A stretch of 64,000 nt of DNA from Laetmonice hystrix (GCA_965235115.1 OZ249453.1:3410001-3474000); one strand, 5' to 3'; shown: positions 1 to 64,000, numbered from the stretch's first letter. Translations and numbers: made by a program. Notes: generated by a model not told the origin, from the letters alone.

Positions 1-722
1 TCTGCTAAACCTCCAGGAGGTGGACGCAAACAGCTCACAGTCTGCTAAACCTCCAGGAGGTGGACGCAAACAGCTCACAGTCTGCTAAACCTCCAGGAGG
101 TGGACGGAAACAGCTCACAGTCTGCTAAACCTCCAGGAGGTGGACGGAAACAGCTCACAGTCTGCTAAACCTCCAGGAGGTGGACGGAAACAGCTCACAG
201 CCTGCTAAACCTCCAGGAGGTGGACGGAAACAGCTCACAGTCTGCTAAACCTCCAGGAGGTGGACGGAAACAGCTCAGAGTCTGCTAAACCTCCAGGAGG
301 TGGACGGAAACAGCTCACAGTCTGCTAAACCTCCAGGAGGTGGACGGAAACAGCTCAGAGTCTGCTAAACCTCCAGGAGGTGGACGGAAACAGCTCACAG
401 TCTGCTAAACCTCCAGGAGGTGGACGGAAACAGCTCAGTCTGCTAAACCTCCAGGAGGTGGACGGAAACAGCTCAGAGTCTGCTAAACCTCCAGGAGGTG
501 GACAGAAACAGCTCAGAGTCTGCTAAACCTCCAGGAGGTGGACGGAAACAGCTCAGAGTCTGCTAAACCTCCAGGAGGTGGACGGAAACAGCTCAGTCTG
601 CTAAACCTCCAGGAGGTGGACGGAAACAGCTCAGAGTCTGCTAAACCTCCAGGAGGTGGACGGAAACAGCTCAGAGTCTGCTAAACCTCCAGGAGGTGGA
701 CGGAAACAGCGCAGTCTGCTAA
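1..722. repeat. Minisatellite, 38-40 bp unit (TCTGCTAAACCTCCAGGAGGTGGACGGAAACAGCTCACAG), about 18 copies, runs off the window start
   Basis: Direct tandem periodicity. Confidence 0.97.
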
Positions 723-1890
723 TAACCAGTTTGAGGTGTCACGCTGGAGAGGGTGTGCGGAACTGAAGCGAGGAGAGAATGTCGGCACAAAGGCGGCGGA
801 GCTGGAGGAGGCGGGGCCGCCCTGTCTGCCCTCCCGGGCCGACATGGTTGACCTCCCCGATCCAATCGTTGGCTCTGACGTAAGGCAGGGTCAACAGGTT
901 CACGGCCCGGGGGACTCTTGACGTACACGGCGCCGCCCCCTCCAGAGTTAACTACAGGAGTACGGTGGGAATACTTTACTCATCCTCCAGGGCGAAGAAC
1001 GTGTGTGGATGCGTGTTTCTTTGTCCTCAGTATCCTCAGTGTAGATGTACTAACAGTAGATTTGACGGCCTCACAATTTATAGTCAGCGGAGAGAAAGGC
1101 CATAGGCTCATATTCCCGTATAGTTGGGCATTTGGAAAGGGGGGGAGAATTGGACATGTAGAAAGAAACGGGCTCCGTAGATGAATAAGTAGGTGTGTAT
1201 AACATAACCAGAACTGTGCACCGGATGTGTAAATCACCGTTAGTATTTATGTGTGGCAATTCTCCAGACCATATCTTGCATTTCACTCCCGGCAGGGGCA
1301 CTTGGCCGTGGCAGTAGTGCGCATGGCAGGGCCTCTCCGACCATCTGCAAGGGGCAATGTATCAGGGGGGCACGCCTGCAGGGCACACTTGGGGGTCCCG
1401 GGGCTCGAGTCGCTAATTTATAGGCGAGTTACAAACTGACACAAATTGAAAAGGCATGTCAGGGTGGCCGGGGGAGGTTGTGTGGTAAACATTGCACATA
1501 TCTTGTTGCAGATCTGAAATAAAGGCCGAGACAACGAGCCTTTTAACGATCTCTGCGTGTCAGATAGAGTGGATTGGGTCTCAAATATTCTAACATTGTG
1601 AGGGGGTCTAACGTCTGTCCCGACGCGCGAGTGTTAAAGAGACCAGCAGGGCTTTGGCTCTGAGAGTGTCGCTAAATGTAACCGCGGGTGTTGGTAAGGA
1701 TCATAATCTGTTCTGTGAGGCTGAGCACAGACGGCAAGAATTGGACTAAAAGTTAATCTGGATTATGTTTGATGATGCTAAAACATTTGATATATGATGA
1801 GCTAAAAACTGGCACTTTAGGACTGAAAAAACGACTGAAAAAACGGACTTGTATCAATAAGAAATGTAGTCAGTATTCAAAGTCCCTAAC

Positions 1891-2504
1891 TGTCAGTATT
1901 CACAGGGTACTAGAGACAGTGAGTCTCTGTCAGTCCTCACAGTGTACTAGAGACAGTGAGTCTCTGTCAGTCCTCACAGTGTACTAGAGACAGTGAGTCT
2001 CTGTCAGTCCTCACAGTGTACTAGAGACTGTGAGTTCAGTCCTCACAGTGTACTAGAGACAGTGAGTCTCTGTCAGTCCTCACAGTGTACTAGAGACAGT
2101 GAGTCTATGTCAGTCCTCACAGTGTACTAGAGACAGTGAGTCTCTGTCAGTCCTCACAGTGTACCAGAGACAGTGAGTCTCTGTCAGTCCTCACAGTGTA
2201 CTAGAGACAGTGAGTCTCTGTCAGTCCTCACAGTGTACTAGAGACAGTGAGTCTCTGTCAGTCCTCACAGTGTACTAGAGACAGTGAGTCTCTGTCAGTC
2301 CTCACAGTGTACTAGAGACAGTGAGTCTCTGTCAGTCCTCACAGTGTACTAGAGACAGTGAGTCTCTGTCAGTCCTCACAGTGTACCAGAGACTGTGAGT
2401 TCAGTCCTCACAGTGTACTAGAGACAGTGAGTCTCTGTCAGTCCTCACAGTGTACTAGAGACAGTGAGTCTCTGTCAGTCCTCACAGTGTACTAGAGACA
2501 GTGA
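1891..2504. repeat. Minisatellite, 37 bp unit (CAGTCCTCACAGTGTACTAGAGACAGTGAGTCTCTGT)
   Basis: Tandem periodicity; unit contains an AGAGAC/GTCTCT hairpin. Confidence 0.97.
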
Positions 2505-2711
2505 CTCCCTAACTAACATTGAAGGAGGGTTGAGACGTTCACTTAAAGTATCATGAATTGATAATGATTGAAAATGTATGGGTAGAACAAAAGGAGACAG
2601 AAAACAAGTCAGGGTATCTCGTTCATCATCTGCGCGGGAAATTGAGGGGAAATTCACAAAGATTGATTATCGGCGCTCTCATACTTCAGCCTTAAAACTT
2701 GTTACTATGGA

Positions 2712-3874
2712 TTGTGGTTGGGGAGATTGGGTAACTTGTTTCTATGGAAGGTTGTGGTTGGGGAGATTGGGTAACTTGTTTCTATGGAAGGTTGTGGTTG
2801 GGGAGATTGGATAATACGGAGCTAAGCCTTACAACTTGTTTCTATGGAAGGTTGTGGTTGGGGAGATTGGGTAACTTGTTTCTGTGGAAGGTTGTGGTTG
2901 GGGAGATTGGGTAACTTGTTTCTGTGGAAGGTTGTGGTTGGGGAGATTGGGTAACCTGTTTCTGTGGAAGGTTGCGGTTGGGGAGATTGGGTAACTTGTT
3001 TCTATGGAAGGTTGTGGTTGGGGAGATTGGGTAACTTGTTTCTGTGGAAGGTTGTGGTTGGGGAGATTGGGTAACTTGTTTCTGTGGAAGGTTGTGGTTG
3101 GGGAGATTGGGTAACTTGTTTCTGTGGAAGGTTGTGGTTGGGGAGATTGGGTAACCTGTTTCTGTGGAAGGTTGTGGTTGGGGAGATTGGGTAACTTGTT
3201 TCTGTGGAAGGTTGTGGTTGGGGAGATTGGGTAACTTGTTTCTGTGGAAGGTTGTGGTTGGGGAGATTGGGTAACTTGTTTCTGTGGAAGGTTGTGGTTG
3301 GGGAGATTGGGTAACTTGTTTCTGTGGAAGGTTGTGGTTGGGGAGATTGGGTAACTTGTTTCTGTGGAAGGTTGTGGTTGGGGAGATTGGGTAACTTGTT
3401 TCTGTGGAAGGTTGTGGTTGGGGAGATTGGGTAACTTGTTTCTGTGGAAGGTTGTGGTTGGGGAGATTGGGTAACTTGTTTCTATGGAAGGTTGTGGTTG
3501 GGGAGATTGGGTAACTTGTTTCTGTGGAAGGTTGTGGTTGGGGAGATTGGGTAACTTGTTTCTGTGGAAGGTTGTGGTTGGGGAGATTGGGTAACTTGTT
3601 TCTGTGGAAGGTTGTGGTTGGGGAGATTGGGTAACTTGTTTCTATGGAAGGTTGTGGTTGGGGAGATTGGGTAACTTGTTTCTGTGGAAGGTTGTGGTTG
3701 GGGAGATTGGGTAACTTGTTTCTGTGGAAGGTTGTGGTTGGGGAGATTGGGTAACTTGTTTCTGTGGAAGGTTGTGGTTGGGGAGATTGGGTAACTTGTT
3801 TCTGTGGAAGGTTGTGGTTGGGGAGATTGGGTAACTTGTTTCTATGGAAGGTTGTGGTTGGGGAGATTGGGTAA
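2712..3874. repeat. G-rich minisatellite, 40 bp unit (GGGAGATTGGGTAACTTGTTTCTGTGGAAGGTTGTGGTTG), about 29 copies
   Basis: Tandem periodicity; explains the 354-aa track ORF. Confidence 0.97.
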
Positions 3875-5177
3875 TACGGAGCTATGTCAAGGTTTAATAT
3901 GCTCACGTCTTGCGCAATAAGCCGAAGGTTTGTAAGGATGTGATGTAGTGTCTAGGCAGAACAGATTTATAGGTCAGTCAGTGGTCATTCGGTTAGAATA
4001 TATCGTATTCAAAGTGGTAATCATAAACAGATATTGTCCTGGAGGGATGGTAGGAGGGGTCAAAGGGCAAGATAGGATGTATATCTGATATATATAAGCT
4101 TGTTTACACCTGCGGCAGGTGCGTGTCCTTATCGCAGCGCAGATATACTCCATTAATTTCTTACACATAAAAAGGTTACTTGAGAGAGGATGGATTGTGT
4201 AAACCAAGAGGGTAGTTTTCTGGGTGACTTTCTCCTCAAGGATATGAAAAAATAAGGAGTTTTTATTAACACATGTGTATATGACGTGTGCGCCTCATTG
4301 AACACGAGGACAGAAGTACGTCGGTGTCCCGGGGGGCGAGCTTACATGGTCTCTTTGTCTCGTTTTGATTCCTTGATTGTTGGAGCTTTAAAAATTATAT
4401 TTTTGATATAATAAACGTAAACGTCTCGTTCCGTCGTTAGTTCTTAGCAGTATTTGGGAAAAGTTTTAATTACAGACACGTAGGGACCAATATCATCATG
4501 TTGTAAGCCATAGTAGAGACGGGGTTCCATTAAATCCTTCAATTCAAGGGGACCAAAGATGCAGTCAGCAGTGGCGAGGCTTTGTGAACCTTGTAACATG
4601 AAATACAGCTGTCCCCACCTCGACGTGAATAAAAATGTCGACAGCTGACCCCGATCCTTTTGACCTTGGCGAGCGGATCTGCTCCAGTGGCGGTATTATC
4701 AAGAGATTTATAGTGATTGTCTGTAAAATTTTAATAGATTGTCAAACTGATATGTTTTTACGCCCACTGAGGGTGATTTCGGTGATAGGGGATAGGGTAG
4801 GGAAGACGTGCAGGCTGTGCATGGCTGGCAGAGAATAAATCAATATACAACACTCAACAGTCAGACATGGCATTGGCAACAATAACAGAAGGCTAGGGTT
4901 GGAGAGACCTCGACTCGCACGGTGGAGGCAACGGGAGACAACCAGGCTCGTTCCATGTGGCATGTCTCCTGACAAGTGTCTAAGACAGCCAGTTTATTGT
5001 TTCTTGTCTGATGTTCAAAAGACCCTCACACGGAGACGACAAAGGGGGAAGTCGACTCCCTTGCAGGCATATCGTGTAGATTAGAGAGAACTATGCGCCT
5101 TGTGTTTTGCCATAATAAAAACGTTGATATTGTTTTTTCTGCCCGACTGATGATGTGTCTTTTTGTTGTGTGTTCAG

Positions 5178-5313
5178 GGCGACTTGGTGGAGTTCTACTA
5201 TTACTGGAAGAAGACGCCGTCGGCTGCTAACACCCGGCCCCACCGGCGACATCGCCGGCAGAACGTCTTCAGGCGGCAGCCCCGCACCCCACGACCGCCC
5301 TCCAGCGAGTATT
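5178..5313 (+). CDS. RERE: Atrophin/RERE exon, end of SANT domain ([33 protein letters not shown]...RPPSSEY); upstream exons are outside the window
   Basis: ttcag acceptor and gtaagt donor; closely matches [18 protein letters not shown]...HRRHRRQAVFRR...RPPSSEF; phase 0 to 1. Confidence 0.95.
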
Positions 5314-6111
5314 GTAAGTGTACAACTCTATCACAGGCCGGGGTAGCTTAACACTGTACCTCGGATACAGGGATACAGTGTTATCGCACCCTCCCCCCTT
5401 GTTTTATGAAGAATGCCCGCCAAATATCGCCCAAGGAAGTGTCCACGAGGAAGTCCCCTTCACCCCTCGTCTTCTTGGGGAAAATAAGATACTTTCTCTC
5501 TGAATCTGGGCGAATAAAACCTGGAAATACATACATGTAGTGTTGTTCAGGAAACTCAGCATAATTATTACAAATGTATTATGTCGAGTGTGAAAATTTC
5601 CAGTAAGGGAATTAGTATTTTGATTGAGAATAATCCGATGGGTACACGGGATTGGTGAGGTCGTCGATGGTTGTTTGTATGTGGCACACAGTCGGACAGT
5701 TCTTGATCAAACGGCAGGTTCGCATCCCCAAGAAACATTGAGTGTAGTTTGAGATTAAGATGGGATCAGAGGAAGAGGAATAGGTTTGACATTCAATATT
5801 ATACTCCAGACATAACAATGGATTTATATTCTCAATGAAATGTAATACTTCATCACAGAGTAAGGACTTGAAGGATACCGCTGTGTTTTGTTTATAGAAT
5901 TTACCTTTAGATCTTTGCATCAAAGAACTAGCAATCAGTGCAGAAGGATTCTGTGGCTACCAATCTTAAACATGTCGCAGGCATCATGCACCTGTATCTA
6001 GGTGCATTATGCCTGCATACCTAAGGCACCGATCTGGTAGAACCGTCAGATAAGGCACATGGTTGCTTGGCTGCGGAAGGCGACAGGAGTTCAATCTCAG
6101 GGCCTCTTTAA

Positions 6112-6452
6112 AGGTGCTATTCGTGAACAAAAAGTTCAATTTTTTAATTTTTAATTTTGTTGACGTTTATGTGATCCCACCTATCATGGAAATAGATTCA
6201 CAAGAAAGGAAATCAAAATTTTTCATGGATAACGGCACAAATGGGGCTCTCTCAGAAGGCCTGTGGAGACCCTGACACGCCCCACCATAGGAAATGGCTC
6301 TATCTTGGTTCGCACCGAGATAGGTTTCAAATGCTGCACACAAACTAATAGAAGGTTTATCAGGCCAATGGTATTGGTACGAATTTTTTCTAGTACTATG
6401 TGCACAATGTATGATAGGAGAAATGCCATTCTGTGCGAGACGAATAGCACCT
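6112..6452. mobile_element. Kolobok-like MITE, 341 bp
   Basis: 13-bp TIR AGGTGCTATTCGT...ACGAATAGCACCT; TTAA on both sides (6108-6111 and 6453-6456). Confidence 0.75.
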
Positions 6453-9053
6453 TTAAGTTTGACGCTGTCTGAATGCCATGTGTTAAAGTGGTCGTTTGGT
6501 GGCTTCAGTCGAACGTGGGTGGCCTGACAGGTATTGAAGTGTGCTATGGTGAGTTACACATGAGGAAGCGTAGATTATACACCAGGCGATTCGCTTTGAG
6601 TGCCAATTCATCCGTTGTCAGGTCGCTTCAATGCTTTAGTAAAACTCTACGATAGAGGTGTTCGCAGCTTCAGTGGCAGTTGGCAAAGTCGGCCTTTGTC
6701 TCGCCTTCTTACGGGTTGGCACACCTCGGCAGGTTCCTTGCTCATAGGTGGTGGAAGTGTTTGCGAGGTGAAGCCTTTTGTTGGTCGGTATTGTCTCCAC
6801 AACATGGCCACGTCCAACTCGGGCTAGCTATCAGCAGTAGAAATCATTGGGAGACAGGAGGTTATGTTGAGGCGGCGAGGCGCTACGGAAAGCCGACAAG
6901 GGATGGTTGGTTGGTTTCCATTTGGAAGTAGGTCCGCGAAGGTTGGTCTGAACAGGTCTGAAGCAGAGTTGTGAGACGACTATATGGTTATTAAAGGTTC
7001 GGTCGGGGGACGAGCTGTGATTGCCGGCTGGGACCACGCCGGGGAGCGGACTCAACAACGACATCGTGGATTGGGATCGCAAGGAGCAAATTGACTGTCT
7101 CCGCACCGCATTGCGGGGGGGTGGCAGGGATTGGCGACCGGGCAGTACTTTGATCAAGATGAGAGTAAAAATATCGGTATGTGGTAGCATCGCTGCCGGC
7201 TTGAGCAGATTAACGACTGAAGCTAACGAGGAGATCACCAGCTTTGCTGCCAACAGCCATCCGCGGGTAATTTGCCAGAATGGGAAGAAGCCCGATTCTC
7301 TTGCCCTCAGAAAAAGCCTGCTTGCCTCTTCATGGCAATTAGTTGGTCGGGGGTTTTTAGCACACCCCTTGCAGTAACCCATTGTTAATTGCTGTTGGAT
7401 CATTGAGTTATTGTGAGAAACGATTCATCACAACAGCTCAGTGTCTTTAAGATGTGTTGGCAGTGCTGAGCTCGGGTCGAGGACCAATCGGAGAGGACTT
7501 GTCGCTAAAACCAGCCAGGCGGGAGTCTTGGCTTTGACTGCCATTTCTCTGCCTGAAGACTGTTGACAAGGGGGACTACCGTCTCAAGTAGACTTGGGAG
7601 GTGTTGAAGGGGATTTGGAGGAGTATTCCAAGGCTGTCTTCTGGCAGATTGCATTCCAACAAACCTTGTGTACTGACTGTCTGTCACACCGGGTGCTCGT
7701 GGACACGGGAATGGACACATGGGCGTGTTCATTAGGACTTGATTTGGACGTGGCGAGAAAACGTCCACAATCGCCGCCATTCAGTGTGGCTTTGATTTAT
7801 TAGAGCTTTGTGTACCGGTGGCAGAGTCCCCGAGTCAAACGGATTTAAATGGGGAATGATTTTGTTGAGGATTGTAGAATAGGGATGAGATGGTGTGGGT
7901 TGGGGTCTGTTGAGAGCTAACGCCTGTTTAATGGGTCGGTTGAAGACTAGGGTCACGTTAACAGGGGTGTTTGAATGCACCCCAGGAGCTATGTGGAAAT
8001 AAACCTCATTTCATATAGCACACCTGCCTAGGGGTGTTGTTCCCCAGGTGGACATTTGCCCCCTTGTATGGCAGGGGTGGGGACCCTACCCCTGACCCTG
8101 CACAATGCCGCGTTGTGCCCTTTCACAGACCCGTGGGCAAAGGAACGCCCCCCTGCCCCGCCCTACTCCCACTAATGTCACACCTGGGTAGGGCGCCGAC
8201 AAGGGCTGGGGTTCAGGGGGCATCTGCCCTGTAACCCCATTCCCCTGTACCCCGCGGGGCCGGTGATAGGGGGAATAGTTGGCGGTGGACTCCCCAACAG
8301 AGTTTGGGAGTGGTGGAAATCAAGTTTCCAGAGTGTCATGTAGGACAACATCACGGAGGGGTCTAACCGACCTCCAGTTTTTCTGATCCAGTTCTTGGCT
8401 CCATGTGTTTTGACTGGCGTTGTGAAGAAGTCAAAGATCTGATCTGATATACGACGGTTGATAATGGTCATCAAGTCAACCCTGACACCCAACAGTCAGC
8501 ATAGGTCAGCGCTCCCACCAATCTGATAACAGACCTGCCTGTCTAACTGCCCGCTATAATAGACTGGTCCCTGTGGACTGCAGGCAGATAACCTGACCAC
8601 TCACAACTGGTGGGTTACTTAAAGAGCTACTCTGGACCACTTATTGACCGGGTTACATACCAAGTCGCTGTCCAAGAGGACAGGAAGTGGCCACTTGATA
8701 GTGGAAGGCGACGTCGGCTGCACAACGTGGCTGCACACAGATTGACCACTCGCACTGGCCGCTCAGCCAATCAGAAAGGGGTATCTGTGTCACGTGATCA
8801 TGTTTCCATCGCTGCATCAGTTATGCTAGAAATTATAGCAAGATAATATTATATGATGCACTTCAGTAATGTATTAAAGTGGCGCTATATGAATTCATAC
8901 GAAGTTGCAGCAAGAGACCAACACGCAACTGAAGGTTTTAGTTCAGGTCAGGGCCCAGGTCTCCCCCCCTCCCCCCAAAAAAAATAAACTTCTAGCTTAC
9001 GGAACATGAGTATTGAAAAACCAGGCGCTGAGCTGTAACCAAAATGGGGACCA

Positions 9054-9213
9054 AGGCCCAGTTTTAAAAAAAATCTCAGCTTGAGTAAAGTTTACTTAAG
9101 TAAACTAACACTGGCTTCTGATTGGTTGGCCGAAGCCAGCCAGCCAATCAGAAGCCTGTTAGTTTACTTAAGTAAACCTTACTTAAGTTGAAAATTTTAG
9201 AAAAACTGGGCCT
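9054..9213. mobile_element. Palindromic MITE-like element, 160 bp
   Basis: Near-perfect inverted repeat over its whole length (AGGCCCAGTTTT...AAAACTGGGCCT); TSD not clear. Confidence 0.7.
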
Positions 9214-9710
9214 AGGTCTGTATCCGGCGGGTGTCCGGGTAGAGGGCAGACCTTTGTGATACGGAGGTAGGGTAGGTACTCAGAGAGCCACGGCGACCCG
9301 TTGTGAGGGGGTCAGACAGTAGCCTGTCATGACAACCCCACCTCCCCACGGGCCCCTGCCCTGTTCTCTGCCCACCCACCCGGGGGTAGATCCCACAACC
9401 CCTGACCACCTGAATGGTAGGTAAAGGTGAACTCATTGTATCCCTCAGTGACTCACACACCTGTCCAGGTGTGTGCACTCTCTTTGACAAACCCCACCGC
9501 CAGGGGGCTTGAGAAAGGCTAGGAATGACTGGCATGTTAAAGGGTGGGACCCACTCCCTGTTACCATGACAACACAAGGTAGGGTGACAACCCACAGCGA
9601 CATATCCTTGACCCCTCACCCCGTTTACCCTACCCGGGTCTGATAACCTCGCCGTATCGGGTCAGAGATCAAGTCCGCCGGCCAGTGGGGCTGTGGAAAG
9701 GTTAGAGTTC

Positions 9711-9783
9711 AGGTCATAGGTCAGCAGCGGGCCAGGATGTAACATCTTGGTTTATTGTATTAGGCAGTTTTGACCTTTGACCT
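9711..9783. promoter_or_regulatory. Two perfect DR1 nuclear-receptor elements in opposite orientation
   Basis: AGGTCA-T-AGGTCA 9711-9723 and TGACCT-T-TGACCT 9771-9783. Confidence 0.5.
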
Positions 9784-10574
9784 GTAAATGTTGTGAATAC
9801 ACCGGGAGGTTGCCGATATATCTAAGGGTTGAGTGGTTGAGGGGCACTGAGATGGGGGAGGGGGTTTGGAATTTGCTTTAATGGTGAAAGTTAGAAAGTC
9901 GGATTACATTTAGGGGCTCGTTGATTGGGGGGGGGGGGGGGGGTTGAGGTCGGTGCTCTACTGTAATGATGGAGTATTACAACAGTAAATTTGTCACACT
10001 TGACAGCCGGGACAAAATATCGACATAAATTGTTCACCAAAATGTTCGTTTTCAACAAAGACGAATGTTTGGTTTATGAGCCACGGACAACAGAGAGTGT
10101 TGTTTAGGGGTGACAGTGAATCCAAGGCGAACTGAAATAATTTTTTTCTGCCATGATAAAAGGAAAAGTAATGACGAACGGATTCTGTGACAATTCTCAG
10201 TAGGTTATCAGGTTTGGAGGCGTGTTTTCACGACTGACTTCATCAAGAATTGAATTGTATAAATTAAACATAGAATTCAATGCCCATGCCTGTCTTAAAA
10301 GAGAATTTAATGCTATTATTTTTGGTCAGAAACCTTTTCTTGTCTCGGTTTACCAGTCAGTTTTGTGTGCAATCAATCAATTCTTTTTATGACGTCAGTT
10401 CCTTTTTATGACGTCACTAGTGAAATACACGATCGGCCCAATGGTACAACCCAACAAGTCATATTGTTGTATAGTATAATAAACCCCTCAGGTGTTTCCG
10501 CCTGACCTGACCTGTATGCCCACCTTGTTACCTGTACCCCCAGCGTTTAAGTGACCTGATTGTTGTTGTTTTAG

Positions 10575-10673
10575 ATGACCTAAGTTCAGCCAGTGAGGTT
10601 TCCGACAATGACACCGACGATAGCGATTCGCGGGACCTGAGGGCCTACGCCTGTCGTCACTGTTACACAACAA
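10575..10673 (+). CDS. RERE: RERE exon (YDLSSASEVSDNDTDDSDSRDLRAYACRHCYTT), first half of GATA-type zinc finger; not in the ORF track
   Basis: ttttag / gtgagt; 99 nt, phase 1 to 1; matches RERE LDLSSASE...GYACRHCFTT. Confidence 0.95.
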
Positions 10674-12983
10674 GTGAGTACATACACCTACGATCTGTGG
10701 GAATAGGGGTAGAAGAGGTAATTACTTGTGGGGTTATCACCTAAAAATCCTTTTCAGCCTCCTTCAAAGTCGAACTTCATTTAGTATCATTTCCAGGATC
10801 TGAAATCTGGAAATATACCTGGTGATTTAACAGTGATAATGGTAAAGTTGCCTATTTTGTTCACAATTTATTGAATTATTCTGAAAGCCATGTGCTCACA
10901 CACTGTAGGTGACTGACTGAAACTGAACTTTTTGTGTTATATGTGGTATTATGCAGCGGTAAATGGTCACAGAGAGCGGCATTTGTACTGCCTCTATACT
11001 GCTGTAGTACGACACAGTGTAACAATCCCCAGCGTGACTGCGTGGACCACCTGGTGGCGATATTTTGTACTAAAGTCTATTTACCGGATTGGCTGCATGG
11101 CCAGAAGCTGTCGACATGCGCCACTTGGTGCGATCGTTTTTGTCGACATATTGTCCGAAACGCGCTCAAGATTTGCTTTCATTGTAATTTTTCTGCCAGT
11201 TAGGCATTTAAATTATGCGGTGCTTGATGAGTTCGGCATTGTGAGTTATCACGCGACAATCAAGTTGACATTTGAAGTGTTATTCTAGACTGCTAACAGA
11301 TGGCGCTGTGTGTTCAATCGAACACCCAAGATCAATGTCGTACCAAGTTGAGGCCAATTTTCAAGTGTATTATGTCGTTATGATCAGATTCCCTGTATTC
11401 AACTCACACAGCGCCAGTATCAATATTTGTGTATTGAAATTGATTTCCCAACCGTGAGTATTATATCGGAGTTCTCTAGTGTGTATTTTTTCCTGTTCGT
11501 TCAATGCTTATTACCCCACCCCCTTTTTTCTCTCTCTTGTTCCCCTACGATTCCACATTGTCTGAAATGTATGGCAGTGGACAGCCATGATAAATATCAT
11601 AGACATGGCAGGCGTAGATTGTTGTGGGCGAAGGATTTGTCCCTAGAGTGTACTCTATCACGTTAGCTGCATACAGAACACTGTAATAGATGAAAGTTAG
11701 CAGGGAAGGAAGCGACCCTGGTGGCCATTAGAGGAACTGTTCCAGCAACCTTTGAATAATAACGACGCTATAAACAGATGGATTGCGAGAGGGTAGGGTC
11801 ATGTGTGGGGTAGATCGGTCAATAGGAGTTGAGGGTGGGGTAGGGGGGTAAATCTACCGGAGGGGGCGGGGCGTCCCTCCCTGCTCGTAATCATGTTTTA
11901 CTGAGGGTAGGGTTGGGGTGTGTGGTCAAGGGGATGACCAGTGGTCAGCCCCCTTGGGGACCCTAGGTGCCTTCCCGGCGGGGTTGTCCGAGCCCAGGCT
12001 GCCATCTGCTCAAACTGACCTCACCACTGACCGCTCGCCCTCGTTATATACACCGTCCTCGTTACACAGCCCTTGAGGTCTGCCCCCGCCGCCAAACACA
12101 ATTAGATTTGTAAAACAAGGCGCTAATTGTGTTAAGAAGATTTTATGATTATTGTCATTAGTGGCGGGGGGGGGGGGGGGGCGACAGACGGCCACGAACA
12201 GGGTTGGCACGGCAACTTGATAGGGTATCTGATCGGGTTTCAGGTTTAAAAAGTGACGTGCGATATTGGGGAAGATTAGAAACCCCTCTTTACCCGTTTT
12301 GTGGGTGATGATGAGTAGAGTAGAAGGGAAAGCTGGAATTTGTTCGGGTGAGACTGATAGAGTTTGCACGGTAGTCTTGGCTGAGCTACCTGGTAATCTC
12401 CTAAGGTTTTAAGCCGGATTAACTTTGAGTTAGACACGGGATTAATTTGACAAGTAGCAGGTCATGCAAGTCAAGCTGTTTCTGAGAATGAGACGACGGG
12501 CCACACGAATCGCCTAGTTCGTACTGAGGGCCCAGCTGTCACAGAGATGGTATATTGGTGGCAGTATTAACACCAACATTGTCGGGAATAAGGGAGAATC
12601 TAGCTCGACTTCAGGCCCTAAACGTAAACCTCAAGGACCGTGTCCACATAGGCGATTGTCCTTGCGACTTCCATACGATTTTGACATCACCCTTTTATCT
12701 TACTGTGATTTTGAGATTTTAAGGATGGAGGTCATTTCCAGAAACTGGGAAGGCCAGCCAGGTAAAATTACATTATTATTTACGGGAAAACTCCGCCATT
12801 AAATATAAAACCCAAATGTCGGGCCGATGTCATTGTAGGGGAAGGTATTCCATGGATAGATTCAATACTGGACGCGTCATTTCATTTCAATGTCAATTCA
12901 TGTAGCTGTATACAGGAAAACCTGTTGAAGGTATATTAATATATCATCTTTAGTTAGGAGTCCATCAGGGGATTTGTCATTGG

Positions 12984-13226
12984 AAACGTGTTTACAATAA
13001 CGAGGATGGCAGGTACGGGGTTAGGAACACACAGGACATTTACAAACGTGTTTACAGTAACGAGGATGGCAGGTACGGGGTTACAAACACACAGGACATT
13101 CACAAACGTGTTTACAATAACGAGGATGGCAGGTACGGGGTTACGAACACACAGGACATTCACAAACGTGTTTACAATAACGAGGATGGCAGGTACGGGG
13201 TTACGAACACACAGGACATTCACAAA
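12984..13226. repeat. 60 bp tandem repeat, 4 copies
   Basis: AAACGTGTTTACAATAACGAGGATGGCAGGTACGGGG... repeated. Confidence 0.95.
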
Positions 13227-14612
13227 GTAACTGATGTGGACGCCCCATGTCCAGTGTGATTTGTGAGCTCCTGCCGCTGAGGTTCGAGATGATACATTCA
13301 ACATGAGCAGCGGAACGCGCGCACAGACGGCCCCAATATTGGCACAAAGTACCTGACAACGGCAATGACAAAGTGAAGTCGATGTAGCAGAAATGGTTGA
13401 ACAGACCCACGCGCTCCGGACAGCTGGTTGAACGCCACGACAAGCATGTCACATTGTGCACAACAGGCCCGAACCGAGGCTAATGGAGCCAATACATTGT
13501 AACTACTCAACAAAGACCTACCCCTCCCTCCCTCCCAACCTGTCACAGCATCAACCAACCAATCCAACAGCTTGATACTGCCGAAACATCGCTTGATACC
13601 CAACACAACAAACACGCAGTCAATAATTCACAGTCCCGGGCCGCGGCCATCAAACCTGGATTTGTAAGCACGGAATATTGAAATGTTGGTGTTTGACTGT
13701 GAATGGCTGACCCACGGGTTGGAGATAAATTATGCAGTGAGAAGCATGTCACGGCTGCCGGGGGCCCAGCGTAAACACCCAGTATACGTGGCCGCCCTGA
13801 CAGCGCCAGTTTGATATTGGGGTGCTTGATGTGGCCAATTGCTATGATTGCTTTTGTGCTCAGGGAAATGGTCAGGTCAGAGGGCCACAGAATGATGCGG
13901 TGGAACTGAGGTGACCTTACACTGCAAGGTGCATCAATATTTGACAAGGTCAAAGCAAAGGTCCTGAGGGTTGACCTTCAATGCAAACACACGCCACTGT
14001 GGGTGACCTTGGTGAGTGGGGCTCCGGGGTAGCGGGGTGAAGGTCAGAGTAGGGGGCGGGGTGGGAGTGGGGTTTCTGTCGGTGTGTGGGGAAGGAGGGC
14101 GGTGACCTGGTGGGAGGGGAGGGTTTGAGGGTGGGGTATTTTGTTATGGAAGGATGTCGTGCCTGTCTGTCGTGGACAGATTCACCCCTGTCTGACCGCT
14201 AATACCGGAGGAGGGGGGCTCGGCTTCCTCCCCTCATCCCGCCTAGGAACAAGTCAATTATACCAACGAGACTAGTCTCGTTGATTATACTCAGGGACTG
14301 ACAATCTTTTATCTTATTGTTTTTTTTTATTTTTTATTTTTTTATTTTATTTTATTGTTTTTTTTTTTTTTTTTTTTTTGGGGGGGGGGGGGGGTCAGGG
14401 GGCGGGCATATCGGTGGGAGTCACATGGGCATGTGTCCACGTGGGTTGTCTGCTAAAAAATCCGATTTAGATTTTAAATTAAATTTATTTCACCTGGGAT
14501 CCTGTTCAGGCGATCTAATCGATAATAAGTTGATGCTTGATGACTTCGATCAGTGGTGAGTAATGTCATTAAAAGTAGAACAAACTAAACTAAAGGGAAT
14601 GGAATGTTGTTA

Positions 14613-16105
14613 CTGACAGCGCCTCAAGCGAAGGGCCATACTTGCAGGCATTACTAGAGATGTTTAGTTGCTGACAGGGCTTCAAACGAAGGGCCATACT
14701 TGCAGCCATTACTAGGGCTGTTTTAGTTGCTGACAGGGCTTCAAACGAAGGGCCATACTTGCAGCCATTACTAGGGATGTTTAGTTGCTGACGGCCTCAA
14801 GCGAAGGGTCATACTTGCAGACATTACAAGGGCTGTTTTAGTTGCTGACAGGGCTTCAAACGAAGGGCCATACTTGCAGCCATTACTAGGGCTGTTTTAG
14901 TTGCTGACAGGGCTTCAAACGAAGGGCCATACTTGCAGCCATTACTAGGGATGTTTAGTTGCTGACGGCCTCAAGCGAAGGGCCATACTTGCAGACATTA
15001 CAAGGGCTGTTTTAGTTGCTGACAGGGCTTCAAACGAAGGGCCATACTTGCAGCCATTACTAGGGCTGTTTTAGTTGCTGACAGGGCTTCAAACGAAGGG
15101 CCATACTTGCAGCCATTACTAGAGATGTTTAGTTGCTGACGGCCTCAAGCGAAGGGCCATACTTGCAGACATTACTTGGGCTGTTTTAGTTGCTGACAGG
15201 GCTTCAAACGAAGGGCCATACTTGCAGCCATTACTAGGGATGTTTTAGTTGCTGACAGCGCCTCAAGCGAAGGGCCATACTTGCAGGCATTACTAGAGAT
15301 GTTTAGTTGCTGACAGGGCTTCAAACGAAGGGCCATACTTGCAGCCATTACTAGGGCTGTTTTAGTTGCTGACAGGGCTTCAAACGAAGGGCCATACTTG
15401 CAGCCATTACTAGGGATGTTTAGTTGCTGACGGCCTCAAGCGAAGGGCCATACTTGCAGACATTACTAGGGCTGTTTTAGTTGCTGACAGGGCTTCAAAC
15501 GAAGGGCCATACTTGCAGCCATTACTAGGGCTGTTTTAGTTGCTGACAGGGCTTCAAACGAAGGGCCATACTTGCAGCCATTACTAGGGATGTTTAGTTG
15601 CTGACGGCCTCAAGCGAAGGGCCATACTTGCAGACATTACTAGGGCTGTTTTAGTTGCTGACAGGGCTTCAAACGAAGGGCCATACTTGCAGCCATTACT
15701 AGGGATGTTTAGTTGCTGACGGCCTCAAGCGAAGGGTCATACTTGCAGGCATTACTAGGGCTGTTTTAGTTGCTGACAGGGCCTCAAGCGAAGGGCCATA
15801 CTTGCAGACATTACTAGGGATGTTTTAGTTGCTGACAGGGCTGCAAACGAAGGGCCATACTTGCAGCCATTACTAGGGATGTTTAGTTGCTGACAGGGCC
15901 TCAAGCGAAGGGCCATACTTGCAGACATTACGACGGATGTTTTAGTGCTGACAGGGCCTCAAGCGAAGGGCCATACTTGCAGACATTACGACGGATGTTT
16001 TAGTGCTGACAGGGCCTCAAGCGAAGGGCCATACTTGCAGACATTACTAGGGATGTTTTAGTTGCTGACAGGGCCTCAAGCGAAGGGCCATACTTGCAGG
16101 CATTA
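14613..16105. repeat. 57-59 bp minisatellite with a 174-bp trimeric higher-order repeat
   Basis: GAAGGGCCATACTTGCAG core; variant ACGGCCTCAAG recurs at 14791, 14965, 15139 and at 15430, 15604. Confidence 0.95.
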
Positions 16106-16815
16106 TGACAGTTGTTTTCGTGTTATTCCGTACAGTTTCGTCAGACTACGTCTAAAGTCTGTCTCGACCTGTTCTGCTCCAGGGCTGTGGGAGTGCTGGA
16201 GGAGGCGCTGGAGACATCCTATACTCCAGTACAAACACTGGAGAAGCCGTCACTGGGTTACATTGTATACGGACTGTCCACAATCAGCGACCCGTACTCT
16301 AGGGGCTCGACCTTCACCCCCACCCCACCCTGCACTCACAAGGTCTCATCCCCCTGTACCACAGTAACATCGATACCCCACTAGGCTCTCAGAGGTCGTG
16401 ACAAGGTCGCAGATGAGCACGGCTTCCTTTGGATCAAATGGCGCTTCAGAAGGGTGTTTAAATACTCAGAAGTTACCCCGCTAAGGGGATGGCGAGGGAG
16501 AGCGAGTGGGTAAGGGTCATGGTTGAGGGGTAAGGTTAGGGTTCACGGAAGGGGTTTACATTGGGGGTAACATGGACCTTGTACATGGGGACCTCCTTGA
16601 GTGACAGCTACCGGTATTGACATAGGAACAGGCAGATGGGAAGAGGGGAGGAAGAGGGGGGCACTGCATCGTCTCAGCCCACGGGTTCTTAGGGGCTGGC
16701 TTCCTCCACATCCACAGGTCTGCGGGGTTTTGAACAACAGGGCCCTGGAACCTGGAAACCTAATCACCGATACCAAAGGTTGTCATAATAATATGTTTGT
16801 CCTTGTTTGTTGCAG

Positions 16816-17009
16816 CCTCCAAGGACTGGCATCATGCGGGCAAGGACAAGGCCCTGCTCTGCACCGACTGCCGGCTCTTCTTCAAGAAGTACGGCAGGGA
16901 CCGGCCTGTAGACAAACGGGAACCTCCACCCTTCATGTTCAAGCCGGTCCGGGAAGACGACACATTGAACGGCAAGCACACCATGCGAACACGCCGAAGT
17001 AAAGAACAG
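16816..17009 (+). CDS. RERE: RERE exon ([26 protein letters not shown]...PPPFMFKPV...[12 protein letters not shown]), second half of GATA finger
   Basis: tgcag / gtaagc; phase 1 to 0; matches RERE SKDWHHGG...LLCTDCRIHFKKYG...PPPFMFKPV...KHSMRTRRS. Confidence 0.95.
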
Positions 17010-18986
17010 GTAAGCCACGATACAAACGGCCTGCGCTGATTGGCGCGCTCTTAAGTGGTTTCTGATTGGCTCTCGTCATTTTCGTCAAATGTTTTCAGTG
17101 CACTTTGGGGGCACGTTTCGAGAGTGTGACTAGCCGCCTTTTGTCACTTGAGCTCAGATGAATAGCGCTCTTCTGATAATAGGAAAGACGGATTTAAAGT
17201 ATGTGAAATGATTGCCGGTTGTTTCTAGTGGAGAACATGCTAATGAAAAGGTCGGTGGTGGAGAAGGCAGTATGTGGCGCCCCCTATGAGGAAGCCAGTG
17301 AGTCATGTTTTGCCACAGGGCTGACAGATTAGGGAAGAAACGCCGTGTGACACACGCCGAGGCCCATACCTGATTACAGCTATGGACGGGCGTCCATTTT
17401 GTCTTCCGATTACTAGGCAATGCACAGTAGGATAAGTAGAACTTACTGCCTCGCCTGACAACTCCTACATCCAACACAGCCAGCCTCCTGTCGCTAATAG
17501 ATACGGACGTGTTGCCATGGAAATGAGGGACTGTTGAATTAAGATCATCTTTCTCCTTGCTGCCCCTGTGGTTAAAGCAATTCCTCCGAGTATGGCGTTC
17601 CAGGGTGTATCGTTTGTCTTCATACTAAAGGAGTTTAGTAGTACGCGCTGGATCCCATCGGCTGTGAATGTTGTACTTTGTGAGGTCCTTTATGTTTCTG
17701 TAGGGAAGTGCAGTAAGGGGTTCAGGTGGGCCAGGCATAGACATGGGGCAAACATTGGTGGCCTCATAAAATAGGGGGACAAGGTAGGGGCACCAAACGG
17801 TACACGGCTATCAAAGTCAGTCAACTCAAGTAAAGTTGGCGCTAAACGAAACGGGGGGGGGGGGTTCTCGAACATACATGACCAAAGTCAGTGCTCCTGT
17901 CTTTCTCCACCGGACCAGCCATATCCCAAACCCGTGACCGTAGACGACCTTGGTCTGACTGACACGGGACTAACACACAACCTCCTGTAAATACTGGTGT
18001 TGTGGCCCGACAACGTCACACCAACTCGCAATCAACCATCAGGGCTCATCCGGGCACGACAAGATTGGTAGCTAAATAACGTGTAAGATCCCTCCATTGG
18101 ATGAGTTCATCATTGTGAAGGTCCTCTCAAACATGGTTGTATGGACCCGTACGAGCTATAGCAGACTGATTTTATACTGGCTTCCTTGTGGCATGCTCTT
18201 AGTAAATCAGCAGACGTAGGCAGCCCTGCCCTACAACCAAGTGTTTCTCAAATAATTGGATGTTTGGCTTACAGAAGGGTAACAAAAAGTCTGGGTGAGA
18301 ATGGACAATGAAAATGAAAACAGTGGTTTATGGACATAAAATAAACTGAATTATGGGTGTTGAAGGTGTTGGAGTTACCCCCCCCCCCCCCCGGCTGATA
18401 TTTTAAGCCCCGGGTGACCCCCCCCCCCCCCCCGCCCCGCCCAAAGCCATCCCTTGTGTAATCAACCTCAGACAATACGAATATGAACATCAACACCTGC
18501 CTATTCCAGGTAAGTACCACATTGTGCCAGACCGACCAGATCAAATTTGCGACCCCAACAGGGTGGCAGGGGTGGCGGCGGGTTGATAAAAAAAGGGAAA
18601 ATATGACAAAGAGGGCACACAAGGACAACTACTACATGAGTGGACTACGAAAAGTGAGATCATCGATGAAAACCCATCCCTCAACGTGCCTTGTTCATTC
18701 AAGTCATGGTCGGGCGACAGTCAGACAACACAGCAAATTACTCGTGCTTCTTTTTCAATAGAACAAAAACCAGGCCACAGATGGTGCCTGTCTCAGTGCA
18801 TGAGGCGAGTGGGAGGGGTGGTGTAATTTCTCGGTCAGCCCTGGTCGTCCCAGGTCTCACACGTGTAGGGGCGGGGGGTTTGTTTGGGACAACCAACAGA
18901 CCCGCTGCCGTTTCCACGTCACCGGAGAGTTGACTTGACACAAGGATTACAAGGTTCTCAACGAGACTGAAATATTAAGGGAGTAA

Positions 18987-19428
18987 TCATGTCGTGTGTC
19001 TCATGGTCAGGGTTCGTTTCTGGTGCATACAGGATGGGTGGGGTCATGTCGTGTGTCTCATGGTCAGGGATCTGGTGCATACAGGATGGGTGGGGTCATG
19101 TCGTGTGTCTCATGGTCAGGGTTCGTTTCTGGTGCATACAGGATGGGTGGGGTCATGTCGTGTGTCTCATGGTCAGGGTTCGTTTCTGGTGCATACAGGA
19201 TGGGTGGGGTCATGTCGTGTGTCTCATGGTCAGGGATCTGGTGCATACAGGATGGGTGGGGTCATGTCGTGTGTCTCATGGTCAGGGTTCGTTTCTGGTG
19301 CATACAGGATGGGTGGGGTCATGTCGTGTGTCTCATGGTCAGGGATCTGGTGCATACAGGATGGGTGGGGTCATGTCGTGTGTCTCATGGCCAGGGCTCG
19401 TTTCTGGTGCATACAGGATGGGTGGGGT
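18987..19428. repeat. Minisatellite with long and short (7-bp deletion) units (TCATGTCGTGTGTCTCATGGTCAGGG...CAGGATGGGTGGGG)
   Basis: Tandem periodicity. Confidence 0.95.
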
Positions 19429-20506
19429 GAACCTGAAGAACCTGAAGAAGTTGCCTCCTCGTCAGTGGGTGTGAAGAGAAATTGTGCAGCAACCCGTGAA
19501 AGATAGGTATTCCTTGTGTGATGGACTAGTTTTAGGCGACTGTAGCGTTTTACTTCGTAGTCTGTGACATGATCTTCAAGGAATTTGTAGACTTATTTCA
19601 TGGCCTTTGGCACAAGCATTTTTTTGAGTCAGAGTTTCCTGCGTTCACCTTTTGCGAAGGGGGGGGGGGGGGGTAGCATTTTGAAAACTTTGGGAGGGGG
19701 GACCGACTGATTCAGGAGGAGTCCCCCCCCCCCCTCCCCAAACGGAACTGCAGGAAACCCTGTCAGTTGATGAAATGATAGCTTTTTTTAATTATTCATG
19801 ACTTTTTCGTCATCACCGCCACCAAGAATTAGATCAAGTAAACCAGGAATGATGGGATTGAAGTTCTGAGACGATGGCAGTGATGAAGTCGGTTTTAATA
19901 ACCTGACGCTATTGGTCAGACTGCTGATCCCTGGGTTGTTATGGTGATTGTCACACACCAAGGTGCCCTGAAAACAAAGCCCACGCTAAGCCGGGAGGGT
20001 TCCGGGCGGTGATTCACACAGTGGCTAATCCTGTAACACAAACCCCCACAGACACCCCAACCCCCTGCCCCACCCCCAACCCCTACCCCCTGCCCCAGCA
20101 CCGACCGCAACCAAACTGGGCGAATGTTGTGGAGGCCAATAATAACAGAATCGTTTGACTTACAATAAAACAGTAACAGGAGGGCCGAGAGGGGGAGGAC
20201 AGTTTGTGCTGACAGTGTTGGTCGGTGGAGGCGCCCCGCGAACGCTCCTTTGAGGACTGATTAAGTTGCCTAATATTGACTTCCATCTGGGCCGGGTACT
20301 TATCCAAACACGACGCCATTGTTGCGATGGAGTGGTTGTCACTGCGGGACCTGACTCGATCGTCGGCTCGGAGAGGACTTGGTGTGGGGCAAGTACGAAT
20401 TGATGCCACTCAATACATATTGGGTGAAATATCATACAGGTAATTTGCCATCGGCGCCCGGGAAGAAAATCAACCATCGCTTAGCGACAACACCTACAGC
20501 CATGTG

Positions 20507-21057
20507 GTTACCTAGCAACGCTGAAGTGATGTGATAAGTGGACGGAAGAGGGCGCTCACAATTTGGTGGCTTTATCTGTGGCGTGTCAACAATGGCGGCG
20601 GCCGCGTGACCGAACGTGAACGAGCGAGACTACGTCCGCGGGTCGATAGGGTTCTTATCACGTTCTCAGGGGCCGCACGCCTCGCTTTCAGTCTCCACCA
20701 ATCCCACAATTCCCTTCAGAGCCTCACTTCCTCCCGTGACAGCTGGCGGATGTGCGGTTGCCATGGAAACTCCAATCTCTCTCTTGAGAGCCATTTTGCG
20801 GCCGTTAGCAACAGTAGTCAAGAGGAAATTTAGGTGTCTATAGCATGTTAGGATAGCCACGATAGCTCTTTTTGTGAAGGTGGGAAACAGTTGCCTTATT
20901 TCCCATAGACGAACCGTTGCCATGGGTACGCCATACATCGTCTGCTATAACACCAAGGAGTGGTCGGCAAATGGCGCAATGACACCAGCAATGACTGGGA
21001 AGCAGTAACCCCGCTGCCATAGCAACTGATGAGGTCATGTCAGTTTGCCATGGCAAC
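20507..21057. promoter_or_regulatory. Cluster of RFX X-box motifs and YY1-like motifs in a CpG-rich stretch of a RERE intron
   Basis: GTTACCTAGCAAC 20507, GTTGCCATGGAAAC 20757, GTTGCCATGGGTAC 20916, GCTGCCATAGCAAC 21013, TTTGCCATGGCAAC 21044; AATGGCGGC near 20591, GCCATTTT near 20790, AAATGGCG near 20969. Confidence 0.6.
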
Positions 21058-21404
21058 TGATAGAGGTCAGTTCATAAACTGAGCAACCTCTGCTAGAAGG
21101 GACGCGCAAGGTTAAATTGATTGCCAAGGTCCCGGCGAACGGTGGCTCGCGATGTGTTTAGATGCTTTGAGCAGCATGCATCATCCCTTTGTGAATGGCA
21201 AACGCTTGTCTGATGTTCCGTACGTCGCCATCATGTCAAGGCGGCTGAGATCTATGTACCGTACCGATATGGAAACGGTATTTGTGTCGTGGGAAAAGGT
21301 CGTTAGGAGTTTCGTGCATGAGGAGAAAACGGCAGCCATGTTGGATGGTTGGTTTATAGTTGGTTTATGTCTGGACAGAATAAAAAAAACGGCTTTGCTG
21401 GAAG

Positions 21405-21612
21405 GAGGCAAGCAGGCAGGCAGGAGGGATGGCAGGCAGGAGGGATGGCAGGCAGGCAGGCAGGCAGGCAGGATGACAGGCAGGATGGCAGGCAGGCAGC
21501 CAGGATGGCAGGCAGGCAGCCAGGATGGCAGGCAGGCAGGATGGCAGACAGGCAGCCAGCATGGATGGCAGGCAGGCAGCCAGCATGGCAGGCAGGCAGT
21601 CAGGAAGGCAGC
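21405..21612. repeat. Compound (GGCA)n/(GGAT) microsatellite
   Basis: Direct reading. Confidence 0.92.
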
Positions 21613-22361
21613 CAGCCAGAGTGCTGCAGCTTTGATAGGAATATTTTCGTGGTTGTAGTCCACACAACTCATACATTCGTGTTGTCGGCATGAACCCCCA
21701 GAGCAATGCTAGGGGTCTCTGATGTCTGGCTTCCTATCGAGCCATTTCTTTACGATGGCTTATCGATCGCCTAACACAATATATACAACACAGGTACAGA
21801 GGAGAGACGGTGTTGGATGTTGGGACTGGAGTTAATGTATTTAGGTGAGCGTCCGTGTTGAAAGTTTGCCATCCTATGATAGGATGAGTAATTTGACTTG
21901 GATAGGACATCCTCTCGGGGTTGAAGTAAGATCAGAACCTGATCACTGACCTGGCATTGTCTCCCGGGGGAGGAGACTCAAGGGCAATGTAAAAACCTGT
22001 TTGACCAGGACGGTATGTCTGGAGCCAGGTCGTGTTTGTATTATTGAGAATGCGTGAATTATTTATTGATGACACGGGCTGTGTTGAGAAGAGGTGATAC
22101 ATGTTTTATGACGTTATCCCTTAGTGTGTGTGTGTGTTATTGGCGGGCTGTCAATGTTAACTGAATGTCCTGTCATATTGTGCGAACTGAACCTAGTTTT
22201 TCAAAACTTAAGTGCTTGTTTGAGCTGATTGTCTGATTGTCTTGTCAAGGGAGAGCTTAGGCGAGAGCTTCAGTTTCGAAAACTAACGGGATTTGTATTC
22301 CGTGTAATAAATCGTCTGATGTTGAAGTTGTCGTCTGTACGTTCTGTGACGTCATTTTCAG

Positions 22362-22532
22362 GGATCAAGTAAAAATAGAACGAGAAAGGAACGTCAGAAC
22401 GCGAGTAGCCCAGATAACGTGGATAGTCCGACGAACAGCTCGACAAGTTCTAAGGACATCACGGGAAGGAAGTCTCCGAGTACGGCCAGTACGTGCAGTA
22501 ACTCGAGCACAGATAAAGACAAGAAAAATAAG
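22362..22532 (+). CDS. RERE: RERE exon (GSSKNRTRKERQNASSPD...GRKSPSTASTCSNSSTDKDKKNK)
   Basis: ttttcag / gtgaga; 57 codons, phase 0 to 0; resembles RERE QPASPDG...SGRNSPSAASTSS. Confidence 0.88.
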
Positions 22533-22681
22533 GTGAGACACTTTTACCATGTTTGTAACGCTGTCACAAACGGTCGGCTAAAGTTACATAAATAAAAAAT
22601 ATATGTAGATGTTATAGACACTTGAAGTTAGAACAGGAATTGTGCCCCAGTACTTTAATGTGGAACCCGTTGTTCCTACAG

Positions 22682-22759
22682 AACAAGGAAAGCCCAACCA
22701 AAGGCAAGAAACGTAACGTTGACAACAGTGAATCAGAGGACAAGAAGAAGAGAAAGAAG
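22682..22759 (+). CDS. RERE: RERE exon (NKESPTKGKKRNVDNSESEDKKKRKK), basic and NLS-like
   Basis: ttcctacag / gtatga; 26 codons, phase 0 to 0, open. Confidence 0.8.
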
Positions 22760-22951
22760 GTATGACTACGGTGTTTTAATTTACCTACAAAAAATAAGAA
22801 AAGCTTTTAGCATGTCTCAGAAAACAATGACGAGATGTTGATCTATGGTTACGAAGTCTCATTATCAGTAGACAAGATTGTAATCTTCTAGTAGTTAGCG
22901 TGTTCTGGTATTGGTGGTTGACAGCAGTTGGCGACGTTTGCTGTTTGTCAG

Positions 22952-23059
22952 ATACAGGAGCGAGCCGACAGTCCGACCGAGTCGTCGACCGACAGCAGCA
23001 GCGTGTGCGGCAACGACAACGACGAAAACGGCAATGACGGCGATATTGAAAATAATCAG
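22952..23059 (+). CDS. RERE: RERE exon (IQERADSPTESSTDSSSVCGNDNDENGNDGDIENNQ)
   Basis: tttgtcag / gtcagt; 36 codons; resembles RERE RPNSPSE...SSDSRSVNDEG...DIDQDN; a second possible acceptor lies 6 nt downstream. Confidence 0.82.
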
Positions 23060-25181
23060 GTCAGTATCCGGGCATCTTTGAAGGTCAAGGACGAGCTGAG
23101 AATGAAATACCATCTATTGTCACATGGATCCTAGGTTCCTCACACAGTCCCTATGTGTGGGTGGGGGAAACTAGGATGATTACGTGTTAAAGTCATCCTA
23201 GGGACCACCTCCAGTGTGACCTTTGACCCCTGGCCTTGCGTTGCTGTGACACGTTTCTTTTAGTAGTGATTGGCTAATTCGTGCGGCCGTCGGATTGAGT
23301 GACGTATGATTGGCATGTTAATTATGGACGCGTCATAAGGTCCATGTTGGGCGCCTGGAGGGGGACTGAACGCTGGTGAGGAAACGAGAGAGAACGAGAG
23401 AGAACGAGAGAGAGGTGGAGAGACTGCGAGGACACGATTTCTCAATAAGAAATCATATTTAGGCGTTCATTTTGTGACGATCTCAGACGAGTCCTTGCGG
23501 AATTTCAAAAACGTATTTGAGTATCAATTTCTTTCTTCAAGAAGCTCCACAGAAGATTAGAAATTACTGACTGAATTCGGTATAAGAAATTGTTGAATCT
23601 CGCAAGCGTTCAGGTTTATTTCCTAGCCATGTCCGTATGTCTGTCTCGTTGTCGGTGTTGTCGAGGTCTCCTTCCAATATTTCCAGACACTTATAATAGA
23701 AATGGATATAGTGGTTAACGAATGGATGAGAGGGGGGCCTGAGGGTTTGATGGATACCCTCCCCAACCTTTGTAAATGTTTGATCATAGATACTGATGGC
23801 TTGTTTGGATTACCCGTGTGTGACGACTGGTCAACACCATGTAGTCTTCCCGTGTGAGATCCCTACTATACACACTTCCCAATCTTTGTTCTACCCAAGT
23901 GTTATTAGAGACGAAAGACATGAAATTAATAGTGCCGTTTTGATACAATATTGCAATTGAAATGACATTTTGAACTTTGGGCTCGTTTGGAAACGACTGA
24001 AAAATGTGGCCGTGTTTATGAGAGCCGTGGAGAAGGTTTGGGAAGTGTGTATTTCTAGTCTTGAAGTCGTTCTAGTTGATAAGGCTGTTAACAACCTACA
24101 TTACAAATCTGCCTCCGGTTATTGAAACCATTTTGATGATATTAAATCGATGGCTAGTGAAGAATCTGTAAGAAGAAAATGTTGAAGTTTTGCCTGTGAC
24201 AGCCATGGAAGGGCTGTTAATCGTATTTCTGTCGATTTCGATGCTAGAATTCTTCTGGTAAAATATTCTGGTTAACTACATAGAGGGATGAAATTTGCTT
24301 AGATCAAAACAAAACAAAAAATCCTGACAAAAGAGTGTAAATACCGAATCAGCACTTGTATGGAGCATTGTGGAAACTTTCTAGTGTTAAGATAATGTAA
24401 GAAGTAAGAGTTAACTCCTAGTATTGAGTTTGTAAATTGATGTCGCACAGCGTCGGTTTATTGTCCTTCACTAAACTATCTTGCACAACACGCACTTAAG
24501 AAGCTCCATTGCATGAATTTGTTGTTGTTGGTTGAAATTGTATCCAGCCTGGACTTACTGAGATCAGATCTTGTAGATTTTCTTCCCGTAGATTCTACCT
24601 TATTGATGGTGTGAATATTTTGGTTCAAAATAGACGATACAAATTGAACGGCCTCTCCACTGCTGATGACGGCACTTTCTCCATTGTTTTGGTTCTGGTT
24701 GAGATTAAATAGAGAGTCCAGCTTCTCGTGTGGCATGACTTAGTGGTTTGTTCGGCTCTGTCGTGACACTAAGAAACAAATGTTAGAGGGTTGATGACAA
24801 TTTTGTTTACAAGGAACATTTTCACTGGCTGCCAATGTTCTGATGATAGGAGTCTGCATGTTCTGAAGAACCAGTTTGCATGAGAAAGAAAAAGGTTGGT
24901 TTTGCTTCATTGCACCATAGAGTTGTCTTCCAGTGCTGTCTTCCGGCATCTTGTTTATAGCCTGCGTCAACGATGCATGCCTTCTTCTATCATCGCGACT
25001 TGGTCTCACTGAATGTGACTGAACCTTCACCATGTTCCTAGATGGCACCACCCGTGCACTTCACTCGCGCCACCTGGCGGTTTAACTCTGGTGTCTGTGT
25101 GCAGAGCGCGCTGCTTTGTTGCCTAGCGACCACTCAGACTAATGCCGGCCTCTTATTGGCTTATAGTTTACTGTTCTTCAG

Positions 25182-26764
25182 GACGACCTGAGCTCAAGCG
25201 GGGAATCGAGTCCACCGAGTCCAGCCCCGGCGCAGGAGGTCCTCGACTACAAGGTACTGCAGCCCCTGCAGCCACAGCCACAGCCCCACGTCCCGTCGCC
25301 GGTAGAGGGCGCCCGACTGTCACCCTCCCTCCCATTGGTCGGAACGACTTCCGTTATCAACCAGGTACCGGTACCCGTGCTGCCCTCTATCCCAGCCGTG
25401 GTGAAGCCCACGTCAGGGCCGCCTCCGACGACGTCTCCGGCACCCCAGCCCTTGCATGTGGCTCCACCTAGCGTGGAGAGAGAGAGACTCAGGGAGTTGG
25501 AGAGACACCGCGAGTTTGAGCAACAGCGAGAGCTCGAGCGGCAACGGGAGTTTGAGCGGCAGCGAGAGCTCGAGCGGCAACACCTGGAGCGGCAGCGTGA
25601 GCTGGAGCAACAGAGAGAGCTGGAACGGCAACGCGAGTTGGAGCGGCAGAAGGCCGAGCAACAGCAGCGGGAACTAGAGCGGCAACGCGAGGCTGAGCGA
25701 CTGCGCGAGTTGGAGCGACAGCGCGAGGCGGAGCGCCTGGAACACGAGCGGAGAGAGTTAGAGAAACAGAGAGACTTAGAGAGAGAACACCAGCGGGACC
25801 TGGAGAGGGAGCGCGGCGTCCCGGAGCGGGTCAGGGAGCGGGAGGTGGAGCGGCCACCGCAGGGGCTGCCGCTGTTGGCGGCACACCCCTCACCGCTGCC
25901 ACCGCCGCCTCCGCTGCAGGGCCTGGCCTTGCTCCAGCAGGGCCCGCCCCATGTACCGCAGCAACCCCCGCCGGCCTCCCTGCCCCCACTACCCGCCTCA
26001 ACGCCCTCACACCCGACCCCACCCCCAGCACCGCCCCTCACCTCAATAAAACAGGAGATTCTGGAGGTGCCCGACCTCCCCCCACGTCACAAGGTGGCGC
26101 CACCACTACACCGACCCGCCCTCTCCCCACCCCCGCCTTTGTTATCACAACAACAGCAGCAACAATCACATTCACAACAACAACCACCTCATCAACAACA
26201 ACCACCACAACCACAGCCACAGCCACAGCAGCCACAACTTCCGCTACAGCAAGGGGGTCAACCGCACCCACATCCCCACTCCCACCCAAACCCCAACCCC
26301 AACCCTCATCAACCACCCCCACACTCGCACCACCAGTCACACCCTTCATACCCGCACCACCCCTCTCACCCCGCCCACCTCCCACACCCCACCCTCTCCC
26401 CACACCCCGCCCTCTCCCCACACTCCCTAGCCCACCTTCCTATTCATCTCCAAAGCGTCCCACTACAGGCTCCGCCTTCGTTGCCAGGCAACCACCCTTC
26501 GTTTTCAATACCTCACGTTCAAATCAAACAGGAACGACCTGCCTCTCCTCAGAGTTCAAGGTCGCCCCTGCCAAGACCGAGGTCACGGTCAAAGTCCCCC
26601 ATGAAGTCACAGTCACCGCCAAGGTCAAGGTCTCCGCTGAGGTCAAGGTCGCGATCAAGGTCGAGGTCACGATCTCCAGTGTCCAGTCCAGAGCCTGAGA
26701 GGCGAAGTCCAAGCCCTGAGCCCCGCATTATCAACGAACCGTGCCATAAGAGTGCTAATGCAAT
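25182..26764 (+). CDS. RERE: RERE large low-complexity exon: RE/Q repeats, P/Q/H-rich tract, RS dipeptides, RSPSPEP...EPCHKSANA
   Basis: ttcttcag / gtgagt; 1583 nt, in frame with track ORF 25335-26768; conserved QIKQE...RSPSPEP atrophin motif; phase 0 to 2. Confidence 0.93.
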
Positions 26765-26951
26765 GTGAGTTTTCTCTCTTCACGCAAACTTCAACTTGTA
26801 GTAACAGTTTCAATTTGTTTTTGTTTATTTTTGTCAAAGGAATTTATCCTCGAATTTATTCAGAATGATAGACATAAAGATGCATGTTATAAAAGGCCAA
26901 GTGACTGAATAACGTTGTTACTAACCCAAGCTTCTGTGCTTTTACTTTCAG

Positions 26952-27201
26952 TTTTATTCGCCACATTTTCCGTGGCTACAACACGTGTTCACGTTGTGAC
27001 GTTGAATTCAAACCTCATACGGACTCGAAACTTGCACGTAAACGTGAAGAGAGGTTGAAGCGGGCGTCTCAGCCGCCGGCCTCGGCCCCCGGCCCGCCGG
27101 CTCCGGCCGCCCCTCCACCACCACCTCCCCCACCTCCTCCGAAGGAAGAGAAACGAACAGAACCTACACCCCCACCAAAGAGAGAGGAAGAAAAGGTAGC
27201 G
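26952..27201 (+). CDS. RERE: RERE exon (IFIRHIFRGYNTCSRCDVEFKPHTDSKLARKREE + poly-Pro)
   Basis: actttcag / gtaagc; matches atrophin [20 protein letters not shown]...SKLAKKREE; phase 2 to 0. Confidence 0.93.
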
Positions 27202-27642
27202 GTAAGCAGCTTTAGTCATACAAAGCACAATGAACACTCCACCGGGACTTTTGTCACAAAATCGTAGCAATTGCCGTGGCCTGTAACTTGTGGTTTGGTC
27301 CATTTTGAAAAGTCAGTACTTCTCAAAGTGGGGTAGTGTAGCACCCCTTGGCTGAAAATTGGAGAAACGAGTTCTGGAATGTCCTCAGGATAAATTCTTA
27401 AGTTTCTTTCCGGCCTTTTGTTTTTTTATTGGAACTTTTATAACGCACGACCTCCTCTGGGAATATGCGTAGATATGATCTGACAAAGGACAGTTGTTTC
27501 CCTACCATGTTCAGACCAATTGTATGTTAGTTAAAAACCAGCAGTAGATACTCCTTTGACTGTTCCTAACATGTGAAAATTTGAGTTTCTCTCTGTCTTT
27601 CACACGTTCATAGAGTGGGAGTGAGTTTTCTGGAGTCCCGCT

Positions 27643-27740
27643 ATTTGGGTTTCAATTTTCAGAAGTTATTTGGGTTTCAATTTTCAGAAGTTATTTGGGT
27701 TTTAATTTTCAGAAGTTGTTTGGGTTTCAGTTTTCAGAAG
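27643..27740. repeat. 26 bp tandem repeat, about 4 copies
   Basis: TTTGGGTTTCAATTTTCAGAAGTTAT repeated. Confidence 0.85.
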
Positions 27741-27904
27741 GCATCCATCCCTCATTGTGTTTCCCTCCGTACTGTTACGAGTGCATCTGTTTTGTCAACG
27801 ATACAATCCCTAGGAATCAATTTGTCGTTTTGAATACCTCTCCTACTAGTATAATGGTTTGATGTTACCAGCCGGGCCGGTCAGGAGGATGGTATTATAA
27901 TTGT

Positions 27905-28023
27905 AACCACTCAGTGGCTTCTATGAGGTAATCTGAGTGCCAGTCTTCAACCGTTTTACAATATGAACCACTCAGTGGCTTCTATGAGGTAATCTTGAGT
28001 GCCAGTCTTCAAACGTTTTACAG
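27905..28023. repeat. Two-copy direct repeat of about 57 bp (period 62)
   Basis: AACCACTCAGTGGCTTCTATGAGGTAATCT...GTTTTACA twice. Confidence 0.85.
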
Positions 28024-29140
28024 AGAGACCCAGAGATTGCCGCCCTGATGACGGGTGTCGGGAAAGCAGGTGGTTAGTGGGGGAGTGCCCGGCCTTTGAG
28101 GTCCCCGGGGGAGGGTAGTAGTCAGTCATTGGAGCATCGCAGGTCAAAGTGTGATGGTTACATGGCCCCACCAATAGAGGCCTCATCCTCAGCCTCAGCC
28201 CCTGCGGGGTGAGGACAAAAATCAATAGCTTCCTGGCTGTACGGCGTGGGCAGTGTTCCTGTATGGAACCCGGTGTCTGAGCGTCGACTACCTATCTTGT
28301 CCTGAGGCCTGCGGCCGGGGTCGGGCCAGCGGGCCGCCGGCAGTGTGTGATAAGGCGCCGGGATATGACAAGACGGGTTAGGCAGCACCTGATCAGGCCG
28401 ACTTTTATCGGATGAACCAGTTGCTATAGTAATGAGCAGTGGCCACCAGAATGGCCTCCATTGTTAGCGGGTTGTCGGATATAATAGGTAGGCAGTCAGT
28501 TTGCGATCGGTGCTCCACATGTTGCCATGGTAACCCGGGGTGGGGGAGGGGTGGGGGGTTTAGAAAGCCCCGCCGCGGGTCGTAATGATACCAGAGGTAG
28601 AGTTTGCGTGAAACAGCTGACATGATGACGCAGAGATTCAGGGCAGATCGAGGCGAGGACACACGCAATAATTGACCCTCTCATTTTAAATCCTGCTACA
28701 GTGCCGCCAAAATACAGCCGCCAAAATACAGACTAGCTCAAATAGTTGGCAGATCGGGGGTGATTAGTACAGTAATCAAAAGGTGTTGTTGGGTTGTGGG
28801 GATGGGGGTTTAGGACTGGGGCGGGAAGGAAGGATGAGGGTTTCTCACATCGCCGGCCGTCCCCCTGTAAGTGGCGCCACCTACCTGGTCGTCACAGCGC
28901 CGCCTAGCGGTGAGTGGGGTCAATATTGTGCGTCAGGACCTAATCATTCAGTCAAATTTGTAGATGGGGGGAGGGGGGGGGGGGATCGCAGGGAAGGTCG
29001 GTAAATGTGAATAGTCACGGCACTACACCCATGTTGCTCAGCCCCTGAGATAAAAATAAAGCGTTGACTGCATTGACTGAGTATTTTATCACTTTTAGGG
29101 TAAGGCATCATATCTTTACCAGTTAGTGTCCCCCTAGGGA

Positions 29141-30446
29141 CTGTGTCATATTTCTGTCCAGTTTCCCGCTCACTCACACGGTATATTTTTGTGCCCCACC
29201 TACGGGAATGTGTGATATTTCTGTCCAGTTTCCCGCCCACTCACACGTTATATTGTGACCCCCCCCCCCCGAATGTGTGATATTTCTGTCCAGTTTCCCG
29301 CCCACTCACACGTTATATTGTTGTGACCCCACCCCCCCGAATGTGTGATATTTCTGCCCAGTTTCCCGCCTACTCACACGTTATATTGTTGTGACCCCCC
29401 CCCCCCCGAATGTGTGATATTTCTGTCCAGTTTCCCGCCTACTCACACGTTATATTGTTGTGACCCCCCCCCCCCCCCGAATGTGTGATATTTCTGTCCA
29501 GTTTCCCGCCACTCACACAGTATATTGTTGTGACCCCACCCCGCCGGACTGTAATATACTCACACGGTATATTGTTGTGACCCCCCCCGCCGGACTGTAA
29601 TATACTCACACGGTATATTGTTGTGACCCCCCCCCCCGCCGGACTGTAATATACTCACACGGTATATTGTTGTGACCCCCCCCCCCGCCGGACTGTAATA
29701 TACTCACACGGTATATTGTTGTGACCCCCCCCCCCCGCCGGACTGTAATATACTCACACGGTATATTGTTGTGACCCCCCCCCCCGCCGGACTGTAATAT
29801 ACTCACACGGTATATTGTTGTGAACCCCCCCCCCGCCGGACTGTAATATACTCACACGGTATATTGTTGTGAACCCCCCCCCCCGCCGGACTGTAATATA
29901 CTCACACGGTATATTGTTGTGACCCCCCCCCCCCCCGCCGGACTGTAATATACTCACACGGTATATTGTTGTGACCCCCCCCCCCCGCCGGACTGTAATA
30001 TACTCACATGGTATATTGTTGTGACCCCCCCTCCCCCCGCCGGACTGTAATATACTCACACGGTATATTGTTGTGACCCCCCCCCCCGCCGGACTGTAAT
30101 ATACTCACACGGTATATTGTTGTGACCCCCCCCCCCGCCGGACTGTAATATACTCACACGGTATATTGTTGTGACCCCCCCCCCCCGCCGGACTGTAATA
30201 TACTCACACGGTATATTGTTGTGACCCCCCCCCCCCCCCGCCGGACTGTAATATACTCACACGGTATATTGTTGTGACCCCCCCCCCCCCCCCCGCCGGA
30301 CTGTAATATACTCACACGGTATATTGTTGTGACCCCCCCCCCCGCCGGACTGTAATATACTCACACGGTATATTGTTGTGACCCCCCGGAATGTGTGATA
30401 TTTCTGCCCAGTTTCCCGCCCACTCACACAGTATATTGTTGTGACT
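29141..30446. repeat. Composite minisatellite (about 60-bp and 50-bp units, variable poly-C) abutting a RERE acceptor
   Basis: ACTCACACGGTATATTGTTGTGACCCC core shared by both unit types. Confidence 0.95.
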
Positions 30447-30451
30447 TACAG

Positions 30452-30638
30452 AAGAAGCCAGAGACGCCGCCCATGAATCAGACAGCTGACGCCCAGATTA
30501 CGTCGTCATTGATGGCAAGCCAACAGTTACCACAGATGTACGGCAGTGGTCGGATTACACCGGGCCGATTACCGTACGGACACGATCCTACCCCAGCTCT
30601 CCGTCAGCTCTCCGAGTACGCCCGACCTCATGCTATCG
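30452..30638 (+). CDS. RERE: RERE exon (KKPETPP...GHDPTPALRQLSEYARPHAI)
   Basis: ttacag / gtacgt; hallmark TPALRxLSEYARPH motif; phase 0 to 1. Confidence 0.93.
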
Positions 30639-30722
30639 GTACGTCTCGGCCACGCTCGGCTACTGTCGGCAGTGGCCGTAGTTTTTGTTATCTTGAACCA
30701 AACTTGACTGCTTTGATTACTT

Positions 30723-31109
30723 CAGGGTTCCTACGCTCCTAGAAAATCCTGGAAAAAAAGGTATCCTGGAAAGTCCTGGAAAACTCCTGGAAAACTGGCA
30801 AAACTACCAGTTATCCAGGAATCATGGGAATTTTCCTGGAAAAAGTCGCGAAAATCCTGGATGCGCGGAGGTCTTAGCGACGTGTAGATAGGTGTATTGC
30901 AATAAAACTTAAGATCTAACTATATCAGTATTTCAAAGAAAGTGGGTGGAACGGATGGCTGTGAGGGAGGTGAAGGCCATAGTTTTCTAACCTTATTTAT
31001 AGCATGAGATTGATTTACCCTGTTGACTGTTGGAAAAAAAACTTTGTTTTTATCCTGGAATATCCTGGAAAACTTCTGGAATTTTTTTGCTAGATGTGTG
31101 GGAACCCTG
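30723..31109. mobile_element. TIR MITE (hAT- or P-like), 387 bp, with sub-terminal TCCTGGAAAA repeats
   Basis: CAGGGTTCCTAC...GTGGGAACCCTG; ATTACTT direct repeat on both flanks. Confidence 0.75.
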
Positions 31110-31518
31110 ATTACTTACCTTGGTTCTATGGTTTTGTATATGTTGGACCCTCTCCCCCACCCTCTTCCCCCACTCGCAAACAGTGGTTCCAACTCCAATG
31201 TGACAGTTGGGGTGGGAAAGGTCCCCAGAAACTAATTAATACATTGATAAATTACTAGTTTATTTGTTTATGTAGTTCATTTACATATTCATCTATGATT
31301 TCTTTAAGTTGGAGATCAATTGTAGAGATGATCTGTTGAGAGTTTGAATTTTGAAATTTGAATCTTCGCAATATAAAAAAAGTGTTGGGTTGGCTCTGCA
31401 AGAAAAGAGAGGATGCGTTAAGAAAATCCGTGCTTATCGTTTATTGGCGTGTGTCACAAAATGTACAAAATTCGGTTGGTTTGTAAAGTTAGGGGCGTTT
31501 GAAGTAGGTCTGTTTTCG

Positions 31519-32466
31519 GGAGACTCAATGCAGACATTTGGCAGATAAAGCCTCCTGTAATGGGGACTCAAGGCAGACATTTGGCCGATAAAGCCTGCTG
31601 TAATGGGGACTCAAGGCAGACATTTGGCCGATAAAGCCTCCTGTAATGGGGACTCAAGGCAGACATTTGGCCGATAAAGCCTGCTGTAATGGGGACTCAA
31701 GGCAAACATTTGGCCGATAAAGCCTCCTGTAATGGGGACTCAAGGCAGACATTTGGCCAATAACGCCTCCTGTAATGGGGACTCAAGGCAGACATTTGGC
31801 AAATAACGCCTCCTGTAATGGGGACTCAAGGCAGACATTTGGCCGATAACGCCTCCTGTAATGGGGACTCAAGGCAGACATTTGGCTGATAAAGCCTCCT
31901 GTAATGGGGACTCAAGGCAGACATTTGGTCGATAAAGCCTCCTGTAATGGGGACTCAAGGCAGACATTTGGTCGATAAAGCCTCCTGTTTTGGGGACTCA
32001 AGGCAGACATTTGGTCGATAAAGCCTCCTGTAATGGGGACTCAAGGCAGACATTTGGCTGATAAAGCCTCCTGTAATGGGGACTCAAGGCAGACATTTGG
32101 TCGATAAAGCCTCCTGTAATGGGGACTCAAGGCAGACATTTGGCTGATAAAGCCTCCTGTAATGGGGACTCAAGGCAGACATTTGGTCGATAAAGCCTCC
32201 TGTAATGGGGACTCAAGGCAGACATTTGGCTGATAAAGCCTCCTGTAATGGGGACTCAAGGCAGACATTTGGTCGATAAAGCCTCCTGTTTTGGGGACTC
32301 AAGGCAGACATTTGGTCGATAAAGCCTCCTGTAATGGGGACTCAAGGCAGACATTTGGCCAATAACGCCTCCTGTAATGGGGACTCAAGGCAGACATTTG
32401 GTCGATAAAGCCTGCTGTAATGGGGACTCAAGGCAGACATTTGGCCGATAAAGCCTGCTGTAATGG
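31519..32466. repeat. 43 bp minisatellite (GGGGACTCAAGGCAGACATTTGGCCGATAAAGCCTCCTGTAAT), about 22 copies
   Basis: Tandem periodicity. Confidence 0.97.
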
Positions 32467-33622
32467 AGTTTCTCTCAATCCTGTGCTGTTTACCGGAAAT
32501 AAAAGGGCGGGGGTTCAGAATAGAAGATCAGACCATTTGCAGGACTGAAGTAGAATTGCCCATCTTTTGATTTAAATCTGCGTTAAATCATGGCCCTTCG
32601 AAAATACTTACTAAATGAAAACCACAATTTGCTCAACCTCGCCAGGTTGTTCGAAATATACATAGCGGGAATTAATTGTCGTCTTTTGGGCTCAGGGCTT
32701 GAAGTTAGACATGGTTTCATTTTCCGAACGGCAGCTATGTTTCTGGAGTGCACCACAAAATTGGGAGCGTGATTGGATGGTTGTCACTTGGTCGGGTTTA
32801 TCGCTCGGACCAATAATTGGAAGGCATGGGTTTGATGGCAGTGGTGTTGTCTAAGTTCAGGCCCTGTGCCTTGTACCCTGTACCCTGTGTCCAGTTCTGA
32901 CTGTAGCGGTACATTTCATTGTTCATTGTAGAACTGACTGGAAAACGGTCGCCACCCTATCTGCATTGGTACCAAGCAGCCTGTGAGCATAATGTTCGCA
33001 TTTGCTACCTTTAAGTGGACTCGGGTCGAATTGGGGTCCAAAAGTTGGACCCCCAAGGGTTTTTTTAGGCTTCATCTAGGCTTTTGATTTGTAGTGTTAA
33101 AAGTTCTGCTACAAGCATCGATGATTTGGTGAAGTTTGTTTTTCCATAAAAAATATTCCAAAAGGTTCTAAATTAGAAATTGTTTTCATCTTTGGCATTA
33201 CGTGTAAGTTAAATATCGTGATTCAACTACAGCCAAACAGATGCACAGTGTGCAGTCGCGCGATTGCAAACATCCGTGCACACACACACACACACACACG
33301 TGATCCACGTATTCGCACACAAAATGTTCACCTACTACATGGTAATCTTACACGAGTACTGCTTGTAGCAAGATCAAGGAAGAACAGTTCGGGGAAGAAT
33401 AGCTCATTTTGCTCGACACCCGTTTACCAAAGTCACAAGCATTGCGCCTTAATGTAATAATTGGTTGGGACCAGTTTTGACCAATGCCCCAGTCGGTCGT
33501 GAATTCTGTGGCATAATGATGTTACTTCAACTGACCAGTAGAGGTCAGGCCTGGTGATTTGTGGATGGCCCCCTGGCGGGAAGCGGCGGGAATAATGTAT
33601 TGGTTCGATTTGATTCCAACAG

Positions 33623-33743
33623 GTGGCGGGCAGGAGCCCCCGCGGTCTCTGCCCTATGGGATGGCAGCGGGGCCGGGGGGTGGCATGGACCCCATGCTAC
33701 CCTACCGCATGGCCTCCATGTACCCCCCGGGATCTCGCGAGAG
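33623..33743 (+). CDS. RERE: RERE exon (GGQEPP...MDPMLPYRMASMYPPGSRER)
   Basis: ccaacag / gtacgt; phase 1 to 2; resembles DPLLAYHMPGLY. Confidence 0.88.
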
Positions 33744-33998
33744 GTACGTATATGACCTTCCCCTTGGCTAGCTTGGATACTTAACGAATTCAAAATAAAA
33801 AAAGTTGTAGTTTGTAGTAGGAATCGGTGCATAACTCACAGGAAAACATGCATTTAAAAAGATAGGAATCAAGCAAAAGATGTTAATTGTTTTCAGAAGT
33901 TTGACCACTTATGTAAACATTGCCAGCAAAAAAAATGGATAGTTTAGATATTGATGTGTTGGCAATCTTCAAAAAAGAACTATCTGCTTTGAATTTAG

Positions 33999-34126
33999 GT
34001 TGGAATTAGAATTACAACGAGACAAACAGGAACGCGATGCTCGGGAACGTGATCTCAGAGAACGTGAGTTACGTGAGATGGAGATCCGTGAAAAAATGAA
34101 GCAGGAACTCGAAATGAAACCACCAG
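33999..34126 (+). CDS. RERE: RERE exon (RLELELQRDKQERDARERDLRERELREMEIREKMKQELEMKPPG)
   Basis: tttag / gtaatc; phase 2 to 1; matches ERELREREIRER...MKPG. Confidence 0.92.
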
Positions 34127-34326
34127 GTAATCACTTGTTTTCATTGATTCTGAGGAATACGCATTACGCATCACGCCCACACCAAGTACACGTGGATTCC
34201 TGGCTTTACAGTTGTTTTAGTAATACGTTTTAGGCTATGAGTGTTTATTTGATAAGAATTGTTTTCTAAGTGCTGTTTGTTAATAGTCTGTGGCTAAGAG
34301 TTGTGTTGTGACCATTTTGTTTGCAG

Positions 34327-34518
34327 GGTTTGACCGATTACCGCCCGGTGCTAACCCTCTCGACCCTCACTGGGTGGAGTTACAGCGGCGGTACGGAGGA
34401 TTGCCGCCAGGAGGTCCAGGTGGCAATCCCCCGCCAGGACACATTCCTGGGGTATATCCCCCAGCTAGTATTGCCAACGACTTACTTCAGCGGGAGCGCG
34501 AACGGATCGAGAGATTCG
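34327..34518 (+). CDS. RERE: RERE exon (GFDRLPPGANPLDPHWVELQRRYGG...LLQRERERIERF)
   Basis: ttgcag / gtgagt; phase 1 to 1; open frame. Confidence 0.88.
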
Positions 34519-34546
34519 GTGAGTACTTGCTTCTATATGTGGGCAC

Positions 34547-36282
34547 GGTAGGTGGGATGGTTGGGTGTCAGGGGATGAGGGATATACTGAGTCATGGTAG
34601 GATGGTTGGGTGTCAGGGGATGAGGGATATACTAGAGTCATGGTAGGATGGTTGGGTGTCAGGGGATGAGGGATATACTAGAGTCATGTAGGATGGTTGG
34701 GTGTCAGGGGATGAGGGATATACTAGAGTCATGGTAGGATGGTTGGGTGTCAGGGGATGAGGGATATACTAGAGTCATGGTAGGATGGTTGGGTGTCAGG
34801 GGATGGGGGATATACTAGAGTCATGGTAGGATGGTTGGGTGTCAGGGGATGAGGGATATACTAGAGTCATGGTAGATGGTTGGGTGTCAGGGGATGGGGG
34901 ATATACTAGAGTCATGGTAGGATGGTTGGGTGTCAGGGGATGAGGGATATACTAGAGTCATTGAAGGATGGTTGGGTGTCAGGGGATGAGGGATATACTA
35001 GAGTCATGGTAGGATGGTTGGGTGTCAGGGGATGGGGGATATACTAGAGTCATGGTAGATGGTTGGGTGTCAGGGGATGAGGGATATACTAGAGTCATGG
35101 TAGGATGGTTGGGTGTCAGGGGATGAGGGATATACTGAGTCATGGTTGGGTGTCAGGGGATGAGGGATATACTAGAGTCATGGTAGGATGGTTGGGTGTC
35201 AGGGGATGGGGGATATACTAGAGTCACGGTAGATGGTTGGGTGTCAGGGGATGAGGGATATACTGAGTCATGGTTGGGTGTCAGGGGATGAGGGATATAC
35301 TAGAGTCATTGAAGGATGGTTGGGTGTCAGGGGATGAGGGATATACTAGAGTCATGGTAGGATGGTTGGGTGTCAGGGGATGAGGGATATACTAGAGTCA
35401 TGGTAGGATGGTTGGGTGTCAGGGGATGAGGGATATACTAGAGTCATGGTAGGATGGTTGGGTGTCAGGGGATGAGGGATATACTGAGTCATGGTTGGGT
35501 GTCAGGGGATGAGGGATATACTAGAGTCATGGTAGGATGGTTGGGTGTCAGGGGATGAGGGATATACTAGAGTCATGGTAGATGGTTGGGTGTCAGGGGA
35601 TGAGGGATATACTAGAGTCATGTAGGATGGTTGGGTGTCAGGGGATGAGGGATATACTAGAGTCATGTAGGATGGTTGGGTGTCAGGGGATGAGGGATAT
35701 ACTAGAGTCATGGTAGAATGGTTGGGTGTCAGGGGATGAGGGATATACTAGAGTCATGGTAGGATGGTTGGGTGTCAGGGGATGAGGGATATACTAGAGT
35801 CATGGTAGTTGGTTGGGTGTCAGGGGATGGGGGATATACTAGAGTCATGGTAGGATGGTTGGGTGTCAGGGGATGGGGGATATACTAAAGTCATGGTAGG
35901 ATGGTTGGGTGTCAGGGGATGAGGGATATACTAGAGTCATGTAGGATGGTTGGGTGTCAGGGGATGAGGGATATACTAGAGTCATGGTAGGATGGTTGGG
36001 TGTCAGGGGATGGGGGATATACTAGTCATGGTAGGATGGTTGGGTGTCAGGGGATGAGGGATATACTAGAGTCATGGTAGGATGGTTGGGTGTCAGGGGA
36101 TGGGGGATATACTAGTCATGGTAGATGGTTGGGTGTCAGGGGATGAGGGATATACTAGAGTTATGTAGGATGGTTGGGTGTCAGGGGATGAAGGATATAC
36201 TAGAGTCATAGTAGGATGGTTGGGTGTCAGGGGATGAGGGATATACATGTACTAGAGTCATGGTAGGATGGTTGGGTGTCAG
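34547..36282. repeat. G-rich 46 bp minisatellite (GGTAGGATGGTTGGGTGTCAGGGGATGAGGGATATACTAGAGTCAT), about 38 copies
   Basis: Tandem periodicity. Confidence 0.97.
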
Positions 36283-36289
36283 AGTCATA

Positions 36290-37647
36290 GTAGTGATGGT
36301 GTATTAACCCACCAGATGTCGCCTCTGTACCAGTAGTGGTGGTGTATCAACCCACCAGATGTCGCCTCGGTACCAGTGCTGATTTATTAACCCACCAGAT
36401 GTCGCCAGTGTACCAGTAGTGGTGACGGTGTATTAACCCACCAGATGTCGCCAGTATACCAGTAGTAGTGGTGGTGTATTAACCCACCAGATGTCGCCAG
36501 TATACCAGTAGTGGTGGTGGTGGTGTATTAACCCACCAGATGTCGCCAGTGTACCAGTAGTGGTGGTGTATTAACCCACCAGATGTCGCCAGTATACCAG
36601 TAGTGGTGGTGACGGTGTATTAACCCACCAGATGTCGCCAGTATACCAGTAGTGGTGACGGTGTATTAACCCACCAGATGTCGCCAGTATACCAGTAGTG
36701 GTGACGGTGTATTAACACACCAGATGTCGCCAGTGTACCAGTAGTGGTGACGGTGTATTAACACACCAGATGTCGCCTGTGTACCAGTAGTGGTGGTGGT
36801 GGTGGTGTATTAACCCACCAGATGTCGCCAGTATACCAGTAGTGGTGGTGGTGGTGTATTAACCCACCAGATGTCGCCAGTGTACCAGTAGTGGTGACGG
36901 TGTATTAATTAACCCACCAAATGTCGCCAGTGTACCAGTAGTGGTGGTGGTGTATTAACCCCCCAGATGGCGCCTGTGTACCAGTAGTGGTTGATTAACC
37001 CACGAGATGTCGCCAGTGTACCAGTAGTGGTGACGGTGTATTAATTAACACACCAGATGTCGCCTGTGTACCAGTAGTGGTTGATTAACCCACCAGATGT
37101 CGCCAGTTTTCCAGTGGTGGTGGTGTATTAACCCACTAGATGTCGCCTGTGTACCAGTAGTGGTTGATTAACCCACCAGATGTCGCCAGTTTTCCAGTGG
37201 TGGTGGTGTATTAACCCACTAGATGTCGCCTGTGTACCAGTAGTGGTTGATTAACCCACCAGATGTCGCCAGTTTTCCAGTGGTGGTGGTGTATTAACCC
37301 ACTAGATGTCGCCCGTGTACCAGTAGTGGTGGTGTACCCACCAGATGTCGCCCCTGTACCAGTAGTGATAGTTAACCCACCAGATGTCGCCAGTGTACCA
37401 GTAGTGGTTTATTAACCCACCAGATGTCGCCCCTGTACCAGTAGTGATAGTTAACCCACCAGATGTCGCCAGTGTACCAGTAGTGGTTTATTAACCCACC
37501 AGATGTCGCCCCTGTACCAGTAGTGATAGTTAACCCACCAGATGTCGCCAGTGTACCAGTAGTGGTGGTGTACCCACCAGATGTCGCCCCTGTACCAGTA
37601 GTGGTTTATTAACCCACCAGACGTCGCCCGTGTACCAGTAGTGGTTT
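36290..37647. repeat. 39-52 bp minisatellite with a constant core CCACCAGATGTCGCC, about 31 copies
   Basis: Tandem periodicity with variable (GGT)n spacers. Confidence 0.96.
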
Positions 37648-37693
37648 CCGTTGTTAACCGCCCGCCGTGGCCCTTACCCCGTTCCGTTTGCAG

Positions 37694-38014
37694 GTATTAT
37701 GTCTCAGCTCGCCGAACACTCGCCGTCGCCGGCCGAGAGGCTGACAGCCGATCGGCTGGCCGCTGAAAGAATGTCGTTGATGGACCCACTGGCGAGGATA
37801 CAGATGGCGGGAGCTGGCATTGTGGGCGTGGGTGGGGTGGGCGTTCCGACGCACGCGCACACCCACACGCACGCCCACTCTCACACCCACCTGCACCTTC
37901 ACCCAGACCAACAGGCGGCGCTAGCGTCGCTCAACCCCCTGGCGGGAGGACACCCTGGCGGCGGGGGGCCTTACCCGCACCCCCGGGGTCTGCCTCCTCA
38001 CCACCTCATGCCAG
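37694..38014 (+). CDS. RERE: RERE exon (AERLTADRLAAERMSLMDPLARIQMAG...HAHTHTHAHSHTHLHLH)
   Basis: tttgcag / gtaagc; matches atrophin DRLAAER...DPLARLQM...HSHIHSHLHLH; phase 1 to 1. Confidence 0.93.
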
Positions 38015-39399
38015 GTAAGCCACCTGGCGGTAGCCGCGAGTATTAACGTCATGCCGTGCGCTTGTTGTTCCAGATGGGGTCCCGGCTCAACTTGCCAACT
38101 CCAATGATCACCAAATGGTGGCGCGGAGTTTGACGATATACGAATATTACCAAAGACACGCAAACGATCACATGATGCAAAGACACTTGAGTAACGTATA
38201 CCCAATGCCCACGTCAAAGTCAGAGCATGACGCCAGAGCAGTTGAGGCTACGCATTTGGTCTATCATTTTTCTCGTAAGTGCATCTGTTATTCCATAGCT
38301 TCTTTATAATGACCGTGACTGCAGCAGCCGCTGGCTACTGCTGCCCCCATGTGGCAGTCTCTTGCACTAGCTGGACATTACCTCCCCCCCCCCTCCCTCC
38401 TCCCCTTCCTCCTCAATATTTCGCCCTTTTTTCAGTTCGCCACCAGTGGCTATTGGCGCCGACCTGCCGCATGCCCACCAGACATGCTGCATGTCGCCTC
38501 TGTGTTTTGTGGTGTACTACTCGTGGCTGTTCGGTTGTTGTCGGTTTTTCTCGGCACTGACTCACTTTGAGCGTCCTGACTGCTGATGTTGGACCAGTTG
38601 ATGATGTTCTGTTAGCAGCTGAACGTTTCTATGTGTCGTATTTAGTCCTGTATGCTGTCTACTGTTACCTCTTTCTGATCGTGGCCAGGTGTGTGGTTCC
38701 TGGGGATCTCACGGCTTGTCAAGTGGTATAGACCTATACTCTGGAAATAGCATAGTTTTAACCCCTTTTTTTAATTACGGGTTCAAATTGAACTTTGCTG
38801 TTTCTAAAGCACCCTGACATGTGTGAGAAAGTGCGGCATGTATGTTTATATGTGTGCGTCTTCTGGTAGCCATGTGATTGGCTGGTGAACGTCCAAAGCG
38901 AGGCTGTCAGTGTCGTCCATAGCGTGTGCAGTTGTCTGACCAGAATTTTAGCTGAGTCATCCCTCCTGCACTGAACATTGCCCTAAAACAGACCAATGGA
39001 AATTCAAAGCTGTAGCAATAGTTGTCATGCCAACCGACTTTGGTGTGGGCTGGGGTACGATGTGATCATGTGAAATGAAATTTGACAGTGTCTTTGAAGG
39101 ATAGCGATTTGTACCTTATTATTATGATTATTATATACTTGGCGAGGCCCTCGTACTGGTCTCAGCTTTCTCACTTTCTCTCTCTCACTTTGTTTTAGTT
39201 TTATTGAGTTACCCTGAGTATTCACTGTGTGTAACAAACCATCTGTACCTATCGCTGCATTAGTCAGTCTATCATTGCGAGTATCTCCAGTACAAATTTG
39301 GGACCTCTCTGACGACGACTCGGCCGAGTTCCCTTACTGCTTGTTGTTGCATATGTGCCGAGTGTTGGTTCTAACCGCCGTGTGGTGGCGCTGCTGCAG

Positions 39400-39602
39400 G
39401 GGCGGACCCGTTAGCGGCGGCGGCGGCAGCAGCAGCGGCAGGTCCAGGTGGGGTGGCCGGCGGTCCGCAACATCTACCACCTCCTCACTCCATGTCTCCC
39501 GGACATCCTCTGATGGCGGCGGCCCGGGACCAGGAAATGCTCTACCGGGATCTTCTCAGTCGGCAGCAGTACTCGGCCGACCCTGTGCTCGCACACCAAG
39601 TG
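39400..39602 (+). CDS. RERE: RERE exon (GADPLAAAAAAAAAGPGG...HPLMAAARDQEMLYRDLLSRQQYSADPVLAHQV); not in the ORF track
   Basis: ctaac branch point, ctgcag acceptor, gtgagt donor; phase 1 to 0 joins 38014 in frame. Confidence 0.85.
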
Positions 39603-39934
39603 GTGAGTTATTAGACCTAGTCATTATTGTAGACAATAACGGCGTATTTCGGTACCACGGAGGCGGCGGCAACAAGGGCTCGACTTGGAAGCGGTGGGTC
39701 GTGTGACGTATGTGTGTTCTTGTATGATTCTGGATCGATTTCCCAGCAGTAATCAGGTTAGAGGATGTAGCGCAGTCTGTGCAGATATCGTGTGTTCTGT
39801 AAAAAGTCAAATCGACGGTATCATGACATGAAGAGATGCGAAATGTCTTCAGAAATTTCTTTTTACGGTTTGTAAACAACAACAACAAAAATTCCTGACT
39901 TTGACCTCTGCGACCTGTATTTTTGTGTTGCCAG

Positions 39935-40021
39935 TTGTCAGCACAGGCGGCTCACCACGAAGCTCTCCAGCGACAGTTGGCCATGGACCGGGAAGGGTTA
40001 GGCCGACACATGCCTCACTAG
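39935..40021 (+). CDS. RERE: RERE terminal coding exon (LSAQAAHHEALQRQLAMDREGLGRHMPH*)
   Basis: ttgccag acceptor, phase 0, TAG at 40019-40021; resembles the atrophin C-terminal helix. Confidence 0.82.
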   Translation: MSAQAAHHEALQRQLAMDREGLGRHMPH

Positions 40022-41924
40022 GGGGCGCCCCGCTCCAGGAGCCTTACCATGAGGCAGCTGCTCTCTTCCTGATCATCTTGGTTAGCTTCATCATCTTCAT
40101 CATCGTCATCATCATCATCAACACGAGCGCCATCTATGTATTGACATCAACATCAATTTCTCCATCGCTCTACTTATCATTCAGTAACGGACACGCAATG
40201 TCAGCGAGGGGGAAACTAGAAAATCATCTTGAAATGTAAATTATGTGGCGGTTTGCTGTGGCCTCGGAAACTGTACAGGTGTTCTCCAAGGTACAAACGT
40301 CTCTCGGCTGGTGTGATTTTATAGAGACCCAGATGGTTCTGATAACAGTGACGCTAACAGTGTGCTGACTCCCAGCAAAAAAATACAAATAAAAGTGCGA
40401 GAAGCAGACTGGTCAAAATAATGCTGTTGGCTGCTGCGAATGCATATCTTTGTTCGAGCCCCTGGAAACAGTTTCACCGACTCCCGTACAGATGGTAGTG
40501 ACAGTAGAGACAGACCAGTAGAAATCAACTATTTCATCATTCCCGGCTCGCAGCATCGGGCCACCTGGCGGCGGTCCACGTGGTATGGTACAGGCCTGAC
40601 ACCTAGTGGCGAAGGGACGAACAAAAGGCACCGCCTAGCGGTACATAAAGGAACTATAGTAAGCGATTCGAACAGACTGCCATGTTTGTTGATTTCGAGT
40701 GCTGCAATTAGCCTGTGTTCAACCTTCTTGATTTAAAGGTTTGTGCGAAACAAAACAAAAAGAATACGATTATAAAAAATAAGCACAGTATGGCTGCCAG
40801 TCGAAACGATCTAGGATATTTTTAGACAACTGTGACACTGGCTGGTAAGTTTACCACACTGCAATCTGTATATAGGAAGCCAAAGTGTATTTATACTAGG
40901 CAATAACGGGGAGCGCAGAATGAGGCGCCACCTCGCGGGCAGGATGGGAAGCGAGGCCCCTGTGTACGTAGAACTGGTGATGTGACGTCAGGATGTCTGT
41001 GTGTCCATGTGAACGTCTGCTGGCGGTGTGTGCCGCAGCGCCCGCCTCCTCTCTCCGCGCTGACACCTGGCGGCGGGCGGAGGAACTACAATGGCCGGTC
41101 TGTGTGGAGTACGAAAACCTATCCTAACTGTACACAAGCGTCACACGACGTTGTTGGACTGTGCGTTATTTTACACCACGGATTGTGAACTCCGAGACAG
41201 GGACTTTTAACTAAGACACGTGACGTATGAATGAAGACGGGAGTGAGTGTTGAATTACGTGTTCGTCTTGTGAAAGACCCCTTAGCTGTAGAAGGTAACA
41301 AAGTAACGATAGGACGCTAACACGGCGTCCGTCGGTAACCAAGAACTGTATGCATCCGAGGCTGTGATTGGCTGCCTCGGTCTGATGTTGAATATATTTA
41401 TAGAACTGTACTGTTGTGGCGGGTATGTCTCCGGGAATGATTGGTGTCTCTCCACAAGAGACGATTGATGAAATATTTGCATGGAAACTATGTTCGTCTT
41501 TGGAAGTGCACAGCCGTTGGCATATATTATAATACCGTTTAAGTTTAAATTTGTCATGATTTAGGACTCAAAAAAAATAATATCAAGGAAAACTGTCTAG
41601 CAAAATTTAGGTTCTCGGTTATACATTCTGATACCTTTCAATTAAATCACAGTTCAGACAGGAAGCGATGTCACTGAGAACCAAGGGATGGTTTGATTGG
41701 CTATCAGCTACTACGACAATAACCCTGGGGTTTCCTGCGACCTGCCCCCGGGCTACATTTATGTTTTCACGGAAAACATATCATAATTTGCTTGAAGTCA
41801 TTTTGTGCCCGATTCTCTGGGTAGTCATTTTATAACTGTACTTTTGATGCACTCTCATACACAGTATGTCATGTGGCAACAATCTATGCATTAAATTTGA
41901 AATGAAGCAATGAGATCGTTTTCA

Positions 41925-41978
41925 AATAAAGTTTATTGATATTAATTGTTTTATGATTGTGGCACTATTGACAATAAA
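41925..41978 (+). terminator. Candidate polyadenylation signals for RERE (AATAAA 41925-41930 and 41973-41978), implying a 3'UTR of about 1.9 kb
   Basis: Two AATAAA hexamers in a T-rich context downstream of the stop codon. Confidence 0.4.
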
Positions 41979-43071
41979 ATAATATCCAGCGCCGAAAAAA
42001 ATAAATAGCATCTAGATGGGGGCAGGACGTATTTTTATATACGCATGCCCCCTCTTGCCCTAATATGGGCACAGTTCCTGTCTGCTTGTACAACACGTCC
42101 CTGAGGAAGGTATACACATAGCGCCCCCTGGTAGAGAGCACGCTGGATGACACGACACGTCGTAGCCGGCCCTCCGTTGAAGTCCTACTAGTCCTCAAAC
42201 CGTGGCAGTCTTCCAACAGTTAGTCTACATAGACATCATGGCCGCTATCATAGTTTGCTAAATGGGCGCGTGTCTTACAAACTGATTGACGTGAAAAAAT
42301 ATCGACCAAACCACACCAGTTTATGTGCTGCGTCCTTGACGACGGAGACAGTTTGTGCAGCCAGATAACGATGAACCGTAGGTGACCGGGTATGAATGGT
42401 CGTCTGTCAGTGTCCGTCTGTGTGTCCCTGTCTGTCTGTGCGTCGCGCTGGCGACTGGCGGCAGAGATTGTAACTAGTGCTATTTTGTATATAGTAGATT
42501 TTTGTATGGGGCTCTCGTGAGGTCCTTCCGCCCCACGAACACCCACTGCAGCAGAATGTGTGCTTTTTATGCATATTTTACTGGTATTTTATTTCATATC
42601 TTGCAACTTAAAGAATAAATCAAATACAACGGTGGAAGAGCGTCGTGTCTTGTTCATACCAAATCAATTGGGTCCATGAAAATGGAATGGTTGAGGGACT
42701 TGGGGAGGGGGATCCTGTACAGAGGGTTTCCACACTTAGGAAAACTTATGAAAATACAGTACATGAGGGAGGCTATATCAATCCAGTAGAATTATCCACA
42801 ATTATTATGCAGTGAAATATATCATTGGGTATTGTTTCGCTGGTTGTCCTCTCTGCTCTGAATCCTCAGACGGATAGCTTTGATTTTAAGGAAAGGCCGA
42901 AGATTAGGGACGACGATATCCTTGAATTATAGAGCAGGGTATTTATAAAGGGTGCTTCAGATAGGGGAAGGTCCGCAGATAGGGGAAGACTCGCAGATCT
43001 GGGGAAGGCCTACAGATAGGGGAAGGCCCACAGATTGAAGAAAGAGGGCATTGACCTTGAAAAAAGGTGTA

Positions 43072-43432
43072 TCAATTGTAGGGGGAAGGGACTTGAATTG
43101 TAGGGAGAAGGGCCTTGAATTGTGGGGAAAGGCCTTGAATTGTAGGGGAAAGGGACTTGAATTGTGGGGGGAAGGGCCTTGAATTGTAGGGAGAAGGGCC
43201 TTGAATTGTCGGGGAAAGGGACTTGAATTGTATAGGGGAAGGGCCTGGAATTGTAGGGAGAAGGGTCTGGAATTGTAGGGAGAAGGGCCTGGAATTGTTG
43301 GGGGAGGGCCTTGAATTGTAGGGAGAAGGGTCTGGAATTGTAGGGAGAAGGGTCTGGAATTGTAGGGAGAAGGGCCTTGGATTGTAGGGGGAAAGGCCTG
43401 GAATTGTAGGGAGAAGGGCCTGGAATTGTAAT
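43072..43432. repeat. 21-22 bp purine-rich minisatellite (GGGCCTTGAATTGTAGGGAGAA)
   Basis: Tandem periodicity. Confidence 0.92.
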
Positions 43433-44416
43433 AGGAAAAGGTCCTTTATGACTGTTGCGAAAGGCTCTTCAAGATTAATGGTGGAACCTTGCGGGCGACT
43501 GTGCTGTCAGTGGGGGGGAGCCCCCCCCCCCCTGGAGGGGGCCATAGAAATTGTTCAAATGAAGGTAAATTACAAAAAAATCTAAAATCGGCAATTCTAA
43601 AATATTTGTAGGATACGTGGAGTCTTTCACTAAAGAATACTGCCACAAATTGCTTCATTTTGCAATTATTTCCTTGCAAGATTTGCGGGCAAAATTGGAT
43701 ATTTTCCATTCAATTGAAAAAGATGATCTTTTTATTACCCTGTTCGTTTTCGTTTTTTGTTTGGTCAGAATCACAGGAAGACGAATTATTTTACCTACCG
43801 GTAAATTAAGAGTATTTAAGAATATCTTATCTGTTGGCCAATAACCAGATGGGCATATATATAAGAGTTCAATACTTTGCGCACGTTATCTTCTTTAACC
43901 CTTCCCTTTAAGAATTGAAAGTCAATGCGGTTGTGTAGTAAGAAATGTTACGCTTTTATTGAAAGGAGAGAGTATGATACTTGGAGTGTAGTTACAATGT
44001 TACATGACGATAAAAGGATTCATTTACTCGCAATGAACCCTGAGTACGATATGGTTACCTTGACGTCAAATAGATTCGTAAATACGGGGTCTGCAGATAC
44101 AAAAGTAGCTTGGTATGAAATGATGGCTTGATCTAGCTGTCGCCAGACACCAAGTAATCTGTAAAATCGGGGAACCTTCTAAAAAGTCCGCTATAACAGG
44201 AAAGTTGGTTTGACCTTTCACCTTTACTTTTCAGAGGATATGTACATGTAAGCTTAAATAATTTTTGCTTTTCTTTCTTGTGAGATATGGAAAAAGGTCT
44301 CTCAATATAGGTCAAGTGAATTAATTTTTGCAAGAATTCAGGGAAATTCAAGCGAAAAGAAGGGTTAAGCGGCAACCCTTGTTAGCCACACTCGTTTTCC
44401 TGTATAACTGATAATA

Positions 44417-44880
44417 TCGGGTGTCCCAGAAAACGTGAACCGTATTTTCTCAGTGATAGATAAACCGAATTCATTGAATTTTCACACAGTAACCCCCAAA
44501 AAACCCAATATCAAAGGAAAACACTTATTTCAGTTTATGCTCAATGACATGACATAATTATCCTGTCCTTTAATGCCTGTTCGGTCAATTTGTCTCTCAG
44601 TCCCCGGTAAACTTTCTCCTTCAGAGAGTTCCATATAGCATAATCCATGAACATGATGTAGGTCAGATTGCACAGTTTTGATATCGGATTTTTTTGACAC
44701 GCTGTTTTGAATTTGACAATACTCACATAATTTCTGTCAGATCTTTTAGTTATTTTGCAGACTTGTTAATGATACCCTAATTTTTAAGGTTATTGTGTGA
44801 AAATGTTTCAATGAAATCGGGTTATCTATCACTGAGAAAATACTTGTCAAAAAGCGTTTCACTTTTTCTGGGACACCCGA
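44417..44880 (-). mobile_element. Internally deleted Tc1/mariner element, 464 bp, with a transposase C-terminal remnant
   Basis: TA-TCGGGTGTCCCAGAAAA...TTTTCTGGGACACCCGA-TA; MDYAIWNSLKEKVY...ALKDRI matches the mariner SPDLNPxDYxxWxxLKxKVY region. Confidence 0.85.
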
Positions 44881-46983
44881 TATATCCATACTTAGGGATC
44901 TCTGTATCCTAGAAAAGTCGGAAACTTCTGCAAAGTTCCAAAGGCAGTTGAAAAAAAATATAATAGCAATATTTCACAGTAAACTTTCCCGGTTACGATG
45001 CTCGCAGCGATAAGAATTACGTGTGGAATACATCTCACGACATAAGAACGACTGTAAAAGTAGGATGCAAAAATATAATCCCTCTTCACATTGATTTCCT
45101 GTTTACAAGGCGTAGGCCTTTAAAACAGTTCGGCTTTACATGGAGAAAAGTGCACGCATGGGAAGGATATAGAGGAGTCTATACAAGTCCAATAAATCTA
45201 CAACGTAGAAAATGCTGTTTCCAAAGACTTTCTCGCCAGAACTGCTGTCTGACTCCCTATAATATAGAAGCCCAGAAGCTGCAGCCAGACAACGTGACCC
45301 GTGTTTACGAAGACCGGTAGGGCCTCCACTCCGATCGTCAACAGGCTCGTGTTCCCTATAACAAACCTTTTGGTGGCAGCAAGAAGCAGAAAGTCAGAGA
45401 TTGTAGGCCTACGGAATCCCCCCCCCCCCGACTTTAACAAACATAGGCCTAATTATAGCCCAAGGGCGGGTCCACAGGGGCGTAGGGGCGCCCCCTTTCA
45501 TTAAAAAAGATAAGCGACTCCGCGAATGCCCGCCCTATAGTAAGGCAATACCTCAAATGAGGGGCTGTTTAGAGTACGTAGTGAGCAACATGTAGGATGT
45601 AGGTCCCTATTTATAAACTGACAATTAAGTACCCTGTATCCAAAGAGGTAAGCCCCACACCAAAATATCAGTAGGCCTAATACTTCCGGCTGTTTATGTT
45701 ACGCTGGAAATAACCTAGGATGACCCGACTGAAAATTAACCCACTAACTGAGAGTTGTTCGTACATGGACCCACAGAGGGCGCTCGTGCAGTGCCACTGG
45801 CCGTCAGGAAGATTAAATCAATAAAAGTAGATCTACGTGTATAGGCTACATTGTATTTGTACTGAAGATTAGATTCTCGCCTGCGCCTGCGTGAGATATA
45901 ACGTACGATAAACGCCATGTTGGACAGATCGAGAGGCTTGAGAAAGGACAAGAGTTAATGGATTGGCGATCGGCTGTTTTCTCCCACGGCGGTATCGCCC
46001 CTTGAGAATGTCGATGTACATGCTGACATTATATTGTTCTGATTATATGGTAGAATGAGCCCAGATCCTGACGTAGATATTCAACTGTGGACATCATAGG
46101 GGTGTCCATGCTATACACAATACGTGAACGCCTGAACGATATAAAGGACACAGCGAATGTAATGTGCTACAATAATAGCACGATTTGCTTCTCATCCAAA
46201 GGCGCCATGATGCCAAAGGCGCCATGCGTTGAGGGTGTCAATAATGGTATATGTGTAATAATTATTGATCGGAATGCCGTAAATACCCAATAAATTTATA
46301 TAATGTGAAGTCTGAGGTTAACTATACACGTTGGTAATACTAGTAGGTGTATAAGTCAGGGTCCGGTCCGGCAATATAGACCTAGACATGTGATATTCAT
46401 ACATCAAGTAGATTATATACAGCGGTTGACGCTGACAAGATTTCTGGTATAGACAAGGCCCCCTAGCGGTCGGAGGTAGAAACATATCCTGAAGCACCAT
46501 TATATATGAGCAGAGAACAACTTCTTTTCGGCTTTATAAAAAAATATAAGGAATTCGAACTTGTAGATCTAATGGAGAAAAATATACGGCCCCGAAGTAC
46601 ATATATATAAATAAGGCAATTAGGCCTATTATGTGGCGTTTTGGCATTCTAAAAAATAGAACCTAAAAAAATGGAATCCCGCACAAAGGGCCGTCCCCAG
46701 TAAAGCCGACGAGATATGTCAGCCCCAAAGAGTTTGGTCTCAATTCAAAAAGGTCATTAGGCCTAAATTTGTAGCAGGCAAGTATAAAACTTTCCGAAGA
46801 GATGATAATTAAGCTAGCAGTTCGGCGACCCCTGAATAAGTCAATAAATACATTGTATAGTAGTAAATAGGCCTACAGCTAGGCCCGTTAGTGGGCGACA
46901 CACATTCCTTTGGAGGGTATAGGTATAAGAAAAAGGGACTTATAGAAAATTATATATTAGTAGTTATGTATGTATATATGTAG

Positions 46984-47138
46984 AGGGGTGTAGCCAGGAT
47001 TTTCTGAGGGGGCCGAGCCAGGATTTTTTTAGGGGGGTGGGGGCGAGATCCGGCAGCCAATCTAAATGCATACTTATACGGTATGTAAGTTTGGATTGGG
47101 GGGAGGGAAGGCCCCCTTCGCCCCCTGGCTACACCCCT
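46984..47138. mobile_element. Short MITE
   Basis: 14-bp TIR AGGGGTGTAGCCAG...CTGGCTACACCCCT; TSD ambiguous. Confidence 0.55.
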
Positions 47139-47268
47139 GGTGTAGATGAAGCACATTTGGAGCTCGGACGCCAGTATAAGATCTTATGCATAGATAAAAT
47201 GTGGATGTGTTTATCGTACGCTCAACCAGAGCTCAACCACATTCACCCTGACAACGGGTCGTCTTCTG

Positions 47269-47817
47269 TCACTTTTGCCTTTTTGACTGGGATTTCTTGA
47301 CACTGACGTCACTTCCGTGCGTGGCGAGGCTATCGCTGGAGAGGGCCTCCTCGACGACTGTGGCCAGTTTGGGGAAGGGCCCCCACGGTGCTCCGCCTTC
47401 CCCGCCGGCTTCCTCGCTCTCTCCGCTGTCCTCCGGGACTGCCAGGTTTGTGGGTCGGTCCCCACCTTCAATGTCCTCACTCCCGGACCCCTGCGCCTGT
47501 ACTGCCGTAAGCTCCTCCTGTCCTCCGCCCTCAGCCTCCGCCTTGGCCTTCCTGGCTGCCTGACGCCGGCGGAACTTGTTGTAGCGATACCGGCGACAAA
47601 ACCTTGGTGTCAAGAAAAGCACGGCGAGCACCAGACAGATGATGCCCCCCGTTCCCAGGTCGGCCATCCCAGTGCAGAATGCGGCGATGAAGAAGGCAGC
47701 CGATAAACCCAGGAGGATGGCAGTGGGGAAGATGTCCATCCATGCGCTCCAGGGCCTCGGTTCTCGGACCTCTAGGTCGTGGTCGCCCTGGATACTGTCC
47801 AGAAGTGTTTTACCCAT
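47269..47817 (-). CDS. Uncharacterised 182-aa protein: two closely spaced hydrophobic helices, a basic stop-transfer stretch and an acidic/Gly-rich tail
   Basis: GC-rich ORF in AT-rich surroundings; gcaATGG Kozak context; IFPTAILLGLSAAFFIAAFCTG and LGTGGIICLVLAVLFLTP followed by RFCRRYRYNKFRRRQ. Confidence 0.6.
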   Translation of the reverse strand: MGKTLLDSIQGDHDLEVREPRPWSAWMDIFPTAILLGLSAAFFIAAFCTGMADLGTGGIICLVLAVLFLTPRFCRRYRYNKFRRRQAARKAKAEAEGGGQEELTAVQAQGSGSEDIEGGDRPTNLAVPEDSGESEEAGGEGGAPWGPFPKLATVVEEALSSDSLATHGSDVSVKKSQSKRQK

Positions 47818-47932
47818 TGCTTTCAGGTGACGGTAAGGATTTCAGGCTTTAGGTGAGTACGAGTTACTTCAGTCGGGCATTGACGCTGGACGCCTGGTTT
47901 GGTGTGGACAGTTCAAGTAGCATGGTGGTCCG

Positions 47933-48352
47933 CCTCTCAGGGGCTCTGGGTGCCATAACCTATCTGAAACCAAATTTGTTACATTATTGACAATCTCAGG
48001 GGCTCTGGGTGCCATAACCTATCTGAAACCAAATTTGTTACATTATTGACAATCTCAGGGGCTCTGGGTGCCATAACCTATCTGAAACCAAATTTGTTAC
48101 ATTATTGACAATCTCAGGGGCTCTGGGTGCCATAACCTATCTGAAACCAAATTAGTTAGGCCTACATTATTGACAATCTCAGGGGCTCTGGGTGGCATCG
48201 CCTATCTGAAACCAAATTTGTTACATTATTGACAATCTCAGGGGCTCTGGGTGCCATAACCTATCTGAAACCAAATTTGTTACATTATTGACAATCTCAG
48301 GGGCTCTGGGTGCCATAACCTATCTGAAACCAAATTAGTTACATTATTGACA
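47933..48352. repeat. 59 bp tandem repeat, about 7 copies
   Basis: TCTCAGGGGCTCTGGGTGCCATAACCTATCTGAAACC... repeated. Confidence 0.95.
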
Positions 48353-49323
48353 ATGGATGATACGACAGAAATTTACCTAGTGGGAAACACCCGAAGTATT
48401 TCGAATCATCCCGAAATTGGCCAACCGACTTGTGGCTAGCTGATTTACCTCCCTTTTTATGGAAAATTGCAGTATGTAGGAGTTCCTGAACTTCTGGAAC
48501 CTTTAAACTTCGTCGTCCTATCCAAACCAATGCTATTCTACAGCAGGGACCGGCACGACAGTGCTGCCGCCCCGTTGCCCCGTTGCGCATGCGTCTCGAA
48601 TTGCCCAGTCTCCTTTCACCAATCTCCTATAATGCAGACTTTTTTACGGGCAAAATCGGGCCCCTATGCGTTTAACCCGGTTTTTGCAAAGTTGGCCGTC
48701 ATGTATGGTATCTGTAAAATTTAATGTAGACTCTACCTCTAAACCCCAAACCGAGTTTACCTAGACCAAGTGACATTCACCGTACAAGGGAAATAACGGA
48801 CGAAATATTAGGAACTACATTTGCGGAGGGAGATAGCTATAGTCGCAAGTCGGCTGGCCAATTTCAGGATCATTCGAAATACTTCGGGTGTTTCCGACTA
48901 GGTACTTCCGTTCAACATAGCGGCTGCAGATGATTTCTCCGAAGATTTATATGTTTGTGTGGCATCATATTCTGAGAGTCTGCGCCGTAAAAGTAAACAA
49001 CAAGAGTACCTCAGCAAAATCAAGGAGCCACGATTCGAGCTCGGCAATGTTCGGCTGTTCCGGTTGGGGATTTCTAGGTCAGGTCAGGGGTCACTCAAAC
49101 GGCAGTACCCAATGTGTGGCAGAGATTGAATGAAGGGAACGATCCGGAGTGTCTCCTTTCACGTGTTTTCAGTGTCACAACCAGTGATTCAGCGTTGATA
49201 GATAAAAATTGATGTAAAATGATCCGATGACAAACGTTGATCCCTGGAACCTGTTGTAGATTTGGCCACTTTGAACCGAACTTTGACGTGAATAGATTTT
49301 CCTCCGTTCCGTAATGCCGTACC

Positions 49324-49702
49324 CAGGCACGGACCCAGCTGGCCTACCTTCAGTAGGCCAGGCACGGACCCAGCTGGCCTACCTTCAGTAGGCCGAGCTA
49401 CCTTCAGTAGGCCGAGCTACCTTCAGTAGGCTGGCCTACCTTCAGTAGGCCGAGCTACCTTCAGTAGGCCGAGCTACCTTCAGTAGGCTGGCCTACCTTC
49501 AGTAGGCCGAGCATTTTTTCCCTTCAAACTGCGGCATTATAATGTGTCCTTGTTGCCTGCTTGAATAAATGATTTTTCTTTTGGTTCAAATAACGTTGTT
49601 ATTTCAAGTGAGAATTACGATATGAGTTTTAATGAATGCCTATTCTTAAAAAGTATGTGCCCCCCCCCCCCCATTTAAAAAAAGACCCTGGATCCGTGCC
49701 TG
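49324..49702. mobile_element. MITE with an internal 19-22 bp tandem repeat (GGCCGAGCTACCTTCAGTA, about 49340-49512)
   Basis: CAGGCACGGACCCAG...CTGGATCCGTGCCTG; imperfect flanks GTACC/GTGCC. Confidence 0.55.
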
Positions 49703-50335
49703 GTGCCCTGAATACGGGATGAATACGGGATTTAGGACGCCTTATTTCGTTCGAACCCCCGGCCCTGTGTATTTGCTGATTAGAAATGCGTAGTTTTCTG
49801 ATCTCGGCACGTGCTACAAACACACCGACATCACTCGGCCTATACATGTAAGGACATCCATAGATCTATGGGCGGACGCCCTTCAACATACCGCTTTCAT
49901 TTGTCATGCGATCACACGTTTACCGACAGGTCCTTGCACTCGCAGAGGGACGGGACACGCAACCCAGAAATTATAGACACTGATGGCGAGTTTCTGTCAG
50001 TGCCAATTGCCTTTGTCGATCTTGGCCTCAGTGTCAATTCCTGTATCAGCGAATCCAGATCAGCCCTGACAGCGAGTCCGCTTTATATTGAGAGATAATA
50101 TTCTGAGCACAGTCTAACGGGGTCTTCTGACTAATGTCATTCTAAAACACTGCTATATCCGAATAATTATAGGAGGCAAATTTAACGATAGTCCGAATGG
50201 CGGATCCTGACTGTCGAATATTGGCTAAACTTGGCCCTGGTCCCATCTTGACTGAGCATGCGCAAGAACTAGGAGATAGTGATACGTTCATAATATGGGG
50301 TAGAAAACGAAGTACAATATACAACTCCCACGGCC

Positions 50336-50537
50336 CATAACCAATGGCCACTAACCAATGGCCCATAGACCAATGGCCCATAACCAATGGCCCATAACCA
50401 ATGGCCACTAACCAATGGCCACTAACCAATGGCCACTAACCAATGGCCACTAACCAATGGCCCATAATTAATGGCCACAACCAATGGTCTATAACCAATG
50501 GCCATAACCAATGGCCATAACCAATGGTCTATAACCA
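50336..50537. repeat. 13-14 bp repeat (TAACCAATGGCCA[C]), about 14 copies
   Basis: Direct reading. Confidence 0.93.
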
Positions 50538-52807
50538 TGACCCATTTGGAGAAGCACCCCATGTCATTTAGCCTCGTCATTGCCGCCACAGATCTATGGA
50601 AGGCTACTATAAGTCTTTGATATTAAAGCAGTAAGGTAAAATGTTGAGCGCGAAAGTGATGTTTCCGGTTGAGGAAAATGTGTAGAATAACACTGTACAT
50701 GTGTGGAACTATCTAAACATTGCCGTTCCTAAGTAAGGTTTCCCATTAGTACAAAGTGAGAAACCGTCAGGGACTGGAGCGTCCCTGGTGTTAAATATTT
50801 GTGATATCGTCATGGCCGTCCGAATGCTGGCATGTAGTGATATTAAACAACTACTGTACTGTACACATACGTCTCATACAGAAAAGCGCGCCAAGCGGTT
50901 CACCACGCCGAAGCGACACGTAATATTTTAGCATGGTATTGTGGTAGAACGTCGAAGTATATAGATGAAGGGTTAAATGTGATCTAGAAGCGGTACTCGG
51001 ACCATGCTATTATCCGATTGATGACGACAGTGGATACACTTACCTTACGGTAGCGTCCATCCAAACCGACGTGACACGACAGACCATCAATGGTGGTTCC
51101 AGCGAGGCACCAGGGCCAAATCGAACTGTTCTTAGGCGCGCGGCCGACTAGAGCGGATTCGTGGATGATACGTCGTATGCAGCTGCTGGTGCTGCTGGTG
51201 CTGCTGCTACTAGGTCATTCAGACAAAAGGACCAACGACTAGCGAATCTGCATAATGCACCCGTGCGAATCGTATTATAAAGTGGGCCTATCGTTAGCCA
51301 TCTTGACCAGATATGTGTGTTGGATGAGCATTTGGCCGGGGTGCAGGCGGTCATTCTATTGAGCGGCAGGAGTTGATTCAATGTCCGTTTTTTTCCCAGG
51401 CGGAGCACCCTTAGACCTCCGTCATCAGGGCGGGGTTCTGCCATGTGGGTACACTGAGCGCATATTTATGCGGCGCGCACACTTGCATAACAAATGGCCC
51501 CGCAGAAGCTGAACTGGCTTCATCTATAACATTGTTGTCGGTTTATTTCTCCCTCCCGCCGGCCGATCCCAGTATAGCTCAGACTCCTGGAAATGCCGCC
51601 ATTCTAAGGAACCACGCCACTCAAGTCCTGCAAGGGCGTTTTTAAAGCGAAGTATTAGCAGAGATGAGGCGTAAAGCACGCTGTGCGATGCAATTATAGT
51701 CAACAAATAGATCAACATTTGTCCTCACCAAAGAATTGGTTAAAAAAAACATTCCAGAATTGGTTCAACTGAACATCGCGAAAGACCATTCGAGAACGTA
51801 TAATTAGTGGATAGTGCATATCGGAGGAAGTGCGATGTGTTTAGGCCCTAATATAGGTTCGAGGCGCAACCGAGAAGTTATTCTGAATATCTGCCAAGGT
51901 TAAGCCAAAAAATAACCTTTTCTGTGCCCCCTGAACGATAATAGGCAGGTTCATTTTGCGGCTTAGAAAAGAAGAAAAAGAGCATCCACGATATTTTGCA
52001 GGCACTATCAAGAGGATTGCATGTATTTATTAGCATTAGTTGGCCCATTTTACTACATTTTCACCTCAGCACTTGCTCCTTGGCGTTGTAACGGTTGTAG
52101 GTGGCGCTACTGCATCGTACCGTCGCCGGGCACCACGGCTTCAGGCTACCTGTGGATCCAAATATGGTGAAGAAGACGCCCCGGAAATACTGAGCGAGCG
52201 TTCGAACAGGTTTGAAGGTCAACATAAGGTATAGCTGATCGGAGAATAACTGTCATCAGGTGGTGTATTTGAAAAGATGTGCTGATCTGATAGGCCTTCG
52301 AGCTGGTAAGAAGGTATAGATCTAAGCCCAAGGCTTTATTCCTGGTCTATTTCTTTTTCCATTCCAAACGCACAACCTCAGAGGTGACAGAGTGCCCTAT
52401 AAACTTCCCAATGGTATCAGCAGTAATTAATGTTAACAGATGGAACATTTCCCGTGATTCACACATTATTTGGAGGCCGGTAAGGTTGTATACACCCCTT
52501 CCGAGCTATAGGGAGGACCGATCGCACTGCTACCTTGCGGCAAATCGTCGCACTAATGGAGAAAATTAGGGGCCAATTTTAGGCAATTTTAGCATGGAAT
52601 TTTGACCTTTGGATTTTTTGTTGGGGGGGGGGGGAGGACAAATGATAATCTGGCCCCCTCTGTTCCGACACCCCTGGCACAGCCACTGTACAGCTAACCT
52701 TTCGTGTGTTGAGGGGAAGGGGGTTATAGTTTAAACCGATGGTGTACATACCTACCGACCTTTCCCGGACGCGGTGGAGTTGATTACAGATCATAGACGA
52801 ACATAGG

Positions 52808-53497
52808 CTCTAGGTGGGCTGGCCAGGAACAGCCACCAAGGTGGGCTCTAGGTGGGCTGGCCAGGAACAGCCACCAAGGTGGGCTCTAGGTGGGCTGGCC
52901 AGGAACAGCCACCAAGGTGGGCCCTAGGTGGGATGCCCAGGAACAGCCACCAAGGTGGGCTCTAGGTGGGCTGGCCAAGAACAGCCACCAAGGTGGGCTC
53001 TAGGTGGGCTGGCCAGGAACAGCCACCAAGGTGGGCTCTAGGTGGGCTGGCCAGGAACAGCCACCAAGGTGGGCCCTAGGTGGAATGCCCAGGAACAGCC
53101 ACCAAGGTGGGCTCTAGGTGGGCTGGCCAGGAACAGCCACCAAGGGGGGCTCTATGTGGGCTGGCCAGGAACAGCCACCAAGGTGGGCTTTAGGTGGGAT
53201 GCCCAGCAACAGCCACCAAGGTGGGCTCTAGGTGGGGTGCCCAGGAACAGCCACCAAGGTGGGCTCTAGGTGGGATGCCCAGGAACAGCCACCAAGGTGG
53301 GCTCTAGGTGGGCTGGCCAGGAACAGCCACCAAGGTGGGCTCTAAGTGGGCTGGCCAGGAACAGCCACCAAGGTGGGCTTTAGGTGGGATGCCCAGCAAC
53401 AGCCACCAAGGTGGGCTCTAGGTGGGCTGCCCAGGAACAGACACCAAGGTGGGCTCTAAGTGGGCTGGCCAGGAACAGCCACCATAGTGGGCTCTAT
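52808..53497. repeat. 38 bp minisatellite (CTAGGTGGGCTGGCCAGGAACAGCCACCAAGGTGGGCT), about 18 copies
   Basis: Tandem periodicity. Confidence 0.96.
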
Positions 53498-56349
53498 GTT
53501 GGTTGTAGGGCTACGTGGGCAGTCCACGTACAACCACCCTAGAGCTAACCTTTCGTGTGTGACATTAGGGCTTAGAGACGACCAGCCACAATTATAGGAT
53601 CTCGGGTGGATGTACGTGGTGTACCAAGTTTTCTCTTGAAATATATTATGGAGGTTGCAAAAATTCACTTTTCACCTCGGTAAAGTATTTATTACACTGA
53701 ATGAAAGTTGTATTTTGAAGTCGGATGAAAACAAATGTCAAAAGGCGAGAAAAACAATAGGCCTATATTGAAAAGCAAAAATACACTCATTACCGCCCAT
53801 TGCACACACACGCATAGCTCTCTGTAGACTTTAGACGTTGTATAGTTCACCTTTGACTTCACTGTGCACCATTGCCGAACCGAATGCCTCGGTAAAAGGA
53901 ATTTATTTGTGAATTCTACATGGAGTAACACGTAGTAGTCAAATGACAATTTGACGCGGACTAATGCTGCAACCCAGTTCTAAATGTTCCTGTTTTACCG
54001 ATGGTCGATCGCATAAACACAGCTACAGTTCCAAAAAAGGTTTGTTTAAATTTAGTTTCTCGGTTACCATGGTTACGACAGCGGTCGTGATTGGCGGGAC
54101 ACGATCTAGGTCAAGGTGACCCATATCGAATGGGTCGATTGGGAAACTTATCCCGATAGAGAGCGCTAATAGTACTGCACAGCGACTTCTTGGCTGCAAT
54201 CGTGAATGATGCTAACATACATACCCTTTAAGAAAAAGACAGCATAAAATGATAGCTTGAACACCATATAAGCTTCAAATATTACTATCCCAATATTAAA
54301 GGGGCATATTATGACGAAACGTGAAAAATCGGTATTTCAAAGAACTTTTGCTGCTTTTATAAAGAGATCCTTCATTAAAATTGCTTGGTAAACAAAGACA
54401 GACTTATCAGTTTCATTTTGCGTGAGAAATCGAAGTTTATGAAGCTCCCTTGCCCGCTTCTCTGTCGATTTCGTAAAATATTTTTTGGGTGGCATTCTGA
54501 TGCCGGACGATCGAGTGCAACTGCTGAATTGTTGACAACTAAGCAAAGCACGTGACTAAGCACATGCAGAGAGTGCACTCGCAGGATGTGATGCAGTATG
54601 CAATTACACGGGTTGATGGGAGGTTGTCTACCAAATTAAGGCGGGAGATGTGCTATCGGGAGAAATCTATAGGTTTGGTCGTATAGAACCTACTTGTGCT
54701 GCATACGCAGCGAAAACACGTCGGAGGACAAAATGCTGTGGTAGGATTATTTACTTGGATCCCTAGTACACGATCATGTTGGATAATTGCCGGAAATCCT
54801 CTAAAACGTGTTCCATAGCATGCCCATTTAAGATCGTTGTAAATTTGGTGAGATAATTCCCATTCTCGATTAGTCCGAGTCCATACTGCGTAAATGTATA
54901 AGCTTTTTTTACTGATAGAAGTGTGACACCACCATCTCAGGTAATCAAGAACCTCTGAATCAAGTCTAATTAAACTGCAAAAAATGATTTCTTTTACGTA
55001 CAATATCCCAATCAACTGAAATTCTTCACGGGAGTCATAAATATCCACTCATGATTAAAGACATGGAAATTTTGCAAAAAACTATTTTTTTTCCTAACAC
55101 TCTTTGCGGTTGAAAAAAATATGACTGCTCTGAAGGAAGCACATGTGTTAAAGGTGGTTATCCCTAATGTGAAGTTTAATAAACAGAACATGACTGTGGG
55201 TTCAGAGTTCAGAGTGCAAAGAGAAGAATCATGATTAACTGAGTCCAAGGTGTACATATGTACATGAGTACAATCCCGTGATTTTTTTTATCACTAGGCA
55301 TATTTATAATATACACAAAACCTGACGATGTTTCCTAAAAGCACTGCAGCCGATAACTCTGGAGAACCGAGTGATAAGCTGCATTCGTAAAACATGTATA
55401 AAAGTTTTTTTTATATTTATACATATATAAAAAGAAAGGATAGACTATGACCATTGTACATTGTGTATATCGTATAACATAGTCAACGTCCTAAAATAAT
55501 TCGGTTAATATTGCTATACAGGATAGATAAGACTATTTTATGTAGTCCCCAAAAATTAGACAGGAAAAAAAATCCCACAAAACAACGCGAAACATTGAGT
55601 TTTTCTGTACATTGATCCTCGTAAGCCATACCCGATCCATGAGGTTACATTTAGGTACCAGTAGGTGTCGCTGTAGTCTGCAAACTCAACGGCGGCCATT
55701 TTGAAACGTGCCCCATCCCAAAGTGCTGCATGCGTCCATATTGCTCCGGTATCCATACACAGTAAAGTTGGAACAATATACATTACAGAGTATCATAGCA
55801 ACCACAAATGAATGACTGTGGGCGACATGGCCCTAAAACGCTGCCAGTGTATTAGGTCAATGTATAATGTAAGATTTATCGAGACGTATAGCCTTAAATA
55901 GGCCTATAGCGTTTTCGACGAGGAATGCTGATCTCGCATAACGCCCCCCCCCCCCACACCCGAAAACCTGTCGTGTGCTTCAAGCACTGTTTATGTCTTC
56001 CTACTGGTCTCTCGATCCTGTCGTGTTCAGGATCACTCAATGGATTTTCCTCTGTACAAAATCTGTCCGAACGTTCCATATAGTCTCCAGGACTATTTTC
56101 TTCCAGCAAATGTCATCTGTGACGTAATTGACCTCCCAACTTCCGGTCCCCATCGCCGAAGCTTCCTCTCATGTCTTCCTACTGACGTCACAATGGGGGA
56201 ATCTCTTGACAAGACGTATTTTGTCGTTCACAGTCTTTAGTTTCCAGGAGCTCCCCTCCGTATCACGCCATGTAGGCCTACGTCAAATCATCCGAGGTCC
56301 GCCGCTAGAGGGCGTCTTGAGGTAAATGGCCTTGACATTGTTGCCATGG

Positions 56350-56449
56350 TTACCAAACGGCACATTTTTTCACGGGGTTCATCGTGCTGCCCAGGGGACA
56401 ACTGTAGGCCTTTGCGAAATCGTGCGAGTTTGAGAGAGCCCCAATAACC
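56350..56449 (-). CDS. M13 peptidase terminal exon ([33 protein letters not shown])
   Basis: ttttctag acceptor; canonical C-terminus SNSxxFxxAxxCPxGSxMNPxxKCxVW; TAA at 56352-56350. Confidence 0.95.
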
Positions 56450-56654
56450 CTAGAAAAGACGGGAATAGTCCAATCTTCAGCAGCGGCAGGCCTACCTAAT
56501 TCTGTTAGAGCTAGGCGTACGTCTAGTGACCTATTAGCTATTTACAAATTTAGCCAGCAATTCAATGCAAACACACTACTGTTAAATGTTTAGTACAAAA
56601 CATTTCACTATAATCTTAGAGAGAGAAATAAAGATAAAGATAGAGACTGTGTAC

Positions 56655-56731
56655 CTGAAGCGGCCGGGACTGTGCCTACCAGACGATATGGCCTGAATGT
56701 AACTCTCTGGTCGTGATGTACCGCACCAAAT
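56655..56731 (-). CDS. M13 peptidase exon (IWCGTSRPESYIQAISSGRHSPGRFR)
   Basis: gttcag / gtacac; WC...HSP...FR motif with the catalytic-pocket His; phase 0 to 2. Confidence 0.93.
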
Positions 56732-57034
56732 CTGAACGAATTAATGACACTATTAACGACACCACAACAAAATCAGTAGAGCAGAGCAATAATTCAGTAA
56801 GCACACTCTTTTGTTAACAAGTCAAATTCAGTATTGCAATGAAATGTGTATAATTAAAAATTAAAGCTATATGTTAACTAATCAGAATAGTGCACGAGGA
56901 GCGTCCCCTCTTTAATTTCCTAACTTCGGCCAATATATAAAGGGAAAGAGATTAAAGATTTACTTAGCGTTGGTCTTTTAATGACCTTATTGCAATTTTC
57001 AAAAATAAAAACTGGAAAATGAGAGCGTCTTTAC

Positions 57035-57133
57035 CTGGGCAAAATTTAAGAAGAAAAGTTGGTTATGTGTGAGGTCTACTCCTGGCAGGAGGTCCTCTTC
57101 TCGCCCCCGTCTTTCCACCCAGTGTCGGTAAGC
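57035..57133 (-). CDS. M13 peptidase exon ([33 protein letters not shown])
   Basis: tctccag / gtaaag; LPG...QLFFLNFAQ motif; 33 codons. Confidence 0.95.
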
Positions 57134-57306
57134 CTGGAGAGAGGTCGCAAAAATACTAGTAGGTATTAGTGGACAGGCCCAAGCGGCGATAAAAAGCTTC
57201 AATCTAATCACCTCCCCCCTGATATTGTTGATTCCCACACGTGGTTCGTCCTCCCAATAGGGTGTGCAAGTACATGGGTCAAGATAAAACATGAGAAAAC
57301 ACGAGT

Positions 57307-57659
57307 TTGGGTTTGGTTTGGTCCTAATGTCGTCTTAATCACTTCAGCACTGTGAATCCCATGGTTAGGGTTTGGTTTGGTCCTAATGTCGTCACTTCAG
57401 CATTGTGAATCCCATGGTTAGGGTTTGGTTTGGTCCTAATGTCGTCTTAATCACTTCAGCACTGTGAATCCCATGGTTAGGGTTTGGTTTGGTCCTAATG
57501 TCGTCTTAATCACTTCAGCACTGTGAATCCCATGGTTAGGGTTTGGTTTGGTCCTAATGTCGTCTTAATCACTTCAGCACTGTGAATCCCATGGTTAGGG
57601 TTTGGTTTGGTCCTAATGTCGTCTTAATCACTTCAGCATTGTGAATCCCATGGTTAGGG
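57307..57659. repeat. 59 bp tandem repeat, about 6 copies, in an M13 peptidase intron
   Basis: GGGTTTGGTTTGGTCCTAATGTCGTCTTAATCACTTCAGC... repeated. Confidence 0.95.
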
Positions 57660-58850
57660 CGCTTTCATTGTACTACCTTATAAAACAAGAGTACCAACCT
57701 GTTTTACGTATGAAAGAATACTTTTCATTTTTTAAATGTCAAAATTGACAGAAATCTTGTCGATGTTTGAAAGTGTGTTTTCTCATCCTATGTTAAACCA
57801 ATGGAGGGATTGTGACGTAACATTCGTTTAGGTACCAAAGCGACGCGTTTCAAGCTCATTTACTATGGGGGTGCCAAGTGTTACCTTTAAAATTTCGTAC
57901 ACGGAATTCTTTTTCGTAAACGAAATCATAATTTCGTAGACGAAATTCTTTTTCGTAAACGAAATTATAACACGAAATTCTTTTTCGTAGGCCTAAACGA
58001 AATTATAATTTAATTCTTTTTCGTAAACGAAATTATAATGAATGAGACTGAGACCGAATTCGTTTGGACTAAAAATGTTTTATTACGACATTATAAGACA
58101 CAGATAAAATAATAAAAGAAATGTTGGTATATGATAAGAGGGGTAATAAAACATTGATGAGGGTTTTCGTGGGAAATATATTTTTAAAGAGAGGGTTGTT
58201 TAGTGGAGTGAGTTTAATGGTTAGTAAGATCGTTTGAGATTTCAGTTTCTTTATTCTTAATGGCCAGTGGGAGGGATTTAAGGTAATGAAAGGTTAATAT
58301 GGGATGGGTGGGAGGGTAAAAGACGTGCGTGTCGGAGTGTGGCGGAGAGGAAAGTGACCGAGTGAGAGTCGGGGAAGGTGAAGGAAAGTTGGAGCCGGAA
58401 GTGACGTATAGATTGCGGATATTCAAGTCTCAGACCATTCATTATGCGCAATGAAATACATTACGGACAATGAATGAGACTGAGACCGAATTCGTTTGGA
58501 CTAAAAATGTTTTATTACGACATTATAAGACACAGATAAAATAATAAAAGAAATGTTGGTATATGATAAGAGGGGTAATAAAACATTGATGAGGGTTTTC
58601 GTGGGAAATATATTTTTAAAGAGAGGGTTGTTTAGTGGAGTGAGTTTAATGGTTAGTAAGATCGTTTGAGATTTCAGTTTCTTTATTCTTAATGGCCAAA
58701 CATTGAAGTAAAAGCATCGGGGACTGCAGTGTAGAGCTTCTTGGGAACGTAGGCATTAATAGCTGCCGATGACCACGTCCCGTGGCGCATTATGTCCGCC
58801 TGCGGCACACCGACCCGGGCGCAAGCCTGGGCGCCACAGTTTCTTTATTC

Positions 58851-59156
58851 TTAATGGCCAAACATTGAAGTAAAAGCATCGGGGACTGCAGTGTAGAGCT
58901 TCTTGGGAACGTAGGCATTAATAGCCGCCGATGACCACGTCCCGTGGCGCATTATGTTCGCCTGCGGCACACCGACCCGGGCGCAAGCCTGGGCGCCAGA
59001 CCGGCGGAGTGAGTGGACCGTCGCTGAGTTCGCTGCCGGATGCCCCAGAACGAGTAGGATGGCCCGGAGGTATGTCTCCAACCTTGTCGGGGTCAGCGGA
59101 GTAGATGGATCCAGCATGAAGGCCGAGCTATCGGCCGATAAAGGAACATCTCGTAT
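58851..59156 (-). pseudogene. C-terminal catalytic half of the tyrosine recombinase (HSLRRSGA...RHGTWSS...AINAY)
   Basis: HxxR, H/W and Y catalytic residues present; continues the upstream frame after a 2-nt shift in TATATATA 59154-59161. Confidence 0.88.
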
Positions 59157-59989
59157 ATATAGCGTCTCCACGCCAGGACCGGGCAATATCTTGAACCCAC
59201 ATATGGGACAGGGATCGCCACCCTGTCCGCTGGATCGGAGATCGTTTTGGACGAATTGACGGTGAGCCATATGCGATCGCCTGCGTCAGAGACGTCCCCC
59301 CGAGTAAGCGTGTGCGGCGTGGGGCCAGAGGGCCCAGGGAGTAAGTTGGACTGTCGGAGCAAGGAGCAGAAACCCATAAGAAGTGCGGCCCGGGCTGTTA
59401 AAGCGTGTCCGCCCAAAGTTTCTAATATATCACAGACATCTTTAATGTCCTGATAAGATAGGGCTGGTGCCCGGCGAGGTACATGAGACGATAGTCGTGC
59501 GACTCCTTTGATCATGGTTGCAATGTCTGGAGCCGTAAGGTTCGTGACGTCGCCCCCGGATCCAGCGACGTACGTTTTTGCCCCTGAGAGATAGTTTTTT
59601 ATAGTAGCCGTGCTTTTAAAACTGTATAATTCGGATGTGAAAATACAGTCTAGCTCCACAGGTATAAGGCGAGAAAGACCGTACTGTGACACGAGGGCCT
59701 CCGCAGTGTCGGCATATGCTTTGCTTAAATGGTAGCGACTGAGTGCGTCCGCCAGAACTAAGTCGACCCCCGGCTGGTGATATACCATTATTTCAAGCTG
59801 ATTCGTGGCTGCGACCATCCATAGCTCACGTGCGCATGCGGCGAGTACGGGGTCCTTTGTTTTTCCTGTGTTCAGCGCATACATTGCGGCCATATTGTCC
59901 GTTTTTACCCTGACCGTGTGAGCTACCAGGCGTTGAGGAACGAGAGTTTTAACTGCCATTACAACGTTTATAGCTTCGGTAAGGTACAT
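59093..59989 (-). pseudogene. Truncated DIRS-type RNase H fused in frame to a tyrosine recombinase; frameshifted near 59158
   Basis: EAINVVMAVK...TDNMAA...ARELW...QPGVDLVLADALSR, then TIKNYLSG...GFCSLLRQSNL...SKT...YCPV. Confidence 0.85.
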
Positions 59990-60367
59990 TAGGAACGATT
60001 TCGGAGTCGATGTGCGGTTTAGTTTGAGTAGATCGGGGTGTAAGGTGAACTGTGCCCAGTGTGGTGGCGGCTGCGGTGTGGGATCCCTGAGGGATACAGA
60101 GCCCCGTCTTCCGAGGTTCGGTGAAAGGTTCGTTCAGTGTGCCAGTATTCAGGGTTGCTGTGGAATGGTACGGAGAAATTACAGTGTGGGGCCCTTGAGG
60201 GATACAGAGCCCCGTCTTCAGAGGTTCGGTGAGAGGTTCGTTCAGTGTACAAGTATTCAGGGTTGCTGTAGAGTGGTACGGAGAAATTACAGTGCGGGGC
60301 AGAGTCTCGGAGACGGTCGGAGTGGTGGAGCGACAATGGTTTTCTGGGCGAGTATCGGACTCCCCAG

Positions 60368-61606
60368 TCAATTCGGAAACCCCAATGAGGATGGTTGGTT
60401 GTCCTGCCTATCGAATGTTTTTGAACGGCATACGTTAAGAGAGTGAGGAAGGAACAAACACTTTTTCAAGAGGCAGAATTCGCATACGTGGAGTTGACGG
60501 TATCCATTCGCAACGTGGTGTGAGTGTTGGATGCATGTTCCTCGCTGATACGCACGACAAGGTGGTGCAGGCTTGGCAGATTTAAGAAAGTCTGGTATGT
60601 CGACGCTAACGGTCGTATTGTTATCGTTCTGTTGCGGTGTGGAGTTTTGTGTCCCCATGTGTGATAGGCGAGTCTGAAGGCGGTCAATTTCATATGTGTT
60701 AGACCATGAGAGCTTCTTGTCGAAAATCTGCGCGCACACCTCTTCCGACCAGGCCCTGACTGATAGCCAGTCATATGTCCTGGCGTCATTAACAACTTGC
60801 TCAATATGTCTGTTCATAAGATTTACAGTTTCATTGTCCTGGACAAGCCTCGTCATTTGAGTGAAACCCCATACATATTCGGCGATAGTGCACTCTGCAA
60901 GTTCGAGTTTGACATGCTTTGGTCCCCGCGTCACAAACTGGTGTGGAAATGCTCCAGACTGCTTACCTTTTCCAGCTGTATGGAATGGGGACACTACGGC
61001 GTGGAGAGCGTCAGCCACGCGACGTGCTAATATTGGGTCCGCCTCGAGCTGTGCTACGGTGGTTGGCGGGTTCCCCGCGCGCTCGTGGTGCGTTGTGGGT
61101 CTGCTGGGGTGGGACTTGGGTGGCGAGGAATGACGGGCAACCAGCGTCCTATCGTCTGCCCCCAGGCCGGTGAACCTTTCCGGTAATGAAAGTGCCTGAG
61201 GGGCGTGGGCGGTCCTGTCGGCTGTTTCGCAGTGTCGGTGGTCAGCCGGCGGGGTGCTTGGTATGTCGGGCTGGCGGGAGTTGGTGACCCGTTGGCCTTG
61301 TACTGTTCCTCCAAGTTCAGACGAGGCGTCGGCGGGTTCCAGTCGGGGTGGTGGGGTAGTATGACGAGCTTCTGGAGTGGTGTGGTCAGGCGGTGGTAGT
61401 TGGCCGCTTAGTCGAGTGAGAAGTTCTGTAATGTTTGTTAGCTTACTTTCAATATTGTTAACTCTGTGGCTGACTTGTCCAATTGCGTCGGCATTACTTG
61501 CGACGGTTGTTCGACGCTGAGCCCGAGGGGTCTGCGGCTGGCTTTCCTCGTCGGTTTCTTCGAGTGGTGTGTGTCGCCGTGTTATCGTTTTCTTTGTGCG
61601 CCCCAT
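60368..61606 (-). CDS. Gag-like ORF1 of the YR retroelement (412 aa from MGRTKK) with a C-terminal Cys/His finger
   Basis: Open frame; ATG 7 nt after repeat A1 (the track start at 61723 lies inside the repeat); CRAYQRGTC...HVCEFC...H...C motif typical of Ngaro-like gags. Confidence 0.8.
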   Translation of the reverse strand: MGRTKKTITRRHTPLEETDEESQPQTPRAQRRTTVASNADAIGQVSHRVNNIESKLTNITELLTRLSGQLPPPDHTTPEARHTTPPPRLEPADASSELGGTVQGQRVTNSRQPDIPSTPPADHRHCETADRTAHAPQALSLPERFTGLGADDRTLVARHSSPPKSHPSRPTTHHERAGNPPTTVAQLEADPILARRVADALHAVVSPFHTAGKGKQSGAFPHQFVTRGPKHVKLELAECTIAEYVWGFTQMTRLVQDNETVNLMNRHIEQVVNDARTYDWLSVRAWSEEVCAQIFDKKLSWSNTYEIDRLQTRLSHMGTQNSTPQQNDNNTTVSVDIPDFLKSAKPAPPCRAYQRGTCIQHSHHVANGYRQLHVCEFCLLKKCLFLPHSLNVCRSKTFDRQDNQPSSLGFPN

Positions 61607-62829
61607 TGCAGTGTAAAAGACGTGCGTGTCGGAGTGTGGCGGAGAGGAAAGTGACCGAGTGAGAGTCGGGGAAGGTGAAGGAAAGTTGGAGCCGGAAGTG
61701 ACGTATAGATTGCGGATATTCAAGTCTCAGACCATTCATTATGCGCAATGAAATACATTACGGACAATTTCGTACACGAAATTCTTTTTCGTAAACGAAA
61801 TTATAATTTCGGACGTAGACGTAATATCCATTTCGTATACAGAATGACATTTCGTCTATGCCATAATCAATTCCGTCAACGAAATTCATTTTCGGCTGAA
61901 TGGCATTTAGTATACACGAAATGGACATGATGGAGACGAAATTCCATTCTGTAGAATGGATTATTGTGGAGACGAAATAACATTTCGTAGACAAAATTTA
62001 TTTTATAGGCACGAAAGGCAATTCCGTGGACAGAATTGATTATTATGTAGAAGAAATTGAATTTCGTACACGAAATGGACTTTAAGGAGACGAAATTCCA
62101 TTCTGTATACGGAATAGGATTGTTGAAACGAAATTATACTTAATAGAAGGAGCAAAATGTGCCATCATTCTCGTAGACGGAATGGATGTACTGTGGAGAC
62201 GAAATAGAATTTCGTACACGAAATGAATACTATGGAGACGGAATTCTATTTCGTACACGAAATGGATGATTGTTGAGACAAAAGTGAATTTCGTTGACGG
62301 AATTGATTTTTGTGTAGACGAAATGTCATTTCGTTTACGAAAAAGAATTTCGTGTACGAAATTATAATTTCGTTTACGAAAAAGAATTTCGTGTACGAAA
62401 TTATAATTTCGTTTACGAAAAAGAATTTCATGTTCGTGACATGTAATGGATACTGTGGAGACAAAAATCATTCTCGGAGACAGAATTGATGTACTGTGGA
62501 GACGAAATAGAATTTTGTACACGAAATGAATACCATGGAGACGAAATTCCATTTCGTAGACAAAATGGATGATTGTTGAGTGAATTTCGTTGACGGAATT
62601 GATTATTGTGTAGACGAAATGATTATAATTTCGTTTACGAAAAATAATTTCGTGTATAAAATATTATAATTTCGTTTACTAAAAAGAATTTTGTGTACGA
62701 AATTATAATTTCGTTTACTTCGTTTACGAAATGGAATTTCGTGTACGAAATTATAAAGGTAACACTTGGCACCCCATAATTTACACGTCAAGAGCACCTT
62801 GCACGCCCTAATATATATAACCAACGTAC

Positions 62830-62895
62830 CCTGAAGGCCTGTTTGAGTCCCCCGTTGTCCGCTATGTTCTCTCCTTGCGTGTTCAAGCCGTTCAG
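62830..62895 (-). CDS. M13 peptidase exon (LNGLNTQGENIADNGGLKQAFR), third zinc ligand
   Basis: tttcag / gtacgt; GENIADNGG signature; 22 codons. Confidence 0.95.
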
Positions 62896-63146
62896 CTGAA
62901 ACAACAGCAGTGCCCGAGGTGAAGTTGGCTTCATAGGCCTCAGGGAGCCAAGAAATGTTAGGAGGGCAGAGTTCAGAGGGGCACGTCTCTGTAAGGACAT
63001 ACCTCCCTCAATTTAAAAGGGCACTTGTTACTCAAAAAGGGTGTTTTTTCATGAATCACTGGAGGGGCCAATTCCCCCTCCCCGCCCCCTATTACGGCCA
63101 TTTTCTTGAGTTACAAATATATGAAAGTGAAACGTCTCCAACTCAC

Positions 63147-63277
63147 ATTGAGGCCCACTTCCGGGACGGTGTAGTTGCCATATTGATCGATGATACATTG
63201 TGCCTTCTCTTTGAAGAGTTCCACTACTTCCGGTGACCACCACTGAGCCAGGTTCCCATCCTTATCAAACTGTCGCC
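63147..63277 (-). CDS. M13 (neprilysin/ECE-like) peptidase exon (GRQFDKDGNLAQWWSPEVVELFKEKAQCIIDQYGNYTVPEVGLN); earlier exons are outside the window
   Basis: ccag / gtgagt on -; canonical M13 GRxFDKDGNLxxWW...C...QY motif; phase 1 to 0. Confidence 0.93.
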
Positions 63278-64000
63278 CTGGTTACCAGATAAACAGCTAT
63301 AAGTGATACCAATGAGGGTGAGGGAGACGGTAAACACATTGAAATATCGCGAGGCACTGTGAAAGAACTCTATCAACAATTTGTTTGGTCAGAATACTTT
63401 TATTTTTCTGTCCTTCAAACACGGTGTAATTTACACCTTGGTTTGATTAGAATTTCAGCTATGACGTCATCTTGTATGTTACAAAAGTAACTATATACAA
63501 CAATATAGCTTAGTGAACATGTTGTAGGCATGGCAAGTAACAAAAAACACAATAAATTAGGACACGTTCTGCAAGAGTACGGAGGTGAATTTTTGAATGA
63601 AAATTGTTATTCCAACACTATGATTATTCTAGCAATATACAGTATTAGCCGATGACTAACAATAACACCCCCAACAACATACTTCGCGAAGTACTGTTTA
63701 AATTGCCTACAAGCAACGTACACTAACATTATAATTAGAAAATCAGCCAATACATTTTCTTTTTAGCTCATGCATATATTTATGGGTCGATGATAAGGAG
63801 GGGGCACTGTTGGGCGGACGTTTAACTCAGTCAGGCAGGGTAGGAACATTGGATGCAAGGCCAATATATACATGTATTAAAGGTTTGGACTTGGGTCGAA
63901 GAGCAGGTATAGAACTACGGCAGGTCAGGGCTTAAATCTATATAATATATACCGAGCTGGATGGTCTTTGGATACCTTCTTAGCGTTCTTGTTTAAGCAG

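Follow-up and report, generated by a model that had tools for sequence, protein, structure and literature searches.

Structure and coding content of the element

The window, a 64,000-nt stretch of Laetmonice hystrix DNA (GCA_965235115.1 OZ249453.1:3410001-3474000), contains a 3732-nt Ngaro-type element without reverse transcriptase (RT), termed form A (Table 1). It consists, in order, of A1, ORF1, the 108-nt repeats, the site of the deleted RT, an RNase H remnant, the site of a 200-nt deletion, the recombinase, the 162-nt repeats, B1, A2, a spacer and B2. The match between the A repeats, if extended to 159 nt, has a single mismatch, at position 157. The opening three letters of A1, ATT, are the crossover trinucleotide, and B1 and A2 overlap in a single ATT, which closes the one and opens the other; the B1/A2 boundary presumably reproduces a circle junction. 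The start of B1 lies within the last codons of the recombinase. AATAAA is found in B2 at 58079-58084, 42 nt before the element end and within a block conserved in a sister family (see below), with which the first ~85 nt of A1 also have conserved blocks in common.

Table 1. Features of the form A copy in the window (positions counted from the first letter of the window)
Feature	Position	Strand	Remarks
Whole element, form A	58037..61768	-	99.3-99.5% identical to ten other copies over 1-3732
A1 repeat, 156 nt	61613..61768	-	156/156 identical to A2
ORF1, 412 aa	60368..61606	-	ATG 61606, stop 60368-60370; Cys/His-rich C-terminal block conserved
108-nt tandem duplication, two units	60076-60291	-	Units ~92% identical; in ORF2 frame, upstream of RT
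RT deletion junction, CGA microhomology	59976..59978	-	From comparison with RT-bearing copies
RNase H C-terminal remnant	59626..59975	-	Aligns with 3' end of the 737-aa RT/RNase H frame of RT-bearing copies
Second deletion junction	59625..59626 (59626/59625)	-	199-200 nt gone relative to form B copies
Tyrosine recombinase	58851..59625	-	Lacks first 27 residues counted from form B ATG; from homologue profile and conserved residues
162-nt tandem duplication, two units	58675-58998	-	2 mismatches; spans recombinase C-terminus, stop codon and first 24 nt of B
B1 repeat, 230 nt	58469..58698	-	230/230 identical to B2
A2 repeat, 156 nt	58316..58471	-	156/156 identical to A1
Spacer between 156-nt A2 and B2, 49 nt	58267-58315	-	
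B2 repeat, 230 nt	58037..58266	-	230/230 identical to B1; ATT at its end

ORF1 is gag-like by position and is open in 10 of 11 form A copies and in all three RT-bearing copies described below. It has 42% identity to ORF1 of the sister family (E 1e-87), matched no Pfam family and gave no usable result in a protein-atlas search. The RNase H remnant retains one E (in LEAINVV) and two D residues (in KTDN and LADALSR). A homologue profile of the recombinase gave a full-length match to Cre recombinase (E 2e-8), and R117, K153, H230, R233, W256 and Y264 are conserved. The direct Pfam match is marginal (E 0.06-0.09), and the single recombinase sequence matched nothing among solved structures, Cre being reached by the homologue profile only. 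In form A, the remnant and the Cre-like recombinase are fused in frame, giving a 378-aa frame that is open in 7 of 11 copies. In the window copy, this frame is broken near 59154-59156 by a 2-nt insertion that is private among copies and is the only lesion specific to the window locus; this copy is probably a dead-on-arrival or recently damaged form A.

Selection was assessed by comparing synonymous with nonsynonymous variable sites; site numbers alone predict ~24% synonymous. ORF1 gave 5:11 and 17:25 and the recombinase 4:5 and 10:11, suggesting a mild synonymous excess that is not decisive given transition bias. Youth alone would give frames that are mostly open across copies.

Deletions and tandem duplications

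Relative to RT-bearing copies, form A lacks 1430 nt, including one copy of the CGA microhomology. Lost in this deletion are RT in its entirety and the first of the catalytic Asp residues of RNase H (ECDAC motif); in the RT-bearing relatives, Pfam RVT_1 identifies the missing segment as RT (E 1e-11). The second deletion covers the end of ORF2, a short spacer and the recombinase N-terminus, thereby fusing the RNase H and recombinase frames. Splicing was rejected as the origin of the deletions, as none of three has GT..AG ends and all have microhomology of 0 to 3 nt. Contigs assembled from reads of the source sample branch exactly at the RT junction and also at the second junction.

The tandem duplications differ in distribution. 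The 162-nt duplication is found in form A and in form B, an RT-less relative, with a single unit in RT-bearing copies and in copy L016. The 108-nt duplication occurs in every form, RT-bearing copies included, with identical mismatches (L022 has four units), and on this distribution is ancestral to the whole family. As RT-bearing copies also possess it, it predates the RT deletion and does not date the deleted form.

The preliminary description of this locus reported perfect A1...B1-A2-B2 split repeats, an intact 412-aa gag, loss of RT and the first RNase H Asp, and mismatches in both tandem duplications, all of which agree with the present analysis, as does a second junction at about 59625. 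Its position for the RT junction, about 59990, is replaced by that in Table 1. Of the two duplications after which the deleted form was proposed to have been copied, the 162-nt repeat is confined to RT-less forms, and the 108-nt repeat is older than the RT loss and gives the deleted form no date.

Copies of form A in the genome

The assembly searched (627 Mb, 35 contigs) is one haploid assembly of one individual. Form A is present at 11 or more genome sites, the window copy and ten others, with mean divergence between copies of 0.42%. All ten are full length and carry both deletion junctions and both tandem duplications. Their flanks are unrelated between loci, indicating that they are insertions and ruling out segmental duplication as their source. 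Among form B-type copies, L022 and L029 (both on contig C18) have a common 5' flank and were scored as one insertion. Form A occupies one side of a branch with support of 82/86 and contains nested subclades, one supported at 97/92, which indicates that the deleted form went through several rounds of copying. The form A copies also have diagnostic substitutions in common, which speaks against the junctions having arisen afresh from a full-length RNA in each copy. Terminal branches are of similar length in all forms.

Within copies, A1 and A2 or B1 and B2 differ at a total of 4 positions over 11 x 385-387 nt. The variants found in A or B consistently recur in the partner repeat of the same element (alignment columns 79/3388, 81/3390, 144/3453 and 3215-6/3649-50), and two of them are private to the window copy; the copy on C11 has the same G>A change at the start of A1 and at the B1/A2 junction. 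Such concordance fits repeats being rebuilt in each round of copying, and gene conversion homogenizing A and B could in principle have the same outcome.

The identical junctions at unrelated loci, the grouping of copies in one clade and the identity of A1 with A2 and of B1 with B2 together indicate that the deleted form was itself copied, repeatedly and recently. Post-insertion decay, in which a complete element inserted in the window and suffered its deletions there, is refuted and has practically no probability: both junctions recur at ten other loci with unrelated flanks, and the RT junction is also present in seven form B copies. The search for the same junctions elsewhere had been suggested in the preliminary description as a test of its own reading, together with a comparison of the A and B pairs, and both came out in its favor.

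Four sequencing runs of the source sample were found, none recorded as RNA, and one of these, a small run (X4), has contigs across both junctions. A read joint that skips the element (58031>61791) was not taken as evidence of an empty allele; it has just 21 nt on one side and falls within a host element that is itself repeated, and could come from paralogous host repeats.

Insertion sites

A 21-nt junction motif occurs at 26 places with 0 or 1 mismatch, all in the same family as form A; with as many as 3 mismatches allowed, it still retrieves no other family. ATT is present at both ends of the element with no target site duplication, and the target pattern over ~20 insertions is (C)ATT(AT). 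With every form counted, 16 of 23 distinct insertions have C as the last letter of the 5' flank, and 16 of the 19 3' flanks that could be scored start with AT. In a paralogous host repeat unit that lacks the insertion, the corresponding site holds just one ATT.

Relatives of form A

Form B comprises seven RT-less copies with the same RT junction, at least five of which have an open recombinase frame of 331 aa. The only close relatives that still have RT have lost the recombinase. Three RT-bearing copies, on contigs C2, C6 and C7, are 4583 nt long, with open ORF1, an open 737-aa RT/RNase H frame, identical A repeats (0/156 mismatches) and B repeats (0/229) and the same ATT/AT junctions. They share with form A an exact junction motif and segments, including A and B, that are 98 to 100% identical. 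All three intact copies share a 610-nt out-of-frame deletion that destroys the recombinase. This deletion is common to five loci, indicating that the defective RT-bearing form was also copied.

No locus in the assembly carries both the RT and the recombinase core of this family, all candidates from a first look having been scored, and 0 of the 26 elements with the junction motif are complete. The candidate closest to a complete copy (C19:13.75M) was rejected: 8.6 kb of foreign repeats split it, its RT contains stops, recombinase residues upstream of 135 are missing and nothing of the element follows B1. Older fragments with 92 to 95% identity (C3:6.636M and an array at C5:27.29-27.30M) run without a break from the 3' end of RT through RNase H and the 200-nt segment into the beginning of the recombinase core, which indicates that a complete ancestor existed.

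A sister family is represented by L037, a complete element of 5286 nt. Its A repeats (151 nt) are 100% identical and its B repeats (189 nt) 97% identical, its ORFs encode 402, 813 and 310 aa, and two or more copies of this sister family have open RT and recombinase frames. Amino acid identity with the family of form A is ~61% for RT, 60% for the recombinase and 42% for ORF1. The core of the B/A junction differs by one letter in 15, and the target is the same, (T)CATT/AT.

Classification and comparison with known elements

Ngaro retrotransposons were described by Goodwin & Poulter 2004, and their definition is summarized in PMC4157794. Form A has the split direct repeats (A1...B1-A2-B2) of this group, the internal ones lying 3' of the recombinase, and inserts via a short shared sequence without target site duplication. 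It has a tyrosine recombinase, though one whose N-terminus is missing and whose frame is broken in the window copy. RT and RNase H are found together not in form A but in close family members with the same repeats, making form A a derivative of the family rather than an autonomous member. Absence of a methyltransferase between RNase H and recombinase separates Ngaro from DIRS1-like and PAT-like elements. No such domain was detected by Pfam in form B or RT-bearing copies, in which ~37 aa of ORF2 follow the final RNase H Asp and ~120 nt separate ORF2 from the recombinase ATG, leaving no room for one. The putative Ngaro-type assignment draws on repeat layout, gene order (ORF1, RT/RNase H and recombinase on one strand in complete relatives), lack of a methyltransferase and lack of target site duplication. 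Form A departs from typical Ngaro elements in having no RT and an N-terminally shortened recombinase fused to an RNase H remnant, and its family in having no complete member in the assembly.

Form A lacks the enzyme required for its own copying and keeps the terminal cis sequences of its coding relatives, and its 11 copies form a lineage with the same internal deletion at independent loci, as expected for a non-autonomous element. Non-autonomous long terminal repeat (LTR) families, such as the gag-defective BARE2 with BARE1 and LARD/TRIM elements, are also internally deleted with cis signals kept, and are packaged, reverse transcribed or integrated by proteins of relatives, but, unlike form A, use integrase and LTRs. 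SIRE of Trypanosoma cruzi is likewise a truncated tyrosine recombinase derivative that shares terminal repeats with a coding element, VIPER, on which it presumably depends; SIRE is short (~430 nt) and noncoding, with undecided mobility (PMC6681497), whereas form A is 3.7 kb long with ORF1 and a recombinase frame, and its shared junctions show that it was copied as such. In Dictyostelium, helper/donor experiments showed that DIRS-1 RT acts in trans on RNA of an RT-less element, that restoration of the termini requires an internal copy of the joined ends and that a junction trinucleotide, which is species specific in DIRS elements, is present at both ends of new insertions (PMC7192593). DIRS-1 resembles form A in these respects, but its terminal repeats are inverted and it contains an internal complementary region, and the results come from engineered constructs rather than natural amplified deletion families (PMC7192593).

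Proposed history and source of trans-acting proteins

Form A is very probably a non-autonomous deletion derivative of a Ngaro-type tyrosine recombinase retrotransposon, copied via RT supplied in trans, as it has been copied and has no RT and must therefore borrow one. A complete ancestor (ORF1 - RT/RNase H - recombinase - B1 A2 B2) would have gained the 162-nt duplication and then lost 1430 nt at a 3-nt microhomology, giving form B, with no RT and an intact recombinase. Further loss of 199-200 nt would have produced the fused frame of form A, whose RNA may have been reverse transcribed in trans over several successive generations of source copies. In each cycle, A1 would be rebuilt from A2 and B2 from B1. 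Insertion would occur by site-specific recombination between ATT of the B/A junction and ATT in the (C)ATT(AT) target, leaving ATT at both ends without target duplication. The RNA and circle intermediates in this scheme are inferred from the Cappello/Poulter-Goodwin model. Recent mobilization in trans, as originally proposed, is thus upheld by the presence at 11 loci of a form with no RT of its own. The original description of a gag-retaining non-autonomous element is correct with regard to non-autonomy but not in implying gag only, as the catalytic domain of the recombinase is kept. The predicted autonomous partner with the same A and B repeats was not found in the assembly; the RT-bearing members with these repeats have no recombinase core.

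The helper may lie in reciprocal complementation within the family, in the sister autonomous family or in an unsampled master copy. A possible, tentatively held explanation is that RT and RNase H come from the recombinase-dead RT-bearing copies and recombinase from form B, perhaps also from the form A fusion protein, with no autonomous member needed or left. An ORF1 plus RT/RNase H lineage and an ORF1 plus recombinase lineage might then mobilize each other, and both might mobilize form A. Consistent with this explanation, no family RT is joined to a recombinase core in the assembly, the nearest case being the dead, interrupted and truncated copy on C19. The RT-bearing copies on C2, C6 and C7 have open frames, perfect repeats and standard junctions, their recombinase-deleted form was itself copied, form B retains open recombinase frames, and all forms have terminal branches of similar length. 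However, the explanation relies on one haploid assembly of one individual, youth alone may account for the intact frames, and the sister family could provide either enzyme.

Provision of recombinase, RT or both by the sister family is slightly less likely. It would be favored by the completeness of L037, the sister copies with open RT and recombinase frames, the near-identical B/A core, the blocks that both families keep within the opening ~85 nt of A and at the B 3' end (AATAAA block included) and the identical target. Nevertheless, cross-recognition is unproven at 60% amino acid identity, terminal sequences differ outside the core to the extent that the 21-nt motif retrieves only the family of form A, and an equally young source of RT exists within that family. 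Slightly less likely still is a complete master copy with the same A and B repeats, unsampled or recently lost, that generated or mobilized all of the defective forms. The older fragments demonstrate that a complete ancestor existed, and young repeats can be missed or collapsed in assemblies, but a master at work during >20 insertion events should itself have left copies, and no element with the junction motif is complete. In addition, among the loose ends listed at both junctions, read contigs match RT-bearing and form B sequences, although contigs cannot exclude a rare variant.

To our knowledge, little is known about replication of tyrosine recombinase retrotransposons, and the only experiments are those on Dictyostelium DIRS-1. 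The form A family provides natural evidence of proteins working in trans in animal-type Ngaro elements, of split repeats rebuilt every cycle (through private variants in both repeat copies) and of integration via a fixed trinucleotide shared with the (C)ATT(AT) target. A reciprocal split between RT carriers and recombinase carriers was not found for tyrosine recombinase retroelements in the literature searched. If such a split operates here, two elements would carry the replication and integration genes between them, much as in multipartite viruses, with a bearing on cis-preference, parasitism and cooperation in transposon families. Annotation pipelines that demand both RT and recombinase would miss all ~26 young members of this family.

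Structure of the window copy

The split direct repeats, 412-aa ORF1, missing reverse transcriptase (RT) and tandem duplications reported in the preliminary description were all found at the window locus. The copy there belongs to a form, here called form A, in which an RNase H remnant is fused to an N-terminally shortened recombinase. The two A repeats match at all 156 nt and the two B repeats at all 230 nt, and ATT provides both the final three letters of B and the initial three of A. The element can be placed, putatively, among Ngaro elements by structure (split direct repeats, gene order and absence of a methyltransferase), using the structural definition in PMC4157794.

Features of the form A copy in the window
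Feature	Position	Strand
Whole form A element, 3732 nt	61768 down to 58037	minus
A1 repeat	61768-61613	minus
ORF1, 412 aa	61606-60368	minus
108-nt tandem units (n=2)	60291-60076	minus
RNase H C-terminal remnant	59975-59626	minus
Tyrosine-recombinase reading frame	59625-58851	minus
162-nt tandem units (n=2)	58998-58675	minus
B1 repeat	58698-58469	minus
A2 repeat	58471-58316	minus
49-nt spacer	between A2 and B2	minus
B2 repeat	58266-58037	minus

Compared with RT-bearing relatives that have the same repeats, 1430 nt are absent, counting one copy of a CGA microhomology, and with them the coding sequence for RT (Pfam RVT_1, E value of 1e-11) and for the initial Asp of RNase H. The deletion itself was described correctly at the outset; its junction lies at 59976-59978 rather than at about 59990. 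Compared with form B copies (RT-less, with an intact recombinase frame), another 199-200 nt are absent at 59626/59625, a segment that runs from the end of ORF2 across a short spacer into the recombinase N terminus. Splice-site ends were looked for at both deletions, and none was found. The second deletion fuses the RNase H remnant in frame with the recombinase, giving a 378-aa frame that is open in 7 of 11 form A copies. The window copy has a 2-nt insertion near 59154-59156 that interrupts this frame and is absent from all other copies and read contigs. A profile built from 38 homologues aligns with Cre recombinase from end to end (E value of 2e-8), and the conserved positions include the catalytic residues R, K, H-x-x-R, W and Y; the putative form A recombinase lacks the part aligning with roughly the first two helices of the Cre N-terminal domain.

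ORF1 is open in 10 of 11 form A copies and is 42% identical to ORF1 of an autonomous Ngaro family in the same genome (the sister family), with a conserved Cys/His block. Because no Pfam family matched ORF1, “gag” is used as a label by position. RT/RNase H is in the -1 frame with respect to ORF1, and the two frames overlap by ~45 nt where ORF1 ends (window 60368-60420); no canonical slippery heptamer was seen there.

Amplification of the deleted form

Searching the genome from which the window comes (627 Mb, 35 contigs) recovered 10 more copies, each aligned end to end with the 3732-nt element at 99.3-99.5% identity. They are located on six other chromosome-scale contigs (C1, C2, C7, C8 and C12 among them; the window is on C30). 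Deletions peculiar to the window locus would have refuted the reading in the preliminary description; instead, the same two junctions, together with both tandem duplications, are present at all 10 other loci. The 1.5-kb flanks of the 11 loci have no similarity to one another, so the copies are independent insertions rather than duplicated blocks. Maximum-likelihood analysis of the 1793 nt shared at the 5' end places the 11 copies on one side of a branch (support of 82/86), with nested subclades among them, one with support of 97/92; several successive rounds of copying of the deleted form are therefore indicated. Mean pairwise divergence among these copies is 0.42%. Variant counts show only a mild synonymous excess over non-synonymous changes, and youth alone may be enough to account for the open frames.

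The repeats appear to be rebuilt at each cycle. Comparison of A1 with A2 and of B1 with B2 within copies gave four mismatches in 11 x 385-387 nt, and every A or B variant that distinguishes a copy occurs in both repeat copies of its element (alignment columns 79/3388, 81/3390, 144/3453 and 3215-6/3649-50). Two such paired variants are private to the window copy, and a form B copy on C11 has the same G>A at the start of A1 and at the internal B1/A2 junction. Concordance of this kind is what the split-repeat replication model predicts; gene conversion, the sole alternative, would need to have been complete in every case.

Four runs contain the sequence, all from the source sample and none recorded as RNA, and read contigs from these runs branch exactly at both deletion junctions. 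In a small run of unrecorded kind, contigs cross both junctions and depth is uneven along the element, which hints at RNA.

Family census and candidate helpers

The 21-nt B1/A2 junction motif, at ≤1 mismatch, occurs at 26 places, all of them in the window-element family.

Members of the window-element family in the genome assembly
Class	Copies and location	Features
Form A	11 copies	
Form B type	7 copies, five on C18	RT-less; 331-aa recombinase frame open in at least 5
RT-bearing, 4583 nt	3 copies: C2:10.99M, C6:26.49M, C7:28.83M	ORF1 and 737-aa RT/RNase H frame open
RT-bearing with further internal RT deletion	3 copies	
Independent RT-plus-RNase-H deletion	1 copy, C3:3.08M	
Dead copy	C19	
Older tandem array	C5	

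The three 4583-nt copies have identical repeats (A1 versus A2, 0/156; B1 versus B2, 0/229) and the same ATT/AT junctions as form A. In the RT-bearing copies, a 610-nt out-of-frame deletion removes recombinase residues ~28 to ~230, and since its junction is common to five loci, the recombinase-less form has itself been copied. RT hits and recombinase-core hits were cross-tabulated at the DNA and protein levels, with all first-look candidates scored, and no locus in the 627-Mb assembly has both the RT and the recombinase core of this family. The autonomous partner with the same A/B repeats that had been anticipated was thus not found. A complete ancestor once existed: in older fragments (92-95% identity), the end of RT still runs uninterrupted through RNase H and the 200-nt segment into the start of the recombinase. 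All forms have the 108-nt duplication, which is therefore ancestral; the 162-nt duplication is confined to forms A and B.

Copying of the RT-less form in trans holds under any of three readings of the helper. Reciprocal complementation within the family, with RT supplied by the recombinase-dead copies and recombinase by form B, is possible if somewhat doubtful. The sister family is a slightly less probable source. One of its copies is complete (L037; 5286 nt; ORFs of 402, 813 and 310 aa), with amino acid identities to the window-element family of ~61% (RT), ~60% (recombinase) and 42% (ORF1). The junction cores of the two families differ at one letter of 15. Conservation between them extends to blocks where A begins and where B ends, among them one with AATAAA located 42 nt upstream of the 3' end. 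A complete master missing from the assembly, or from the individual, is a little less probable again. Under each reading, form A is mobilized in trans, and non-autonomous derivatives of this type are already a familiar idea: SIRE is a truncated VIPER derivative (PMC6681497), and trans action of the DIRS-1 RT is on record (PMC7192593). In the searchable literature, we found neither an amplified lineage of RT-less Ngaro elements described nor a family of tyrosine-recombinase retroelements divided between RT-carrier and recombinase-carrier lineages.

Several loci have features of their own. L037 (G000:C2:10171600-10179000, element at 541-5826) has 27-nt tandem repeats between ORF1 and RT and a TCATT/AT target. 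The older array (G000:C5:27294514-27304268; 92-95% identity) consists of three units of ~3.1 kb with RT fragments, RNase H, the 200-nt segment, partial recombinase and B-A-B, and without ORF1; it may have arisen by insertion of a multimer or by local duplication. Five of the seven form B-type copies lie inside 2 Mb (G000:C18:8.56-10.41 Mb), and two of these, L022 and L029, have a common 5' flank and thus represent a local duplication. Several copies of a remoter relative (70-88% DNA identity to parts of the element) occur at G000:C19:16.8-20.0 Mb; in these, too, no RT appears to separate the ORF1 region from the end of the recombinase.

Insertion sites

Each copy begins and ends with ATT. Across all forms, the base preceding the 5' ATT is C in 16 of 23 distinct insertions, and the 3' flank starts with AT in 16 of 19 scorable cases. 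The window copy interrupts a 39-nt repeat unit in one arm of a host element; in the other arm the unit is unbroken and has ATT just once at the matching point. Integration would proceed by recombination of ATT at the B/A junction with ATT in a target of the form (C)ATT(AT), a route with which the junction sequences are consistent; ATT at the junctions is also in keeping with the trinucleotides reported at DIRS element junctions (PMC7192593).

The host is a foldback-like element of ~1.17 kb (window 57868-58036 and 61769-62775), probably a non-autonomous DNA transposon, with terminal inverted repeats that start GGGGTGCCAAGTGTTACC (57 nt or more, 93% identity) and arms composed of 19/39-nt units (TTTCGTAAACGAAA...). 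Just beyond it lies a 59-nt satellite (57305-57659; ~6 units, 94% identity); read depth is very high in the adjacent bin at 57661-57821, so part of the satellite region belongs to a high-copy repeat. Elsewhere, the form A copy L007 (G000:C7:10054596-10054773) stops 2 nt early, and its truncated end directly abuts a 180-nt recombinase-region piece (element positions 2574-2753), both within a ~70-nt satellite; this locus looks like a rearranged or nested insertion.
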